DNA from: Mayamaea pseudoterrestris | Lineage: Eukaryota | Assembly (NCBI GenBank): GCA_027923505.1 | Contig: BROI01000001.1 | Coordinates: 248,001-312,000 of the forward strand | Direction: 5' to 3' | DNA: 64,000 nucleotides | In this document: one piece after another, positions 1 through 64,000 of the stretch | How positions within the stretch are numbered: position 1 is the first letter of the stretch | Layout of the letters: every line of letters begins with the position of its first letter | Made by a program: the position numbers and the translations under genes | Notes under the pieces: generated by a model | Told to the model about the DNA's origin: nothing | Seen by the model: the letters and a program-made list of their open reading frames with translations, nothing else | The model's database searches: none

Positions 1-2
1 TC

Positions 3-2144
3 CTCGTCGTCATCGTCATCCGAAGAGTCATAGTCGTCGTCCTCGGTCGGCTCGACGTCAAACTCGTTCGGATCCCAAGGCCCATCGAAGGTCATCATGA
101 CCCGAGGTAAGGTGTGAAGCTCATGCGCCGACACTGGAAACATGGGCAAGGTCGCCATGCCACTTTCCATCCCGAGCATAAACTTGTATCCATCTGGCGT
201 TTCGATTCGTAACTTGCCACCAAAGTTATAATGCTTATCGTTGACATGAAGTCCGAAGGCTTCCATCTGCATACTCGAATGAATCGTCTTGCCGGTTCCA
301 GAATATGCGTAATTATGGAACTCACCGACGACCCAACCCTTGGTGCTCTTAAGCTTGGCGACTGCTGTGACGGTAGACAGGTCCGGAAGTTTGAGACCAC
401 CGACTCCAGTGACTTCAATCTTGTGGAACTTGTCCTCGGTAAGGATGCGGCCGTCCGCTCCCCATACTCCGCCACTCGCGCCGCGATCGACAGTCGACGC
501 TGAATGCTTATCCAAGTCAATGCTCGCGACTTTGTACTTGCGACTCTGAGCGATATTCGCTCCCCGAGTCGTAGTCGTGGGCTGGTCTGGACCTAAGAAA
601 CTTCGCATCGCTGAGCCACGGCTGGTGTTGTTCACACGCTTGGTCGCCGCACTCGCCGTCGTTGCCGCTGATGAAGTGGCTGCGACGTTTGCGTTGCGTG
701 TTGTACTCGTCGTCTGCGTGGTGCCTGCCTGTGTTGCTGATGCCGAACCACCTGCAGCACTGGCCGCTCGACTCGTACCACGGCGTTCAAACACTTCATG
801 TTGCTGGTCGCGGGTAAGGAGTCGCCACGTGTTTGGTGGAATCGTCGCATTCACGTCGCTGGGAATTTCGATCGTCTTCGTGTCGGCATAGCTGCGAACA
901 TACGAACGAGTATCTCCCCGACCGCGGCCGCCGCCGCCGCCTCGTCCCGTGCTCAAGTCGCCGCGACCACCACCCCCCTGATTGGACTGCTGATTGTTGC
1001 TGCTACTTGGCGTAGACTGGGAATTGTTCGCGCTTGCCTTCTTCGTCTTCTCCTTCTCTTTCTTGGTCTGCTCAGATTGGTTCGCCTGACGCTTCTCGGT
1101 CTCCTTGATGCCACGACGATTGTCAGATTGACGTGCGACGTCGTTCAGGAGGTTCCAAAACTGGGTGTACGCCATCGGGTTGCCGGTCTTGGACTCTTCG
1201 ATCAGCGCCATGTTCACCGCCGCTGCCATATCCGCATGGCGGAAAACCGCGCGTTCCAAAATCTGACGCTTCGTGCTTGCTGTAAGTAGCTCGGTTTCCT
1301 CGGCGTAGTCATTGTAGTTCTCTTCCTTGCTGGACCACTGGATAAGCCAATTGACGAGAGACTTGGCGTAACCCGCGTCGAGGGTGAAATTGCGCCATTC
1401 GTCTTCGGCCGAACGTAGATCCAACTTGCGCGCCATCCCATCGAGGAATGTCGCCTCCAACTCTGCAATGCACGCTGAGGCATTCGCGCTGTCGATGTGC
1501 TTGCGGACAATGAGCTTGCTCTGCGGTGTCTTGCAGGTATACTCGAGCGCCGCTAAAAGCTTCGAACACTGATACTGATACTCGGCGAATTCGGGCTCGA
1601 GTGCAGCTGGTGCCTTGAACTCGTCGTCCCAAAAGTAGCCAAGTCGCTCGCTTCGCATGCGGTTCTTGAAGGCCCGCCAGTAGGAGCAGAACTTGCGATC
1701 GTTCTTGAGCTCCAGCATGGTCTTCAGATCCAGCTTGATGTCGTGTCGCTTCGTCGTGGTGTCGTTGCCTCCGATAACGCTGAAGTCTCCGAAACTGCGG
1801 TTGCCTGCGGTCGGTGACCCCGGTGCTACTGGGAGGTCTCGGCTCGTAATCTGGTCTTTCTCCAAGTCTTGCCATTGCGCAGTCGTCCGACGTTGCTCGT
1901 GAATCCAACTCATGAGCTTGCGCAATCGGCTTGTTCGTATCGTCGACCACTGGTACTGGTTCTTAATGTTCGTCACGTCTTGTTCCGACAACTCGGCCAT
2001 CGCCTCCGCAGTCGTGAGTTCCTCGGATTCGAAGCATACTGCGGTAGGGTCGTTTGGGTCCCAAGCTGCGGACGCTGCGAGCCACGGAATATCGAAGACT
2101 TTACCGACGGCACGCTTGTAGGTCGTTACATCAATCGTCGTCAT
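3..2144 (-). CDS. Copia gag-pol polyprotein N-terminal part (gag, RGG/low-complexity linker, aspartic protease); open off the left edge
   Basis: Manual translation from ATG 2144 (MTTIDVTTYKRAVG...) gives 714 codons without a stop. Protease-like STVDRGASGGVWGADGRIL, then GKTIHSSMQMEAFGLHVNDK...GGKLRIETPDGY...LPRVMMTFDGPWDPNEFD, a block typical of diatom copia polyproteins. Confidence 0.85.
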   Translation of the reverse strand, partial: MTTIDVTTYKRAVGKVFDIPWLAASAAWDPNDPTAVCFESEELTTAEAMAELSEQDVTNIKNQYQWSTIRTSRLRKLMSWIHEQRRTTAQWQDLEKDQITSRDLPVAPGSPTAGNRSFGDFSVIGGNDTTTKRHDIKLDLKTMLELKNDRKFCSYWRAFKNRMRSERLGYFWDDEFKAPAALEPEFAEYQYQCSKLLAALEYTCKTPQSKLIVRKHIDSANASACIAELEATFLDGMARKLDLRSAEDEWRNFTLDAGYAKSLVNWLIQWSSKEENYNDYAEETELLTASTKRQILERAVFRHADMAAAVNMALIEESKTGNPMAYTQFWNLLNDVARQSDNRRGIKETEKRQANQSEQTKKEKEKTKKASANNSQSTPSSSNNQQSNQGGGGRGDLSTGRGGGGGRGRGDTRSYVRSYADTKTIEIPSDVNATIPPNTWRLLTRDQQHEVFERRGTSRAASAAGGSASATQAGTTQTTSTTRNANVAATSSAATTASAATKRVNNTSRGSAMRSFLGPDQPTTTTRGANIAQSRKYKVASIDLDKHSASTVDRGASGGVWGADGRILTEDKFHKIEVTGVGGLKLPDLSTVTAVAKLKSTKGWVVGEFHNYAYSGTGKTIHSSMQMEAFGLHVNDKHYNFGGKLRIETPDGYKFMLGMESGMATLPMFPVSAHELHTLPRVMMTFDGPWDPNEFDVEPTEDDDYDSSDDDDDE

Positions 2145-2233
2145 GGTGGAGGTTGATCAGAGGAATCGGACTCGCTGCAGACGAATGTGTCACGATAGCT
2201 CCCTCGCTCGTTCTCGCTCTCAAAGCACTGAAA

Positions 2234-2586
2234 TGTTAATCTAACACCGTTGACGATTTCGCAGTCAACGTCTTACCTCCAAAAAGCTCCGATACAGGGT
2301 CCTTGGCCACGGTCTGTACAGCTCTTGATGGAGATGGCTCGTCGAATAGTCTTGCGCTCGCCACTACACGAATACGACTGCACTCTCGTCGCAAACTAGT
2401 AGTTCTATATTGTGAGCTTATCGCTACATCGCTACATCGACCACTCGGAAGATCATCCGATCAATCCGTTTCTTTCAATCACATTACATCAGTCGTAACT
2501 GGTCGTTCCATTCATACAACGCATCCACACGACGGTTGCGCACTTTCTTCATTCACATGTCACATACGACAGCTGCGGACTCGACA
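2234..2586 (-). repeat. Putative 5' LTR
   Basis: On the minus strand it starts TGTCGAG and ends ATTAACA, about 90 nt upstream of the gag ATG. Non-coding, with a hairpin (CGTTGAC 2248-2254 / GTCAACG 2264-2270). Cannot be confirmed without the 3' LTR. Confidence 0.4.
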
Positions 2587-2590
2587 CAAG

Positions 2591-3529
2591 CTAATTAGGG
2601 TTCGGGCTCTTGACTTCGCCGCTCTGCGACTTGTCATGGGCTTCGTCACGCTCGCTCAATACGCGGACAAAGGCAGCATGGGGAATGGTACTGGCGGGAG
2701 CTTGTGCTGCCATCGTTTGCGACGGAATGATGGCGTCAACGTCAACGGGCCCGTCCACTTGGTCTGCGGCAGCGTCACGTTGCCCACTCGAGGGATGCTT
2801 GTCATCCGTCGTGTCAGCATGGTTTTCCGACACGGGCTCTCGAATCTCGTCATCATGAATGGCTGATAGCTTTGCAAGCGTTTGCTTCGTTATTATGCAT
2901 GCCATGGCTGGCTGTTTCGCATCCATTTTTGTCACCGTTTTGGACACCGTAGGCTTGAGCTCCGGAAAGAGTATCATGTTTCGGCCATGGTTGCCATGAC
3001 CATGGTTGTAAGTTCTAGTAGCACTGATATGTTTCGTTTTGACGTGAATGCTTTCTTGTCTCGGAGGTGACAAGGGCAGTGCTGGTTTCTCGCCGTGACG
3101 GAGGTCTTGTTCATCGACTGCATCGACCACGCTATTGCTACTGCTGACTTCGCCCTTTTCCAAAAAGCAAACTGCCTGTAGTTTGAGCATCAGTCTCTCA
3201 TTCTCCATCAAAGCTTGCTCCAAACGAACGTCACTCTCGTGCATTGACATGGCGAGCTTTGATACAGTCTCTTGGAGTGCTTGGCACTCGTCCGTTTTGG
3301 AACGAAGCTCGGCGTTCATTTCCGTCAAGGCACTGCTCAATGCAGCGTGAACACTGGCAGTTGAGCTGCTTGACAAAGCAACCGTTCTTGTCATTAATTG
3401 CTTGCTCCGCGGTGAATCGACGAGTGATGACGAAGACTGGAAACCAACCAGCAACCCATCGTAATCGTCATCGGCATGCTTGTGGTTGCTGCCGCAGTTG
3501 AGCTTGCCAAGAAGGGCCGGTCGCATCAT
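2591..3529 (-). CDS. Hypothetical protein with central coiled coil
   Basis: Long ORF (track 2591-3706 starts at GTG; first ATG is 3529). Heptad segment LTEMNAELRSKTDECQALQETVSKL...LEQALMENERLMLKLQ; otherwise low complexity. Confidence 0.55.
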   Translation of the reverse strand: MMRPALLGKLNCGSNHKHADDDYDGLLVGFQSSSSLVDSPRSKQLMTRTVALSSSSTASVHAALSSALTEMNAELRSKTDECQALQETVSKLAMSMHESDVRLEQALMENERLMLKLQAVCFLEKGEVSSSNSVVDAVDEQDLRHGEKPALPLSPPRQESIHVKTKHISATRTYNHGHGNHGRNMILFPELKPTVSKTVTKMDAKQPAMACIITKQTLAKLSAIHDDEIREPVSENHADTTDDKHPSSGQRDAAADQVDGPVDVDAIIPSQTMAAQAPASTIPHAAFVRVLSERDEAHDKSQSGEVKSPNPN

Positions 3530-3916
3530 GCTTCTGCTCAATATTGATGGAGCAGAACCTTCATTTATATTTGCGCTACTGAAGTCTTGTTTACTTCTAA
3601 TGGAAGAAGGTATATGCAAGCAGCAGCCATCAACGTTGTCACTCCATCTCTGGGTCGCGCGAGACTTTGAATTTTGCACCGCGAATTGGCGATCGAGGTG
3701 CGTCACAGTGCGCGAGTTTCACTGTGACACGAGCTCGGCTGGCTCGCCAAACGAAGGCACGCATGAAGAGCACGAACGCCCACTATTTGACAACGCGCAC
3801 CGTGACATCCATCCAAAACGACGTCGAAGATCCTCCCAGGAGCCATTTGGATAGCTTTTCAATAGACTGCACCTCTAGTATCTTAACGTTACACCCCTTG
3901 TTCACTATAACTCGCG

Positions 3917-5893
3917 ATGCAGATCCTAAAGACTCTGTCGCTCCTTTTGTTAGCTCATTTTCCAGCCAGTATTGCGTGGGTGCAGCCAAGGCCAATCCAT
4001 ACTCCGAAATGCCTTCATTCGTCGAGCAAGCCGACATCCTCCATCAATGCCATTGTCTCTTCCCCTAATCCTTCTACATCTACCAACTTCCTTGACAGCT
4101 TTACCAAGTCTCTCGTATCGCTCACGACGACTGGAAACACGGATGTTCGAGGAAAGTTTCTTGATCATCTAAATGCAACAGATGCTGCTGCCGACCAAGA
4201 CGCAACTTCCTTTCCATCCATGCTGCAGCAAATGTACGCATCGACAGACAGCAATGGCAATGCATCATCAGCAGCTACAACCGGAATACTATCGCCGTTG
4301 CATGCCTTTTGCCTCGGTCACGCGCTGGGACGCATGCTGCTGGCGGACCGACACGCAAGTGGAATTGCAGCCGACGACGAGTCAACCATTACGGTCGTCC
4401 TTGGCCGAGATCCACGCCCGCATGGTAGTCGACTGGCGAGTGCCTTGGCAAAGGGAATGGTTGACGCTGGCAGTAGCGTTGATGCCGACGCCGCATCCGC
4501 CAGAATCAGCGTTGTGCATCAACGTGCTAAACTTGCATCAACACCAAGCATGGCATGGATTGTTGCGCAAAGACAAGCGGATGCCGCCGTCATGGTCACG
4601 GCTAGTCACTTGCCCGTTGACAAGAATGGATTCAAATTTTACACGTCCACAGGTTGGAGCTTGGCGCGCGTCAACGAGCTGGGAAGATTGGCAGTGGAGT
4701 GTGCGCAAATGCTCTGGGACAATCAGCAACAGAATAATGAACAATTGTCGAGTCTGCAGTCGAAATATCAGCTGGCAATTGACAAAATTAAAGATGAGGA
4801 ATGGGTCGGGTTCTTTCCCGAGTACACGCAGTCCTTGAAGGATGCTGTATTGCGTGAAACGCAAGGCATAATCACTATTTCAAATACAAGGCCACTTGAC
4901 GGACTTTGCATTGTCGTCAACTCGGGCCATGGATCGGGTGGCTTTTTGGGACAAGTGTTGAGCGACTTGGGTGCCGACGTTTCCAAAAGCATTCACTTGA
5001 CACCAAATGGAGCCTTTCCGGCAGGAGTGCCAAACCCCGAAAACAAGAAAATGGTGGTTGCGACAATGGAGCAGTGCCAAACGGTGCGCGCCGATTTGGG
5101 CATTATGCTTGACACGGACGCGGACCGGTGCGGTTTCATTGTACCAGCATTGGACGTGGGCAGTGGCAAATATGAAGCACTAAATCGTAATCGATTAATT
5201 GCCTTGCTGGGAGTTGCCTTCAGCAAGCAAACACCAGGGTGCGCCATTGTCACTGACTCGGTCACTTCAGAAGGTTTGTCAACGTTTCTGACAAGTTTGG
5301 GTTTGCAGCATGTCCGATATTTGAAGGGCTACGCTAACGTGATCAACAAAGCCAAGGAGCTGACTGAAGCCGGCGCAGTAAACGCCGAAGTGGCGATTGA
5401 AACGTCGGGGCATTGCGCCATGCGCGAAAACAATTACATTGATGATGGAACGTACACGGCCGTCAAGGTTGTCAGCATGCTAGCAAGGGAGGCAGCACAA
5501 GCGCCAAGCAGCAGTCCACTACTGAAACTTATCGAGCAGCTACAAGAAATGCCCGTCGCGGAGGAGCTCCGGCTGCGCGTGCACGACGAGTCGCTCGATA
5601 CGATGCGATTGACGTTTGGCCTTTGCAAGCGCGAAATTGAGCGGCTCGCGGGCCAAAGTTATCATAATTGGGAGCTGGATTCTGACAATCTGGAAGGGAT
5701 TCGAATACGCTTTGGCAGTGACCAGTTCTTCATGTTGCGAAAGTCACTGCACGATCCCATTATATCGCTGCAGATCGAAGCGCTGTCGAAGAAGTCAGCA
5801 GAAGAATACGTTATGATGCCTCTGTGGAATGCGTTGCAGTCAGTTGACAACATCAGAGAGAAGTTAAATATGGACGTACTGAGACACACTTGA
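3917..5893 (+). CDS. Phosphoglucomutase/phosphomannomutase (alpha-D-phosphohexomutase) family, probably plastid-targeted
   Basis: GRDPR, phosphoserine loop VTASHLP, metal loop DTDADR, sugar-binding IETSGH. N-terminal signal peptide ending ASIA-W. Confidence 0.92.
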   Translation: MQILKTLSLLLLAHFPASIAWVQPRPIHTPKCLHSSSKPTSSINAIVSSPNPSTSTNFLDSFTKSLVSLTTTGNTDVRGKFLDHLNATDAAADQDATSFPSMLQQMYASTDSNGNASSAATTGILSPLHAFCLGHALGRMLLADRHASGIAADDESTITVVLGRDPRPHGSRLASALAKGMVDAGSSVDADAASARISVVHQRAKLASTPSMAWIVAQRQADAAVMVTASHLPVDKNGFKFYTSTGWSLARVNELGRLAVECAQMLWDNQQQNNEQLSSLQSKYQLAIDKIKDEEWVGFFPEYTQSLKDAVLRETQGIITISNTRPLDGLCIVVNSGHGSGGFLGQVLSDLGADVSKSIHLTPNGAFPAGVPNPENKKMVVATMEQCQTVRADLGIMLDTDADRCGFIVPALDVGSGKYEALNRNRLIALLGVAFSKQTPGCAIVTDSVTSEGLSTFLTSLGLQHVRYLKGYANVINKAKELTEAGAVNAEVAIETSGHCAMRENNYIDDGTYTAVKVVSMLAREAAQAPSSSPLLKLIEQLQEMPVAEELRLRVHDESLDTMRLTFGLCKREIERLAGQSYHNWELDSDNLEGIRIRFGSDQFFMLRKSLHDPIISLQIEALSKKSAEEYVMMPLWNALQSVDNIREKLNMDVLRHT

Positions 5894-6079
5894 TTGCCAC
5901 CCTCGCGGAAGGGGTCATATCATTACAAGACACCGGACACCGTTAGCCGAGGGTTCAAATATCAATTTCGACGGTGAAGCAAAAGTTACTTTTCTGCCGT
6001 CTTGATGAATGTTGATAATTTACTTGCATCAAGGTTAAACAGCTTTAATTTTTATAATTATACTTATAACACACATACA

Positions 6080-8632
6080 CTACATTGACTTTTTGCTTCG
6101 CAAGACCAAGTCCCATATTGCGCCTTCCGGCCCGTCCGCGAGAGACGTAATGGGCAGCAATTCATCCAGTTTCGACTCGCTCTGATCGGTGGCGCATTTT
6201 TTTAGCCTCATGAGTTCCTCGCGCAGACTTCGGTTCTCCTCCTCGAGCTTGACGATTCGTCGACGACTTCGGTCCGCTTCGTTACTTACGCGCAGCGACA
6301 ATCCAGATGGCGGTCGACCGATGATCTTGACGCGTGAGTAAGACGAGGAAGCCATGGCGGACCCAGATGCAATCGAGTCAATGTCATCGTGTTGGTTCGA
6401 CCAGTCTACATCTTGTCGGTCCAGTTGCGCCTCGAGCCGGCAGACGCATTCGTCCAAAGCCTTTTCTAGTCGGAGCATGTCCCGAATTGCGTTCAAGTAA
6501 GGCCACGTTGCCAATTGGCCATATTTCAGATAAACTTTCATGTCGTCCAATGTCGGATTGCTGAGTGCCTTGAGACCGAAAACCTGCATCGTTGTGAACC
6601 GCGGAACTATCGTCAGATTGCCGTAGTACCTCTGCTTGAACACTTTGGAAATATCGTGACCAAAGATTCTTGGAAAGAGGCCAAGTCTACTTAACTTGAG
6701 AGCTCGGCTTCTTATATCCCACTCCAAATGTTGAAAAATTTGCCAATATTTGCTCGTCCTTGTCGGGTGATGCTCTTTGTTCAAAAATGGCACAATGTGG
6801 AAGTTGGTCTGCGATACAATATAGTTTGACACGGCAAATAGTGCGGAGATGCGCTGAAATGGCAAATCCGCTTGGACAGATCCATCGATCCATTCATTAC
6901 CGTCGACCTCAAAGGCTTCAAGCTCGCCAGTACTGCTCTTGGCAATCAACTTTGCAGCCGCCATGACCCCAGGCAACGCGCAACTGGCTGCCACGGCACT
7001 CGCCACAGTTACGTGAGGAGTCGAAATATGATTCAACAGCAAACGTTGCGCCGAGTTGCCCCCACCTTGTGCTCGCGATGCCGAAACTGTAATGCATACA
7101 TGCTTACCAGTCTTTTCAAAAGCTTCCTCAAAGGTAATATCACCGTAGTAAAACTGGCAGGTCCGCCGAAACTCGGCACTATCCACCAGGAGTTTATTTT
7201 TCATCCAATATGCTGCCATTTCCGTCATGGAGGGGAACCAGCGAATATTCTGCTTGCGCATTTGTCCATCGAATCGAAAGTCGGTACTCACTTCTGGCAC
7301 GCAAACTTGCTTGTAAAGCTCGTCATTGGTGCAAACGGCACACATTGCGGCAATAATGCTTCCCCCAGAGGTTCCAGAAATTACCTTGATCTTGTCATAT
7401 AGTTTACTTTCAATGAGGGCCCGGATGACTCCCAAGTGGTACATGGCTTGCGCTCCTCCACCCGAAAGCATGAGGGCCGATCGACCCATGTTTTGCTTCA
7501 TTTTGCGAACCAGCATGGCTCGATCCAAAAGCTCCGCCTCCTTGTTGGCGTTGTTGCTGGCAGCTGCTGCCGCAGATTCCGCCAGATAGTCTAGCCCGCG
7601 TTCCACTTCCTCGTAGTAGGCTCGAATAATCTTTCGCGACGCACTCGTCAATCCATACTCGCCGCATTCGGCAATACAACGAGCATTCTCCTGAACAAGT
7701 ATGTCATCGAGGTTCAAATGATTGCGCTTGACGACACCTGACAGTAGATACTGCAACAATGTTGTTTCGCCGTTTGGTTTGGCTGCCGCTTCGCGCGCTT
7801 CCTTGAGGCGAGCCGTGGTGGTGACGAGCAAATCGGCAGTCTTTGCTCCCAGTTCCTCGGCAATGATTGGATTCTCAATCGTTGACATGGTTTGAGAAGT
7901 GGATGATTGTGAATTGTTTTGTTGCTGCTGGGTAGAAAACGAATAGTTTCTAGGGAGACGCGAGGGAGACTCATCAGCATTTGCTTGCGTTGAAAACGAT
8001 TGCGATCGCGCCATGGTATTTGGCGCGGGCAAGGCTCCATCAATTGCATTCCGACCGTCTGATATTTTGTTGGATGTTTGCTGCTTCCAAACTTTGGAGT
8101 CTGGTTTTTCTGCGATACGAATCTTGAGAAAGTCCTCGTAACAAGTCGCCTCCTGCAACCTCTTGTTCCAAAGTCGGCGTCGGCCACTACCTCGTGCGCT
8201 CAGCCAAGTTGACCCCGACTTGTCAATCAAGCTGATGACTTGGGCCCGCAGCAAGCTATACGTTTTGAGAACACTGAGAAGCATCAAGTCGCCGACAATC
8301 ATGAAGAATTGGTAGCATACATAACCAAACTGCAAGCAGCCAAAGACAATGGACGTTAGCAACCAAAAGAACCACGCCCAAGCAGCGGCCACTGCAAAGA
8401 CAAGGGTCAGTAATATTGGCCAGAAGAACACGAGCAATGCTACAATGGGAAGTACGCGAGACGGTTGGTGAATGTGACTGCCAATGGCTTGGTAGACTGT
8501 TTGAAGGTGCACTCCAATGGATGCTGTCAGTGCAAGCACTCGCGTCCACCAAAGCGACAAACTCAACCAGCATTGAGCTAGCCAGTCAACGTAGGGCTGC
8601 AAGTAGACTGGAACGTTGATGAGAATCTCCAT
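6080..8632 (-). CDS. Patatin-domain triacylglycerol lipase (SDP1/TGL3-4-like) with N-terminal membrane region
   Basis: LSGGG oxyanion motif, GTSGG nucleophile elbow, SAVAASCALPG, WIDGSV catalytic Asp, NYIVSQTNFH. First ATG at 8632. Confidence 0.9.
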   Translation of the reverse strand: MEILINVPVYLQPYVDWLAQCWLSLSLWWTRVLALTASIGVHLQTVYQAIGSHIHQPSRVLPIVALLVFFWPILLTLVFAVAAAWAWFFWLLTSIVFGCLQFGYVCYQFFMIVGDLMLLSVLKTYSLLRAQVISLIDKSGSTWLSARGSGRRRLWNKRLQEATCYEDFLKIRIAEKPDSKVWKQQTSNKISDGRNAIDGALPAPNTMARSQSFSTQANADESPSRLPRNYSFSTQQQQNNSQSSTSQTMSTIENPIIAEELGAKTADLLVTTTARLKEAREAAAKPNGETTLLQYLLSGVVKRNHLNLDDILVQENARCIAECGEYGLTSASRKIIRAYYEEVERGLDYLAESAAAAASNNANKEAELLDRAMLVRKMKQNMGRSALMLSGGGAQAMYHLGVIRALIESKLYDKIKVISGTSGGSIIAAMCAVCTNDELYKQVCVPEVSTDFRFDGQMRKQNIRWFPSMTEMAAYWMKNKLLVDSAEFRRTCQFYYGDITFEEAFEKTGKHVCITVSASRAQGGGNSAQRLLLNHISTPHVTVASAVAASCALPGVMAAAKLIAKSSTGELEAFEVDGNEWIDGSVQADLPFQRISALFAVSNYIVSQTNFHIVPFLNKEHHPTRTSKYWQIFQHLEWDIRSRALKLSRLGLFPRIFGHDISKVFKQRYYGNLTIVPRFTTMQVFGLKALSNPTLDDMKVYLKYGQLATWPYLNAIRDMLRLEKALDECVCRLEAQLDRQDVDWSNQHDDIDSIASGSAMASSSYSRVKIIGRPPSGLSLRVSNEADRSRRRIVKLEEENRSLREELMRLKKCATDQSESKLDELLPITSLADGPEGAIWDLVLRSKKSM

Positions 8633-8883
8633 CACGTTAATGTAATTGCGAAGGATGTAATGTTGGACAGCACAAAGTGTTCCATGGTTGAACGGTGAAG
8701 TGACGAGCGAGTGACAGCGCTTTTCCTCCCTTGGCGCGCCGGCATGGCCAGTGTCACAGGGCAATTCAAAGCAACTTAACCTTTAACCTTAAATGCCACT
8801 CACTCAGTTGAAGCCCAAAGATCGCGGCGCGCAAACGTCGACCCTTTCCTTTTGCTCGTCCTTGCTACACTGCTTGTTTCACC

Positions 8884-9572
8884 ATGAAGATTGCCGCTGC
8901 TACCCTCACTCTGTTCGCATCGGCTTCGGCCTTTAGCCCCTCTTCCACTCAATCCCGCCAAACAGCCGTATCCGCGACGGCTGACTTGACCGGCTTGGTG
9001 GGCACGGACATTGAGAATGGCAACAAAATCTTTGACCCCGTCGGCTTGGCGCAGTGGGCACCCGTCGACTACCTGCGCAAGGCGGAACTAAGCAATGGAC
9101 GCGCGGCAATGCTGGCGACGGTTGGATGGGTCTGGCCCAAGTTTGTTGGAACCTTCGACTCGAATGATGTCAGCACGACGGACCCTATTGATGCCATTAT
9201 GCAAGCCGATCCACAATGGTGGGCGCAATTCATTCTTCTTTGTGGCACCATTGAAGCCATCAAGTACCGAGGAGAGCAGGAGGGAAAGAGCTACACTGGT
9301 GAGGGTGATGCCGTCATTGACTACCTTAAGCAGTGGAACAAGCTTTCGGCGCCAGAGAAGGAGAAGATGCGTTTGAAGGAACTCAAGAATGGACGACTGG
9401 TATGTGGATGTACTGGATATGAGACGTAAGGAATGAAGGAAATGAATGGAAGATTATTTTGCTCACTTTTAACCCTCCTTTTTCTAATTTTCAGGCAATG
9501 ATTGGCTTTGCTGGATTCTTGGCAAACCACTTTATTCCGGGAAGCGTCCCAGGATTGCCAGAAGGATTCTAA
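8884..9572 (+). CDS. Fucoxanthin-chlorophyll a/c light-harvesting protein (possibly Lhcr-type); 2 exons 8884-9399, 9495-9572, 197 aa
   Basis: ASAFSP plastid motif, FDPVGLA, AELSNGRAAMLA. Removing the GT-AG intron 9400-9494 restores ELKNGRL|AMIG. Confidence 0.95.
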
Positions 9573-9698
9573 ACATTTCCTCTATTATTTTACAACAAAA
9601 TAACAATACAATACTCTTTGCGCTATCCAATATTGACTTTCGTGTAAATATATAGTACGTAAGCATCCACCATGAAGAACGGCTCCCCCTTGCGCACC

Positions 9699-10853
9699 TC
9701 ACTGCGCCTTCTTCACGCCGCCACCAGCCTCCATGGCATCGCGCCACCACTGCAACGGATTTGGAATAATGAGCGGCGTCTCATCAACATACTTGGTGTA
9801 AGCTTCATCTACCCCATACCCGTAACGCTTGCGCGTTGCTTCAAAACCCTCCGGCAGTAACTTGCCAGTCCCCTGACTCGAAAAGAGATAATACATGAAA
9901 CCAGGCGACAACATGGCCAAGCCCACTCGTCGATAACCCCAAAGCTTATTCAACAGAGACGCTCGACTTGGAAACATGACTGGTTCCACCAAGGCGGGTG
10001 CATTCATGACAAAGATACCACTCCAAAACAGTAGATTTCCAAACCAGTTTGGATGCTGCGAAACACTCCAGAGTCCCTCATTGCAAAAATCTCCCTTCTT
10101 ATGCGTTCGCTTGAACAACCACTTTTGGTAGTCGGCAATCGTTTCCGTCAACCATCCAGCCGCCGCCATGATGCCTCCCACGCGCAGCGCCAGCGGATCA
10201 CCCAAACTGGATGAGGTGGCTCCCAGCGTGTGCGGCAAACTGCAAATGCTTCCCCACGCCATGGAAAACAACCAAAAGCCAGCCGCCGTAGACGGATTGC
10301 TCAATATAGCATCAAGTCGCTCATCCTTGGACGTTTCACTGTTCAACACGCGATACAACAGAAACAAGGCAAGCTTGACGCTCCACGCAAAGACTGCCGA
10401 CGCGCTCGCTTGAATGCGAACGTTGTTGGTCGCCGCTACAATGGATGATGACGTTCCTGGAATGCGCGTCACAATCGGTTGCTTGGTCCACAATGAAGGA
10501 AGAGCGGCTGCCGCAAAGGCGCCCGTGCCAAGCAAGTCCACGTGCGCGTGAAAGTGTGGGGCGCACAAGTTGATGACATAGCCCAGCAAGTTTGCTCCGA
10601 AAATGATCTTTTGTGACTGCCAAAATGGAGTATTGTCGAATGTCACAAAGGGATATCCACTGGGAACGGCGTTCATTTTTTTGTGGATCTTGTTGAATAT
10701 CTTGTTGATGCGATGTGATGGGGAAGAGTCTGACGAATCGGATTTGTCTTGAAGGTTTCGTGCTTGGCGTCCGGTAAGAAAGGCAGTCGACAATGGAGTG
10801 AAAAACGAAAGAAAAAGGGTCAACCAGAGGCAGAGACTTTTCCTGCTAGGCAT
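9699..10853 (-). CDS. DUF1295 / steroid 5-alpha-reductase-like membrane protein
   Basis: Multiple TM segments; KDERLD, ETIADYQKWLFK, GLWSVSQHPNWFGNLLFW, YTKYVDETPLIIP. ATG 10853 gives a signal peptide ending STA-F. Confidence 0.85.
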   Translation of the reverse strand: MPSRKSLCLWLTLFLSFFTPLSTAFLTGRQARNLQDKSDSSDSSPSHRINKIFNKIHKKMNAVPSGYPFVTFDNTPFWQSQKIIFGANLLGYVINLCAPHFHAHVDLLGTGAFAAAALPSLWTKQPIVTRIPGTSSSIVAATNNVRIQASASAVFAWSVKLALFLLYRVLNSETSKDERLDAILSNPSTAAGFWLFSMAWGSICSLPHTLGATSSSLGDPLALRVGGIMAAAGWLTETIADYQKWLFKRTHKKGDFCNEGLWSVSQHPNWFGNLLFWSGIFVMNAPALVEPVMFPSRASLLNKLWGYRRVGLAMLSPGFMYYLFSSQGTGKLLPEGFEATRKRYGYGVDEAYTKYVDETPLIIPNPLQWWRDAMEAGGGVKKAQ

Positions 10854-11098
10854 GGACGAGTACGGTATATTGCAGGGACTCGAGAGACGGCAGGGAACCA
10901 ATAGGGCTTCGGACGCGTGTCCTTGATGCGGAGGTCGATCGAAAGCGGATCTTGATGCTCATCCGCAATGGTGGGAAGTGTGACAGTTCATCGTACCGGT
11001 ACTGAATGGAAACCGGTGCGATAAGTGGCAACTTGTCCAATGGTTTTGATCATTATTTTTTCTTTATGTCGCCATCAAGAGGGAAGAAACTTACCAAC

Positions 11099-12520
11099 AT
11101 GATGCAGCTTCGAAATTCTAGTTACTTTTCTTTAATGACGGCTTGGTTCTGCTATAACTTCATTGATCCAGTTCAATCATTTAATATCGCAACGTCTTTA
11201 TTCAGACGACACTTTTCGTCACGCAACTCACTCTCATCGCCGTCATGCTGCCAATCAACGGCATCTTCACTCTCAGTTACGACAACAACAAACGAAGCTA
11301 CACTTCGAAACGTCATTTTCCACAACATTTCAAAGTCACAAAATCCAGACTTGTTTTGCGACTTGCTCATGGAGCTTGGCGCCTGCAGCACGTCCATTAC
11401 CGACGCGAACGTTGGCACGCCGGACGAAGTGCCACTCATTGGCGAGCCGTCCGATACGTTCAATCCCTGGCGACGATCGGATGAAGCATGGACGCCAGTG
11501 CCACTCTGGGAGCAGTGTACCGTCACGGCGCAGTTTGCGAGTGGAATCAGTCTGGAGCAAGTGTTGAAACAAGTCAAGGAAACAACCTTGTTCATGGAAG
11601 CAAGTGACGAGCCGCAACAATTAAATAAACAATCGACACAATCATCAGCGGCAAACTGGCTCGAGAGTCCAGTCGTTTCAGTACTGCCAAACCAGGACTG
11701 GGTTGTCACGGTGCAGCAAAGCTGGAAGCCAATCATTGTTGCCAATCGCATCGTACTGCGATTTCCGTGGCATACGCGAGACGATGTGTCAAAGCAACTA
11801 CTTCAAAGTGGAGCTACTGCTGCAAGTACTGACAGTGCAAACTCACTGATTGAACTGGAACTACAAGGCGGCATTGCCTTTGGAACGGGCGAGCATGCCA
11901 CGACGCAACTATGTTTGGAGTGGCTCGATGGCGCCGTTTCCGATATTTTGCAAAAGCAACCGGCAACTGAGCCGTTGACAGTCATGGACTATGGTGCTGG
12001 CTCGGGCGCACTCGGCATGGCTGCCTGCGCCATGGCGCCACGTCGAGTGCATGCCGTTGGCATTGAGATTGACTATGATTCATGTCGAATCGCCAATGCC
12101 AACGCCGCCATCAACAAGGTTGACATGCAAACGTATTTGCCGCCGCTGACGGAAACGACGGATGGCGAGTCCAAGTCGCTGTTACTCAAGGCGCATGCGC
12201 ATGCGCGACGACGACTAGAGGAGCAGCAGCAGCAACATGATAATGATGATGCGTCTGGCGCGAGCGTCTTTTTACCCGACACGATGCAGAGTCAGCAGTA
12301 TGACATTACGGTGGCCAACATTTTGGCGGGACCGCTCATGGCATTGGCGCCGACGCTAGCTGGCTTGACGAAACCTGGTGGTCGTCTGGGATTGTCGGGT
12401 ATTTTGCCGCACCAAGGAAAAGACGTTGCAAAAGCGTACAGGGCGGCGGGTTTCATTGACATGTCAGTGAAGAAGGAGATGAATGGTTGGGTGCTAGTGA
12501 CTGGAGTTAGAGCGCTGTAG
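11099..12520 (+). CDS. prmA: Ribosomal protein L11 methyltransferase, organellar
   Basis: DWVVTVQQSWKPI, AFGTGEHATTQLC, MDYGAGSG, VANILAGPL, KPGGRLGLSGIL. Possible presequence ending VQS-F. Start may be 11006 or 11099. Confidence 0.9.
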   Translation: MMQLRNSSYFSLMTAWFCYNFIDPVQSFNIATSLFRRHFSSRNSLSSPSCCQSTASSLSVTTTTNEATLRNVIFHNISKSQNPDLFCDLLMELGACSTSITDANVGTPDEVPLIGEPSDTFNPWRRSDEAWTPVPLWEQCTVTAQFASGISLEQVLKQVKETTLFMEASDEPQQLNKQSTQSSAANWLESPVVSVLPNQDWVVTVQQSWKPIIVANRIVLRFPWHTRDDVSKQLLQSGATAASTDSANSLIELELQGGIAFGTGEHATTQLCLEWLDGAVSDILQKQPATEPLTVMDYGAGSGALGMAACAMAPRRVHAVGIEIDYDSCRIANANAAINKVDMQTYLPPLTETTDGESKSLLLKAHAHARRRLEEQQQQHDNDDASGASVFLPDTMQSQQYDITVANILAGPLMALAPTLAGLTKPGGRLGLSGILPHQGKDVAKAYRAAGFIDMSVKKEMNGWVLVTGVRAL

Positions 12521-13034
12521 CGATTGACAACAAGTCGATGGAGACGGCAGGCAGTGACTGCTCGAACGTGGTGGAGAGAAGTACTCACTGCCAGCAGGTA
12601 GCCGACATGTGAAAGCCGTTTAACGAGCGAGCAAGCAAGCTAGGGTTTCTCATAATGCCAACGGGATTAGGACCGTTGTCTGTACTTGATTTGACGTACC
12701 TTACTATCACCTATATAATGGTATGCAAAGGTAATACCGGTACAATCATCTTTACATGGTGTCGTCATGGTCAAACGTCCGCCTGGGTTCGACATCACCA
12801 TGCGGACGGACTGGGCTGTCATGGATCGGACGTTTTTGATTTGAATTCCTGAATCAATCAGAATGGACAAATTATTATATTGCAGTCGGGGTTGGGTAAA
12901 GAGAGAGAACAAAGGAGAGTCTACAAACACGAGACGTCGAAACAAAGCACCATAGATTCATGCGTTTGCTACGCAGTACTGAAACACAGTATAAATATCT
13001 GTTTACAGTTCAAATAGTACACTTGCCGTTACAG

Positions 13035-13859
13035 TTAGTTGAGCGAAAAGGCTTCCACTTCTCCCAAACCTTCAGCAAGGGCACTTTGTAGTGATGGATC
13101 AAAGGCACTCAAAATTTTCTTCGTCGCGTTGTCTGATTCTAATGCCTGGACAACAAGACTGGCGACATCCTCTCTGTGAATGCTTCCAATCGCCTTGGTG
13201 TTTTCCGTCAAAATCGCCTGTCCAGTCGCAGGCTCGCTCTTCAAGCCACCAGGACGAATAATGGTCCAATTCGAGTTGGTGTAATACTTGATAAGCACAT
13301 TTTCTGCTCGCTCCTTTGCCTTCAATACATCCTTCAACACTTCAAACACAGATGGCGGTGCAGCTTCCTTGCTAGTGCCGCAACCAATGCTAGTCACTAG
13401 AATGATACGCGTCACTCCCAAAATGCCAGCACTTTCAATAACGTTGCTGTTGCCTGCGTAGTCAACGCGCTGACTCTCGTCATCACTCGTTGATCCTCCA
13501 AGTGTCGTAATGGCAGCGTCACATCCATCCATGGCATTCTCAACCACCTTTTGGTCGAAAGCGTCTCCGACAATGGCCGTGACGCCATCAATCGCGTTGA
13601 GCTCCGTGGCGACAGTCGGATCTCGGACCAGCGCCGTCACCTTGGAGCCACGCTTGAGGCATTCATCAATAATGGCGCGACCAACGCCACGGGAACCTCC
13701 AGCAACAAAGACTTGATTGTATTTTGCAGCCGATAGTTGTGATGATGTTGACGTCGACGAGGAGGCAATGGAGGAAACGCCGAGACTGTTGCTGCGGGGG
13801 GCCACGACAAAGGCTGACGCCGCTGAAAAGGCAAAAGCACAAAGTAGAAGCAATCGCAT
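13035..13859 (-). CDS. NAD(P)H-binding Rossmann-fold protein (atypical SDR / NAD_binding_10-like), plastid-targeted
   Basis: ASAFVVAP motif after a signal peptide; VAGGSRGVG, VDYAGN, WTIIRPGGL, IHREDVA. Confidence 0.88.
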   Translation of the reverse strand: MRLLLLCAFAFSAASAFVVAPRSNSLGVSSIASSSTSTSSQLSAAKYNQVFVAGGSRGVGRAIIDECLKRGSKVTALVRDPTVATELNAIDGVTAIVGDAFDQKVVENAMDGCDAAITTLGGSTSDDESQRVDYAGNSNVIESAGILGVTRIILVTSIGCGTSKEAAPPSVFEVLKDVLKAKERAENVLIKYYTNSNWTIIRPGGLKSEPATGQAILTENTKAIGSIHREDVASLVVQALESDNATKKILSAFDPSLQSALAEGLGEVEAFSLN

Positions 13860-14468
13860 GATTCTTAATGAGTATCGGACTAGTATACGGTAGTGAGCGG
13901 ACCAAAGCAATGGTCGAGACGGAGTTATTACTTAGCGTGAATCGTTCCACGGCGCGGCTCGTCGAAACCGCATGTTGATCTCGCGATCCTGTGATGAACG
14001 TCATCGTGACATAACCGCTACGACGTAATGACGGCTTGTGTCAGTTTCCAAATTGCGCCATGACCAGATGCGGCCAAATGGCAACGCACTGCTTTCACCA
14101 TAGTGAATAAAATTGACACGATCGTATCTTGAAAACAGCCTACGTGTTCGTCGAAGAATTCGGAGGGCCATACTTTTCTCTTTGGGCACCTGTCGACGTG
14201 CGCACCTGCTGGCCGATGAGAATCATTCCTGTGGCGCAATAAGTAAAAGACAGATCGCCACTATCGCGGGGAACATGAAGACCATCTGCTCCAAGTATGA
14301 TGATGGCGCCTTCTTGCAATCGACGCGCGTTGACGCATCGACCTGACGCAAGCGAGTTGCTGTTTCCTCGTTCCTCAAACTTTCGTTTCTCATGCACAAA
14401 GGATTCCGTGATCGTCTCGTGAGCGCATCCATTCATTGTAACCTAACAATCAAGCTCTCTTACCGGCC

Positions 14469-16291
14469 ATGAAAGCCAAGGGATTAGAGGCATTGGCATC
14501 GGCTGCCGCAGGGTCGCCGCAGGTGCAGCAGCATTCGCAGTTTCAGCATTTTGAGACTGTAAGCAACGATGCGGAATCTGCCGCTACTGCAATTTCAGAC
14601 GTAACAGCGACACCAACATCAAGTCATAAAATGACAGCAGGCATCAACCTTAGCAATTTGACACCTCAACAGCAGCAGCAAATCCTCCAGCTTATCAAGA
14701 ACCAGAACAATGCTGCCAATCATGCTGCGAACCAAGTCCCCGGCGCCTCTCAAGCAGCTGCCTTGCTCGGCGGTCTTCAGCAAATGAGCCAACAGCAGCA
14801 TCAGCAACAGCAGCAACCACAAAACCCTCTGTTCGCTCTCCAGCAGCAAATTGCTTCGCAGCAGCTTCTTCAGTTGCTCATGAATCGCCAGCAACAGCAG
14901 CAACAAAATGGAGCTGCTAGTACGCCGCAAGCGTCACCCGCCGCGGCGAATGGAGGCAATTTTATGGACTCTCAGAATGCGCAAAATCTACAGGCCTTGC
15001 TTGAAAACATCCAAAGTCAAAGGAATCATGGTACGTACACGTATTGTTCTAAACTCGTTAATATTCGTGGGATCAAGACCAAGAGCGCCCATGGCGGATT
15101 CGTCCAGCTCGAGCGCGTTTTCCTTTGGATTCCGCATGACTTGAAGTTGCATGTTGCCACGTCAACCAGTGTCATTCGGCAGCTGGTGACTTCAGAAAGG
15201 GGCTATTGAGGTTTTCATGATGACACTTCATTAAAACCGGAACGTTTCTTCTCACATGTTCCCGTTTCGTTTTCCTGCACCTTTTCGCAGACGATCAATC
15301 CAATGGTCGATCAACGCAGCAACTTTTACCCAAGGCTGCTCCTAGCAGCATGGTAGCTCCATCGTCGCAGGTTGGAAGCCAAGACTTTTACTCTACTGTC
15401 AAGAGTTCTTCGCAAACGTCCTTGGCTTCGGCCGCGGCTGAGTGCAAGGCGGACGCTCGAAAATCACAGGCTGTCATTGCGCCAGCGCCTCCTTGCTCGT
15501 CCAGAACGTCCATTGTTGCGGCTGGGAGCAGCATCATGTCTGACGACAGTTTCGGTGGCAACGGAAGTGAATACTTTGGTTTTGGTGACAAGAAACAGCA
15601 AAAGCGCGCTGCGAACCGCAAGTCGGCTCAATTGAGTCGCAAACGCAAGAAGCTGCTCATGGAGGAACTCAAGGATGAAAATGATGACTTGCGTCGCAAG
15701 GAACAGATTCTCAAGAGTATTCCGGACCTTATTGTTGTCTTTGATTCGACCGGTAAGCTTTGGTTTGTTTCAGACTCCGTTTCCAACTTCGTTGACTTTT
15801 CAGCCGATGAACTTGAAGGCTCGTCTATTTGGGACCGCCTCTGCAAAGACAGCGTCCGCTTGCTTAAGGCTGCCTTTATGGATTCGCTTGCCGCTCGGCG
15901 GGACGAGTCAAGCACAGCTCCTCTTGGCCAAGGCTTTTGGGAGCTGCGGCTCATGGATCGGGATGGAAGTCCCAAGGTGGTGACGCTCAATGGAGTCGTT
16001 CATTTCGCCGGAGAACGCCCCGAGTGCGTCTGCAGCATTCGACCAGTTGACAAGACGCGCAAGTCGGCCGATGGCGCCACCGAGGAGACACACTATGGGT
16101 CGCTCATTCGCGTCAAGCCGTTTCAAAGTGTCGTGAGTAATGGAGGCTCGGACAGTTCGTCCAACGAACAGCTTGATCACCACAAACTCAATGGCAGCGG
16201 CGCCATTCGCATCAGCGACAGTGGCAATAGTGGAAGCAGCAGTGTCAATAGCATGGGCGAGAGCGAAGAGACTGGCAGTGGAGATGACTGA
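14469..16291 (+). CDS. bZIP-PAS transcription factor; 2 exons 14469-15030, 15291-16291, 520 aa
   Basis: Q-rich exon 1. Intron 15031-15290 (GTACGT...TTTTCGCAG) joins in frame. Basic region KRAANRKSAQLSRKRKK with zipper, then PAS-like IPDLIVVFDSTGKLWFVSDSV...ELEGSSIWD. Confidence 0.88.
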
Positions 16292-16756
16292 GGTGTGACA
16301 GTACCAAAGACTTATGCCTTACATGTTTTGCATTCCTAATTTTCATTTGTTTAGCGAGATAACATTCCATTAATAAACCGTTCTACTTCGTGTACTTTTT
16401 TATGTCTTATCAGTTCAATCAACCGTAGTTGTGGTGTAAAAATATACCCGACCAGGAATGTCCCTATGAGATGCCTCACTCTGTGGCCAAGCTGAAATGC
16501 AAGGAAACAAGCCAACAAAGCATGCTGCCAACGGTTGCAATGTCTGCCTTTGTGGATTTTGATTTTACAGTTAAACCAGCCTACGATAGAATGCCAAATG
16601 CCCAAATTCCCCTATGCTTGCTCCACAAACTCGTGGCAATTTACTTTCTACTATGCATTTGCTTTCAAACAGTCATGCCAAATTATTATAATTTTGCTAG
16701 CTACTAGTGCTTATGTTACTGCAGTAATGTATCGTATGATTGCATCTCTCGTCATT

Positions 16757-18526
16757 TTAGGCACAATGCGCCAAGTTGCCACTGCCTTCGTTGCTCGACG
16801 CCGGCGATGCTTGCTTGCTCGTGGACGAGGACGCCAACTCGTCCACCAAGCTTGACGTTGGCGTGGACGTTGGACTATTCGTAGTAGCGGCAGATTCCAT
16901 AACGAGAGTGGTGGTGGGGGCTGCTGTTGCGGTAGTAGCTTCGGGTGGAGTCGTCATTGGTGGCGAGGTTACTGCCGCTGTTACTGGTGGCTGCATTGGC
17001 GCCGGCGCCGCCGGCATCATCCACGGCTGGGGCATCATCATCATCGTCATGTGCGCCGGGTGATAGCCGGCAGGTGGAGCCGGCGCCGGTGCATACGCTG
17101 AATATGCGTGGGGAGGATAGACTGGCTGCATCATGGCTGGCGGCTGTTGCTGCTGTGGCGGCAGCGGTCCTGCAATATTCGCAGGAGCCGGTATAGTAGG
17201 CGATGGACCAGTTGGAGCTGCCGCTGGAGGCACCATGACTGTCGGCATGGGCCAATGCATCATGGGATGCGGCGCCATGATGGCTGGAGCTGGAGCTGCA
17301 TGCGCCGCGGACGCAGGAGCGACAGTGCTTGGTAGCGACACTGGAGAAGCCGAGCTTGCTTCCTCCGTCGTTGTCGCTTCCTCGCTACCCGCCTTGTCGT
17401 CATTCTTGTCAACTTCCTTGGTCTCGTCGCTACTGGCCGGCTTGCAGGGTTCACTACTACCATTGTTGTTACTGTACATTGGCATGGGCATGTACATCAT
17501 CATGTGCGGATGCGGCTGCTGCATCACCTTGCCTTCCGGATGCATGAGTTGCGGATGCATCATGACGTGCGGCGGATGCATGACTGGAAACGGTTGCTGC
17601 TGCTGCTGCATCATGCTACTCGCCATGAGCATGCGCTGACTCTGATCGTGCTGCTCCTTGAGTTTCCGCGCCGTTTCCTCGCCCGCTTGCTTGGCTTGGA
17701 CGAGCTGCTGCTCCAAGTCAACGACTTGCTTGCGCTGATGCATGCAGGTAATATTGAGCGATTCCAGCAAGCGAATGGTGCGGTTGAGCAAGTCGACGCG
17801 ATTGTTCGTGGCGCAGCTGCTGGAGGTGCTGGTGTACGCGGAAGTAGTAGCTGCGTTTCCTCCAAGATGATCCTGCTCCAACGTCTGCAAAACTCCATTC
17901 TCGGGAATGCTACCAAGACCTGCAGTATTGCTATTGCTGCTATGAACAAGCGTTTGCTGCTGCTCAATGTTGCGCATGGTTTGCACCAGCAAGTCAAACT
18001 GCTTGTTGACATCGGAACGTCGCTGCTTTTCGCGGGATCGCTTGCGCTCGGTCCGCGCCTGCACCTTGTCCTGCGTGTGAATACCATTGCTACGATGCAT
18101 CAAGTGACTGTTACTGTTAAACGCTGCAGCAGTCGCATCCGCATCGTCGACGGCGCCGGCAAGGTCGTCGTCGTCGTTATCATCCAAGAGCACATTGCCC
18201 TGATGATCCACGGCGCCCAGCAAGTGACTGATATCCTCGGGCGAAAAGTGGTGATGATGAAGGTGATCGGCCGCATGCAAACCAAAGTGATGCGGCGATG
18301 GAAAGGCTGATAGATTATTGTTACTATTGCTATTGTAGTTGGTATGCTGGGTCATGGTGTTGTGGTGATGCTGCTGCAAGCCGGACTGCTGCTGCTGAAA
18401 CTGCTGCTGCTGCAAGTGATGCTCCAAACTTTGATTACTATAATTTTTATTGCTGCCGTTAGCGTTAGCGTTGCTCTTACTGTGCGAGGACATGGTGACA
18501 GTCTCTTTCTTTCGACTGTAGTCCAA
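16757..18526 (-). CDS. bHLH-type transcription factor with Q/H/P/M-rich regions
   Basis: Basic helix 1 RTERKRSREKQRRSDVNKQFDLL; helix 2 NRVDLLNRTIRLLESL followed by a coiled coil; long low-complexity tails. Confidence 0.75.
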   Translation of the reverse strand: MDYSRKKETVTMSSHSKSNANANGSNKNYSNQSLEHHLQQQQFQQQQSGLQQHHHNTMTQHTNYNSNSNNNLSAFPSPHHFGLHAADHLHHHHFSPEDISHLLGAVDHQGNVLLDDNDDDDLAGAVDDADATAAAFNSNSHLMHRSNGIHTQDKVQARTERKRSREKQRRSDVNKQFDLLVQTMRNIEQQQTLVHSSNSNTAGLGSIPENGVLQTLEQDHLGGNAATTSAYTSTSSSCATNNRVDLLNRTIRLLESLNITCMHQRKQVVDLEQQLVQAKQAGEETARKLKEQHDQSQRMLMASSMMQQQQQPFPVMHPPHVMMHPQLMHPEGKVMQQPHPHMMMYMPMPMYSNNNGSSEPCKPASSDETKEVDKNDDKAGSEEATTTEEASSASPVSLPSTVAPASAAHAAPAPAIMAPHPMMHWPMPTVMVPPAAAPTGPSPTIPAPANIAGPLPPQQQQPPAMMQPVYPPHAYSAYAPAPAPPAGYHPAHMTMMMMPQPWMMPAAPAPMQPPVTAAVTSPPMTTPPEATTATAAPTTTLVMESAATTNSPTSTPTSSLVDELASSSTSKQASPASSNEGSGNLAHCA

Positions 18527-18920
18527 GCGAAAGGGAGAGAGCCCAGATGAGGAAGCCTTTCTATTGTTGACGATGATGGCTCCACAAACGCATGCAGCAG
18601 CAAACAGTAGTGATGGATGACGAGCGGAGTCTGGTTGCGCGCCACCACTCGATTTGGGGTCGGACTTGAAGCGGTACTCAGTCGCGGATTCACCGCCAAA
18701 TTTGGCGCCAAAACGGAAACTGTAACGTTTAACCTTAACTTTACAAGCCTCTCGGAGTCATTCGAGAAACCCCCAACGCAAGTTGACCACCATGGAATAG
18801 TAACCGAGTCGAAACAAGATATTGCATCTCATTTAACTTCTATTATACAATTAAGAGCCATCCAGTAACGTGATAAGCGTGTCAACGTAGTCTTTCGGTG
18901 GAGTAGTATTAGGTCGTAAA

Positions 18921-21900
18921 ATGTCGGACCAAGCGAATGGCTCGAAGGAGGAGGAAACGGATCATGCTGCAAACGATGCGAGTCCACTGACTGATGCCTC
19001 TGTAGTCGAGGAAGAAGAAGTTGAGTTTGCGGCAAACGACGAGGATGTAGAGCAAACCATGGCGGAATTACTACCAGTCATGACGCACGAAGCAGGAGCG
19101 ACTGCAGAGACGCAGGATAGTGAAGCAGCAGCAGCAAAGCCGGACGACGAGGAGAGCCAAACCATCCAACCTGCAGGCGGCAGCGACGACGTTTCTTTAG
19201 CACGATCTGCTGAAACTGCAGCTGAAGAAGGTGAAGGTTCATCGACCGATCAAGCAAACAAAGCTATTACTGGCGACGACGACGAAGAAGAAGCCGTCAT
19301 GGTGGAGAATGACGTGATTGCAGCCGAGGCGCTCGTGGCGGCCGAGTCATCCGGACCTTCCGGCTCGTGGCTTGGATCTTGGTGGAGTGGTGGGAATACT
19401 ACAAGCAATGCAGAGACGGTGAACGAAGCAGAAACTGGTACAATTTCTGCTGAAGATGGCGAGGAAAAGGATTTAATTGTTGCTGCAAACGATGATGCCG
19501 CCGCGTCTCCCGCTCGCAGAACGAAACCTCCCAAGCGAGAGGCACCTCCTACGCAGACGTCACCAGGCACTGCAACGGAAGCAACGCAAGCTGTCACTGA
19601 CGCTGCTACCGCTCTCACCATTGACACTGAAAATGAAGAAGCATCTCAAGAGCCTCGACCACCCAAACCGCAACTCAACGAAGCGGATCAGTCAGCCTTG
19701 GACGAAGCCTTTGAGCATCAGCAGCAGCAACAGCAAAATGACAGTGACAACACGACAGAAAATGACAATGACGACGACGACATGCCTCGGACACGTGGAC
19801 TTGGTCGCATTCCCAAGCAAACGCTCATTCCAAACGCCGATGTGGCGTTGCGTCTCCTGCGCAAGTTTGCCTGCAAGACGAGACATAAAATTACCACAAC
19901 ATATGGTGGAGGCAAGCCACGATCCATTGTTTCCTATATCATGATGATTAAAAAGTCGAACCAGCGAGAGGATGCCACCTTTGTCGCCTATCGCGACTTG
20001 ATGCAAGTCTTGTGGGACGACGTGGACAAGGATCCCGAGGAATACTACTACAATCACTTTTTGCAGCAGCAGCCCGACGGTATAGATGGTAACATTAGCT
20101 ATCAGTACCAAGATCATCATCATCAAGACGACTACGAGGAGCAATACATTGTCGGATCTGTCTTGGGTGACTATCCGGGCGATGACATGACGCGTGCCCG
20201 AAAAGCCATTGCTGCCTTTGTGCACTTGGCCGGACTGTGGGGACACGCCAGTTCGTGGTACTTGGAGCCGAGCGGTGGAAGCAACCACCCGCATGCACAT
20301 TCTGGTCCGCCGTCGACAAGCATGATGAATCAAACAACCTTTTCTGATTTGTTGGCGGCGTGCTGGGATGCGTCGACGACGCTCGTGGCGCATGGGTGTT
20401 TGGACAATGTAGACATTCAAATATTCAACGCTGGAGGCGCAGACAGCAAGCCGGAGGAAATGGCTGCGGTTAATATGCTGGCATTGAGCATTTTTAACAG
20501 CGACTTGACCATGGAGCGCAACGAATTGGCAGCATTAAAGTTTCTATTGACGACTGGCTGTCGCAACATGGGCAATGGACAGGCCTTGTTGCGAGGCAGT
20601 CACTTGCTGCAGACAATTCGAACCTTGTATCACATTTACTTGACGACGGAGAGTCAGTCGAACAAGACCACTGCCAAGGCGTCGCTGCAGCAGTTGGTGT
20701 CGAGCGTATTCGCTCGCGTTATACAAACGGATTTGGAGGAGCAGCTGGAACGAACGGCGGATGGCTTTCCGTCGGAGAATCACCGCGATGCCTTTTTGGT
20801 GCTGCGAGCCATTTGCAAATTGAGCATGCGCAATCTTCCAGACCCGAGCTCGGGAATGCATAGTCATATTGGTATTGCCAGCAGTGGCAGCAACGCTACT
20901 TGGAACGGCATGGATGGCGATTCGTCGCAGAGAGGCTTGGATGCTTTGAGTGATGCTCATCCTTCGATGCCGCCCATGACGCAGGAACATGCCGAGCTCA
21001 TTTACACGGCCGCCATTCATCCGGCGCTTGAATCCAAATTGCTGGCGCTTGATTTGATTTTCTACGTTCTTGACAATACTAGCTTTTCGCGCGGATTCAT
21101 TACGCGAGCAGGCTCGCAGTTCCATGCTGCCGTTCGCAACTATTTGTGCGTGTCACTGTTAAAGAACTGCACGTCGGGCGATACACAGGTTGTCAACGTC
21201 AGTCTACGGCTGTTTGTTCCGCTTGTGCGCAGCTTTCGGACGATTCTCAAGAATGAGATTGAAGCATTTGTCACGAACGTTTTCTTTGTCATTTTGGATT
21301 CCAAGAATAGTCCAGCCGAGCATAAAAGTATTGTTGTGAATACTTTTGAGGAGATTTGCTCGGATCCATCTACGCTTGCTGAGATTTTTCTGAATTATGA
21401 TTGCGATCTCAGTGCGGTCGATTTATTTCATCGGATCGTCAACACCTTGTCCAAGATTGCACGCACTGGGTTGCAACAGGAACAGAGGAACAGCGGCATT
21501 GGTTTTATGGGTGGTGCGAGCGCGGCGCGGCAGGAACGCGAGCGGAGCGAGAGCAGAGAATTAAGACTAGATGCCATGAAGGCACTTCGACAGGTGTTGG
21601 CCAGTCTGCATGCCAGTAGTGTGGAGCCTATGGCGCGCAGAGACTCCTTCCATGGCGCTGAAAATGACATAGAAGGTGACGTTGCGAGCGCCATGTCCCG
21701 AGACACGGACGGAGGCATGCCGGCTTCGCCTTCCAGAGAGTCGGCCGTCGATTCAAGTGGGCAGAAGCTAGTCGACATTTACGACTCTAAACGGAAGCGC
21801 CGGGAGGAAGCATCAGAGGTTATTCTTCGGTTTAATCAGAAGCCCTCTGCAGGTATCTCGTATGCAATCAAGTGTGGTCATGTAGACGGTGATGATGCTG

Positions 21901-24900
21901 CAGATGTCGCCCAGTTCCTCTTGAAAAACAAGGACAATTTTGAGAAGGCCATGATCGGAGAGTACCTAGGGCGCGAGCCTGAGTACCAAGGAGGGTTTTC
22001 TTTGAAAGTTCTCCATGAGTACGTTCGCCTTATTGACTTTGAGGGACTCGGTTTTGATGATGGCATTAGATTGTTTTTAAGTGGGTTTCGTCTTCCTGGC
22101 GAGGCTCAAAAGGTAAATTAATGACAGGATTGTAGGAACAGTGTTCATGTCCAGCGTCCTTACCGCTGCTTCGCCATCTTTAACAGATTGACCGTATCAT
22201 GGAAAAATTTGCAGAGCGATACACGGAGCAGAATCCTTTAGTCTTTCCCAGTGCCGATACCGCCTTCATCTTGGCATTTTCAGTCATCATGTTGAACACT
22301 GATCTCCACAATCCTGCAATCAAGGAAGACCGGCGAATGACGAAGGATGGATTTGTACGAAATAATCGAGGAATTTGTGACGGTCAGGATTTGCCTGAGG
22401 AGTTATTGCATAGCATTTTTGATCGTATCAAGGAGAACCCCATCAGTTTGAAGGAGGATGACGAGGCAAGACAGCGAGTGGGGAAGCCGAGCGGCGGAAT
22501 TGCATCTTCGCTCGGTCCAGCGTCTTTTTTTGCGAGTCACTACGAAGAAATGGATCGTGCTCGAGAAAGTAATTTTCAAAAAGAGAGAGACCATATAGTG
22601 CGTACAACTGAGGCACTTTTGAAACGCCGGCGCCACGGCCAAGATCATTCGTCAAGCAAGTTACAAAGCAAGTCACGACCAGAGAAACAACCGAGACCGA
22701 TTTCGCGATTTGTTCGCACAGAAGATAGTGGTCTTCGTGACGAATACGTGTCTCCAATGTTTGATGTGGCGTGGGGAGCTGCTCTGGCTGCCTTCTCTAC
22801 CGCCATGGAGTCGGCTAACGGGACGGTCGGTGCACTCATCGCCATTGCGTCAGACGAAGAGCTTGAATTTGCTGCTGAAAATGCGGCGGAGACAATTGAA
22901 GTCTGTTTGACTGGATTCAGATTTGCAATATGCACTGCGGGTTTATGCGGCAATCACGTTGCGCGAGACGCCTTTGTTCTCGCCCTGAGTCGTTTTTCAC
23001 AGCTTGGAACTGGTGCACTCCTGGAACCACGTCATGTCCGCTGCATTCAGACGATGATGAGTTTGGCGCGTGAAGATGGCGAGCTACTCGGTCCATCCTG
23101 GGAACACTTCTTTAGAGCACTCAGCGAAATCAACCGCTTTCATCAGCTCTTCAACATAATGGCGCGCAACGACAGGGCAGCTGCGGCAGCGGCTGCAAGG
23201 CGTCAGAAAAAGCGAGACGAACGAGAAAGGAGGCGACGTGATCGTGAGGCACGTCGAGCGGCAGAAGAAGAAGGAGATTCTGTTACCGATGCTGGTGCGT
23301 CGGAAGGATTTGAAGACGAGAGCGAAACTGATGATTCACTTGCAGAGTCTGGTCTTTTTGACGAGGCTGATGACTTTCCGTTTGAAGAAGATATGGATGC
23401 AAGAGCAATCGACGAATCCAATGCTCGCGTTGTGTACGACGCCGTGTCCGAGACGGTAATTGAGGCAATTTACGAAAGGTCATCGTCTCTCAGTGAGCAG
23501 GCGATCAAGGATTTCACCAAGCAGCTCTGCTTTGTTTCTCGAAGTGAAATTTCTGTTGGAGGTGCCAACCTTCTTTACAATAATAAGGGTGGCGACCAGT
23601 TTCACCATAATCAGGTAAATATATACTGCCTACAAAAGCTTGTCGAAGTTGCGCACTACAACATGGAATCGCGTTCGCGCCTGGTGTTTTCCGACCTCTG
23701 GACGATTGTGGCTGATCATTTGACCTTTGCAGCTTTGCATTTTAACCCTGCCATTGCGATGTATGCAGTCGATTCGTTTCGGCAGCTGAGTATTCAGTAC
23801 TTAAAGAGGGACGAGCTTGAGGTATTTGAGTTCCAAAAGCGCTTTTTGAAGCCACTTGACGTTATCATGGCTCGCAGCGAACAGGTTAGCACGAAGGAAC
23901 TCTTGCTAAATTGTGTTGATCGAATCATTCTTGTTTTCAAGACTGATGCATCGACGAGCAGCAGCGGCAATTTAGCGCAACGCAAGGGCGGACTTAGAAG
24001 TGGGTGGATGCCGATCTTGAGTATTCTTGGCCTTGGAGGATTAGATTCAAACCGAGACATAGCCAAGCAGAGCTTTAAAATTCTCATGGACGAGATAAAA
24101 CTCTGCCTCAAGGAAACCGAACATCCTGGAGTTTTGTTAAGCGAGCACTTTGTGGAAACTGTGACAGCTATCTTCATGTTCATAGCCGGCCCTCATGAAG
24201 ACATAGGTCGTAGAGCTTTGGAACATTTGACAAAATTAACCGAGTATCTTGTGAAAGAAGATGTTAGCATGCCCCAAGTGCGTCGGAGAGCTTCGATCAT
24301 ACCTGTGGGTAGTGGCCACGGACCAGGCAACAACATGAACGAAGATCTTGAGCTTTGGTGGCCTATTCTATTGGGGCTCTCGCGCGCTGTGGGCGATTTG
24401 CGTCCAGAGTTACGTTCGAGGGCACTCGAGACATTAATACAAGTGATCACGAGTTATTTCTTCCCTTCCGATCCAGACGTTAATACCACGAAACGCAGAA
24501 CGGCCCACGATGATATTCAAACCCTTCAGATTGTATTTAGAGGCATACTATTTCCAATTTTGGAAAACGCGGAACTCGGCTCGGACGAAGGCGATGTCCC
24601 TGTACTTCCCGAAGACTTTGAGCGCTTTCTTACAAAATTGGACGATCAAAAGACGGAAGGGACCGGAGCCGTGGAGGATGTCACGTCGACTGGTTGGCTT
24701 GAGACGATGTTTGATTCATTCATGGATGCTTGCATCTCTTTGTGTCTGCGATCAATCCTGGTGTTCAAAAAAGACTTGCTCGTCGAGGAGGTTCTTGCCT
24801 TGTTGACCAATTGTCTGATGTCTGATTCGGGTGCGCTGGCGGTTCGTGGCTTGCAACGACTTGAGCAATTCATTACTAGCGACCTCAACTCGAGCAATCT

Positions 24901-26440
24901 GGATGACGAGAAATGGGGTGCCATCAGCCACATGCTACGACGATGCCTTTTTGTTCGCAATCTTCCTCCGATCCGCGCATCTGCGAAAGCCGCCGATGCA
25001 CAGTCAGAAGATGAGGCAACGGTCAAGGCAAACCAAGAAGAATACGAGGAGTCCGTTCAAGAGTTCGTATCGGATGATATACATTTTGCGGACCGCCGAT
25101 ACATTCCCAGCAATGCGACAATGGTGATTGGCATGCTTCTTAGCAGTGATCGCTTCTCGATAGGACTCCGTTGGCGCCTGTTTCTTGTGGCTGGTCTTGG
25201 GCGCGGAATTGTCGAATGGGAGCGCGCGGCGATGATTCTCGAACAAGACGCTAAAGCAAAGGTCACATCAGACATTGTGCCGCCAAGCTACTTTGAGACG
25301 GCGATGTATGGACGCCGATGGATGAATCGATTTATTTTGCAACTCGTATCTACGAAAGAGATTGCCCAAGCGCCGACAGATGCAGACCCCAAGTCCAATC
25401 GCTTTGCAGCGGGCCAAAAGCTCGTCGCTGATGAGACGCAGCGCCTGCTTGCATATTTCCTAAAAAGCGAAACAACTGTAGCACAGTATCAGCACGATGC
25501 ACGAGACGATGCTCGTCATGTCAGATTTACAACGCTCGTCAACGAGTTGCTATCGGGTTACAACAAGATGGACGGCGAGCACTTAAAAGACATTGCGTGG
25601 ATCAATCCAATCCTCCTTGGGACTTGCATCCAGTCAAAGAACGAGGATATTCGTCTAGCTGTACAGAAGCTTGTTCAGCGAACTGCCCCAAAGCCGACTC
25701 CGTATCCTGCTCCAACAACCCCCGAATCTCGTGGGCAGAAATCACCTGCCGCAACTCCAGATGCAACTCAAGAACCGGTTATCGAACAAGAGATCGATGA
25801 AGGCGTTGAACATGTTGTCGAACATGCAGACTCTTTAACAATTGTGGAGGACGCTGATACTTCTTTGGAAGTTTTCGATGCAGTTCAAGCGGATGGCAAT
25901 GCTGAACATCTAAACGAATCGACTCTTGAGCAACAAGACACTAGTGTTGCTAAAGACGAGGATCAAGTAGTTTTTACTGCGGACACTGTATCATCAAATG
26001 GAGACGAGCAGGAACTTGAATTGACGATCGAGAATGTCCAACCACCAAGGCCAAGTAGCCCAGTGGCGACTATTCTTTCGCAACTTCCAGAAGACTACTT
26101 TGAGCGAGCCGAGCTCATGGACTTTGCGCCGCTTGACCAAGTAGCGGAAGCCTTTCGCAAGCCGTCGACGTATGTGTTGGATATTCGTAATGACGATGAA
26201 ATTGAAATGCATGGTCACGTGGACCATCCAAACTGGAAGCAATGCCCAGGAACGCCCGCCGATAATGAACTTTTGTCGACAAACCCCGAGGCATTTGTTC
26301 CAGACAGAAATGCTACTATTATCGTCTACTGCCGGTCGGGCCGCCGAAGCAATCGCGCCAAGAAGGTATTGCTTGAGCAAGGCTACACTGGACTGATTCT
26401 GAACGCTGGCGGCCATGATGACATCAAGACAATTGTTTAA
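18921..26440 (+). CDS. BIG/GBF-type Sec7 ARF guanine-nucleotide exchange factor with C-terminal rhodanese domain; 2 exons 18921-22112, 22187-26440, 2481 aa
   Basis: DCB/HUS motifs (RDAFLVLRAICKLS, FLNYDCD). Removing intron 22113-22186 restores Sec7 FRLPGEAQK|IDRIMEKF. Also IMLNTDLHNP, LQKLVEVAHYNM, YAVDSFRQL, GLRSGW. Terminal YVLDIR...IIVYCRSGRRS...LNAGG. Confidence 0.92.
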
Positions 26441-26672
26441 AAGTTTAAACTACATGCAAGTTATTTAATCGAGTAGTTACGTCTACAGCACGGTAGGAAT
26501 TGTCTCTATCTTGGAAACGAGCAGCTATATTTCCTAGCAAATGTCTTTTCATTGCCGCTGACCATTCGGATTTCGCGCGCGCCGTCACGATTTTGCAGCG
26601 TCGAAAACTTGATGCATGCGAATTGTTATCAATGGGTCCATTGCTGTTGTGTTTCTTCGACCATTAGCAAGC

Positions 26673-28164
26673 ATGCCGCGTACTACTCGCAACTCTCCCC
26701 CGCAAATGGCCGCGCCCATGGCGCTGGATGTCTCTTCTACTGAATCATCTGCCAAGAAGCGAGCCGCTCCGGAAACGATTGTTCTTTTGGACGACGACGA
26801 GGACGATTTGACAATGCAGCAACTTGGCGCCCAGTACGAAGCAGCGGCCATGCAGGAGTTTGCGTCGGCTGGGAAGAAGAAGCAGAATAAAGGGCCTGAT
26901 ACTCCGACGACGTTTTTTGGACAGTTATTTCGCCGCACTTCGCGCGGCAAGGCGAAGAAGGAAACTGCAGCTGCAGCAACAAGTACTGGAGCAGTTGCGC
27001 GCGCTACTACCTGCCTCGACGCGATTGACGTGGATGCCATATATATTAATGAGATTATCGATCCATCTGCCTCGTATCGACGAATCCTTGGTCCTCTTCG
27101 ATTTGACTACATTGATTCTTTTCGTCATCATTCCTTTGTCAATGAGAAGCAGTCGCCAAATATGCAAAAGTTGATGCCAAAGCTTTACAAGGAGCTCCTC
27201 GAGTATCGACTCAATCTCCCGAGTGAAGTAACTGGAAGCATTTTTGTTCGAGCATGCGAGTCTCGCATGGATATCATTCGGGCGGTGATCACAGGTGAGA
27301 GTAGATTGCGAGTGATGCGTGAGCGATGCGAACGGCAATATTGATATAACTGCCGCTTGCTATTTAACCAAGCTATTGAATGGCGCGCAACGTTTCTGTC
27401 ATATGATAGTTGAAAAAATTGGAAGGAGCTTTATCTTATACTGTTTTGCCTCCTTAACAGGACCGGACGAGACGCCGTACGCTAATGGCTGCTTCCTCTT
27501 TGACATTTACTTGAATGATTACCCAAAGCTCGCTCCACAGGTCAATTTCCTTACAACGGGAAAAGGAAAAGTGCGATTCAATCCAAACCTTTACAATTGC
27601 GGGAAGTGCTGCTTGAGTCTCCTTGGAACATGGGCTGGGCCAGGATGGGTCGCTAATCAAAGCACGCTCCTGCAAGTTCTAATCAGCATTCAAGGGCTCA
27701 TTCTGGTGAACGAACCTTATTACAATGAACCGGGTTACGAAAACTTCAAAAACACCGATGCGGGCAAAGTGGCATCGGAAGCTTACTCGAAAAACATTCG
27801 CAAATACACGCTTCAATATTCGATTGACGAGTATCTTGATGCGCTGCTGAAGAAGCAGACCAAGCCGCTGGATTACGCAGAGTTTGAGTCAGTCATGGTG
27901 CAACACTTTTTGCAGCGCGCTCAAGCCATTTGCTTGATGATGGACGAATGGGTCGAAAATGACAAGAAGTTGACAAATTTGGCAGACGGCATTCGCCGCA
28001 AGCTGCTCCAGTTGGCCGAGGAGCATGGTGAACAACAAGAAGAAAACGCGATTCATGCAGCGGCGTACGCCTTTGATGGCGTATTTGACGACATTTTTGA
28101 CGATGGAGACTTGAAACCAGCCGCGCTCAAGATGGCGCCAGAGATTTTGGAGATTGACGATTGA
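26673..28164 (+). CDS. Ubiquitin-conjugating enzyme, BIRC6/UBE2Z-like UBC domain; 2 exons 26673-27294, 27461-28164, 441 aa
   Basis: Intron 27295-27460 removal gives RAVITG|PDETPYANGCFLFDIYL. Also VRFNPNLYNCGKCCLSLLGTW, STLLQVLISIQGLIL, EPYYNEPG. Confidence 0.9.
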
Positions 28165-28333
28165 AGAGACTTGTCTCGTTCGCATGTAGAATGGTATGTG
28201 CTTGTCTCGCCGTCCACAGTAGCAAAAGGACACACCAATTATATACAAATTTATGTAACATGTTCGCTTATTGTATGTATGAAGATAGAGAAGAGTTTTG
28301 ACAGCATGTTGTGAGACGACGAGACTTGACTGC

Positions 28334-29536
28334 TCACTCCGCCACCATACAACCAGTTCCCATAGATGAACATGCTCGGTGCGTTAAACTGGCCAGTCTT
28401 CGCGTATGCCGAGTGCTTCGAGATCCCCACAAAACGTTGTTAACAACGGCCGAACTACTCGTATTCGCCTTGAGCCCTGGCAATCCAACGAGCATCATGG
28501 TCATGTTGTCGCGACTATTGCGTTCCAAGCAAGTATCAAGTGCCTCCTCGCAAATGTTACCGAGATCCGTTTCACCTTCCGCTAGTAGTGACTGGACGAA
28601 CTCTGTACATTGCTTATTACTTGCAACATCCCAAATGCCGTCGCACGCAATCACAATAAACTCATCACCCAGTGTGTCTCGCGGATACACAATTAAATCA
28701 GGAATGACAGCCACTCGTTGCTTTTCAATAGATAAATTCTTGTCCTGCTTGTAGGCAAAGTCTCCAAACGCCCGACTCACGGCTAAATCGCCGTCAACGC
28801 GCTTGGCCTTGACCGATCCGCCAGCATTCGTAATGCGCCGTCGTTCGGGAACGTCAGATGGCTTGTGATCAAAACTCAAGGGAAGCACCTTGCCGTGTCG
28901 TCGAAGAACAGCTCTCGAGTCTCCAGTATTGGCGCATATTATATGGGAAGGCGTGAGTACAACCACTACTCCAGTCGACCCGGAACGTTCCACAACTTGA
29001 TGGGTATTGGTGGGCGTTGCGGGCGGTGTCGTTGTGTTTAGTTCACTCTCATCCAGTAATTTGGGAGCTGCAAGCTTGCCTTCTAATATTTGACGATTGC
29101 GCTCCTGCTGAAGGGGAATGAGCTCCTGATCAAGCTCCATAAAGGTTCGTATAAGTGCTTGCCGCAAAAGCTGAATGCCAGTGACATCAGATCGACTCTT
29201 CATGCCTGTTCGAGGCAGCTGCGAGTATTTTGCAAGCTCGGCGCGATTCGAAAGGACACGAAGAAAGTTTTGTTCCAAATAGTTGGATGTAAAGTCGCCG
29301 CCATGGCCATCAAAGACGCAAAATACGGAATGATCGGCTAGAAAATCGGCGCCATTGGCAATCGGCAGCGAGTCGCTTTGCAAATGACGATCCTCCATGG
29401 TATTCCGCAAGCCCTGCATTCCAGAGACGGCATATCGAATGTTTTGTGTCGCTGATGCTCCTCGGTCGGTTCGCTTTGTTGTAATTGGTTGTCCTTGTTG
29501 AGGGTTGGATGCGCCTCCGGAAGCTGTGTTTCCCAT
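28334..29536 (-). CDS. Protein phosphatase 2C (PPM family), probable N-myristoylation
   Basis: MQGLRNTMED, VFDGHGG, ANTGDSR, DHKP, LAVSRAFGD, IACDGIWD, SRDNMT. First ATG 29536 gives MGNTAS. Confidence 0.95.
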   Translation of the reverse strand: MGNTASGGASNPQQGQPITTKRTDRGASATQNIRYAVSGMQGLRNTMEDRHLQSDSLPIANGADFLADHSVFCVFDGHGGDFTSNYLEQNFLRVLSNRAELAKYSQLPRTGMKSRSDVTGIQLLRQALIRTFMELDQELIPLQQERNRQILEGKLAAPKLLDESELNTTTPPATPTNTHQVVERSGSTGVVVVLTPSHIICANTGDSRAVLRRHGKVLPLSFDHKPSDVPERRRITNAGGSVKAKRVDGDLAVSRAFGDFAYKQDKNLSIEKQRVAVIPDLIVYPRDTLGDEFIVIACDGIWDVASNKQCTEFVQSLLAEGETDLGNICEEALDTCLERNSRDNMTMMLVGLPGLKANTSSSAVVNNVLWGSRSTRHTRRLASLTHRACSSMGTGCMVAE

Positions 29537-30169
29537 GTTGATTGACAGCGAATTTTTTACAACAAGCACTTAAATGTTGGCAGCACTGAATGTAATGGGC
29601 ACTACTATATACTTCTGGTTGCTCGAGTCAAGTCAAAGCAAAGGCAAGCAAGCTGAAAGTCGAAGGAGAGAGAGGACGGTGAATGGGTTGTCCTTTCGAA
29701 ACAATCTTGCTCAACGCCCTCGAAACGCTCACATATAAGCCCCAACCAGAATTCGGCGAATGAGGGCAATAACAATTATATCACTTGTGAGCTCCGCATG
29801 GTATCCACGACCGTTGAACGTCGCATGACACGATCACTTACTCGTTGACTGACGAATGCCTAATGCAGCTATTTCCGCGCTGCCAATCTCCTGCAGAGGG
29901 AAACAGGCGTGAATCGACAAACGTATCATGGCGGAAATCTGAGCCAGCCTTGTTCTTACAAGTAAATTTGTCGACAAAAAATTGCAATCTACATTGTGGG
30001 TTTCATTCTCAAGATCTCACGGAAGCAATCAGCAGCGATCCAACAAAAAGTAAGCAACAAATTTCGAGCTGGAACTTTCAAGTTAATAGGTGTCTACTTC
30101 ACCTAAACATCTGACATGAATTGCCTTGCGCAATACCACACATTACATCAACATCGTCCACCAAACATC

Positions 30170-30781
30170 ATGAAGATCAACCTCACCAACGCGATTAACC
30201 GTCGCAAGAGCACCAGAAACTCGTTAAATGCAGCAGCAGCTGGCAACGAGGATGAGGTCAAGCCTAAACCCAACGGGAGTAGCGCCCGCAAGCCCAAGGC
30301 TGCATTGGCGGAAAGCGAGGCTTTGACTGGAAAAGAACCATACAAGATTCCAATAGTTAACATTCGTGCCACTCGGAGCAAGGCCAAAGCGGATGAAGTG
30401 CCCATGGAGACTGAAGCTCCCGCTTCCGCTGCTGCCCCCGCCTCTGAAAAAGTGACAAAGAACAAGACGAAGGGCAAGGCCAAGCCGACTGACGTTCCCG
30501 CGAAAACTCAAAGCAAAGAGGCTGTCAAGGAGGTGGATACCAAGGAATCGGAAACAAAGGCCAATGCGGCTGCAGCGGACAACTCTAAGACTGACGAAAT
30601 TGAAGCTGCGTTGGCAGCTATGGATTTAACCGACAAAAAAGACCAGAATATGGACACTGATGAGGGCGATGCTGCTCCTGTTGCGGAACGCAAAACGCGC
30701 TTTGGTCGAAAGTTGCTGACACCAAAAAAGTACAAGGACTACATTCTCGGGGCCGCGCGCCGTGATGTAAAAACCGAGTAG
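30170..30781 (+). CDS. Hypothetical K/A/E-rich disordered protein
   Basis: About 200-codon ORF with protein-like composition and basic termini. Start could be 30116 or 30170. Confidence 0.55.
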   Translation: MKINLTNAINRRKSTRNSLNAAAAGNEDEVKPKPNGSSARKPKAALAESEALTGKEPYKIPIVNIRATRSKAKADEVPMETEAPASAAAPASEKVTKNKTKGKAKPTDVPAKTQSKEAVKEVDTKESETKANAAAADNSKTDEIEAALAAMDLTDKKDQNMDTDEGDAAPVAERKTRFGRKLLTPKKYKDYILGAARRDVKTE

Positions 30782-31019
30782 ACGAAACTCCAAGAATAGT
30801 TTGTTGTGTTGGTTCGACTTTATTACAAGACTTGCCTTTGTTCCCTCTTGTCGCCAAGTCTTTGTCACGAGCTGCAATTGTACCATCGCAAGGTGTATCT
30901 AATCTGCAAGGTCAATTCATATTACTTAAATGATCCTCTCACCGCCTGTGCATGCCAACCGCAGCCGCAGCGTATAGTCACCCACCCCAAGTTATAGCAT
31001 CAGCAAGGTATTATTGCTG

Positions 31020-32456
31020 TTATATATTCACTGGCCACTCAACTCCAGTAGTTTGTTGACTAGTCTCCCATAGCGCATGGGCTGCAGCTGCTGCATCTCC
31101 ATCGTTGTATGGCAGTCGTGGCCGACCAACGCGTGCCCCAGCAAAGGGCCCCATGATTTCAGCGAGCGTATGGAACGCGTTGCGAATCGTTGAGAAACGC
31201 CGCTCATCGTCGTTGCTATCTTGTAGAGGAATAGGATAGGGTTGCAGGTACAAGGATTGCAGGTTGTTCGCCTTGTCTGGCTGCGGCAAGTTTCCTACCG
31301 CCGCCGCAACAACAACGGCCGCTCCTTCCTCGGGCGTCAAGTAAAATATTCGAAATAAACAAGCTAGCCAGCTTGGCATGGACCTCCAAATGTCAGAGTT
31401 GCTGTGTTCATGCAACGACGATAACAAACGTGAGACATTGAAACGAGTACGGACCACGTAAAAAGAGCGCAAGAGCACACACACAACAACTTATAATACA
31501 TACACTGCACCTGGATTCACCGCGACAGCTCGAACACCAGCCACTCCATATCGACGATTGAGCTCATGACTGAACAAGATCATGGCCAGCTTGGACATGG
31601 CGTAGGTATTGTCGGACAGCGAAGGAACGCCTTGCATGACTTGCTGCCAAACGTGCGGCGATGCAACGTTCACATGACTGCCCACAAAGTGATGCATGAT
31701 GCTACTGAGATTGACAATGCGAGCTGCTTTGCTTTCCAATAGTTGATGTCGCATCAACTCGGCGGTGAGTTGATAGTGTCCGAGAAAGTTTGCCTGGAAC
31801 AAACCGTTGCGATGAGTGGTGGTGGAGTCGTCGTCGCTACTCTCGGGATGCGTGTTGCGACCCGCGTTGTTGACAAGCACGTCAATCTTGTAGCCTTGCT
31901 GCTTTACATCTTTGACAAATTGCGATATACTTTCAGGAACTGTCAAGTCAAGCGGCGTTGAAAGAACAATGGCTTGTGCAACATGCTCATGGCTCTTCGT
32001 TTCACCTCGCGCCGATCCATTAATTCGTTTCGCCGCAGCCAACGCCTTGTCACGCGACCGACATGCCAGAATAACGGATACATGATGATTCTGAACCAAT
32101 GCTCGCGCCGTTTCGTATCCGATTCCAGTGTTGGCACCAGTGACAATGGCGAAACGAGGTGATATTGTTGCTTGATGCGGAAATTGGATCATTGGCGAGT
32201 GCGACGACGTATCTTCATTTTCCAAACGAAGCAGCCTCGTCTTTGAGTATCGCACAACCGGAAACACTGCTCGAGCCGCCAATGAATAAAAGATGGCCAG
32301 CGGACCAAAGGCGTACGTGAAGGAGTTTGCCGAGTAGTAAAGTGACGACGAAGAAACGTCAGGCATCATCATCATTGCGACGCCAACAACCAGTAGCGGA
32401 ACAATACGAAGCAGTATTTTACGCGTCTGTAATTGGGACGCTGCTATAGGTTTCAT
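31020..32456 (-). CDS. Short-chain dehydrogenase/reductase (retinol dehydrogenase/WWOX-like); 2 exons 32456-31504, 31401-31020, 444 aa
   Basis: TGANTGIG, ILACRS, VNNAG, RIVNLSS, catalytic YAMSK. Intron 31503-31402 removal gives AVNPGAV-NSDIWR. Confidence 0.9.
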
Positions 32457-32746
32457 GCCGGCAAGTAGTGCGATGACAGCTTATCACACTCTTTTTGATG
32501 CTGCGTAAGAGGATCCAGATGGATGAAAAAATCGTCCGATCAGATCTTTCACATCGTAGCGGTTCTCAACGGACACAAGTTTTTAATCTTCCCGCAGCGC
32601 ACCTCCAGGCACATCGGGCATGGTAATCCTAAGCCATGTATCATGTAAGTATGTAAATAGACAAGTAAAGACATAGTAGCTTTTATAATCGTGACTTATC
32701 CATGACAAATGCTTAGACGCAAAACCTTGAGGAAGACAAACAAGGT

Positions 32747-33232
32747 TTACGTTCGCCTAACTGCTGGACTGAACGTGGGCACAGTAGGCGCTGCTGCGGG
32801 CGCTAATGTCGGAAGCGGTGGAACGACGGTAACTACTGGCGCGATAGTCGGAAGTGTCTCGGCAGGGGTAGGTTCGAGTGTTGCTAACGGCGTTGGACTA
32901 GGAGTCATCTTGCTGCCCTTTGCCTTCTTGCTACCCTTTGGCGCCTTTGTTCCCTTGGGACCCTTGCTGCCCTTGGACTTTTTGCTACCCTTGGCGCTCT
33001 TGCTACCCTTTGGTCCCTTGCTGCGCTTTGGCCCCTTGGTACCCTTGGATCTCTGACGCCTTAAGTCGCGAACCCGAAGCCGCACCTGCTCCTCGAGCCG
33101 CGACGACGCGTCAAATTCTTGCAGGTGCGCTTGGCTGTCTTCCGCGGCATTGGCAAGGGTTGTCATGCACGCCAAAAGAAACATGACAGCAATCATGATG
33201 CGCATGCACTTGGATGATCGAAAGCTTGACAT
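32747..33232 (-). CDS. Small secreted Lys/Gly/Ser-repeat protein, silaffin-like candidate
   Basis: Signal peptide (IMIAVMFLLACMTTLANA), RVRDLRR (RXL motif), lysine every third residue 16 times, then a Pro/Thr-rich tail. Confidence 0.75.
   Translation of the reverse strand: MSSFRSSKCMRIMIAVMFLLACMTTLANAAEDSQAHLQEFDASSRLEEQVRLRVRDLRRQRSKGTKGPKRSKGPKGSKSAKGSKKSKGSKGPKGTKAPKGSKKAKGSKMTPSPTPLATLEPTPAETLPTIAPVVTVVPPLPTLAPAAAPTVPTFSPAVRRT
32909..33046 (-). repeat. Degenerate 9-bp coding tandem repeat encoding (KXX)15K
   Basis: Units such as AAGGGTAGC/AAGGGTCCC/AAGGGCAGC on the minus strand. Confidence 0.9.
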
Positions 33233-34125
33233 GATGCTGCGGTTGCGAAACGTGCTGAGGCAATTTGACTCGATGCAAGCAAATTGTGAGATGAGCTAAT
33301 CATACGATCCATTGGCAGCAGAATTTGGCACGGCCGTTGAACGGAGCACATCACGTCCTATGGAGTCAACGGCACATGAGTTGCACCATGTCCGGATCAC
33401 CTTGTTTCGTGAGTACGAACAGGTGCGCGGGCACTGGTTGCAGCAGCGGGTTGGACACATGTTCCGTGAGTGAAAGACGCAAGAAGCATGTGGAGTATAA
33501 CAAAACCGTTGGCATGCAAAAATCTTGCTTAACTCACGTCGCGTGCGCAATCTTGCCAATTCTTTGCGGGTGCGCGCAGAGTCATTACATTTTCGCAAGT
33601 ACCGGTAAATCCAGTGACCCGCTCTGCTTATAGTGATTGATCCCCTACCTGCAGTTAAAGAGTGCTAGCCAGAGCATGATAGTCCGCATCTCAATGCACA
33701 GTATAGAAGTCCTCAAATAGTATTCATGGTTTGTTGTGTAGAAGGATGCCGGACCCTTTCTCATTCGATCATGTCGAAGTTTCGCCTCGCCAAAATGCCT
33801 TCAGTACCGCTCCGATACATGACGTGTCACACCACGAACGGCGACCGTTGCGCCGGTCGAACGCAGACGACCACCATGACAGCCGACCGCCGAAAGACTG
33901 TCAAGCGAACTCAACACTATCATTTGCTAGCCTAGCTGTGACTGCATGCTGCACAAGGCTCTACCAATTTAGACTGCACTGACGTGATTTTGCAATCTTA
34001 AATTCTGGATCCCCAACTGATTTTGTCTGTTTATTTTGGAGTCACGAGGTTCGCTCTGCTGTTCTTGACAGCACTCCGGTCTTTCTTCGAAACGGCACAA
34101 GGCTAGGCTACATTTGTATTGAACC

Positions 34126-36397
34126 ATGTATTCAAGACCAAGCAACAGTCATAGTAGCAGCGGTAGCAATCGTCGAAGGCACGCCGAGTCTTTTACGCAA
34201 TCCTCCTCGACTTCTGCAGCTTCCGCCACAACGACTTCATCATCATCCAACAATTATCACGCAGCGTCAAGCAGCAGTAATCAGGACAAGTATGATCGAT
34301 TTGAACAATGGCTACGCGATAATGGAGCTCAGTTTGAGATGCTGGAGCTTTGCGAGTATGAGAGTATGGAAGGTTCCTCGTCAAACAGTGCTCGGCTAGA
34401 CGTGCACGCCAACAATCAACATCAACACGCCTTTTACCACGAGGAAAAGAAGGAAGCGACGCAGTCACTCATGGAGCAAGACGGTGAAACTAGCGGCAAT
34501 AGCGAGTTACGCGGCGTTTATGCAAAGTCTTATATTCCTCCTAATTCAATTTGCATGAGTGTTCCAAGAAAGTGTTTAATTACAGTGGAAATGGGACAAG
34601 CCACTCCGATTGGACAGTTAATTATTCAGTCTGATTTGGACTTGGATGCGCCCAAGCACATTTTTCTCATGGTGTACCTGCTTTGGGATCGCAAAGTGAA
34701 TGGACCAAAAAGGTATGTGTGAGAGCGAAGCATCGTATGATGCAGGTTGAGACGCAATAAATGCGTCGTTGCCTGCCGTTGATTTACCCTTTTACTTTTC
34801 AACTCATCCTTTCCTTTCACTCTACTACAGTTTCTATTGGCCATACTACGAGATTCTTCCGCAAACTCTTCGTAACATGCCCATTTTTTGGTCGCAGGAT
34901 GAGCTCGACGAACTCGAAGGCAGCCATTTACTCCGGCAGATTCACGACCGCAACCAAGCAATCGCCGAAGACTACTATAGCATTTGCCAAATTGCTCCAC
35001 AGCTAGCTGCCTTGTGTACACTGGATGAGTTTAAGTGGGCCCGCATGTGCGTCTGCAGTCGCAACTTTGGGTTGGTCGTGGATGGGCATCGAACGTCGGC
35101 CTTGGTGCCGCACGCGGACATGTTGAACCACTATCGACCCCGACAAACCAAGTGGACGTTTGATGAGGATCGACAGGCGTTTACAATTACGACGCTACAA
35201 CCAATCATGGGTGGTGCTCAAGTTTATGACAGCTATGGACAAAAGTGCAATCATCGGTTTTTGCTGAATTATGGATTTGCCGTGGAGGAGAATCGCGAGC
35301 TTGACGGGTTTTGTCCCAATGAAGTGCCACTGGAGCTCTTTGTCGATCCTGATGACGAGTTATTCGCAGAGAAATTGGAATTTTGGAAACGAGGCGAAAT
35401 TGATGGTGGAAGTAGCGCGGAAAGCTATCCTGCGACGGAAGCCGCTACTTGTACAAGCTACCAAGTGCTGGATGCGTCGACTGGCACTAATGTCATGCCG
35501 GTGATGAAGCGAGTTCGCGTCTGCGTTGCAAACAATGAAAATACACGTATTTTGTTTTCATTGCTGCGATCCTTGGCGTGTAACCGTGCTGAGTTGGACA
35601 GTATAATGTCACCGTTTCGAACGACGTTGAGTCGACAGAGCAATCATCATCCGTTTGACGCGCAGTGTAGCGAAGCTACAAACCAGACTACCACTGCCCG
35701 TTCTATGTTTGGACTCCCTGAGACTCCCAACCAGTTGATGCAACAGTATCGAAGCAACGGCTTTCATCAAACACAAAGTTCATCCTCAAATGCCTTTTCT
35801 GCGTCAAATGCTATAACTCCCCTTAGCTACAACCGCTCGTGCCGCGATATTCGCCACCCCATTTCAATCGAGAATGAGCGAGCTGCTATGCGACTGCTAT
35901 TGGACGTTGTTCATCGACATTTGTCCCAATATCCCACTAGCTTGGCGCGCGACATACAAGACTTGGAGGAGCAAGATCCTTGCAAGATCAAATATCCACC
36001 CTATAGCAACAAGCGGCATGCGTTAATACAAGTGCGCGGCGAAAAGGAAGTGTTGCACCATTACATGCAGTGGGCGAGCGTCGCTTTGGATGTACTTGAC
36101 GTTTTGGACGAGGAATTGAAGGAGGAGCGCGGAAGCGTCGAAGCGCAACTCCTTCAGCACGGACAGGTTCGCACGGAGGAACGTCCCAGTTTTGAGTCGG
36201 TCATTCGGCAAATGGAGGAGGATGTCGATTTGGGAAGTCAGCATCATACGATATTGCGTCATTGCGCCGATGTTTTGGGTAGTTTGCGCCGGGAGGAGTT
36301 CAAGTCGATTCGACGGGCGCGTGTCCAGCAATTTGCTTCGGCTTCTCGTTCTATTGTCGATGGCCGGAGTGGGCGGTCCGGGACGACATTTGGCTAG
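34126..36397 (+). CDS. SET-domain protein methyltransferase (SETD3/Rubisco LSMT-like); 2 exons 34126-34712, 34831-36397, 717 aa
   Basis: FEQWLRDNGA, RGVYA, intron 34713-34830 joining to SFYWPYYEILP, WARMCVCSRNF, LVPHADMLNHY, VYDSYG...FLLNYGF, LSQYPTSL. Confidence 0.9.
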
Positions 36398-36511
36398 ACT
36401 AATGCGATACGCTCCTATTGCTACAATTTGCAAAAGAAAGCGACTTTGGGCTGTTAAATAATGTGCGCGAGTCACGTCATCGTATTAATCGTAGTTGTCC
36501 TATTTTGATAG

Positions 36512-37305
36512 TCAGATACTCCTTTGAAACACAAAGCAACCAGCTTTGAGATCACCACTTCCGTCTCGTATCCACTTCCAGTCGACTTCATTGAATATCT
36601 GTCGCCTAGTATCATCGGGAACGACCCCAGACACGCTGACAAAGTATCCGCCTTTCTTCAATGTGGCAGCAAGATTGACACGGCTTGCTCCACTCGGCCA
36701 TCTCCCGAAAGATAGACGGCGTCGAGCAGTCCTTTTTCCAAAATCATATCAAATCGATTTGAATATGAGACTGGAAGTTGGAGGACGTTGCCATGACTTA
36801 TTTGGATGCTGTATTCATCGTCGTCAAGCCGAGCATCACCATCCAGCAAGTCTCGTTGGCGTTCAATCGCATGCTTGGAATAGTCTTGAGCAGTCAGATT
36901 ACGAAAGCCGGCCCGCATAAGATCAAGTATTATCGGATCGTTTCCAATTCCAGGAACAAATACATGCTGCTTGCTTCGGTCAATGTTCTTTGGCAAGTGC
37001 TTTTGAATCACATCAAAATCGTAGTACCAGCTGTATTCATCCGCCGGAAAGTCTCCTCGACCGGCGTAAACGTCATCCCAATACTGCTTGGTACCAAAAG
37101 AGCTTCTCGCGGAAAGCGAGTCGTCGTCATCGTCGTCGTTGTAAGGAATGGCATCATTGCGTGCAAACAGACCCTTCTCCTGCTTAAAATGTCGAGAAAG
37201 CGATCCAGTACGGCTTATCCATGCCTCTGTACTATATACATTATATGAAATTAGCAAGATTAATCCCGAACGTCTCTTTTGGGACGTCTTCAACACGTTC
37301 ATCAT
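36512..37305 (-). pseudogene. Class I SAM methyltransferase (EEF1AKMT4/METTL13-N-like) interrupted by a 1-nt frameshift (pseudogene or sequence error)
   Basis: FGTKQYWDDVY, YSWY, PGIGN, LEKGLLDAV in one frame, which stops at 36658. The expected LKKGGYFVSVS motif and C-terminus continue in the shifted frame to TGA at 36512. Confidence 0.75.
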
Positions 37306-37717
37306 CGGCAGTTATCGCCATGGTCGACTGTGCGTAGACATTGTGTACCGATGCGATTTCGAAGGCGCGCGCGCGGCGAGCTTCACGATTTGGCGTGACA
37401 CAAATCCAACGTTCTCCACGATTCGAGCTCGACAACGCCCATTTTCGTTTCAACAGCGTGCGGGATTTGGTCACGGAGCGAGACAATGGAAGAAGCCGTT
37501 GTTCCTCTATCATAGAGAAGAGCACACGATATGGTCTAGTAGTAAATTTAAAAGAAGAGGTGGAAGAGGCGACGACAAAGAAACTACGAGCTTAACGAAA
37601 TCTGAAGCAACATCTTCCGAGTCGATCGTGGTTATCGCATGCAGCTATCCCGCGTCTTTGGTTTCTGGGATTCATACAAGATCGAGCGATCTCATTGAAT
37701 GACTACCGTTGCTCACA

Positions 37718-38416
37718 ATGAGTACAATTGAAGTTTATCACCATCGCAAAAGGAGCAGTTGTTCAAGTAACTCAAGCTGGATTAGTGATTCATCGACAAC
37801 TTCAAAAACAATGGCTTTTACTTACATTCAAGATCCTTCGCCGCGTCCATCGCAGCAGCACATAAGATATGGCACTTGTCCTGACATGCGCATCCTTGGA
37901 CGTACGTCTCCCGAGATTCACAGTGCGTGTCACTCGTGGACTTGCGCAACAACTACTGGCAATGCCAATACTTCACCAAGGAGCACTGCTTGTTCGCCAC
38001 CAAACATTTCGGGCATGTCGACAACGGTGTGGAAAATGTGCGGTTCTAATCTAACAGAACAATTCACGTCATTGGCCGATGATTGGCCAACGGCAAAAGC
38101 ATCGCTTGAGGATCTTGCCTTATCCCTGGATGGTCTGCGGTTTCACACTCCACACTCCAAGCCCTCTGAAAACCATCAGTCGACATCTCTTGATAGACAA
38201 GGAGACATGGCGAGCAAGGTTATCTATCCATTGGCGAAATTGCCGCACAAGGTGCAGCCGGTCAAAAAGGCTTCGCTCACCAAGCCAACCATGCACCGAA
38301 GATTATCCTTTGACGTGCTGCCCACCCCTCATGAACTCGCCTCTTGTCAAGCCATGAAGCGAATACATCGTCGCAATACGACGCAAATCATTCGACAAGG
38401 TTATCATACTCGATAG
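37718..38416 (+). CDS. Hypothetical Ser/Thr-rich protein
   Basis: About 230-codon ORF in a gene-sized gap; basophilic kinase-like sites RRLSF and RRNT; no domain recognised. Confidence 0.5.
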   Translation: MSTIEVYHHRKRSSCSSNSSWISDSSTTSKTMAFTYIQDPSPRPSQQHIRYGTCPDMRILGRTSPEIHSACHSWTCATTTGNANTSPRSTACSPPNISGMSTTVWKMCGSNLTEQFTSLADDWPTAKASLEDLALSLDGLRFHTPHSKPSENHQSTSLDRQGDMASKVIYPLAKLPHKVQPVKKASLTKPTMHRRLSFDVLPTPHELASCQAMKRIHRRNTTQIIRQGYHTR

Positions 38417-38723
38417 ACAGTGACAGCTGGGCGGCGAGATGCAGCTCCTTTTTGCAATGGCACAGCTCCGGTTTGCATCGGTATAGCTCGGTTTGCATTG
38501 CGAATATCTGTACTTATATTTGCAGATGCCTTTATGAAGAGAATATTAGAATCTTAGTAAAATTCAAAAGTGCCGGTGACACCGTATCAATATGATCCGT
38601 ACAGAGTCCCGGATATATAGTCAGTAAGAAGTACAATTAGGTCCTAAGCCTGCCACTTTGTTCGTCAATCCAACTTAAAACGTGGACCAGTGAGGCAACC
38701 AAGACCAACTTTGAAAGCGCCGT

Positions 38724-39878
38724 CTACGGCTCCCAAACACTGCCGGGAACAAACTTGTCACGACACTGATGGCAGTAGCAAAATGACCGCTGGCAGCCGA
38801 CAAAGGCGCGTGGATCTTGCGCGTCAACGAGCTCCCTAATCTGCTTCCAAACGTTCAAGATAGCTTGCTTGGTGTCATGCATGGTAGACTCCTCAATGTC
38901 ATTGTCCCACACCATGGCTTGCCCCGAGTGACTCGTGAGATACAAGAGTCGCAGTTGCGTGACGGGAAGACTTTGCAGCAACGCCGCCTCCTCCCGCATG
39001 GAAACATTGTCGGGGTCTAATGATGATGTGGCACTCTTCTTGCTGGCTCGCATTTCTCGCAACAGCAGCGCGTAAATCTGCAACTGGAAAAAGGCTTCCT
39101 CTCGAATGCGCTGATTGAACGCAGGACTATATTTCAAGTCGGGAGCCTTGCCCGTCTTGTAATCCGTAATGCGAAAGGAGGCGGCGGCTGATGTTGCTTG
39201 TGGCATCACCGATTGAGACCGCACCAAGTCAAGTCGATCCACAATGCCGCGCACGAGAATCGAGTCGTCGTCACTCTCATCATCACTCTTCAAAACAGCC
39301 TTGACCCACACTTCGCGCTGAGCAGGTTGCGCCAGTCTCATGGGGTCTTCAATTTGCACATAGTTTTCAAGCAGTCGCAAACATTCATGTCCCCACTTGA
39401 CTTCACTTTCGGTAGAATCAAACAACTCCAAGTGCTCCTCGTTTCTCAGTAGACTCCATGACTTGCGCAACAAGTTTTGCGCATTCTCCAAGGTGCGATC
39501 GTTTGGTTTCAAGTCAAAGAGTTGCTCCAGTGCCGAGTGCGTGATGCGTCCCTTGAGCAGCGCCAAGGTCGTTGGCTGCGACATGCCTAGCATGTACTGA
39601 AACAAAAAACTTTGCGGACATGATTGAAATGTTGTGATACTGGAAGGTGACAAGCTCTTTGGATAAACAAGTGGTTTTTCGTATGGGTCAATGAGTGGTG
39701 AAGCTGCTTCATCGTCGTCCGTGCTGCTTGTCGAGGTGACGAGAGGTGTGGCCGATAGGGACCGCCGAGTAGAAATCCGGCTCCTTTTTGCGACAAACGC
39801 TAGCGCCGAGTGCATTTTAGTAGCGAGTAGAATGCAGAGGCAGCAAAGTAGATTGGCTAATGAGCAATATGGTCCCAT
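38724..39878 (-). CDS. PD-(D/E)XK nuclease, RecB-family/Cas4-like, with probable organellar presequence
   Basis: LSPSSITTFQSCP, GRITHSALE, RGIVDRLD, ITDYKTGK, FQLQIYALL, C-terminal CQRSFCYCHQC. ATG 39878 gives a signal peptide ending ALA-F; upstream ATG at 39992. Confidence 0.88.
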   Translation of the reverse strand: MGPYCSLANLLCCLCILLATKMHSALAFVAKRSRISTRRSLSATPLVTSTSSTDDDEAASPLIDPYEKPLVYPKSLSPSSITTFQSCPQSFLFQYMLGMSQPTTLALLKGRITHSALEQLFDLKPNDRTLENAQNLLRKSWSLLRNEEHLELFDSTESEVKWGHECLRLLENYVQIEDPMRLAQPAQREVWVKAVLKSDDESDDDSILVRGIVDRLDLVRSQSVMPQATSAAASFRITDYKTGKAPDLKYSPAFNQRIREEAFFQLQIYALLLREMRASKKSATSSLDPDNVSMREEAALLQSLPVTQLRLLYLTSHSGQAMVWDNDIEESTMHDTKQAILNVWKQIRELVDAQDPRAFVGCQRSFCYCHQCRDKFVPGSVWEP

Positions 39879-40126
39879 GGAGAGAGTAGTAGGCTTTCGA
39901 GAGATGAATGGCGCGGTCGGCGATGGTCGATCGAATCGCATTTGGAATGTCGCACCATCACTAGCCACGTCATTGATTCGTTGACGATTCAATCAACGGA
40001 AAGATTGGTTCAAATAACTGAAAAATGCACGCCAGCCGGTCCAGTGAAGGTCTCGCAAGAATAGCCGAACAGTCCTTCCAGCCCTTCTGCCGCACTCGGC
40101 AGCAATCTTTTGCTTCACATTCGACC

Positions 40127-43042
40127 ATGAGGAAAGCTGGGGTTGCCCTCCGCGGGGCTACCAAGAGCCGACGCAAGGAAAAACAGCAACACGAGCAGCA
40201 GTCTTCGTCTTTATCATCATCTCCTCAGCAACACATACAGCAGCAGCAACAACAATCAGCGACTAGTAACGGCTCTTTACAGCCTGAGGACTTTGCGGCA
40301 ATCACTGCCAAAAACTATCGGCTCGCCAAGGAGCTTTCGGAGCTGCGGGTCCGGCATCGGGAGGAATGTCGTAACGTGACGAGGCTTTCCATGGACAATG
40401 TGCGTGAAATAAAGAAAGAATGATTGCTGGTATAGTCATGCGCAATGGTATACATCTACTGACACTCTCATTTTCTTCAATTCTCGATTGCATTCTTTCG
40501 CTTCAATTTGCTAAACCTACAGATTAACCTTGCCTCCAAATGTCGCGACACAATGGCCCAAGTGAGAGCACTAAAGGCAGAAGTACGAGCGCACAGGCAA
40601 CGACTGCGTGACGTCGCTTCAGCCGCATCAAACAACAATGGTGCGGCAGCAGACGCAGCAAATCGCAGCGCCGCCTCCAGTCCAGCCTCCACCAGTGCCA
40701 GTGTATCGCCAAAGTCGACGGATGATACGCTTCTGCTGTCGAGTCGGTCATCCATGGGAGGCGTCGACCAGCTATTCGAACGACGGCAGTTGCATGCAGA
40801 CACGAATGAAATGGAAGGCAACGTGACGGTTCCACCGGCCGCTGCTGCTGCGTCACCCGTAGCAGCCGCGACTGGAGCTGCAGCTTCAATGTTGAGTCCG
40901 CCGCTGCAGCAGGAAATGGATCGCATGGATCGAATCTTGGCGGAGCATGCGCGACAAACCGTTTGCATCACCGAGGAACCGTCCTTGGAGGCAGCCACGA
41001 CGACGGATTCGTCGCTCTTGTCAGTGCCGGAAGATGCGGAAGTAGGACATGACGGCGATGTTCACGAAAATGCAGCAACGGAGGAGCTGGAACATGCGCT
41101 GGCGGAACAACCACAGGCGACGGAGGAGAATGCTGCTCCGGATCCTAATGACGCTGATGTGTCAGACACAAATACAAGGCAAAGCAGCCACCAGTCGAAT
41201 CAGCAGCAAACGGCGGCGACTAGCATAAACAAACCATTGCTGGTTTCATCCGACGACTTTGAGGAGGATGTACGCTTTAACCAAGACGGCGACGCCTTTT
41301 CCAAAGATGACGACGAGGGAGAGGCTTACGACTCGGCGTCTCCGTTGGCCATGCCAGGATGGGAGACGCAGTTTTCACCGTCACCTCAGTTCAAGTTTTA
41401 CGACGAGGAGTATCCGCAAGACATTTCATCCGTCAGTGTTCGCAGTAGCAAGGACTCGGCCGACCATTATTCCTTGTCGCAGCAGCAACTTGGGGAAGTG
41501 CAGGAGGAGGAAGTGGTTGGTGGCGGTAATCATGATTTGAGCAGCATGGATGCGTTCGAAGCGTCCTTTGCCATTACTGCCTTTCCGGAAAGCTTTAGTC
41601 CAAAGGAACAGGAACGGCATTTGCGTGATTTGAAGCGTAGAGCGGCCAGAAGGAATGGACGCAACAACAACAATGCGACTGCTGCTGCTAGTGAAAGTAA
41701 TGGTGATTACGCACCTGTGCGACGAGACTTTACCAACTCGCCACCTCCGACGAACATGCTAGGCGAAGCCAAGTCGGACGATTATGCAACGACAACAACC
41801 GCAGTGTACGATCCATTCACACATAGTCCAAAGCACGACGAGACTTCCAATCCGCTAGAACCACCGACTCAAAGTATTCCGATCGAACCTCTTGTCATTA
41901 AGTGGGGCACGCGGGCGCGAGATCGAATGCGAGGGACGACGACCATGGATCCACCAGCAGCTTTGTATGGCAGTAACAATGGCAAGAAACTGTCGGTGCG
42001 TCAAGTATTGGACTTGTCTTCGTCATCTGCCGATGAATCAAATCAATACCCAGCGACGACGGCTACGACTCCAGTGTCAAGTAAAACTAGAAATGGCAGC
42101 GATGGTGTTATGCAAACCCCGAGCCCGACGAGTGTTTCCTCGGCGAGCGCTGCCGGCAAAAGCTACAGCAGTCCATCAAAAGAAAAGAAGCCTTTACCAG
42201 CTGTCTCTTGGGACGGTGTTCGTTCCATTCTTCCATTTAACAGCAAGCTATCATCACCGCGAAAAGCTACTTCATTGCACTCTCATCAAGATGGTCCATC
42301 CACGCCGACGCAAGCTTCCCGATATGCCACGGAATCGGATGCGTACTCCACACCTCCGTCCTCGGCTGCGTCCAACTCGTTACAAAATAGTGGAGAATCA
42401 TACGCATCCTTTGAACCGCCAAGGCCACAAAAAACTGGTTACGATGTTGCAAGGGCAAAATATGAAAAGGCTACAAGACCTCGACAGAACCAGCTTGATG
42501 CAGATGCTACTAACAATGTCATGCCCCAGGAAAGCGCCGTCTCTGCCGAAGAATTAAGCATAACATCCAGTCCAACCAGTATTAGGTCAGGAGAACGGAA
42601 TGGTCGACTGTCCGCCGACGCCCATGTTTTGGCTACCGTTAGCGTCAAGGATCGAGCAGCTGCGTATCTGGCGAGCTCGCCTCCTCAAGATGCACCATTG
42701 ACTTTTGAAGCCACCTACATGTATCTTAAGCAGAGACCGGGTCCAAGTTACGACGACTCTGATGGTGACATTCCACTGAATACGAGTTTATCAAAAAGCA
42801 AGAGCAATCACGCGAAGGATGATGACAGATTGGGCGATTCTGACGATGAGTTGTCGTCTCCAAAGCGGCAGGTCTGGGAGGAAGATATTCCACCATACAA
42901 TTCGTTTGACGCTGACCGGGAGGCTGTGGACGTTGACCGTCCGTACGATCCCTATGAATTGGAGTCGCAACTTAAGCGTCCTCCTCCTCCACAGTCGCAA
43001 CTCGGAATGAATGACGCACCATTGAGACATGTATACCGGTAA
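40127..43042 (+). CDS. Hypothetical protein: N-terminal coiled coil plus long disordered S/T/D-rich region; exons 40127-40399, 40523-43042
   Basis: Intron 40400-40522 (GTGCGT...CTACAG) joins KNYRLAKELSELRVRHREE...LSMDN|INLASKCR in frame. A possible third exon lies at 43259-43364. Confidence 0.7.
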
Positions 43043-43850
43043 TAAGTATTTTTACATTCAATGATAAGTCTTTCGTGCACGTATGCATTGCATGACATTC
43101 ATGCCTAACCGATGCCAATATATCCAGAGTACTATAGCTCATAACCGGGCTACTTTTGAATATTAAAGTCTCAAGGCTCTTCGTCATTTCCTGACACCAA
43201 CTGGTAATACATTCAAATGTCATCTTTCGTGAGCGGTGAATGCTCATTACTGTTACAGGGCAGACATTGTCGCTGATGATATCGGGTATGATGCCTTGTC
43301 CGAGGTCAACAGGCACTTCGTGTGCCTTGGGAAAACCAGTGACCGACTTGCTGACATCGACTAGCAGAGCAGTAAGCTTGGCTCGTTCTCGGACTGTTTA
43401 TTTGCTCATTCCTGCGCAACTTATGCACATCGTGAAGTTATCGCGCGTGTGTCATTGGCATTTCCGAGTCGTGTTGTAAATAAATGTCGTACAATCACTC
43501 ATGAGTTGTGGAGACGCGTGGAGCGACGTTAAGCCGCCATGAAAACTCTATACGATGCATCCAAGATACCTTCGAATCGGGAATATTCGGCTTGCGAAAA
43601 AGCTCGCAGCGGCCATGGCGCTGCTTGATTCCTCTCCAAGGTCAAGTCTGCCGCCAACAAAAAAGTCTCTATCAACACACTCAATTACTCAATCATATCC
43701 TGACTTGAGATATCTATCTTTAACAGCTGGCGTTTTATAGCTTTACATCGCAACAAAAGCATAAATCCGGACGATATTGATTTTGCACTCGACAACCATT
43801 TTGTCCATCACTCGTTCCGATCAATTCGAGTACTAGCGAATCAGTCAATC

Positions 43851-44663
43851 ATGCCGGCTCCTTCACTTTGCGGCAATTTTCTACAAAATAAGCGAGCGCT
43901 GATTGCATTCACTTGGACACTGACGACCGTGTTGACGCTCGTGGCCTTTATACTGACCCTCGTCTACGTTGGCCACGTGCACACGCGCTACCTGTGGCTG
44001 GAGCGATATTACGAGGAGCAATACACGAGCGCGCAGCAGCAGCGTAACCAGGAATATGATGACGACCAGCGCCAAAATAACAATAACAATAATCATTACA
44101 GTTCACAAGACGAGCGAGACTACAAGGAGAAGATGCAACTGGCGCATGTGGCGTCGAAAAGCATCACCTTTGTGTCACTCTACACCATGTCAATGTCGGT
44201 CGCACTCGTCATGTATGGATCAACAGCCATTGTTGGTTTCACGTCACTGCGAGGCGTCTACATTGCTCCATGCTTTTCCAATCCAGGCTATTCCAGCAAG
44301 CTCAAGGTTGGAATCTTTGGCGGTGCCATTATACTCTTTGCCAATCTACTGCTTGTTTGCGCCGTTATATTTGGAGAGGTTCGCGTTGAAAACTGGGACG
44401 GCGAGGGAGATGGCAACAAGGACAATAAGAATGATCGAGAACCTTATGAGGTGGAACGAATAGCAACCATTTTGGCAGTTTGCTGCATGTTTCTGTCGGC
44501 GCTTTATACAATCTTTGCCATTCTCCTCTTTCTATACTATGTCAGTGATGACGATGTTTTGGAAGACGAAGACGATGTTGTTGCAAAGAGTCTTCCGGCC
44601 TTGTCGAGTGATCCAAGGCGAGAGAATTTCATTACGATTGGGGAAAGGCTACAAACTAGTTAG
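43851..44663 (+). CDS. Hypothetical four-TM membrane protein
   Basis: Four hydrophobic helices separated by charged N/Q/D-rich loops, with an acidic cytosolic-type tail. Confidence 0.75.
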   Translation: MPAPSLCGNFLQNKRALIAFTWTLTTVLTLVAFILTLVYVGHVHTRYLWLERYYEEQYTSAQQQRNQEYDDDQRQNNNNNNHYSSQDERDYKEKMQLAHVASKSITFVSLYTMSMSVALVMYGSTAIVGFTSLRGVYIAPCFSNPGYSSKLKVGIFGGAIILFANLLLVCAVIFGEVRVENWDGEGDGNKDNKNDREPYEVERIATILAVCCMFLSALYTIFAILLFLYYVSDDDVLEDEDDVVAKSLPALSSDPRRENFITIGERLQTS

Positions 44664-45152
44664 CGATTCAATATGTTGCACCGGCGAGGATGCGTGCGTC
44701 GGCCAACGACGGGGCGGCGTTGGCAAATGCCAAAAATCATGTACCTTTGTAAGCAATTATAAAAGGACACAAACTACTGTTGACTCGTGTGCGTTTTCTG
44801 GTGTAATGTATGTAGGAATGTAGGTTCCAGTTCAGCGCCGATCTTCGTCGCCACGTGTTGGGAACTGTCGATTTACAAACGAATCAAGGCTTGCTGTAGT
44901 TGAGCATTCATTATGACTTCTAACTGATAGCCACCGGTATTTTACCACTTTATGCATCGCCTTGGTGGAACTAAAGGGACCAGAGGCTCCAATTGGTAAT
45001 TCTAGGGTAGGTTACGCTCGCACCGGGACTTGAGTTTGTCTGTCCATCGACGGATGCGGACGATCCGCCGTGCTTCCACCATGATGCAGCACAGACACTC
45101 GACAGTCAATTTCTTATATTCGTTCAACATTTGAAGCAGCAGCAGCACCAGC

Positions 45153-45965
45153 ATGACTACAGCACATCGCCCAACCTGGAAGGCTGCCGTCGCCAAGGAG
45201 AGTGGCGGATGGACGGCGGGAGGAGCAGTCTCAACACTTCGTTCCGTCTTGGATGCCCCAGCCCACACCAAACTCAAGTATCGCCGCGAGACTGCTGCAG
45301 CCGATGGCAAGGAGGAGCGCATCAAAGAGTCGCTGCGTGCATTAGAGAAAGCGGAGCGAGAGCAAGACACTTTGAAGCTCCGGCAGCATAAGAGTCTTAA
45401 TAGCAATCGGCGCAGCAAGGAGGAGGAGGACGAGTTGAAGGAACGAGCCCAACGCAAGCTATTGACGCATACCGATAAGATTGACTTGCTAGCCATCAAG
45501 GCCAAGTACAATGACTCCGATGTTGAAGATGATGACGATGATGACAAACAAAGCAGTGACAAGGCTGGAACAGCAAGTCATGATAATGACGACGCTGCCG
45601 CTAGCGACTTGGATGCGGATGATTCCGATTTGGACGCTAGCAGTGACAGTGACGACGACGATGACGATGAAGCGGCTCTGCAGGCGGAACTTGCCAAGAT
45701 TCGGGCCGAGCGCGATGCTACAAAGTCCAGGGAGGAGGAGCAGCGCATGGCTGAAGATTTGGAGTCGCAGCAGGAAGCGGCATTGACGGGCAATCCATTG
45801 TTGAACATGAATGCTTCCACAAGCATGTCCAAGAAGCGAAGCTGGACGGAGGAATCGGTCTTTCGTCATCAAGCAAAGAACGAACCAAAGCCGGTGAAGC
45901 GATTCATCAATGACACTGTTCGCAACGATTTTCACAAGCGATTTTTGAACAAGTTTATTCGTTAA
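45153..45965 (+). CDS. CWC15: Spliceosome-associated protein CWC15
   Basis: MTTAHRPTW start, PAHTKLKYR, ELAKIRAER, GNPLLN, KRSWTEESVF, FINDTVRNDFHKRFLNKFIR end. Confidence 0.96.
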   Translation: MTTAHRPTWKAAVAKESGGWTAGGAVSTLRSVLDAPAHTKLKYRRETAAADGKEERIKESLRALEKAEREQDTLKLRQHKSLNSNRRSKEEEDELKERAQRKLLTHTDKIDLLAIKAKYNDSDVEDDDDDDKQSSDKAGTASHDNDDAAASDLDADDSDLDASSDSDDDDDDEAALQAELAKIRAERDATKSREEEQRMAEDLESQQEAALTGNPLLNMNASTSMSKKRSWTEESVFRHQAKNEPKPVKRFINDTVRNDFHKRFLNKFIR

Positions 45966-46086
45966 CAATACTACTGGTTGATAGTAATAGGACAGTACCA
46001 TGACACTGCAATACGAGACACTTAATTATTTAAAATGGACTATACTGTCGTTAACATGTATAAGAATATTTCTTCCCCTCCTCCGT

Positions 46087-47715
46087 TTACGAAACCAGCG
46101 ACGACCGCTGCGCATGGCAGCGGCGCGTCGTACCTCCCACCAGGCTCAGCAAAGCGTCACAAGCATCCACCTCGGACGATGAGTCGTCCATGGAGGAAGC
46201 AGCGACAAGAGCAGCCTGCGAATCGACCGTTGATGGTTTTATGCCTTCCGTCAATGGAGGCAGCCAATCCTTCCGAAGTGGTCGCGGTGCAGCCTTGTAT
46301 CGCTTCTTGACTGGAAGCTGGCTTGCTAAGTCATTCCTTTCCTCCTCGGCCGCCGCTGCTGCTACCTGAACATCGGCGATTGGATGCTTTGCTGCCACGG
46401 ACGATTGCGTCCTGTGTTTGGATGCCGTAGCTGCTGTAGCCTGACCTTGCGCCAGCTTCTTTTGACCAGCGCGTGCAACATGGCGCTCGCGCAAGGCTTG
46501 CGTCACCTTGGCCGAAATGGCCTGCTCATTCATTTCGTACCAAACGTCAGACTCCATTTCAATCAAAAAGCGACTGGGAGGGACAAGGTTATACATGGAT
46601 TGAATGACATGCTGGGCAATGTCATTCTTCGCTTCACGAGTCATGTTGGGTGCCTGGTACTTTTGGCGCAATGGTTCAATGAGCGCGCGAAACGTTGTGT
46701 TGCCGGGCCACTGGTTCACCTTTCCTCCTCTGCCGGATAGCACGTCATTGACGAAAGGAACCTTGACCGCCAACCAAACTTCAGTGCTTGCCTTCAAAGC
46801 CTTGACCATGGGCGTTGATTTTGATGAGTATGAAGCTTTGGTGCTCTTCTTGGAATTGAAATTAATGGTGTTAATGTGATTCGCTTTGGCTGGAGCTGGA
46901 ACGGTTGGTGCAAAGCTAATCGTAAATGGTGGTAGGTATGACGGCATCATGTAGGGTGGAGCAAATGAAGTCGCCTTTACCGCAATCGGCGGCTGCTTGA
47001 AAGTAAGCCCAGGAGGATCAGGAAGAGTCTTTCGAGCCTTTGGTGCTGCCTTTACCACAATGGGAGGAGTTGGAGCGCGTGTCTTGACGGCAACCAAATG
47101 GACTGTACTAGCGGATGTGCTACTGTTTCCAACTTCCTCCAAAATGTTGCAAACCTTTCGTTCTCGCAACGCTTGCGTCACCTTGGCAAAGACTGCCTTT
47201 TCATTCATTTCGTACCAAACCTTGTTTGGATTTTCAAGATGAATCAAAAAGCGACCCGAGGGTTCCTGGCTGACAATCGCTTCAATCACTTGCGTCGCAA
47301 TCAGCACCTTGTCCTCTCGACTGCAATCAACGTGTTGATACTCCTGCTTGCGCTGATCAACGAGCGTTCGAAACATTAAATTTCCCTTCCAAGCGTTAAT
47401 TTTGCCACCGCGACCCGATAGTACATCATTCTCATGTGGAACCTTGACCAATCGTCCTTCCAGATCGGCCTTGTGAGCCTTGACGAATGGCTCTCTGCGA
47501 CGACCGGAGGATCCACTCGACTTGGTAGGTTTGGTCTTTTTGTGAGTGCTCGGCTTTGCGTCGTGGGGAGATGATTTCGTATGCGTCCTTTGGTTGGTCG
47601 TGCTCCGCATCGTCGGTCCGGCAATCATGCTGCTGTGGCTGCCGTCGGAGGATTCATCGGACGAGACTCTTTGCACTTTCATTGAACTATGACGGCTTTT
47701 CTCGTTTGAATGCAT
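46087..47715 (-). CDS. Protein with two tandem DUF6824-like domains
   Basis: Twice NDVLSGRGG..N.W.GN..FR.L...Y...K..IA...RFL...WYEMNE.A..AKVTQALRER. First ATG 47715. Confidence 0.82.
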   Translation of the reverse strand: MHSNEKSRHSSMKVQRVSSDESSDGSHSSMIAGPTMRSTTNQRTHTKSSPHDAKPSTHKKTKPTKSSGSSGRRREPFVKAHKADLEGRLVKVPHENDVLSGRGGKINAWKGNLMFRTLVDQRKQEYQHVDCSREDKVLIATQVIEAIVSQEPSGRFLIHLENPNKVWYEMNEKAVFAKVTQALRERKVCNILEEVGNSSTSASTVHLVAVKTRAPTPPIVVKAAPKARKTLPDPPGLTFKQPPIAVKATSFAPPYMMPSYLPPFTISFAPTVPAPAKANHINTINFNSKKSTKASYSSKSTPMVKALKASTEVWLAVKVPFVNDVLSGRGGKVNQWPGNTTFRALIEPLRQKYQAPNMTREAKNDIAQHVIQSMYNLVPPSRFLIEMESDVWYEMNEQAISAKVTQALRERHVARAGQKKLAQGQATAATASKHRTQSSVAAKHPIADVQVAAAAAEEERNDLASQLPVKKRYKAAPRPLRKDWLPPLTEGIKPSTVDSQAALVAASSMDDSSSEVDACDALLSLVGGTTRRCHAQRSSLVS

Positions 47716-48113
47716 TGCTGTATCAGGCAGAGACGCGAGCTGTAGTACTATTGAATTGCAGCAAGTCGAGAACCACAATTTGATGCATTGTGATCGAGGA
47801 GAGGTTCAATCGTGGCCCTCTCGTGGCATCCAGAGATCAACGTTCGTTACGTAGCATCGCTAAACGCTCTGGCGTTCGATAGTGTCTGATCCAATATTTG
47901 GAGCGATAGTCATGTGCAATTCCGAGCGCCAAAGAGTGACCGTTGTGTCACGCGTCTGGTCGCCCGACTGGAGCCATCATAATTCATCATGTCGGAGAAT
48001 CACTCAAAACTGTCGCATCGCGTATTGTTTTGGATTCGTCGCGGTGGGATCGACGCGATCTTTCGTCACTTGCAACATCCATCACTCCATCCTTGCCTCC
48101 TTGATTTATTACC

Positions 48114-49549
48114 ATGACAACTTCCATGAGTATCAAGAGACAACAAAGTCTAAAGAAATTATGTCAATTCCTAATTTGCCTTCTTCCAGTATCTCACGGT
48201 TGGATTCAACCAATTGCTCGTCGAACGACTCGTATTAGCAGCCGCAGCTTGCAACGATTACGTTCCTCAGATTCTTCCGACGGTCAAATGAAGGACATGG
48301 AAGGAAAGACCATTTATCAGCGAGTATTCTACATGCTTGACCCAATTGAGCCGACAATTTCCGATTCCAATAAATCAGTCGTTGTGGAGGAGCGAGTGCG
48401 ATTCCAACCAGACTCGGATCCAGTGCGCCAAAGCCAAGGATACATTCAACCAGTCGGTTTCCGCACACTGATTCTACGAGATGGCAATGTGCAGGATGGT
48501 GAAATTGGCAAGGCCTTTGTTAGCTTGAACGTTCACGACGGAAGTGATACGCATGGAGGAGCAGGCATGGACTCTACCATGGACTCTGCCATTGCCATGC
48601 TCTTGTACTTGGCGAGCAATCCAGCGCTTCTTCAAGGAAAGGTTTTGGAGATGTCAAGTGGAGTCGGTATTTCGAGTCTCTTGGGATGCTTGGGAGCTGG
48701 ATTTGTTTCCAAAGGAGGAGCAACGGATGCTGATGCAGCGAATCGAGATACTCCCGATGATGATATTTTGAGCATTCCATCCGGATCGCCCTGGTTGCCC
48801 GAAGATTTGGAGAGTCTTACCTTGACGGATCCCGACGAGATGAATCTAAACATGGTAATGGAGAATGCCAAGAGCTTGTGGATTGAATCAAGCAAGCTTT
48901 ATCTAGACAGGCTCGACTGGTCTGTCCGTGACGTCAAACCGTTCGGTGTCACGGCTGCGGCCTCGGAGCCATTCAGAGACAACAACGGCAACAATAACAA
49001 AGAGTATCGAAACATTCTTGCGGGAGACGTGGCATATACATTTCCAGAGGCGAAACTGCTGGCGCGGGCCGTGGCGTATCGACTGCAGCCATCCTATTCG
49101 TTCGTCGGCTCGAGCACTCCAGCGCCTCGGTTCGTGCACCTTTATCCAGATGGCAGTGACGAAAACGTTTACCTGCGACGATTCCTGGAGCGAGTAAGTG
49201 ATTCGCAGAGATAATGAAGGTCTCTTGAAGTATTTGAGGTTCTAAACACCTTGACTTTGTCTTCTTGTCATTCATGCAGGGCTACCGAATGAACGTTTCG
49301 CAAGACTATCTCAAGATGGAAAAGATTCAGTTTGCTTTCCAAATGCTCCCTCAGGACGAACCCGAGTCGTCACTCGACGATGTGGTGTTGAATGTGCAGG
49401 AACGCAAGGCGTACGAGTACAGCGTTTTGGTGGCCGAACATTCCGTCGACTATGGTGGAGCTGGAATGGGTGAATACTTTTTCCCAATCGAAACGGGCCT
49501 GTTCGAGTCGGAGCAAGGCATGATGGAGCGTGATTGGGAATCAAATTAA
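48114..49549 (+). CDS. Divergent lysine methyltransferase-like protein (METTL21/Methyltransf_16-like); exons 48114-49193, 49280-49549, 449 aa
   Basis: LQGKVLEMSSGVGISSL (degenerate motif I), LTLTD, RLDW, ILAGDVAY. Intron 49194-49279 (GTAAGT...ATGCAG) in frame. Presequence ending SHG-W. Confidence 0.7.
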
Positions 49550-49824
49550 CACATGTGATAGACATTAAAATGCAACACTATAGCTACGTTTGCATCGCAT
49601 AGCGTGGTCGCGTTGCCACCGGTCAATACTAACAAGTTGCCTGTGTCGTGCTAACATCGCGTGACTGCATCCTTGCCGTAGTAACTATTAGTTGACTAAA
49701 AAAAGGTTCCTGCGGCTCCCTACTTTGTACGTTACTTCAGCAACGAAAATAACTTTCATAAACAATGTCAAATACTTGGCGACGCTGGAACTAACCAAGC
49801 GAGAATTACATATCAAAGCAATGC

Positions 49825-50970
49825 TCACCAGCTAGCCAGAGCCGCCATGTCAACACCCTCCTGAGCAACCTGCCGCAGGTAGATTCGATTGACGCACGAG
49901 TCTTGGTTCCCTGTCGCACCCATTTGACTAAAATGCGTCATGTTCATTGTCGCGTACTGTCCAAACTTGCCGGCAATGCCATCTCGTTGAATGTAGAGGG
50001 AATGGTTTCCGGGCGAGCCCTTGACAGTGACTGACGAATTACCAATGACACCGTAATAGACACCTTCCTGGTCAGGATTGTGGTAGCGAGTGTAGTGCCT
50101 GGCATTGTTTGGCTCATTCGGTCCTTGACTGCCCATGTAATGCACAAAGGCATTTTTCAAAGCACCTGGCCCAGTGACAAATGGAGCATAGGCTAGATCC
50201 ACCTCATTTAACGTTAAAAGTCGACTTAACGTATGCTGTATCAGTAGATAGATGAGAGGATGTTTTGGACGAGCCGCCATGAAGAATTGACTCAAAAACC
50301 GTCCGCCCTCTATAACGAAAAAGGCTTCGTCGTCGTCAGTAATCGTTGACGAAGCATTGAATGCATTCGCCGCGTTATCCATATCCGTATAAATGCCTCC
50401 ATATTCCCATAGAACGACTGCCCGAAACAAATCAGCCTTGGCAGCTCCTCCTCGTAAACAATTCAGTACTTGTTGCATGTGCGGAAAGGCTGGAAAGTGC
50501 TTGCTGAGTAGTCGATCGACGGCTTGATCATTGTAAAAGACAAAAATGTGATCCGAGTATTTACGCCAATGTCGTTGCAGACTCGATATGAAGGGAGGAG
50601 ATAGACACCGCGTCTTGCCAGTGACATGAATGATGCGTGGAATGGTGCGATTGTAGACAAACTTGGAGTCAATTTCAAACTTGTCTTGAATGAGGTACAA
50701 GTTAGGTGGACATGTCGTTTCCTTGTAGGTTTCTGCAAGTTCTCGCAACGGAATTGGTGACGTTGATGTCAAGCTAAATTGTGGCTCTACTCGTCCACTC
50801 CATTCCACAAATGTTGTTGGAAGGTACGAACTACCGACGTGGGATGCGGACAGATGATAGCGTATCCTCCAAAGCGAGTAGCCAAGCAACAGCGGCAGAG
50901 AAAGTATCCTGACAGAAACGTTTCTACTTTTGAAAGGCAATTGTTGACTTAATTCTCGTAAGTTAGCCAT
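49825..50970 (-). CDS. DXD-motif glycosyltransferase (GT32/OCH1-like), type II membrane
   Basis: N-terminal TM, IPRIIHVT, AKADLFRAVVLWEYGGIYTDMD, FMAARPKHP, TGPGAL. Start uncertain (50970-51078). Confidence 0.88.
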   Translation of the reverse strand: MANLRELSQQLPFKSRNVSVRILSLPLLLGYSLWRIRYHLSASHVGSSYLPTTFVEWSGRVEPQFSLTSTSPIPLRELAETYKETTCPPNLYLIQDKFEIDSKFVYNRTIPRIIHVTGKTRCLSPPFISSLQRHWRKYSDHIFVFYNDQAVDRLLSKHFPAFPHMQQVLNCLRGGAAKADLFRAVVLWEYGGIYTDMDNAANAFNASSTITDDDEAFFVIEGGRFLSQFFMAARPKHPLIYLLIQHTLSRLLTLNEVDLAYAPFVTGPGALKNAFVHYMGSQGPNEPNNARHYTRYHNPDQEGVYYGVIGNSSVTVKGSPGNHSLYIQRDGIAGKFGQYATMNMTHFSQMGATGNQDSCVNRIYLRQVAQEGVDMAALASW

Positions 50971-51269
50971 GATACTGATATACCGAGTCGCAAGAGAGAA
51001 TTGTTGGCCTCCATCCTCCATCGTCGATTCTTCGATCCAACGACAGATGAATCGTGAGAAGGGGAATGAAAATTTCATTCACAGTCATTTTGAAAGCAAT
51101 GATAAACATCAAAAACGATCTGATTAGTCAGATTGTTTTCAATGACTTTTATTCCCACTGTGACATTTAGACAGTCAAACCCGCGCCTCCAGTCGCTCAC
51201 CCGTCTCCATTATTCACAAGTCACATCAACAAGTATAGTTAATTGCACACAACTATTACTACATTCACC

Positions 51270-52019
51270 ATGGCGAAACACTTGGCGCAGATTCACGGAA
51301 CCGAGGAGGACAAGGTCAATTGTCCCTTTTACTTTAAGATTGGCTGCTGCCGCCACGGAGAGCGGTGCAGTCGCATTCATCACAAGCCAGCCTTTTCGCA
51401 AACCCTTTTAATCAAGCATTTGTACCAACACCCGGTTCGCTTGGCCGAGCTGCAGCAAGCCGCCACGGGACAAGCGCCAGCGGCGATTGACGAAAAGCAA
51501 ACGTTGGAAGACTTTTTCGTATTTTATGAAGACTTGCACATGGAAATTAGCAAGTTTGGAATCGTCGACGAGATTCATGTTGTTGACAATGTTGGCGACC
51601 ACATGATTGGGCACGTCTACGTCAAAATGGCCGACGAGGAGCAAGCGTCGGATGCGCTGCAGGGATTGCAGAATCGATACTATGATGGGCGATTGATACA
51701 GGCGGAGTTTTCCATTGTGACTGACTTTTCGGAGGCTCGCTGCCGCGACTACGACGAGTCGGCTTGCTCGAGGGCTGGCTACTGCAACTTTTTGCACGTG
51801 AAACCTGTACCAGCCTGCTTGATGCGAAGTTTGGAGGAGGATGCTGAAGAGGCTAGGCGCGAGCGCAAGTATGAGGAGGATCGACGTGAACGAAAGAAGC
51901 GTCGCAAGGAGTCGGGTAGTGGTGGGCGTGAGCGAAGTGATCGCAGCAGCAAGAAGCGATCCAAGCATTCGCATCGGAGTCGTTCTCGTAGTCCTAGTGA
52001 CTCTGATGGGAGTTACTAA
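51270..52019 (+). CDS. U2AF1: Splicing factor U2AF small subunit (U2AF35)
   Basis: GTEEDKVNCPFYFKIG.CRHGERCSRIH zinc finger, UHM (DNVGDHMIGHVYVK), second finger VTDFSEARCR...CSRAGYCNFLH, RS tail. Confidence 0.96.
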   Translation: MAKHLAQIHGTEEDKVNCPFYFKIGCCRHGERCSRIHHKPAFSQTLLIKHLYQHPVRLAELQQAATGQAPAAIDEKQTLEDFFVFYEDLHMEISKFGIVDEIHVVDNVGDHMIGHVYVKMADEEQASDALQGLQNRYYDGRLIQAEFSIVTDFSEARCRDYDESACSRAGYCNFLHVKPVPACLMRSLEEDAEEARRERKYEEDRRERKKRRKESGSGGRERSDRSSKKRSKHSHRSRSRSPSDSDGSY

Positions 52020-52090
52020 TGATATATAACATGGAATAAATATTGTTACAATTTAATGCAAGCCGTTGCAGTGCTACTGGTAGTTTTATT

Positions 52091-53146
52091 TCATGGTTCA
52101 TCATGCAACCAGCTCGTGTCAACTTGCTCGCCAGTCTTTCGTCCATTTATAACTGCCGGCAACTGCTGCTGCTGCTGTCTCAATCTATTGTTTTCTTCCT
52201 CTTCCTCTTGTTCCTTGGTCCACCAGTGCGGGTCATCCTCGGAGCGTGACGCCCACTCCTCCTGGACGGATGCAAAATCCACGGACCCATCGTCGCGAAC
52301 GTGATCATTCGTTGCTGCAACATGGTTGCCACGCCACGGCAAACGAAACCACCTTGACGATTGTTGCTCTCGTCTCAATCGTCGACCATTGGCGACCCAA
52401 TCCGGCAAGCCTTGGTCATGGAGCAATGGTCTCCTCATGTGCGAGTTGCTGCTTGCGCGTGGTTGTTGCTGACGATCCCACCACCAAGGTCGCCGGCGCA
52501 ACGTCAAAGAGTCATTCGTGTAGTCGTTACCATCTTCGTATGGTGCCGCAAGTATACACTTTTGCAGCATGAATCGTATGAGCAGTTCCCACAGTGCGCC
52601 GCCGAGTAGAATGACTGGCAGCTTGTCGTTATGACTCTGCAGCCACGCCAGCCGCAGCCAATGGTGACGCTCCAAGTAGTGGTTGACCACTCCATGCTCC
52701 ACCCACGAAAAGAATGACATGCCCGATAGTAGAGACGCCAGTGCAACGCTGCAAACTAGATTACCCCTCACTAAGAATATGCGAAGCAATAAAATTCCAA
52801 TGAAAAAGCCTTGGAGAATGAGTACTGACTTGGGCAAGTTGTTGCTCTTGTCAAAATGGTCATGCCACAGTATGATTCCCGTCCAAATAGCAATCATGAA
52901 ACAAACCAATGTATCCAGAATGATGAAGAATCGTTGCAGCATTCCTTGCATAGACTCGGTGCAGGTTGCTTCGTCTTCAATTGGTGCAGGAGGCATGCGC
53001 CGCAGCGTCTCTTCGCTGTGTCGTTCCATTGACAAGTGTGCGGCGATTTCCCAAGGATTCATTTCATCGTCATCGCCATGATTTGTCAAGGCCGAAATGT
53101 TGCTGATGTTGTTGCGAAAGGGTGAACTCGTCGCAAGGTTGGGCAT
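52091..53146 (-). CDS. Hypothetical multi-TM membrane protein with Trp-rich C-terminal region
   Basis: About four hydrophobic segments; tail with RRRPWWW and DFASVQEEWASRSEDDPHWW. Confidence 0.7.
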   Translation of the reverse strand: MPNLATSSPFRNNISNISALTNHGDDDEMNPWEIAAHLSMERHSEETLRRMPPAPIEDEATCTESMQGMLQRFFIILDTLVCFMIAIWTGIILWHDHFDKSNNLPKSVLILQGFFIGILLLRIFLVRGNLVCSVALASLLSGMSFFSWVEHGVVNHYLERHHWLRLAWLQSHNDKLPVILLGGALWELLIRFMLQKCILAAPYEDGNDYTNDSLTLRRRPWWWDRQQQPRASSNSHMRRPLLHDQGLPDWVANGRRLRREQQSSRWFRLPWRGNHVAATNDHVRDDGSVDFASVQEEWASRSEDDPHWWTKEQEEEEENNRLRQQQQQLPAVINGRKTGEQVDTSWLHDEP

Positions 53147-53328
53147 GATGATGGATGAACTGGTGGAACGAATCGAGTCGTTTTGGCAGCGCGGAAGGCG
53201 CGCCAGCGCGGGTTCAAAACGTCCGTCCGGTACTCAATGCTTGTCACGCTTGCAACCACAATTATCATTCGTTACTACTTGCCGCTTCCAACTGCTTTAC
53301 CTCTCAAGTCCATTTACTTGCTTTCACC

Positions 53329-54147
53329 ATGTCGTCGGCCTCTTCGGATGAGTCTGACATAGATAGGAAAAAGCGCCACGACAAGAAACGAAGGCACGAC
53401 GATGAAAGTGAATCATCCGAAAGCAGCGACGACCGGCGACGCAGCAAAAAGCACAAGTCAAGCAGTCGACACAAGGAAGAAAAGGATAAGAAACATAGAA
53501 AAAAGCACAAGAAGAATAAGCGAAGGAAAATGTATGATTCTGAATCAGATTCCGAGAGCGCATGTAGTAGCAGCAGTGAATCGTCGCGCCGCCGCCGTCG
53601 CCACGACAAACGACGAAAGCACGATAAAAAGAAGAAACGCAAGCGCAGTCATGAACGCGACGACAAGGACAACGATAGCGACACTTCTTCTACCGGAAAA
53701 CCATCCTTTGGAAAGTACGGCATCTTAAAAAGTTCCGACAGGCAAAAAATGCAGCGCTCCTTTGAAATGTGGGCGGCCCAAGTCAAGAATGTATCGGGTC
53801 GCACTTCGACGGCCGAGGAAGCCAAGCTATGGGAGGAGTATCGGGAAGACTACAATACGGCGACTCTTCCACAAAAATATTATAACTACGATAAATGGGA
53901 AATGGAGGAATACCAAAAACGCCAGCAGGCGGGAGGCAACGGTTTGGACGACGACAAGCAAAATAAATTGGACCGCCAACGCAAAAAGTCCGAGGCGGAA
54001 AAGGCGTTGATGCTAGCGACCATGAACTCGAGCAAGATTCAAGACATGCGACGTCAAGCTGGTCTCAGGACGCAAATGCAGAGTGCCTTCAAAATGGGTG
54101 ACATGGCAACCTATCAAAAGCTCAAGGAAAAGCTGGAAGCAGAGTGA
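53329..54147 (+). CDS. Conserved uncharacterised nuclear-type protein with K/R/S/D-rich N-terminus
   Basis: Charged low-complexity N-half, then FGKYGIL...SFEMWAAQVK...EYREDYNTATLPQKYYNYDKWE, a block I recognise from uncharacterised eukaryotic proteins. Confidence 0.78.
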   Translation: MSSASSDESDIDRKKRHDKKRRHDDESESSESSDDRRRSKKHKSSSRHKEEKDKKHRKKHKKNKRRKMYDSESDSESACSSSSESSRRRRRHDKRRKHDKKKKRKRSHERDDKDNDSDTSSTGKPSFGKYGILKSSDRQKMQRSFEMWAAQVKNVSGRTSTAEEAKLWEEYREDYNTATLPQKYYNYDKWEMEEYQKRQQAGGNGLDDDKQNKLDRQRKKSEAEKALMLATMNSSKIQDMRRQAGLRTQMQSAFKMGDMATYQKLKEKLEAE

Positions 54148-54465
54148 CAGTACAAGTAGTTTAAATACCGTTTTGTCCTTCTATATTGAGCAGCTCTGTA
54201 GTCGAGTTCAGAGTCAATAACTTTTATTTTGTCCATGGTCCATTGGTCACAGTCAATACGTACGTAGCTGGGAAAGGGAGGAACTTGGAATCTCGTTGTG
54301 ATTGGACGTTCCTGATGTTGGTCCAAGGTTCTTGGCCAATCAGATTTCATCTCGACACACGCGTGACGTTGCGAGGCGCGACGCGACGCGGCGAAGAAAC
54401 GGACCTGCACCTTTTCAGCTGCCCACTGCAACCGGCACTTCTCCAAAGCGAAACTACGAAACGAA

Positions 54466-56094
54466 ATGATGCGACGGACGAGACAAGTAGTTCTTTCGAC
54501 TCTACTGAGTCTCTGGGCCTCTGAATGTTGTTTTGTTGTTGGCTTTTCGCCTGCTCCTAGACTCGATTCTTCGTCACAGCAACGAATTGCAACAGCCTCA
54601 CCAAGACGAAAGCAGCAAACATCATCGCCCACTGTACTTCAGCGATCGTTTTATGATGACTTTGACGACGAAGAAAGCTTGGAGAATCAGGATAAGGATG
54701 AAATTATTGATCCAGATTCGCTTGGCGACTGGCGACTCTTTCGACGAAACCTGGCGGCCATGACGGCAACATCGTCTGACTCGTCGTCGCCGTTGCTGGA
54801 TACAAGCGTGCCAGTCAAGACGACGCAGCGGCCTCGATCGGTGAGCAAGCTGAACGAAGAAATTCTCAAGACGCAGAGCGAAAGCTTGCACGAGGAATAC
54901 ACGACGGGTGTCTGGGCGCATACCATTGCGACGGTACGTGAATGGTAAAGGAGTGGACTTGACAGTCGCGTGCATTACGAATATGTCAACGCAGTCATTT
55001 TTCTTGTTTCTTAATGCATCTATTTTATTATCCTCGCTCAGCCCGAAGTTGGCGGCTTGTTGGTTCGATTGCCGCTCGAAGCAGAAATCTTTCGAAACCA
55101 TCGTCACTCGATTACCGGTGCCAAGCTTCACCAGTCACTTCAATCCAAGCGCAAGAACAGCGATGCATTCGTATCCTTTGAACAACCGCATACGTGGTTT
55201 CATAAGGCGCAAAAATTGTTGGAGCGAGAAATGTTTGCGATTGCCGAACTTGGTCAAAATAGCGACGATGGTCACATTGATGCGAGTACACTGAACGACG
55301 AGCGCGCCGAGGTCCTTTCCTTGTACTTGGATCATCAGGAAACGTGGCAGGAGGTTTGTCTTTGTCTGCAGCGTGACGAGAAAAGTGGGATTGCCTCAAC
55401 CTTGGTGTTGAATCGACCAATGGCGTTCAAACTGACGGATCACTTGGCGCGACTGTGCTTGTATGGAACGGAAGAGAGTCTCAAGGGCAGCACAACTGAC
55501 GAAGTTGATGCCAAACTTGTTAAATTCATGTCAGCGTTTCGGCAAGAGTGCGCCGTTTATGTTGGAGGACCGGATGATCATCACAAGCCGGCCGAGATTG
55601 TGCATGGCATTGCTGGCTTGGCGGGTGCGGTTGAAATTTCACCGGGGACGGGAATTTATCGTGGCGGTCGCGAAGCTGCAATTGACGGAGTGCTCAAGGG
55701 TTTATACAAGCCGTTGGACTTTCGTTTCTTCATGGGTAAGCACAAGTTTGCAAAGTCCATGTTGGATTTGTCGATCGTGCTGGGAAAGTATCAGCCGATT
55801 GCCTGCTCCAGATCGCTAGTCTTAAAGCAATGCATTTCGCTGCCCAAGCCACTTTGGCACGAGGTTCTAGACCTGACAGGGGGCGAAATGAAGGAAATTT
55901 CACGACTTGAGCACAATAAGAAGGGCAGCATGCAGTATGAAATTGTTGAAGAGGATGACGACGAGGATGATGACGATAGTGATGATGAGGAGGTGTACGA
56001 AATAATATTTGAGGACGGGGAGGTAAAAGAACTCAGTGCAGAAGTATTTGAAGAGCTTTTCCCTGCGGATGAAGATGATACGGACGAGTTCTGA
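54466..56094 (+). CDS. AlgH/UPF0301 (DUF179)-like protein, probably plastid-targeted; exons 54466-54933, 55042-56094, 506 aa
   Basis: DWRLFRRNL, WAHTIAT|PEVGGLL after removing intron 54934-55041, LVLNRPM, VYVGGP, DFRFFMG, LWHEVL. Presequence ending VVG-F. Confidence 0.78.
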
Positions 56095-56163
56095 GTGGCT
56101 TGTGAACATCTGACGCTGTGGCATTTTACGGCATCATGGCGATTTACGAGTCTGAAACGTTGG

Positions 56164-56265
56164 ACACAAAAAAGGAGTCTTTTTAATCTAGATTATGCAT
56201 ATTTACACGTTTACACACAAAAAAGGAGTCTTTTTAATCTAGATTATGCATATTTACACGTTTAC
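56164..56265. repeat. Perfect 51-bp tandem duplication (2 copies)
   Basis: ACACAAAAAAGGAGTCTTTTTAATCTAGATTATGCATATTTACACGTTTAC at 56164-56214 and 56215-56265. Confidence 0.97.
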
Positions 56266-56294
56266 GACGTTTTTTTGTCCACGCCTCGTCGTGG

Positions 56295-58238
56295 CTACCG
56301 TAGCAGCGCGACCGGATCGTTGTAGACATCACGAGACTCTCTGATAAAATCACGGTTCACTGTCAACAAAAACTGCGTCCAATGGCGTTCACTTATCACG
56401 CCACCTCCCAGACATTCCACGCCATTGTAGAATACGACGAATTGGCCGGGCGCAAGACCGCCGTCCTTGTCATCTAAGCAAACTCGACCGGACCGGTTAC
56501 CATCGTCGAGGATAAGTGTTCCAGTCACAAGTCTCGGTCCATGCCGAATCTTCATTACGAGGCGACATGATCCAGTCTCATCAGACACTGGAGCGGATTC
56601 AGCAAACCATTGAATATCTTCCACGGTAAACTCGGAGCGAGGCGCGTGAAACATGGTTTCGTCGTACTCGTTGGAGCAAAATACAACGTTTCGTTCCGGA
56701 TCCTTGGCGACAACGTACCACGGTCCTCTCGAAGTCGCCAATGGATGGAGTACCTTACCAATTCCCTTGCGCTGGCCGACAGTATGATACCAAACCCCGC
56801 GATGTTGGCCCAATTTCTCGCCAGTTAAAGCGTCAATAATATCGCCGGGTTTGTCGCCCAGATACGACTTGATAAACTCGTCAAATTTGACCTTGCCCAA
56901 AAAGCAAAGTCCCTGCGAGTCAGGACGATGCCGATTAGGTAACTGGAACTCCTCAGCCAGTTGTCGGACCTCCGCCTTTTGCAAATGCCCAATCGGGAAA
57001 AGCACCCGCTGTAGTTGCGCTTGTGTCAAGGCGCACAAAAAGTAGGATTGATCCTTGATTGGATCAGGCGCTCGCAAAAGACGTACTTGATTGGAGCTCT
57101 CATCGCGGACCACTTGCGCATAGTGGCCAGTGGCAACGTAATCAAAACCTCGACTTTCAATGGCGTCATAAAAGCATCCAAACTTGATGCGTGAGTTGCA
57201 CATGATATCGGGATTGGGCGTTCGTCCCTGTCGAGCTTCCTGCAGAGTATAGGAAATGACGCGGTCCTGATACTCCTTCTGCAGACTCACTTGCTCCAAC
57301 GTGACGCCAGCCTGGTCGCACACGGCTTGACACATGAGAATGTCATCCTCAAAAGGACAGTGTGACCCCAAATGCGCAAGCTCATCCTCGAGCCAAATTT
57401 TAAGGTAAAAGGCAGTGACATTGTAGCCTTGGCGTTTCAATAGATGTAAAGCGACTGAGGAGTCGACGCCACCAGACAGCAACAGTGCGGCAGTTGGAGC
57501 TTGTTTGATGCATGGTATTTGAGATTTGTCTTGCTCTTTGGGCTGCAATTGTTCATTGCTCAATGCATTGGCACTGCCGTCCGAATCCGACAATAACGTT
57601 TGTACTTGATTCTGCACCACCCGAATAATGCCCGCCAGTCCATCGTTGCGTCCTCGACTCAAAGCTTGTCTCAAATGCAGCTTTTCAGCTAGTCTTTCGG
57701 CATGGAGTTGCATGACTTCATCCACCGACTGCTCATTCAAAACGTTGGAAACGACGGCAAGGAGTCCGCGACTCAATAATGAATCTGCTGTTCCCTGAAT
57801 AGTGATTCGGTAATTTCTGTTTTCGCAATCAATAGCGCTTGCTCTTGACAGTTTCGTTTGTACGTGAAGATTGGAAATGCAGGCTGGAACGCGCTCCAAG
57901 GGAGAAGCAATCATGTGTTCGCTGTCATATTCGAATGAAACCTTCTCTTGTTCATCCAGCTGCTTCTTTTGATACCAAACACCTTCCTGCACCAGTCTTC
58001 GTTGAATTTCTCCAATTGACAAGTTTTCAAACTGCTTTGAAGCGTCTTGTAACGCTTGTTCAAGCGATGACGACGAGTCATCGGCATTAAGTAACGAAAA
58101 GGTCGATGCATGATCGGCTCCAAGTCTCAGCAGCGAAGAGGAGGCACTGGCTCGTGTTTTCGTGGCAGATCGCAGCTGGAAGCCATAGCTGATGCTTACA
58201 AATAGTGCTGCGATGTAAACGCAGCGTCGCGGGACCAT
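56295..58238 (-). CDS. mnmA: SufE-like domain fused to tRNA-specific 2-thiouridylase MnmA, probably plastid-targeted
   Basis: MnmA motifs LSGGVDS, TPNPDIMCN, ATGHYA, KDQSYFL, DSQGLCF, TVGQRKG, APGQ. N-terminal SufE-like RVPACIS...GTADSLLSRGLLA...LSRGRNDGL. Presequence ending SYG-F. Confidence 0.92.
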   Translation of the reverse strand: MVPRRCVYIAALFVSISYGFQLRSATKTRASASSSLLRLGADHASTFSLLNADDSSSSLEQALQDASKQFENLSIGEIQRRLVQEGVWYQKKQLDEQEKVSFEYDSEHMIASPLERVPACISNLHVQTKLSRASAIDCENRNYRITIQGTADSLLSRGLLAVVSNVLNEQSVDEVMQLHAERLAEKLHLRQALSRGRNDGLAGIIRVVQNQVQTLLSDSDGSANALSNEQLQPKEQDKSQIPCIKQAPTAALLLSGGVDSSVALHLLKRQGYNVTAFYLKIWLEDELAHLGSHCPFEDDILMCQAVCDQAGVTLEQVSLQKEYQDRVISYTLQEARQGRTPNPDIMCNSRIKFGCFYDAIESRGFDYVATGHYAQVVRDESSNQVRLLRAPDPIKDQSYFLCALTQAQLQRVLFPIGHLQKAEVRQLAEEFQLPNRHRPDSQGLCFLGKVKFDEFIKSYLGDKPGDIIDALTGEKLGQHRGVWYHTVGQRKGIGKVLHPLATSRGPWYVVAKDPERNVVFCSNEYDETMFHAPRSEFTVEDIQWFAESAPVSDETGSCRLVMKIRHGPRLVTGTLILDDGNRSGRVCLDDKDGGLAPGQFVVFYNGVECLGGGVISERHWTQFLLTVNRDFIRESRDVYNDPVALLR

Positions 58239-58480
58239 GCTGGACGAGTATTGATCAGGTTAAGAGGTTGTGATGAGCAAATAAAATCGTTGGTTGATGC
58301 CAGAAAAAGCCATCGCAACGGTACTCTTTATAACCGCTACGACTTTTCAGTTGACAGCCGATCTTTCGCGTCGAGTCGACCATGGATTCGATGGATTTCT
58401 CGATACTTCTATTTGATTCATAAGCTCCATTTTCCGACAGCATTTTCGTTTCGAAATAAAAAAGGTTGCTTTGCTCGAAC

Positions 58481-59989
58481 ATGGCAGGAAATCCATCCTC
58501 CAGCAAGACAGCGGCAGCGATCAGCGCTCGCAATCCCCACCACCTGCTGCTCGTTGCGATTCTGCTCAGCTTCACTGCTTCGACAACGAATGCCTTTGTT
58601 CAACATGGAGCAGCAGGTGGTAGAGTAAGAAATAATGAAGCACTTCAGCTATTTCCCCTTCCTATGAGAGTGCTGCACAATCTGCCAATAGCTACAGCAA
58701 TACCAGCATCTTTATCAAGCACTCGCTTATACGGACAAGGATCCGCCGCCGTCGCCAAGGCCATCATCAATACCGGTACACCCATCATTGGCAAGAGCTA
58801 CTCCACGTCCATTGCCGGTAAACTCATGCCACTGATTCGCATGTGCCGGATCGGCGTCAAGGAATTCAAGGCTGTCGGCGCTGCCATTGTTTCCGTCACT
58901 GACTGGCAGGATGTGGTGCTGCTTGTATTCTTGGCCTTTTGCACACCAGCCTTTAACAAGTATCGGGCCAAGGTTTCTAACAATCAGGAAACGACGCGAT
59001 TTGGAATCACCAAGGTGATTTCGGATGTGAGCAAGGTGGCGCTGGCAGTGTACATTGTTGACATTGTGACAGTCATCATGGCCACGCTAGGATTTCCCTT
59101 GCCGCAAAAGTGGAAGGTGAGCGCCGTGTTTACCAAGGTGGCGTATAGTGGTTGGATACTGAGAGAATTCTTGTATTTCAAGTGCCGGCTGCTCTGCAAA
59201 TTCTACAAGGTCAAGCGCGATGAAATGGGTCGCGTTGAAATTCTGGATCGCTTCGTCAATGGCTTTGCCATTTTCATCTATGGATTGTTTCTGGTGGACT
59301 GGTTGTCCCTTGAGCTTGGTTATGCACTCAAATCAATCTTTGGATTGGCGTCCATGTTTTCAGTAGCCTTTACATTGGCATCGAGGGACATTGCTTCCAA
59401 TCTGTTGGCCGGCATTTGGTTGCAGGCCAGCGACAAGGCAGTTCCTGGTGACGCTGTCAAGTTTGGCGAAAATACGTCCGGCGGACTGGTGAGAATGGGC
59501 TGGCTGGAAACATCGCTGCAGGATGGTGAAGGTGCCATTGTCAAGATTCCCAATTCAAATCTGGCAGGCCAAAAGATTAGCAACCTTTCGCGCGTGACCA
59601 AAACTCCTATCAAACAGACCTTGCGGTTCGACTATTCGGACGCCAATAAGATCCCCGAGTTGATTCACGCCATCAAGCAGGAAATCATGGTGTCTTGTAA
59701 AAAGCTCGTTGTGGATGGAAGTCGTCCCTTTCGCGTGCACTTTACCAACTACATGGAGGATCATTTGGAAGTCACCGTCGTGACGCATCACGAGATTAGC
59801 CCCTTGGGTGGCGAGTTCCATGATAACAAGCAAGAATTACTGCTCGCCATCAACCGCGCCGTGAAAAAGACGGGTGTGCAGTTTGCGCAAATGGTCAAAA
59901 TGGAGATTCCCGGCCGACCAGCCTCGTGGAAGGTGGTGCAGCACAAGTCATATCTGGAGAGTGATGTAAATGGAGAGTATTCTAACTAA
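58481..59989 (+). CDS. MscS-family mechanosensitive channel, probably plastid-targeted
   Basis: Several TMs, LASRDIASNLLAG, PGDAV, MGWLET, IPNSNL...ISNLSR. Signal peptide ending TNA-F. Confidence 0.88.
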   Translation: MAGNPSSSKTAAAISARNPHHLLLVAILLSFTASTTNAFVQHGAAGGRVRNNEALQLFPLPMRVLHNLPIATAIPASLSSTRLYGQGSAAVAKAIINTGTPIIGKSYSTSIAGKLMPLIRMCRIGVKEFKAVGAAIVSVTDWQDVVLLVFLAFCTPAFNKYRAKVSNNQETTRFGITKVISDVSKVALAVYIVDIVTVIMATLGFPLPQKWKVSAVFTKVAYSGWILREFLYFKCRLLCKFYKVKRDEMGRVEILDRFVNGFAIFIYGLFLVDWLSLELGYALKSIFGLASMFSVAFTLASRDIASNLLAGIWLQASDKAVPGDAVKFGENTSGGLVRMGWLETSLQDGEGAIVKIPNSNLAGQKISNLSRVTKTPIKQTLRFDYSDANKIPELIHAIKQEIMVSCKKLVVDGSRPFRVHFTNYMEDHLEVTVVTHHEISPLGGEFHDNKQELLLAINRAVKKTGVQFAQMVKMEIPGRPASWKVVQHKSYLESDVNGEYSN

Positions 59990-60182
59990 TAGCTCGGTCG
60001 GTTTTGATGCATGTTTCTGCTAATGCGAGCAACTATAAGAACGTCGTCCAAGCTCTAAACCAAAGTATCTTTACCGGTCGCAACCTATTGATAAACAACG
60101 AACTATCTATCGTTGCGCTGGCGCGCAATTCTTCAAGTAATGGTCAGTTAATGCATATAGCATATCGGTAGATACATTGACC

Positions 60183-61055
60183 TTAAACTATCAATTCACT
60201 AACTTGGTCATAGTCGCGTCTTCGTTGCCGTTGTCGATACGACTTGACGCCCGTCATGATGCATAGTATGACTGCCAAGCCTGCAAACAAGCAAGCGACA
60301 ATCATGCCCCAACTATCCGGCTGGTCTCGCTCGGCTGGCAAGTAGCTGTAGGAACGAGTCGCAGCATCGTCATTGTCCGTCACGTTGGCGTAGATTGATT
60401 CCGTCGGAGGAGGGTCGGCGCCGTCGTCATTTGTCACATCATCCTCCATTGTCGAGTTGAGTGATGAAGGAGATGATGATGATGTTTTGTTGATGTTGCT
60501 GCTACTACTCTTGCTAGTCGATGGCGAGTTGTTGCTGCTGCTGCTTGCTGTGGTAGACTTTGTGTTGCTACTGCTTGAACTGGAGGCGTCCTCCTTGGTC
60601 GAGGACTCCGCCACTGCGCCGTCGTCATCGTCGCTCGACGAAGAAGAACTCTTCCTAGATTCAGAACTTTTTCCAGATGAGCTGCTGCTACTCCTGGATG
60701 ACGCATCAGATGCCTTCGGTTGCGGTGACGGAGCTAGAGTTGAAGGTGCGCCTCGTGCAGGAGCGGGCTTCGGCGTTCGTCCCGACGATGAAGAACTCGA
60801 CGAGGACGAGTCCTTGGCAGCATCTGATGCATCTCCAGACTTTTTGTTCGCTCCAGTTCCATAGGGAGAAGAATCTTGTGTAGTTGTATCGTCGTCATCC
60901 GATGCGGAATGTCCGTTCGCAATGGACAAGGCGCGACTGAGGAGGTTGCTGCTGCTCCATGTTGCTTCCACTAGTATATTGCCGCCGTCATTGGGACTCG
61001 GATTAGTCAATAAGACTACGAGACATAGACAAAGTCGAGTCACAAAGAGTCTCAT
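60183..61055 (-). CDS. Ser-rich type I membrane protein
   Basis: Signal peptide MRLFVTRLCLCLVVLLT, long S/D/K/T-rich ectodomain, single TM WGMIVACLFAGLAVILCIMTGV, short basic tail ending RRRDYDQVSELIV. Upstream ATG at 61130. Confidence 0.8.
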   Translation of the reverse strand: MRLFVTRLCLCLVVLLTNPSPNDGGNILVEATWSSSNLLSRALSIANGHSASDDDDTTTQDSSPYGTGANKKSGDASDAAKDSSSSSSSSSGRTPKPAPARGAPSTLAPSPQPKASDASSRSSSSSSGKSSESRKSSSSSSDDDDGAVAESSTKEDASSSSSSNTKSTTASSSSNNSPSTSKSSSSNINKTSSSSPSSLNSTMEDDVTNDDGADPPPTESIYANVTDNDDAATRSYSYLPAERDQPDSWGMIVACLFAGLAVILCIMTGVKSYRQRQRRRDYDQVSELIV

Positions 61056-61504
61056 GGTTGCAAGTGCTATTGTTGTCGCTTCAATGCAATGGAACGAATT
61101 TTGGAATTCTGTGGCGGTCGTGTGCGACATGGCTGAAACGTGTTCTCCCGCGCGACGTCACGCTTCACTCGACCGGATGGTTTTCTTGCGTTAGCTTCTA
61201 CTTCACCCTAGCTACGTTAGAAAACAAAGTCATCTTTCTTACGCCTTGCAAGTGGGAGGTTTATGCTTGGCATATCACTTGGAAACGTTTTTTGCTTGGA
61301 ACGAGTCGTAATGCAGTAATTTGCGCCGACACATGATATTTGACACGAGTCTTTCTTTGCTAACTTCATGCAGCCTTCGATGTAACAAAGCGTCAAATGC
61401 ACGTAACTTGCAATACAGTAAATGAAGCAACTAGAAGTTTATAAATTAGTTCTACATGGCGTCAAGTAGCATGACTTGAGATGCAGTAAGTCGCGGCTAC
61501 TCGA

Positions 61505-61948
61505 CTAGCCAGTCATGCTGCAGGCGATCACATCTTGCTGCCATAGCTGCGGCAATGGCAAAGCCTCCCTTGACTGCTTCGTCGCTGCATCGAGACTAAA
61601 CAATGTTTCATTGGAAAAGCCAATCTGAATGTCGCGAATGGATTCCTCACTGCGACTCCAGTCTTCGTCTCGTAGAGGTTGTGTTTGTTGTTGTTCCATC
61701 ACTGCTAGAGGCCTTTGACTCTCATTTTCATTCGCTCGTCGGAGATACCGTACACTATCCAGTTGCTCCTGCGTCAAACCATATGCTCGATCAACGGAAG
61801 CATACTTGTGCGGCATCCAGTAGAAGAAGAGACGGTTTGCCGACTGTTCCACCTGCAGCGCCAGTGCGCACGATATGATGGTGGAACCAAAGGTGATGGT
61901 TGCGCCTTGCGCCGTTTTCAGTAATGGTCGAGCCCACCAAGGAGACAT
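61505..61948 (-). CDS. Hypothetical small protein
   Basis: 147-aa ATG-started ORF filling a gene-sized gap; mildly hydrophobic N-terminus. Confidence 0.55.
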   Translation of the reverse strand: MSPWWARPLLKTAQGATITFGSTIISCALALQVEQSANRLFFYWMPHKYASVDRAYGLTQEQLDSVRYLRRANENESQRPLAVMEQQQTQPLRDEDWSRSEESIRDIQIGFSNETLFSLDAATKQSREALPLPQLWQQDVIACSMTG

Positions 61949-62498
61949 TGTAATATATTAAATTCGGTTTGCTGTTGATTGTTGCAATATGACCTTCCTC
62001 TTGCGATACAAATTCCGTATTCTGAACGCGGAAGAAAGCAATCGTGAGAAAGATCCAGATGCTGTCGTCTCCCAACAATCTCTCTATGCACTTCTCTAAC
62101 CTCTTGATAGTTCGACTATGTTATTGAGCTTGTCTTGTTTCTCTAACGCATTCATGCAACGCAGCTGCGATTCTCTCTGTCGGTCGTCGAAACAATCTTG
62201 CGGTGAAGCTTCCCTTCTCTGGCCGCGTCGATGACAAGGCTGACGTCACGAGGAATGCCATCTGCCGCCTCGCAGTAGCGGCAGCTGATTTCTACTTAAC
62301 GGAAGAACAATGGGGTCATTTTCCACGTGGCGATGATGCAAGATGTGATTCACTCGTGACTGCATTCACAGTCAATAATAGGCAATGCAGCGGTATTACC
62401 GTAAGTACAGAGTGTAGCTAAGTGCACGCTAGCATGAAGTATTTTACACCAAGACTAATGTACGCAAAGGCATGCTAGTGATAACATATCAATTGTGA

Positions 62499-63998
62499 TT
62501 AATGTGGCGTTTTGAGGGCACCCGTGGACACTGACCTTGTGGGCACCATTGGCTGATCCTGTACCCCAGTGTCTCCCGAAAGGTCAGGAACTTTACGATG
62601 CGTCTCCTTGAGCTTGTTCTTTCTCTTGCGGTTCTTATTCTTCTTCTTTTTACCCCTGGCGGCAGGTGACTCCGATTGCTCAGCGTCGGCAGGATTGTCG
62701 CCACTTTCCTCGCTGCTAGTGGACTTGTCGACGGCAGCAGGCTCGCCAGCTTCCTTTCCTTCCGCGGTGCCGCTCTCGGCGGCAGTGTCCATATTAGTCT
62801 TAGTGTCAAAAGCGGTATCACCTTCTTTATAGGTATCGTCTTTTGTGATATCTGGCTTTTGAAGCTCCGGTTGGCCGGACTCCACACGCGCCGCTTCCTC
62901 ATTCACTCCTTCAGTCTCGCTTGCGTCTTGCAACAGATCTGATTTGGAGGCGAAAATGCCCTTGTCCGGCTCCTTCAGCTCATCCTTGTCCACCCTGTCT
63001 TCAGCTAAATTGAAACTTGCGCTTTGGTTGTCATTTAATTTGGCAACTTGCTCGAGCTGCTTCTTCACTGTGTGTATGCCCGTATCCACCTTTTCAAGTA
63101 CATGATCCGTGAATGCCCCCTCTTCGGAAGCGCCTGCTTCATTGTTGTCCGAGGTAACGTCATCAGCATCGATTGTTTCACTTGCCTGATCGCTTGGCTT
63201 TACCTCAGAGTTTCGATGCTTCGGCGTATTTCCAATAGCAACACGGGCATCATTCGGTGTCATTGCTTCGACAACATCGTCGTCCACCTCGCCAGATCCA
63301 GCGGCAGGACGCTCAGTCTCCGGTTCCTGGCTACTTTTTGCTGTGTCGTCCTTTCTGACACTTGCCAAAGCTTTTCCAAAGGCCTCCTCGCCCATTTCCT
63401 TCGCCTTTTCGAACACATCCTGTACTGCTTGGAAGTCCGCGTCTGCCTTAGCCACTACAGTTTCAGCAAGTGACTCGCTCGTCTTTCGTTCGCCGGCCGT
63501 CTTGTCATCCGCTTTAACGTCAGGACCAATGTCTTTTCTTTCCGTATCTTTGCCCATTTCAGCAATTACTTGATCTTTTCTCTCCGCGTCTTCTTGTCCC
63601 GTTGAAGCAAGATCGTTAAATTTATCTTTTACCGCCTGGACACCCGTGTCTACCGTTTCTAAAACACGATCCGTAATCGAGTCGATCGTATCAATAGCGC
63701 GCTCCGTCGCTGATGGCTCTTGCTCCAAAGTCTGATGGAAAGCCTCACTCGGCGTAACATTGTCTTCGCCGGTGCTTCTGGTCGCTCCGCGTGATTCTGA
63801 TTGGGTGCCCTTGGACACATTCATCGGTTCATCAAGAGGCATACCGACATCTTCCTTAGCAGTTGATGGATCGGACGACTCAAAATGAAGCTGCTCAATC
63901 ATCCCGAGCAATGAGTTGCTCCCTCCAAACACATCAACCTGCGGTATTTTTCCTTGCGCATTGGCCTTGTCCTCATCAGGGTTCGATGCTACGACCTT
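62499..63998 (-). CDS. 3' part of an acidic, hydrophilic protein with helical repeats (5' end beyond right edge)
   Basis: Frame is open from the window edge to the stop at 62499; D/E/A/T-rich; basic cluster RGKKKKNKNRKRKNKLK near the C-terminus. Confidence 0.75.
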   Translation of the reverse strand, partial: KVVASNPDEDKANAQGKIPQVDVFGGSNSLLGMIEQLHFESSDPSTAKEDVGMPLDEPMNVSKGTQSESRGATRSTGEDNVTPSEAFHQTLEQEPSATERAIDTIDSITDRVLETVDTGVQAVKDKFNDLASTGQEDAERKDQVIAEMGKDTERKDIGPDVKADDKTAGERKTSESLAETVVAKADADFQAVQDVFEKAKEMGEEAFGKALASVRKDDTAKSSQEPETERPAAGSGEVDDDVVEAMTPNDARVAIGNTPKHRNSEVKPSDQASETIDADDVTSDNNEAGASEEGAFTDHVLEKVDTGIHTVKKQLEQVAKLNDNQSASFNLAEDRVDKDELKEPDKGIFASKSDLLQDASETEGVNEEAARVESGQPELQKPDITKDDTYKEGDTAFDTKTNMDTAAESGTAEGKEAGEPAAVDKSTSSEESGDNPADAEQSESPAARGKKKKNKNRKRKNKLKETHRKVPDLSGDTGVQDQPMVPTRSVSTGALKTPH

Positions 63999-64000
63999 GA

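Follow-up and report, generated by a model that had tools for sequence, protein, structure and literature searches.

A diatom gene for a SufE-MnmA fusion, an architecture known from Toxoplasma and malaria plastid enzymes, with a predicted built-in sulfur relay for tRNA thiolation

We analysed a stretch of 64,000 nt from the diatom Mayamaea pseudoterrestris (GCA_027923505.1, contig BROI01000001.1, 248,001-312,000), which we will henceforth refer to as the window and within which all positions are counted. The gene of interest is a single open reading frame (ORF) on the minus strand, the features of which are collected in Table 1. Its frame is continuous and free of internal stops, an in-frame TAA lies 24 nt 5' of its ATG, and the predicted protein aligns over its full length with 23 orthologues in one alignment (24 sequences; A1) and with 56 orthologues in another (57 sequences; A2). 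The uninterrupted frame and these end-to-end alignments bear out the intronless 647-aa ORF described by an earlier sequence-only reading of this DNA, and all of the motifs quoted there (SYG-F, RVPAC, ADSLLSRGL, LSRGRNDGL, SGGVDS, PDIMC and SQGLC) were found in the translation. Four runs of reads (from one study, of unknown kind) yielded only short contigs of 130-654 nt, none of which spans the stretch and none of which shows a joint inside the ORF; these contigs carry no information on expression or on the continuity of the transcript.

Table 1. Positions of the SufE-MnmA gene and its features in the window; residues are those of the predicted protein.
Feature	Residues	Position	Strand	Remarks
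Whole gene	1-647	56295..58238	-	Single 647-aa ORF plus stop codon (56295-56297); no sign of an intron
Signal-peptide-like segment	1-19	58182..58238	-	MVPRR, a hydrophobic core and SYG, in this order; cleavage putatively just before Phe20
Transit-peptide-like segment	20-55	58074..58181	-	Rich in Ser/Thr/Ala/Arg; acidic residues absent from its first 22
SufE-fold domain	59-221	57576..58064	-	Pfam match at residues 113-210 (57609-57902) and fold model
Cys120 codon (motif RVPAC)	120	57879..57881	-	Putative persulfide acceptor; invariant in three alignments
Flexible linker (~22 residues)	222-243	57510..57575	-	Low complexity, pLDDT <50; gap-rich and of varying length among orthologues (A1)
MnmA catalytic HUP (PP-loop ATPase) domain	252-449	56892..57485	-	tRNA_Me_trans PF03054, 241.7 bits
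SGGVDS	255-260	57459-57476	-	PP-loop motif; invariant in A1 and A2
D344-x-x-C347 (DIMC)	344-347	57198-57209	-	Catalytic motif; invariant in A1 and A2
C445	445	56904-56906	-	Second catalytic Cys; invariant in A1 and A2
MnmA PRC-barrel domain	454-522	56673..56879	-	PF20259, 72.4 bits
MnmA C-terminal beta-barrel domain	535-615	56394..56636	-	PF20258, 57.3 bits

The N-terminal module was recognised both by profile and by fold. The Pfam family SufE (PF02657), which has its cut-off at 27 bits, was matched with a score of 50.2 bits (E 2.7e-13; profile positions 34-120 of 121), and a model of the domain (pLDDT 94.0, pTM 0.89) had as its best PDB matches in Foldseek the SufE structures 3g0m and 1mzg, the SufS-bound SufE 8vbs and the CsdE 5eep (probability 1.00, target-normalised TM 0.56-0.73). 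Ten of the best 11 PDB matches (ranks 1-9 and 11) were SufE, CsdE or a SufE-like structural-genomics protein, with IscU chains following as weaker matches, and a match of the SufE part to SufE 3g0m had an E-value of 6.9e-6. The SufE fold that had been expected for residues ~60-215 is thus what we found. Judged by its profile scores the domain is nonetheless a divergent member of the SufE type and not a SufE equivalog, as it reached only 37.3 bits with the NCBIfam equivalog model PRK09296 (cut-off 160) and 23.2 bits with the CsdE model (cut-off 136.4); typical stand-alone SufE proteins likewise came up only among its weaker relatives (E no better than 7.7e-5). With the stand-alone proteins (E. 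coli SufE 1MZG, SufS-SufE 8VBS and CsdE 5EEP) it has in common the fold, the single invariant Cys and the patterns G-x-x-D...G and S-x-x-R-x-x-G, but it is only 14-25% identical to them, carries an extra insertion after the Cys loop and is fused.

The Cys that had been proposed as the sulfur acceptor is conserved throughout: Cys120, the codon of which we recomputed (Table 1), is invariant in A1 (24/24), in A2 (57/57) and in a third alignment of 51 rows (51/51), which takes in nine rows with SufE alone by Pfam (133-248 aa, six of them about 140 aa long). The residues G149, D152, G158, R197, D199 and G200 are also invariant in A1 and A2. A search of the ESM Atlas with residues 55-300 returned no usable match, and a word-index search with the SufE part alone returned three proteins, all of them known already, a number that reflects the limit of the index.

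Beyond the linker lies the MnmA part. TIGR00420, the NCBIfam model of MnmA, scored 367.6 bits (cut-off 236.95), its positions 4-351 of 351 being matched by residues 251-615, and PF03054, PF20259 and PF20258 all exceeded their Pfam cut-offs, giving the three-domain build. The Pfam and NCBIfam scores of the SufE and MnmA families lie well outside what chance would give. The alignment with solved MnmA (E ~1e-82) places the catalytic motifs opposite NPDVMCN and DSTGICF. The PP-loop and the DxxC...C cysteines being kept, the claim of a complete MnmA stands: by sequence, this part is a complete D-type MnmA and a predicted tRNA U34 2-thiouridine synthase. Together, the SufE and TIGR00420 matches within one ORF also substantiate the proposed fusion, and we regard the window protein as almost certainly the product of a genuine SufE-MnmA fusion gene. 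The full-length model gave no confident arrangement of the domains (pTM 0.60). As a separate observation, a complex prediction of the SufE part with the MnmA part, run without the supplied alignments, returned a score of 0.00, which speaks neither for nor against an association of the two.

The protein also carries an N-terminal extension ahead of the SufE domain. In the window protein, the Kyte-Doolittle plot reaches its maximum (2.25) at residues 7-17, and the full-length model has a pLDDT below 50 for residues 20-53. In 19 of the 24 sequences of A1 the protein likewise begins with a hydrophobic, signal-peptide-like segment and has a Phe at the position aligned to Phe20; the remaining five lack the N-terminus. 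The F-motif plays a role in diatom plastid presequences, and by inspection and hydropathy the N-terminus looks like a bipartite presequence of this kind. Of the SYG-F signal peptide noted in the earlier reading, the hydrophobic core, the SYG and Phe20 are all present, and the plastid targeting attached to it is a call made by inspection and hydropathy; the window protein probably works in the plastid.

We then considered how widely the fusion occurs. Both Pfam families were present in 119 of 120 relatives among the matches listed, and in the lone exception (P0114) the SufE part was still matched at E 7.6e-22. Both domains were found in four transcriptome-derived ORFs (MMETSP) labelled 'type:complete' (P0009, P0038, P0089 and P0110) and in P0107, whose label reads 'type:complete' as far as it is listed. 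SufE lay N-terminal to MnmA in 51 of 92 scanned representatives; the named carriers, retrieved with one of the distant fused representatives (P0174) as query, are seven red algae, two brown algae and Vitrella, and many diatoms have the fusion also. Three records considered as unfused eukaryotic MnmA (P0230, P0245 and P0321) were rejected, as all of them start inside the SufE domain and are N-terminally truncated. Among bacteria, the flanks of 80 mnmA loci (up to 3 kb per side, less at contig ends) held no match to the SufE part (best tblastn E 0.49), and each of the 80 bacterial matches kept starts at query residue 222 or later, i.e., past the SufE part. The survey of the architecture that had been suggested thus places the fusion in diatoms, brown algae, red algae and Vitrella, and not at the 80 bacterial mnmA loci.

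The same architecture is already known from the apicoplast. According to Yang 2022 (PMC9420914), Toxoplasma gondii MnmA (TGGT1_309110) has a SufE domain and tRNA_Me_trans domains and localises to the apicoplast. Swift 2023 (PMC10219651) describes a SufE-like domain in the MnmA of Plasmodium, Babesia, Theileria, Toxoplasma and Eimeria, and proposes for P. falciparum MnmA (PfMnmA) a relay from SufS through the SufE domain to MnmA. These reports contradict the claim that the architecture was undescribed, and since prior characterisation was what the earlier reading itself had named as removing the novelty, the novelty is gone: the SufE-MnmA fusion and the relay idea are known from the Toxoplasma and malaria plastid enzymes, and the diatom gene adds a further case. 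Indeed, because the fusion is widespread, both domains are recorded in databases and the idea is published, the gene is ordinary as a discovery. Our literature search found no paper describing SufE-MnmA in algae and no published survey of it across red-lineage plastids; nor is SufE-MnmA listed as a fourth SufE-domain protein in the inventory of Fe-S factors of algal plastids from 2021.

The T. gondii and P. falciparum enzymes resemble the diatom protein in having an N-terminal SufE or SufE-like domain before a D-type MnmA, in being nuclear-encoded and in the plastid targeting that is predicted for the diatom protein. They differ in size, the diatom protein being compact at 647 aa, whereas PfMnmA has 1084 residues and the MnmA region of T. 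gondii MnmA reaches residue 1598. They differ also in how readily the SufE domain is seen, which in the diatom protein passes the Pfam cut-off outright and in PfMnmA was recognised through structure modelling, and in the presequence, which in the window protein looks to be of the diatom type. The MnmA part of Vitrella, which is photosynthetic and related to the apicomplexans, groups in one clade with that of the window protein in a tree whose eukaryote rows came from algae and Vitrella.

We favour a reading, to which we give a probability of roughly 0.6, in which the gene encodes a plastid-directed enzyme of two modules whose SufE domain would be the private sulfur acceptor of its MnmA. Specifically, the nuclear gene would give rise to a protein with a presequence, a SufE acceptor domain, a linker of ~22 residues and a D-type MnmA; the plastid cysteine desulfurase SufS would load a persulfide onto Cys120; and the tethered SufE domain would swing over to the MnmA active site (D344, C347 and C445), where sulfur would replace the C2 oxygen of ATP-activated U34 in plastid tRNA-Lys, tRNA-Glu and tRNA-Gln, the final sulfur step being carried out by a Cys persulfide or by an Fe-S cluster. 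The SufE domain would serve MnmA, with a stand-alone SUFE1 alongside it feeding SufBCD; a separate SUFE1 is reported in 25 of 25 microalgae surveyed in PMC8003979. Of the earlier interpretation, the SufE fold, the invariant Cys, the complete MnmA and the plastid-like presequence hold, while its claim to be undescribed falls. The plastid location, SufS as the donor and the transfer from Cys120 to MnmA are what we infer from these features, and for the relay through Cys120 as set out here we would put the odds only slightly above even.

Published apicoplast genetics fit a route from SufS to MnmA with no need for a stand-alone SufE: PMC10219651 reports that apicoplast maintenance in P. falciparum needs SufS and MnmA but not the stand-alone SufE. 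The bacterial routes (E. coli IscS-TusA-TusBCD-TusE-MnmA and B. subtilis YrvO-MnmA) share with the window protein the type of MnmA (PP-loop, DxxC...C) and, as predicted from its sequence, the end reaction and a cysteine desulfurase as the source of sulfur. They differ in the carriers, as E. coli has five Tus proteins and B. subtilis a dedicated desulfurase without any carrier, whereas the diatom protein has one SufE-type carrier built in; furthermore, E. coli MnmA is reported to be unable to use SufS (PMC10219651). A parallel in design is SUFE3 (Arabidopsis, green lineage), a fusion of SufE to the quinolinate synthase NadA, described in PMC8003979 as a plastid SufE domain tethered to one client and giving it private SufS sulfur. 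SUFE3 supplies the [4Fe-4S] cluster of its client NadA with this sulfur, whereas in the window protein the client would be MnmA, and no NadA family was among its Pfam matches.

This parallel suggests another use of the domain, namely that the SufE part builds or repairs a [4Fe-4S] cluster on MnmA (with ligands D344, C347 and C445), so that its sulfur is meant for the cluster and not for the tRNA. For SUFE3, forming the cluster of the NadA domain is 'suggested' to be what its SufE domain is reserved for (PMC8003979), and according to a 2026 review (PMC13066941) the D-type MnmA of E. coli can carry a labile Fe-S cluster with two Cys and one Asp as ligands, to which D344, C347 and C445, all invariant in A1 and A2, correspond. 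Whether D-type MnmA needs a cluster is however still debated, the same review citing a 'critical review' of how E. coli forms 2-thiouridine, and in the apicoplast the place of PfMnmA was taken by the MnmA of B. subtilis, an enzyme without a SufE domain (PMC10219651). Sequence does not separate cluster supply from delivery of sulfur to tRNA, and the two are mutually compatible; we consider cluster supply as the domain's purpose unlikely.

Still less probable, in our judgement, is that the SufE domain mainly docks onto and activates SufS, the persulfide of which would then pass directly to the MnmA cysteines as in B. subtilis YrvO-MnmA. SufE proteins do boost SufS, ~17-fold in the case of the P. 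falciparum pair, and the authors of that study also considered a direct passage of sulfur from SufS to MnmA possible (PMC10219651). Against this, Cys120 is invariant across red algae, brown algae, diatoms and Vitrella, of which covalent carrying of sulfur is the simplest account. Moreover, the activation of SufS by stand-alone SufE itself works through acceptance of the persulfide on the acceptor Cys. A private acceptor domain remains our preferred reading. A last alternative is that the fusion is an artefact of one ORF read over two adjoining genes, or that the protein is mitochondrial or cytosolic. The plastid targeting of the window protein was called by inspection, but both suggestions are very improbable given a frame without stops, the co-occurrence of both domains in nearly all listed relatives, including transcriptome ORFs, and in distant lineages, the recurrent signal-peptide-like start with Phe, and the apicoplast localisation of the Toxoplasma counterpart reported in PMC9420914.

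The route by which sulfur reaches tRNA thiolation in plastids has been worked out only in part, and here the algal enzymes may be of practical use. Recombinant PfMnmA was not obtained because its gene is AT-rich and of low complexity (PMC10219651). In diatoms and red algae the enzyme is compact and its composition ordinary, so that it should be much easier material for in vitro tests of the relay; it should also suit the question of whether D-type MnmA works through a persulfide or an Fe-S cluster.

Finally, we examined the descent of the MnmA parts in a quick tree (LG+G4, 98 rows), from which apicomplexan, cyanobacterial, green-plant and mitochondrial rows were absent. The eukaryote rows, 28 in number and drawn from diatoms, red algae, brown algae and Vitrella, all fell into one clade (SH-aLRT 98), so that by this tree the fused MnmA parts share common descent among the rows sampled. 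SUFE3 is reported mostly in the green lineage (PMC8003979), while the named carriers of SufE-MnmA are red-lineage organisms. We tentatively suggest, at somewhat less than even odds, that the fusion has a single origin in the ancestor of the red algae or earlier, that the red plastid took it to ochrophytes, chromerids and apicomplexans, and that it is the red-lineage counterpart of SUFE3, such that the thiolation of the wobble uridine in these plastids would draw on SufS through a carrier of its own, independently of SUFE1. The MnmA part may also be of non-cyanobacterial descent, given that the bacteria nearest to it in our sampling are TM6/Babeliales-like.

The 647-residue fusion of a SufE domain with MnmA is encoded in a single open frame, as the sequence-only reading had proposed, and all of the motifs quoted there were found in the translation, with their coordinates recomputed here. 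The frame starts at the first ATG downstream of an in-frame TAA, which lies 24 nt upstream, and the window is eukaryotic nuclear DNA.

Genes in the window (nt) and Pfam domains of the fusion protein (aa residues)
Feature	Position	Strand	Details
SufE-MnmA fusion ORF	nt 56295-58238	-	647 codons + stop, single open frame
AlgH-like DUF179 protein, acidic tail	nt 55231-56094	+	flanks fusion gene
MscS-type mechanosensitive channel protein	nt 58481-59989	+	flanks fusion gene
BIG/Sec7-type ArfGEF, two ORFs	nt 18921-22121 and 22199-26440 (span 18921-26440)	+	
SufE domain	aa 113-210		50.2 bits (cut-off 27), E 2.7e-13
MnmA domain 1	aa 252-449		241.7 bits
MnmA domain 2	aa 454-522		72.4 bits
MnmA domain 3	aa 535-615		57.3 bits

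The MnmA part scored 367.6 bits against the NCBIfam MnmA equivalog model (cut-off 236.95) and was matched by the solved MnmA structures 9hlv, 2hma and 2der at E ~1e-82. Since the PP-loop SGGVDS, D344-x-x-C347 and C445 are all retained, we classed it as a D-type enzyme. The SufE part matched the Pfam SufE profile at positions 34-120 only and stayed below the cut-off of the NCBIfam SufE equivalog model (37.3 vs. 160 bits); judged by these profiles it is divergent, and its fold was therefore examined with a structure model. This model (residues 60-225, from an alignment of 51 rows; pLDDT 94.0, pTM 0.89) had as its top PDB matches Salmonella and E. coli SufE (3g0m, 1mzg), SufS-bound SufE (8vbs) and CsdE (5eep, 5nq6, 4lw4), each with a probability of 1.00 and with target-normalised TM-scores of 0.52-0.75 over the eleven best chains, while IscU chains ranked after them as weaker matches. 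A PDB search by sequence also reached SufE (3g0m, E 6.9e-6). Both modules were confident in a full-length model (pLDDT 81.1, pTM 0.60), with disorder at residues 20-53 and 222-243, and the linker was poorly conserved and variable in length in a 24-row orthologue alignment.

Cys120, the putative persulfide acceptor, was invariant in three alignments (24/24, 57/57 and 51/51 rows), the last of which takes in red-algal, brown-algal and Vitrella proteins and includes nine rows that are SufE-only by Pfam (133-248 aa, six of them ~140 aa). G158 and R197 were invariant in the 51-row alignment as well, and G149, D152, D199 and G200 in the diatom-type rows (24- and 57-row alignments). The sequence-only reading had named a fold other than SufE, or a cysteine not conserved in orthologues, as grounds for abandoning it; given the Pfam hit, the SufE and CsdE matches of the model and the invariance of Cys120, neither applies.

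Among the matches listed, the nearest relatives of the fusion protein were from diatoms (Seminavis, Cyclotella, Thalassiosira and Attheya; best match 69% identical), and SufE and MnmA Pfam families occurred together in 119 of 120 relatives of the whole protein, the sole exception (P0114) still matching the SufE part at E 7.6e-22. Five of the relatives with both families are ORFs from MMETSP transcriptomes ('type:complete' in four; the label of the fifth, P0107, is truncated), and RNA in other diatoms thus covers both domains. When the SufE part was used by itself in an exhaustive search, 99 representatives were returned (E ≤ 1e-3). Seven already showed both families; a Pfam scan of the other 92 found SufE with tRNA_Me_trans in 51, SufE only in 32 (many of them short, which may be fragments), MnmA only in one, unrelated repeat proteins in two and no match at E up to 1e-6 in six. 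Typical SufE proteins of ~140 aa (117-151 Pfam bits) appeared only at E 7.7e-5 or weaker. When a distant fused representative from Porphyridium purpureum (P0174) was used as query, all named relatives carried both families, including red algae (Rhodosorus, Purpureofilum, Gracilaria, Agarophyton, Cyanidium, Galdieria), the brown algae Discosporangium and Ectocarpus, and the chromerid Vitrella. Three candidate SufE-less eukaryote forms (P0230, P0245, P0321) were rejected as truncated records, as their sequences start within the SufE domain. Two relatives had other layouts: P0125 (1147 aa) carries a SET domain N-terminal to SufE and MnmA and may be a merged gene model, and in P0187 (1290 aa) a SufE-type domain at the N-terminus, Cys included, precedes ~1100 residues of low complexity without MnmA.

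A quick LG+G4 tree was computed for the MnmA part from 98 rows (28 from eukaryotes, 59 from bacterial loci and 11 from short bacterial-type proteins; loci L061-L080 were left out by a cut of our own and L044 for its short match). In it, all 28 eukaryote rows formed one clade (SH-aLRT 98); because its rows hold no cyanobacterial, green-plant, mitochondrial or apicomplexan sequences, it is not decisive on where the gene came from. All 80 bacterial mnmA loci kept aligned only from query residue 222 on, and no match to the SufE part was found in up to 3 kb on each side of them, less at contig ends (best E 0.49). The closest bacterial kin sampled for the red-lineage MnmA part (L001-L060, P0256, P0278-P0327; 50-58% identity) were MAGs of TM6/Babeliales, Bdellovibrionota, Leptospirales, Calditrichota and Verrucomicrobiota, with no cyanobacterium in this sample, which is biased by the search patterns.

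The N-terminus reads MVPRR, a hydrophobic core (Kyte-Doolittle 2.25), SYG and then Phe, followed by a Ser/Thr/Ala/Arg-rich stretch whose first 22 positions hold no acidic residue. In 19 of 24 orthologues the residue aligned with this Phe is also Phe, the remaining five lacking an N-terminus. A signal-peptide-like start with Phe and a hydroxylated stretch is what we take to be the diatom plastid presequence pattern ('ASAFAP' motif).

TgMnmA is reported to carry a SufE domain together with tRNA_Me_trans domains and to localise to the apicoplast (Yang et al., PMC9420914). PfMnmA is reported to have a SufE-like structural domain within a 421-aa N-terminal extension, the same region was modelled in MnmA of Babesia, Theileria, Toxoplasma and Eimeria, and apicoplast maintenance requires SufS and MnmA, not stand-alone SufE (Swift et al. 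2023, PMC10219651). The relay interpretation offered with the sequence-only reading is reasonable and agrees with the literature. The accompanying claim of novelty falls: the fusion is published for apicoplast MnmA (PMC9420914, PMC10219651), and transfer from SufS through the SufE domain to MnmA has been proposed for it (PMC10219651). For algae, no description of a SufE-MnmA fusion was found in the literature, judged partly by titles and abstract starts. A 2021 survey of plastid Fe-S factors in algae has SUFE1, SUFE2 and SUFE3 only, with SUFE1 in 25/25 microalgae analysed, and the words 'tRNA' and 'thiouridylase' are absent from its main text (PMC8003979). The diatom gene is a new, compact and well conserved member of a kind already known; what is added here is modest: the spread of the fusion over red algae and lineages with red-derived plastids, the single clade of the MnmA parts, and the apparent absence of the fusion from algal Fe-S inventories.

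The fusion most likely works by relay: plastid SufS would pass a persulfide to Cys120, the tethered SufE domain would hand the sulfur over to the MnmA active site, and ATP-activated U34 would be thiolated there. By analogy with SUFE3-NadA and with recent claims for D-type MnmA, the SufE domain might instead supply a labile [4Fe-4S] cluster on D344, C347 and C445, which we consider unlikely. That it merely recruits and activates SufS seems less probable still, and an error in the gene model or predicted location would be very surprising. A private carrier would fit both the separate SUFE1 of microalgae and the dispensable stand-alone SufE of the apicoplast.

The flanking AlgH-like and MscS-type genes have no evident tie to sulfur or tRNA metabolism; ORFs nearby in the window encode a Sec7/BIG-type ArfGEF, Cwc15, PP2C and a ubiquitin-conjugating enzyme. 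In parts of the fusion gene (56484-56775 and 57215-57542), single-base variants in contigs of four sequencing runs fell into two sets, as expected of two haplotypes or strains. One contig of run X1 skipped 51 nt within 56163-56215, the 51 letters fitting either side, which suggests that a tandem repeat varies in length in the spacer separating the AlgH-like gene from the 3' end of the fusion gene. The Sec7 domain of the ArfGEF is divided by a 77-nt gap between its two ORFs, probably an intron, and a Rhodanese-like domain (residues 1313-1407, 33.2 bits), unusual in an ArfGEF, forms the end of the second ORF.
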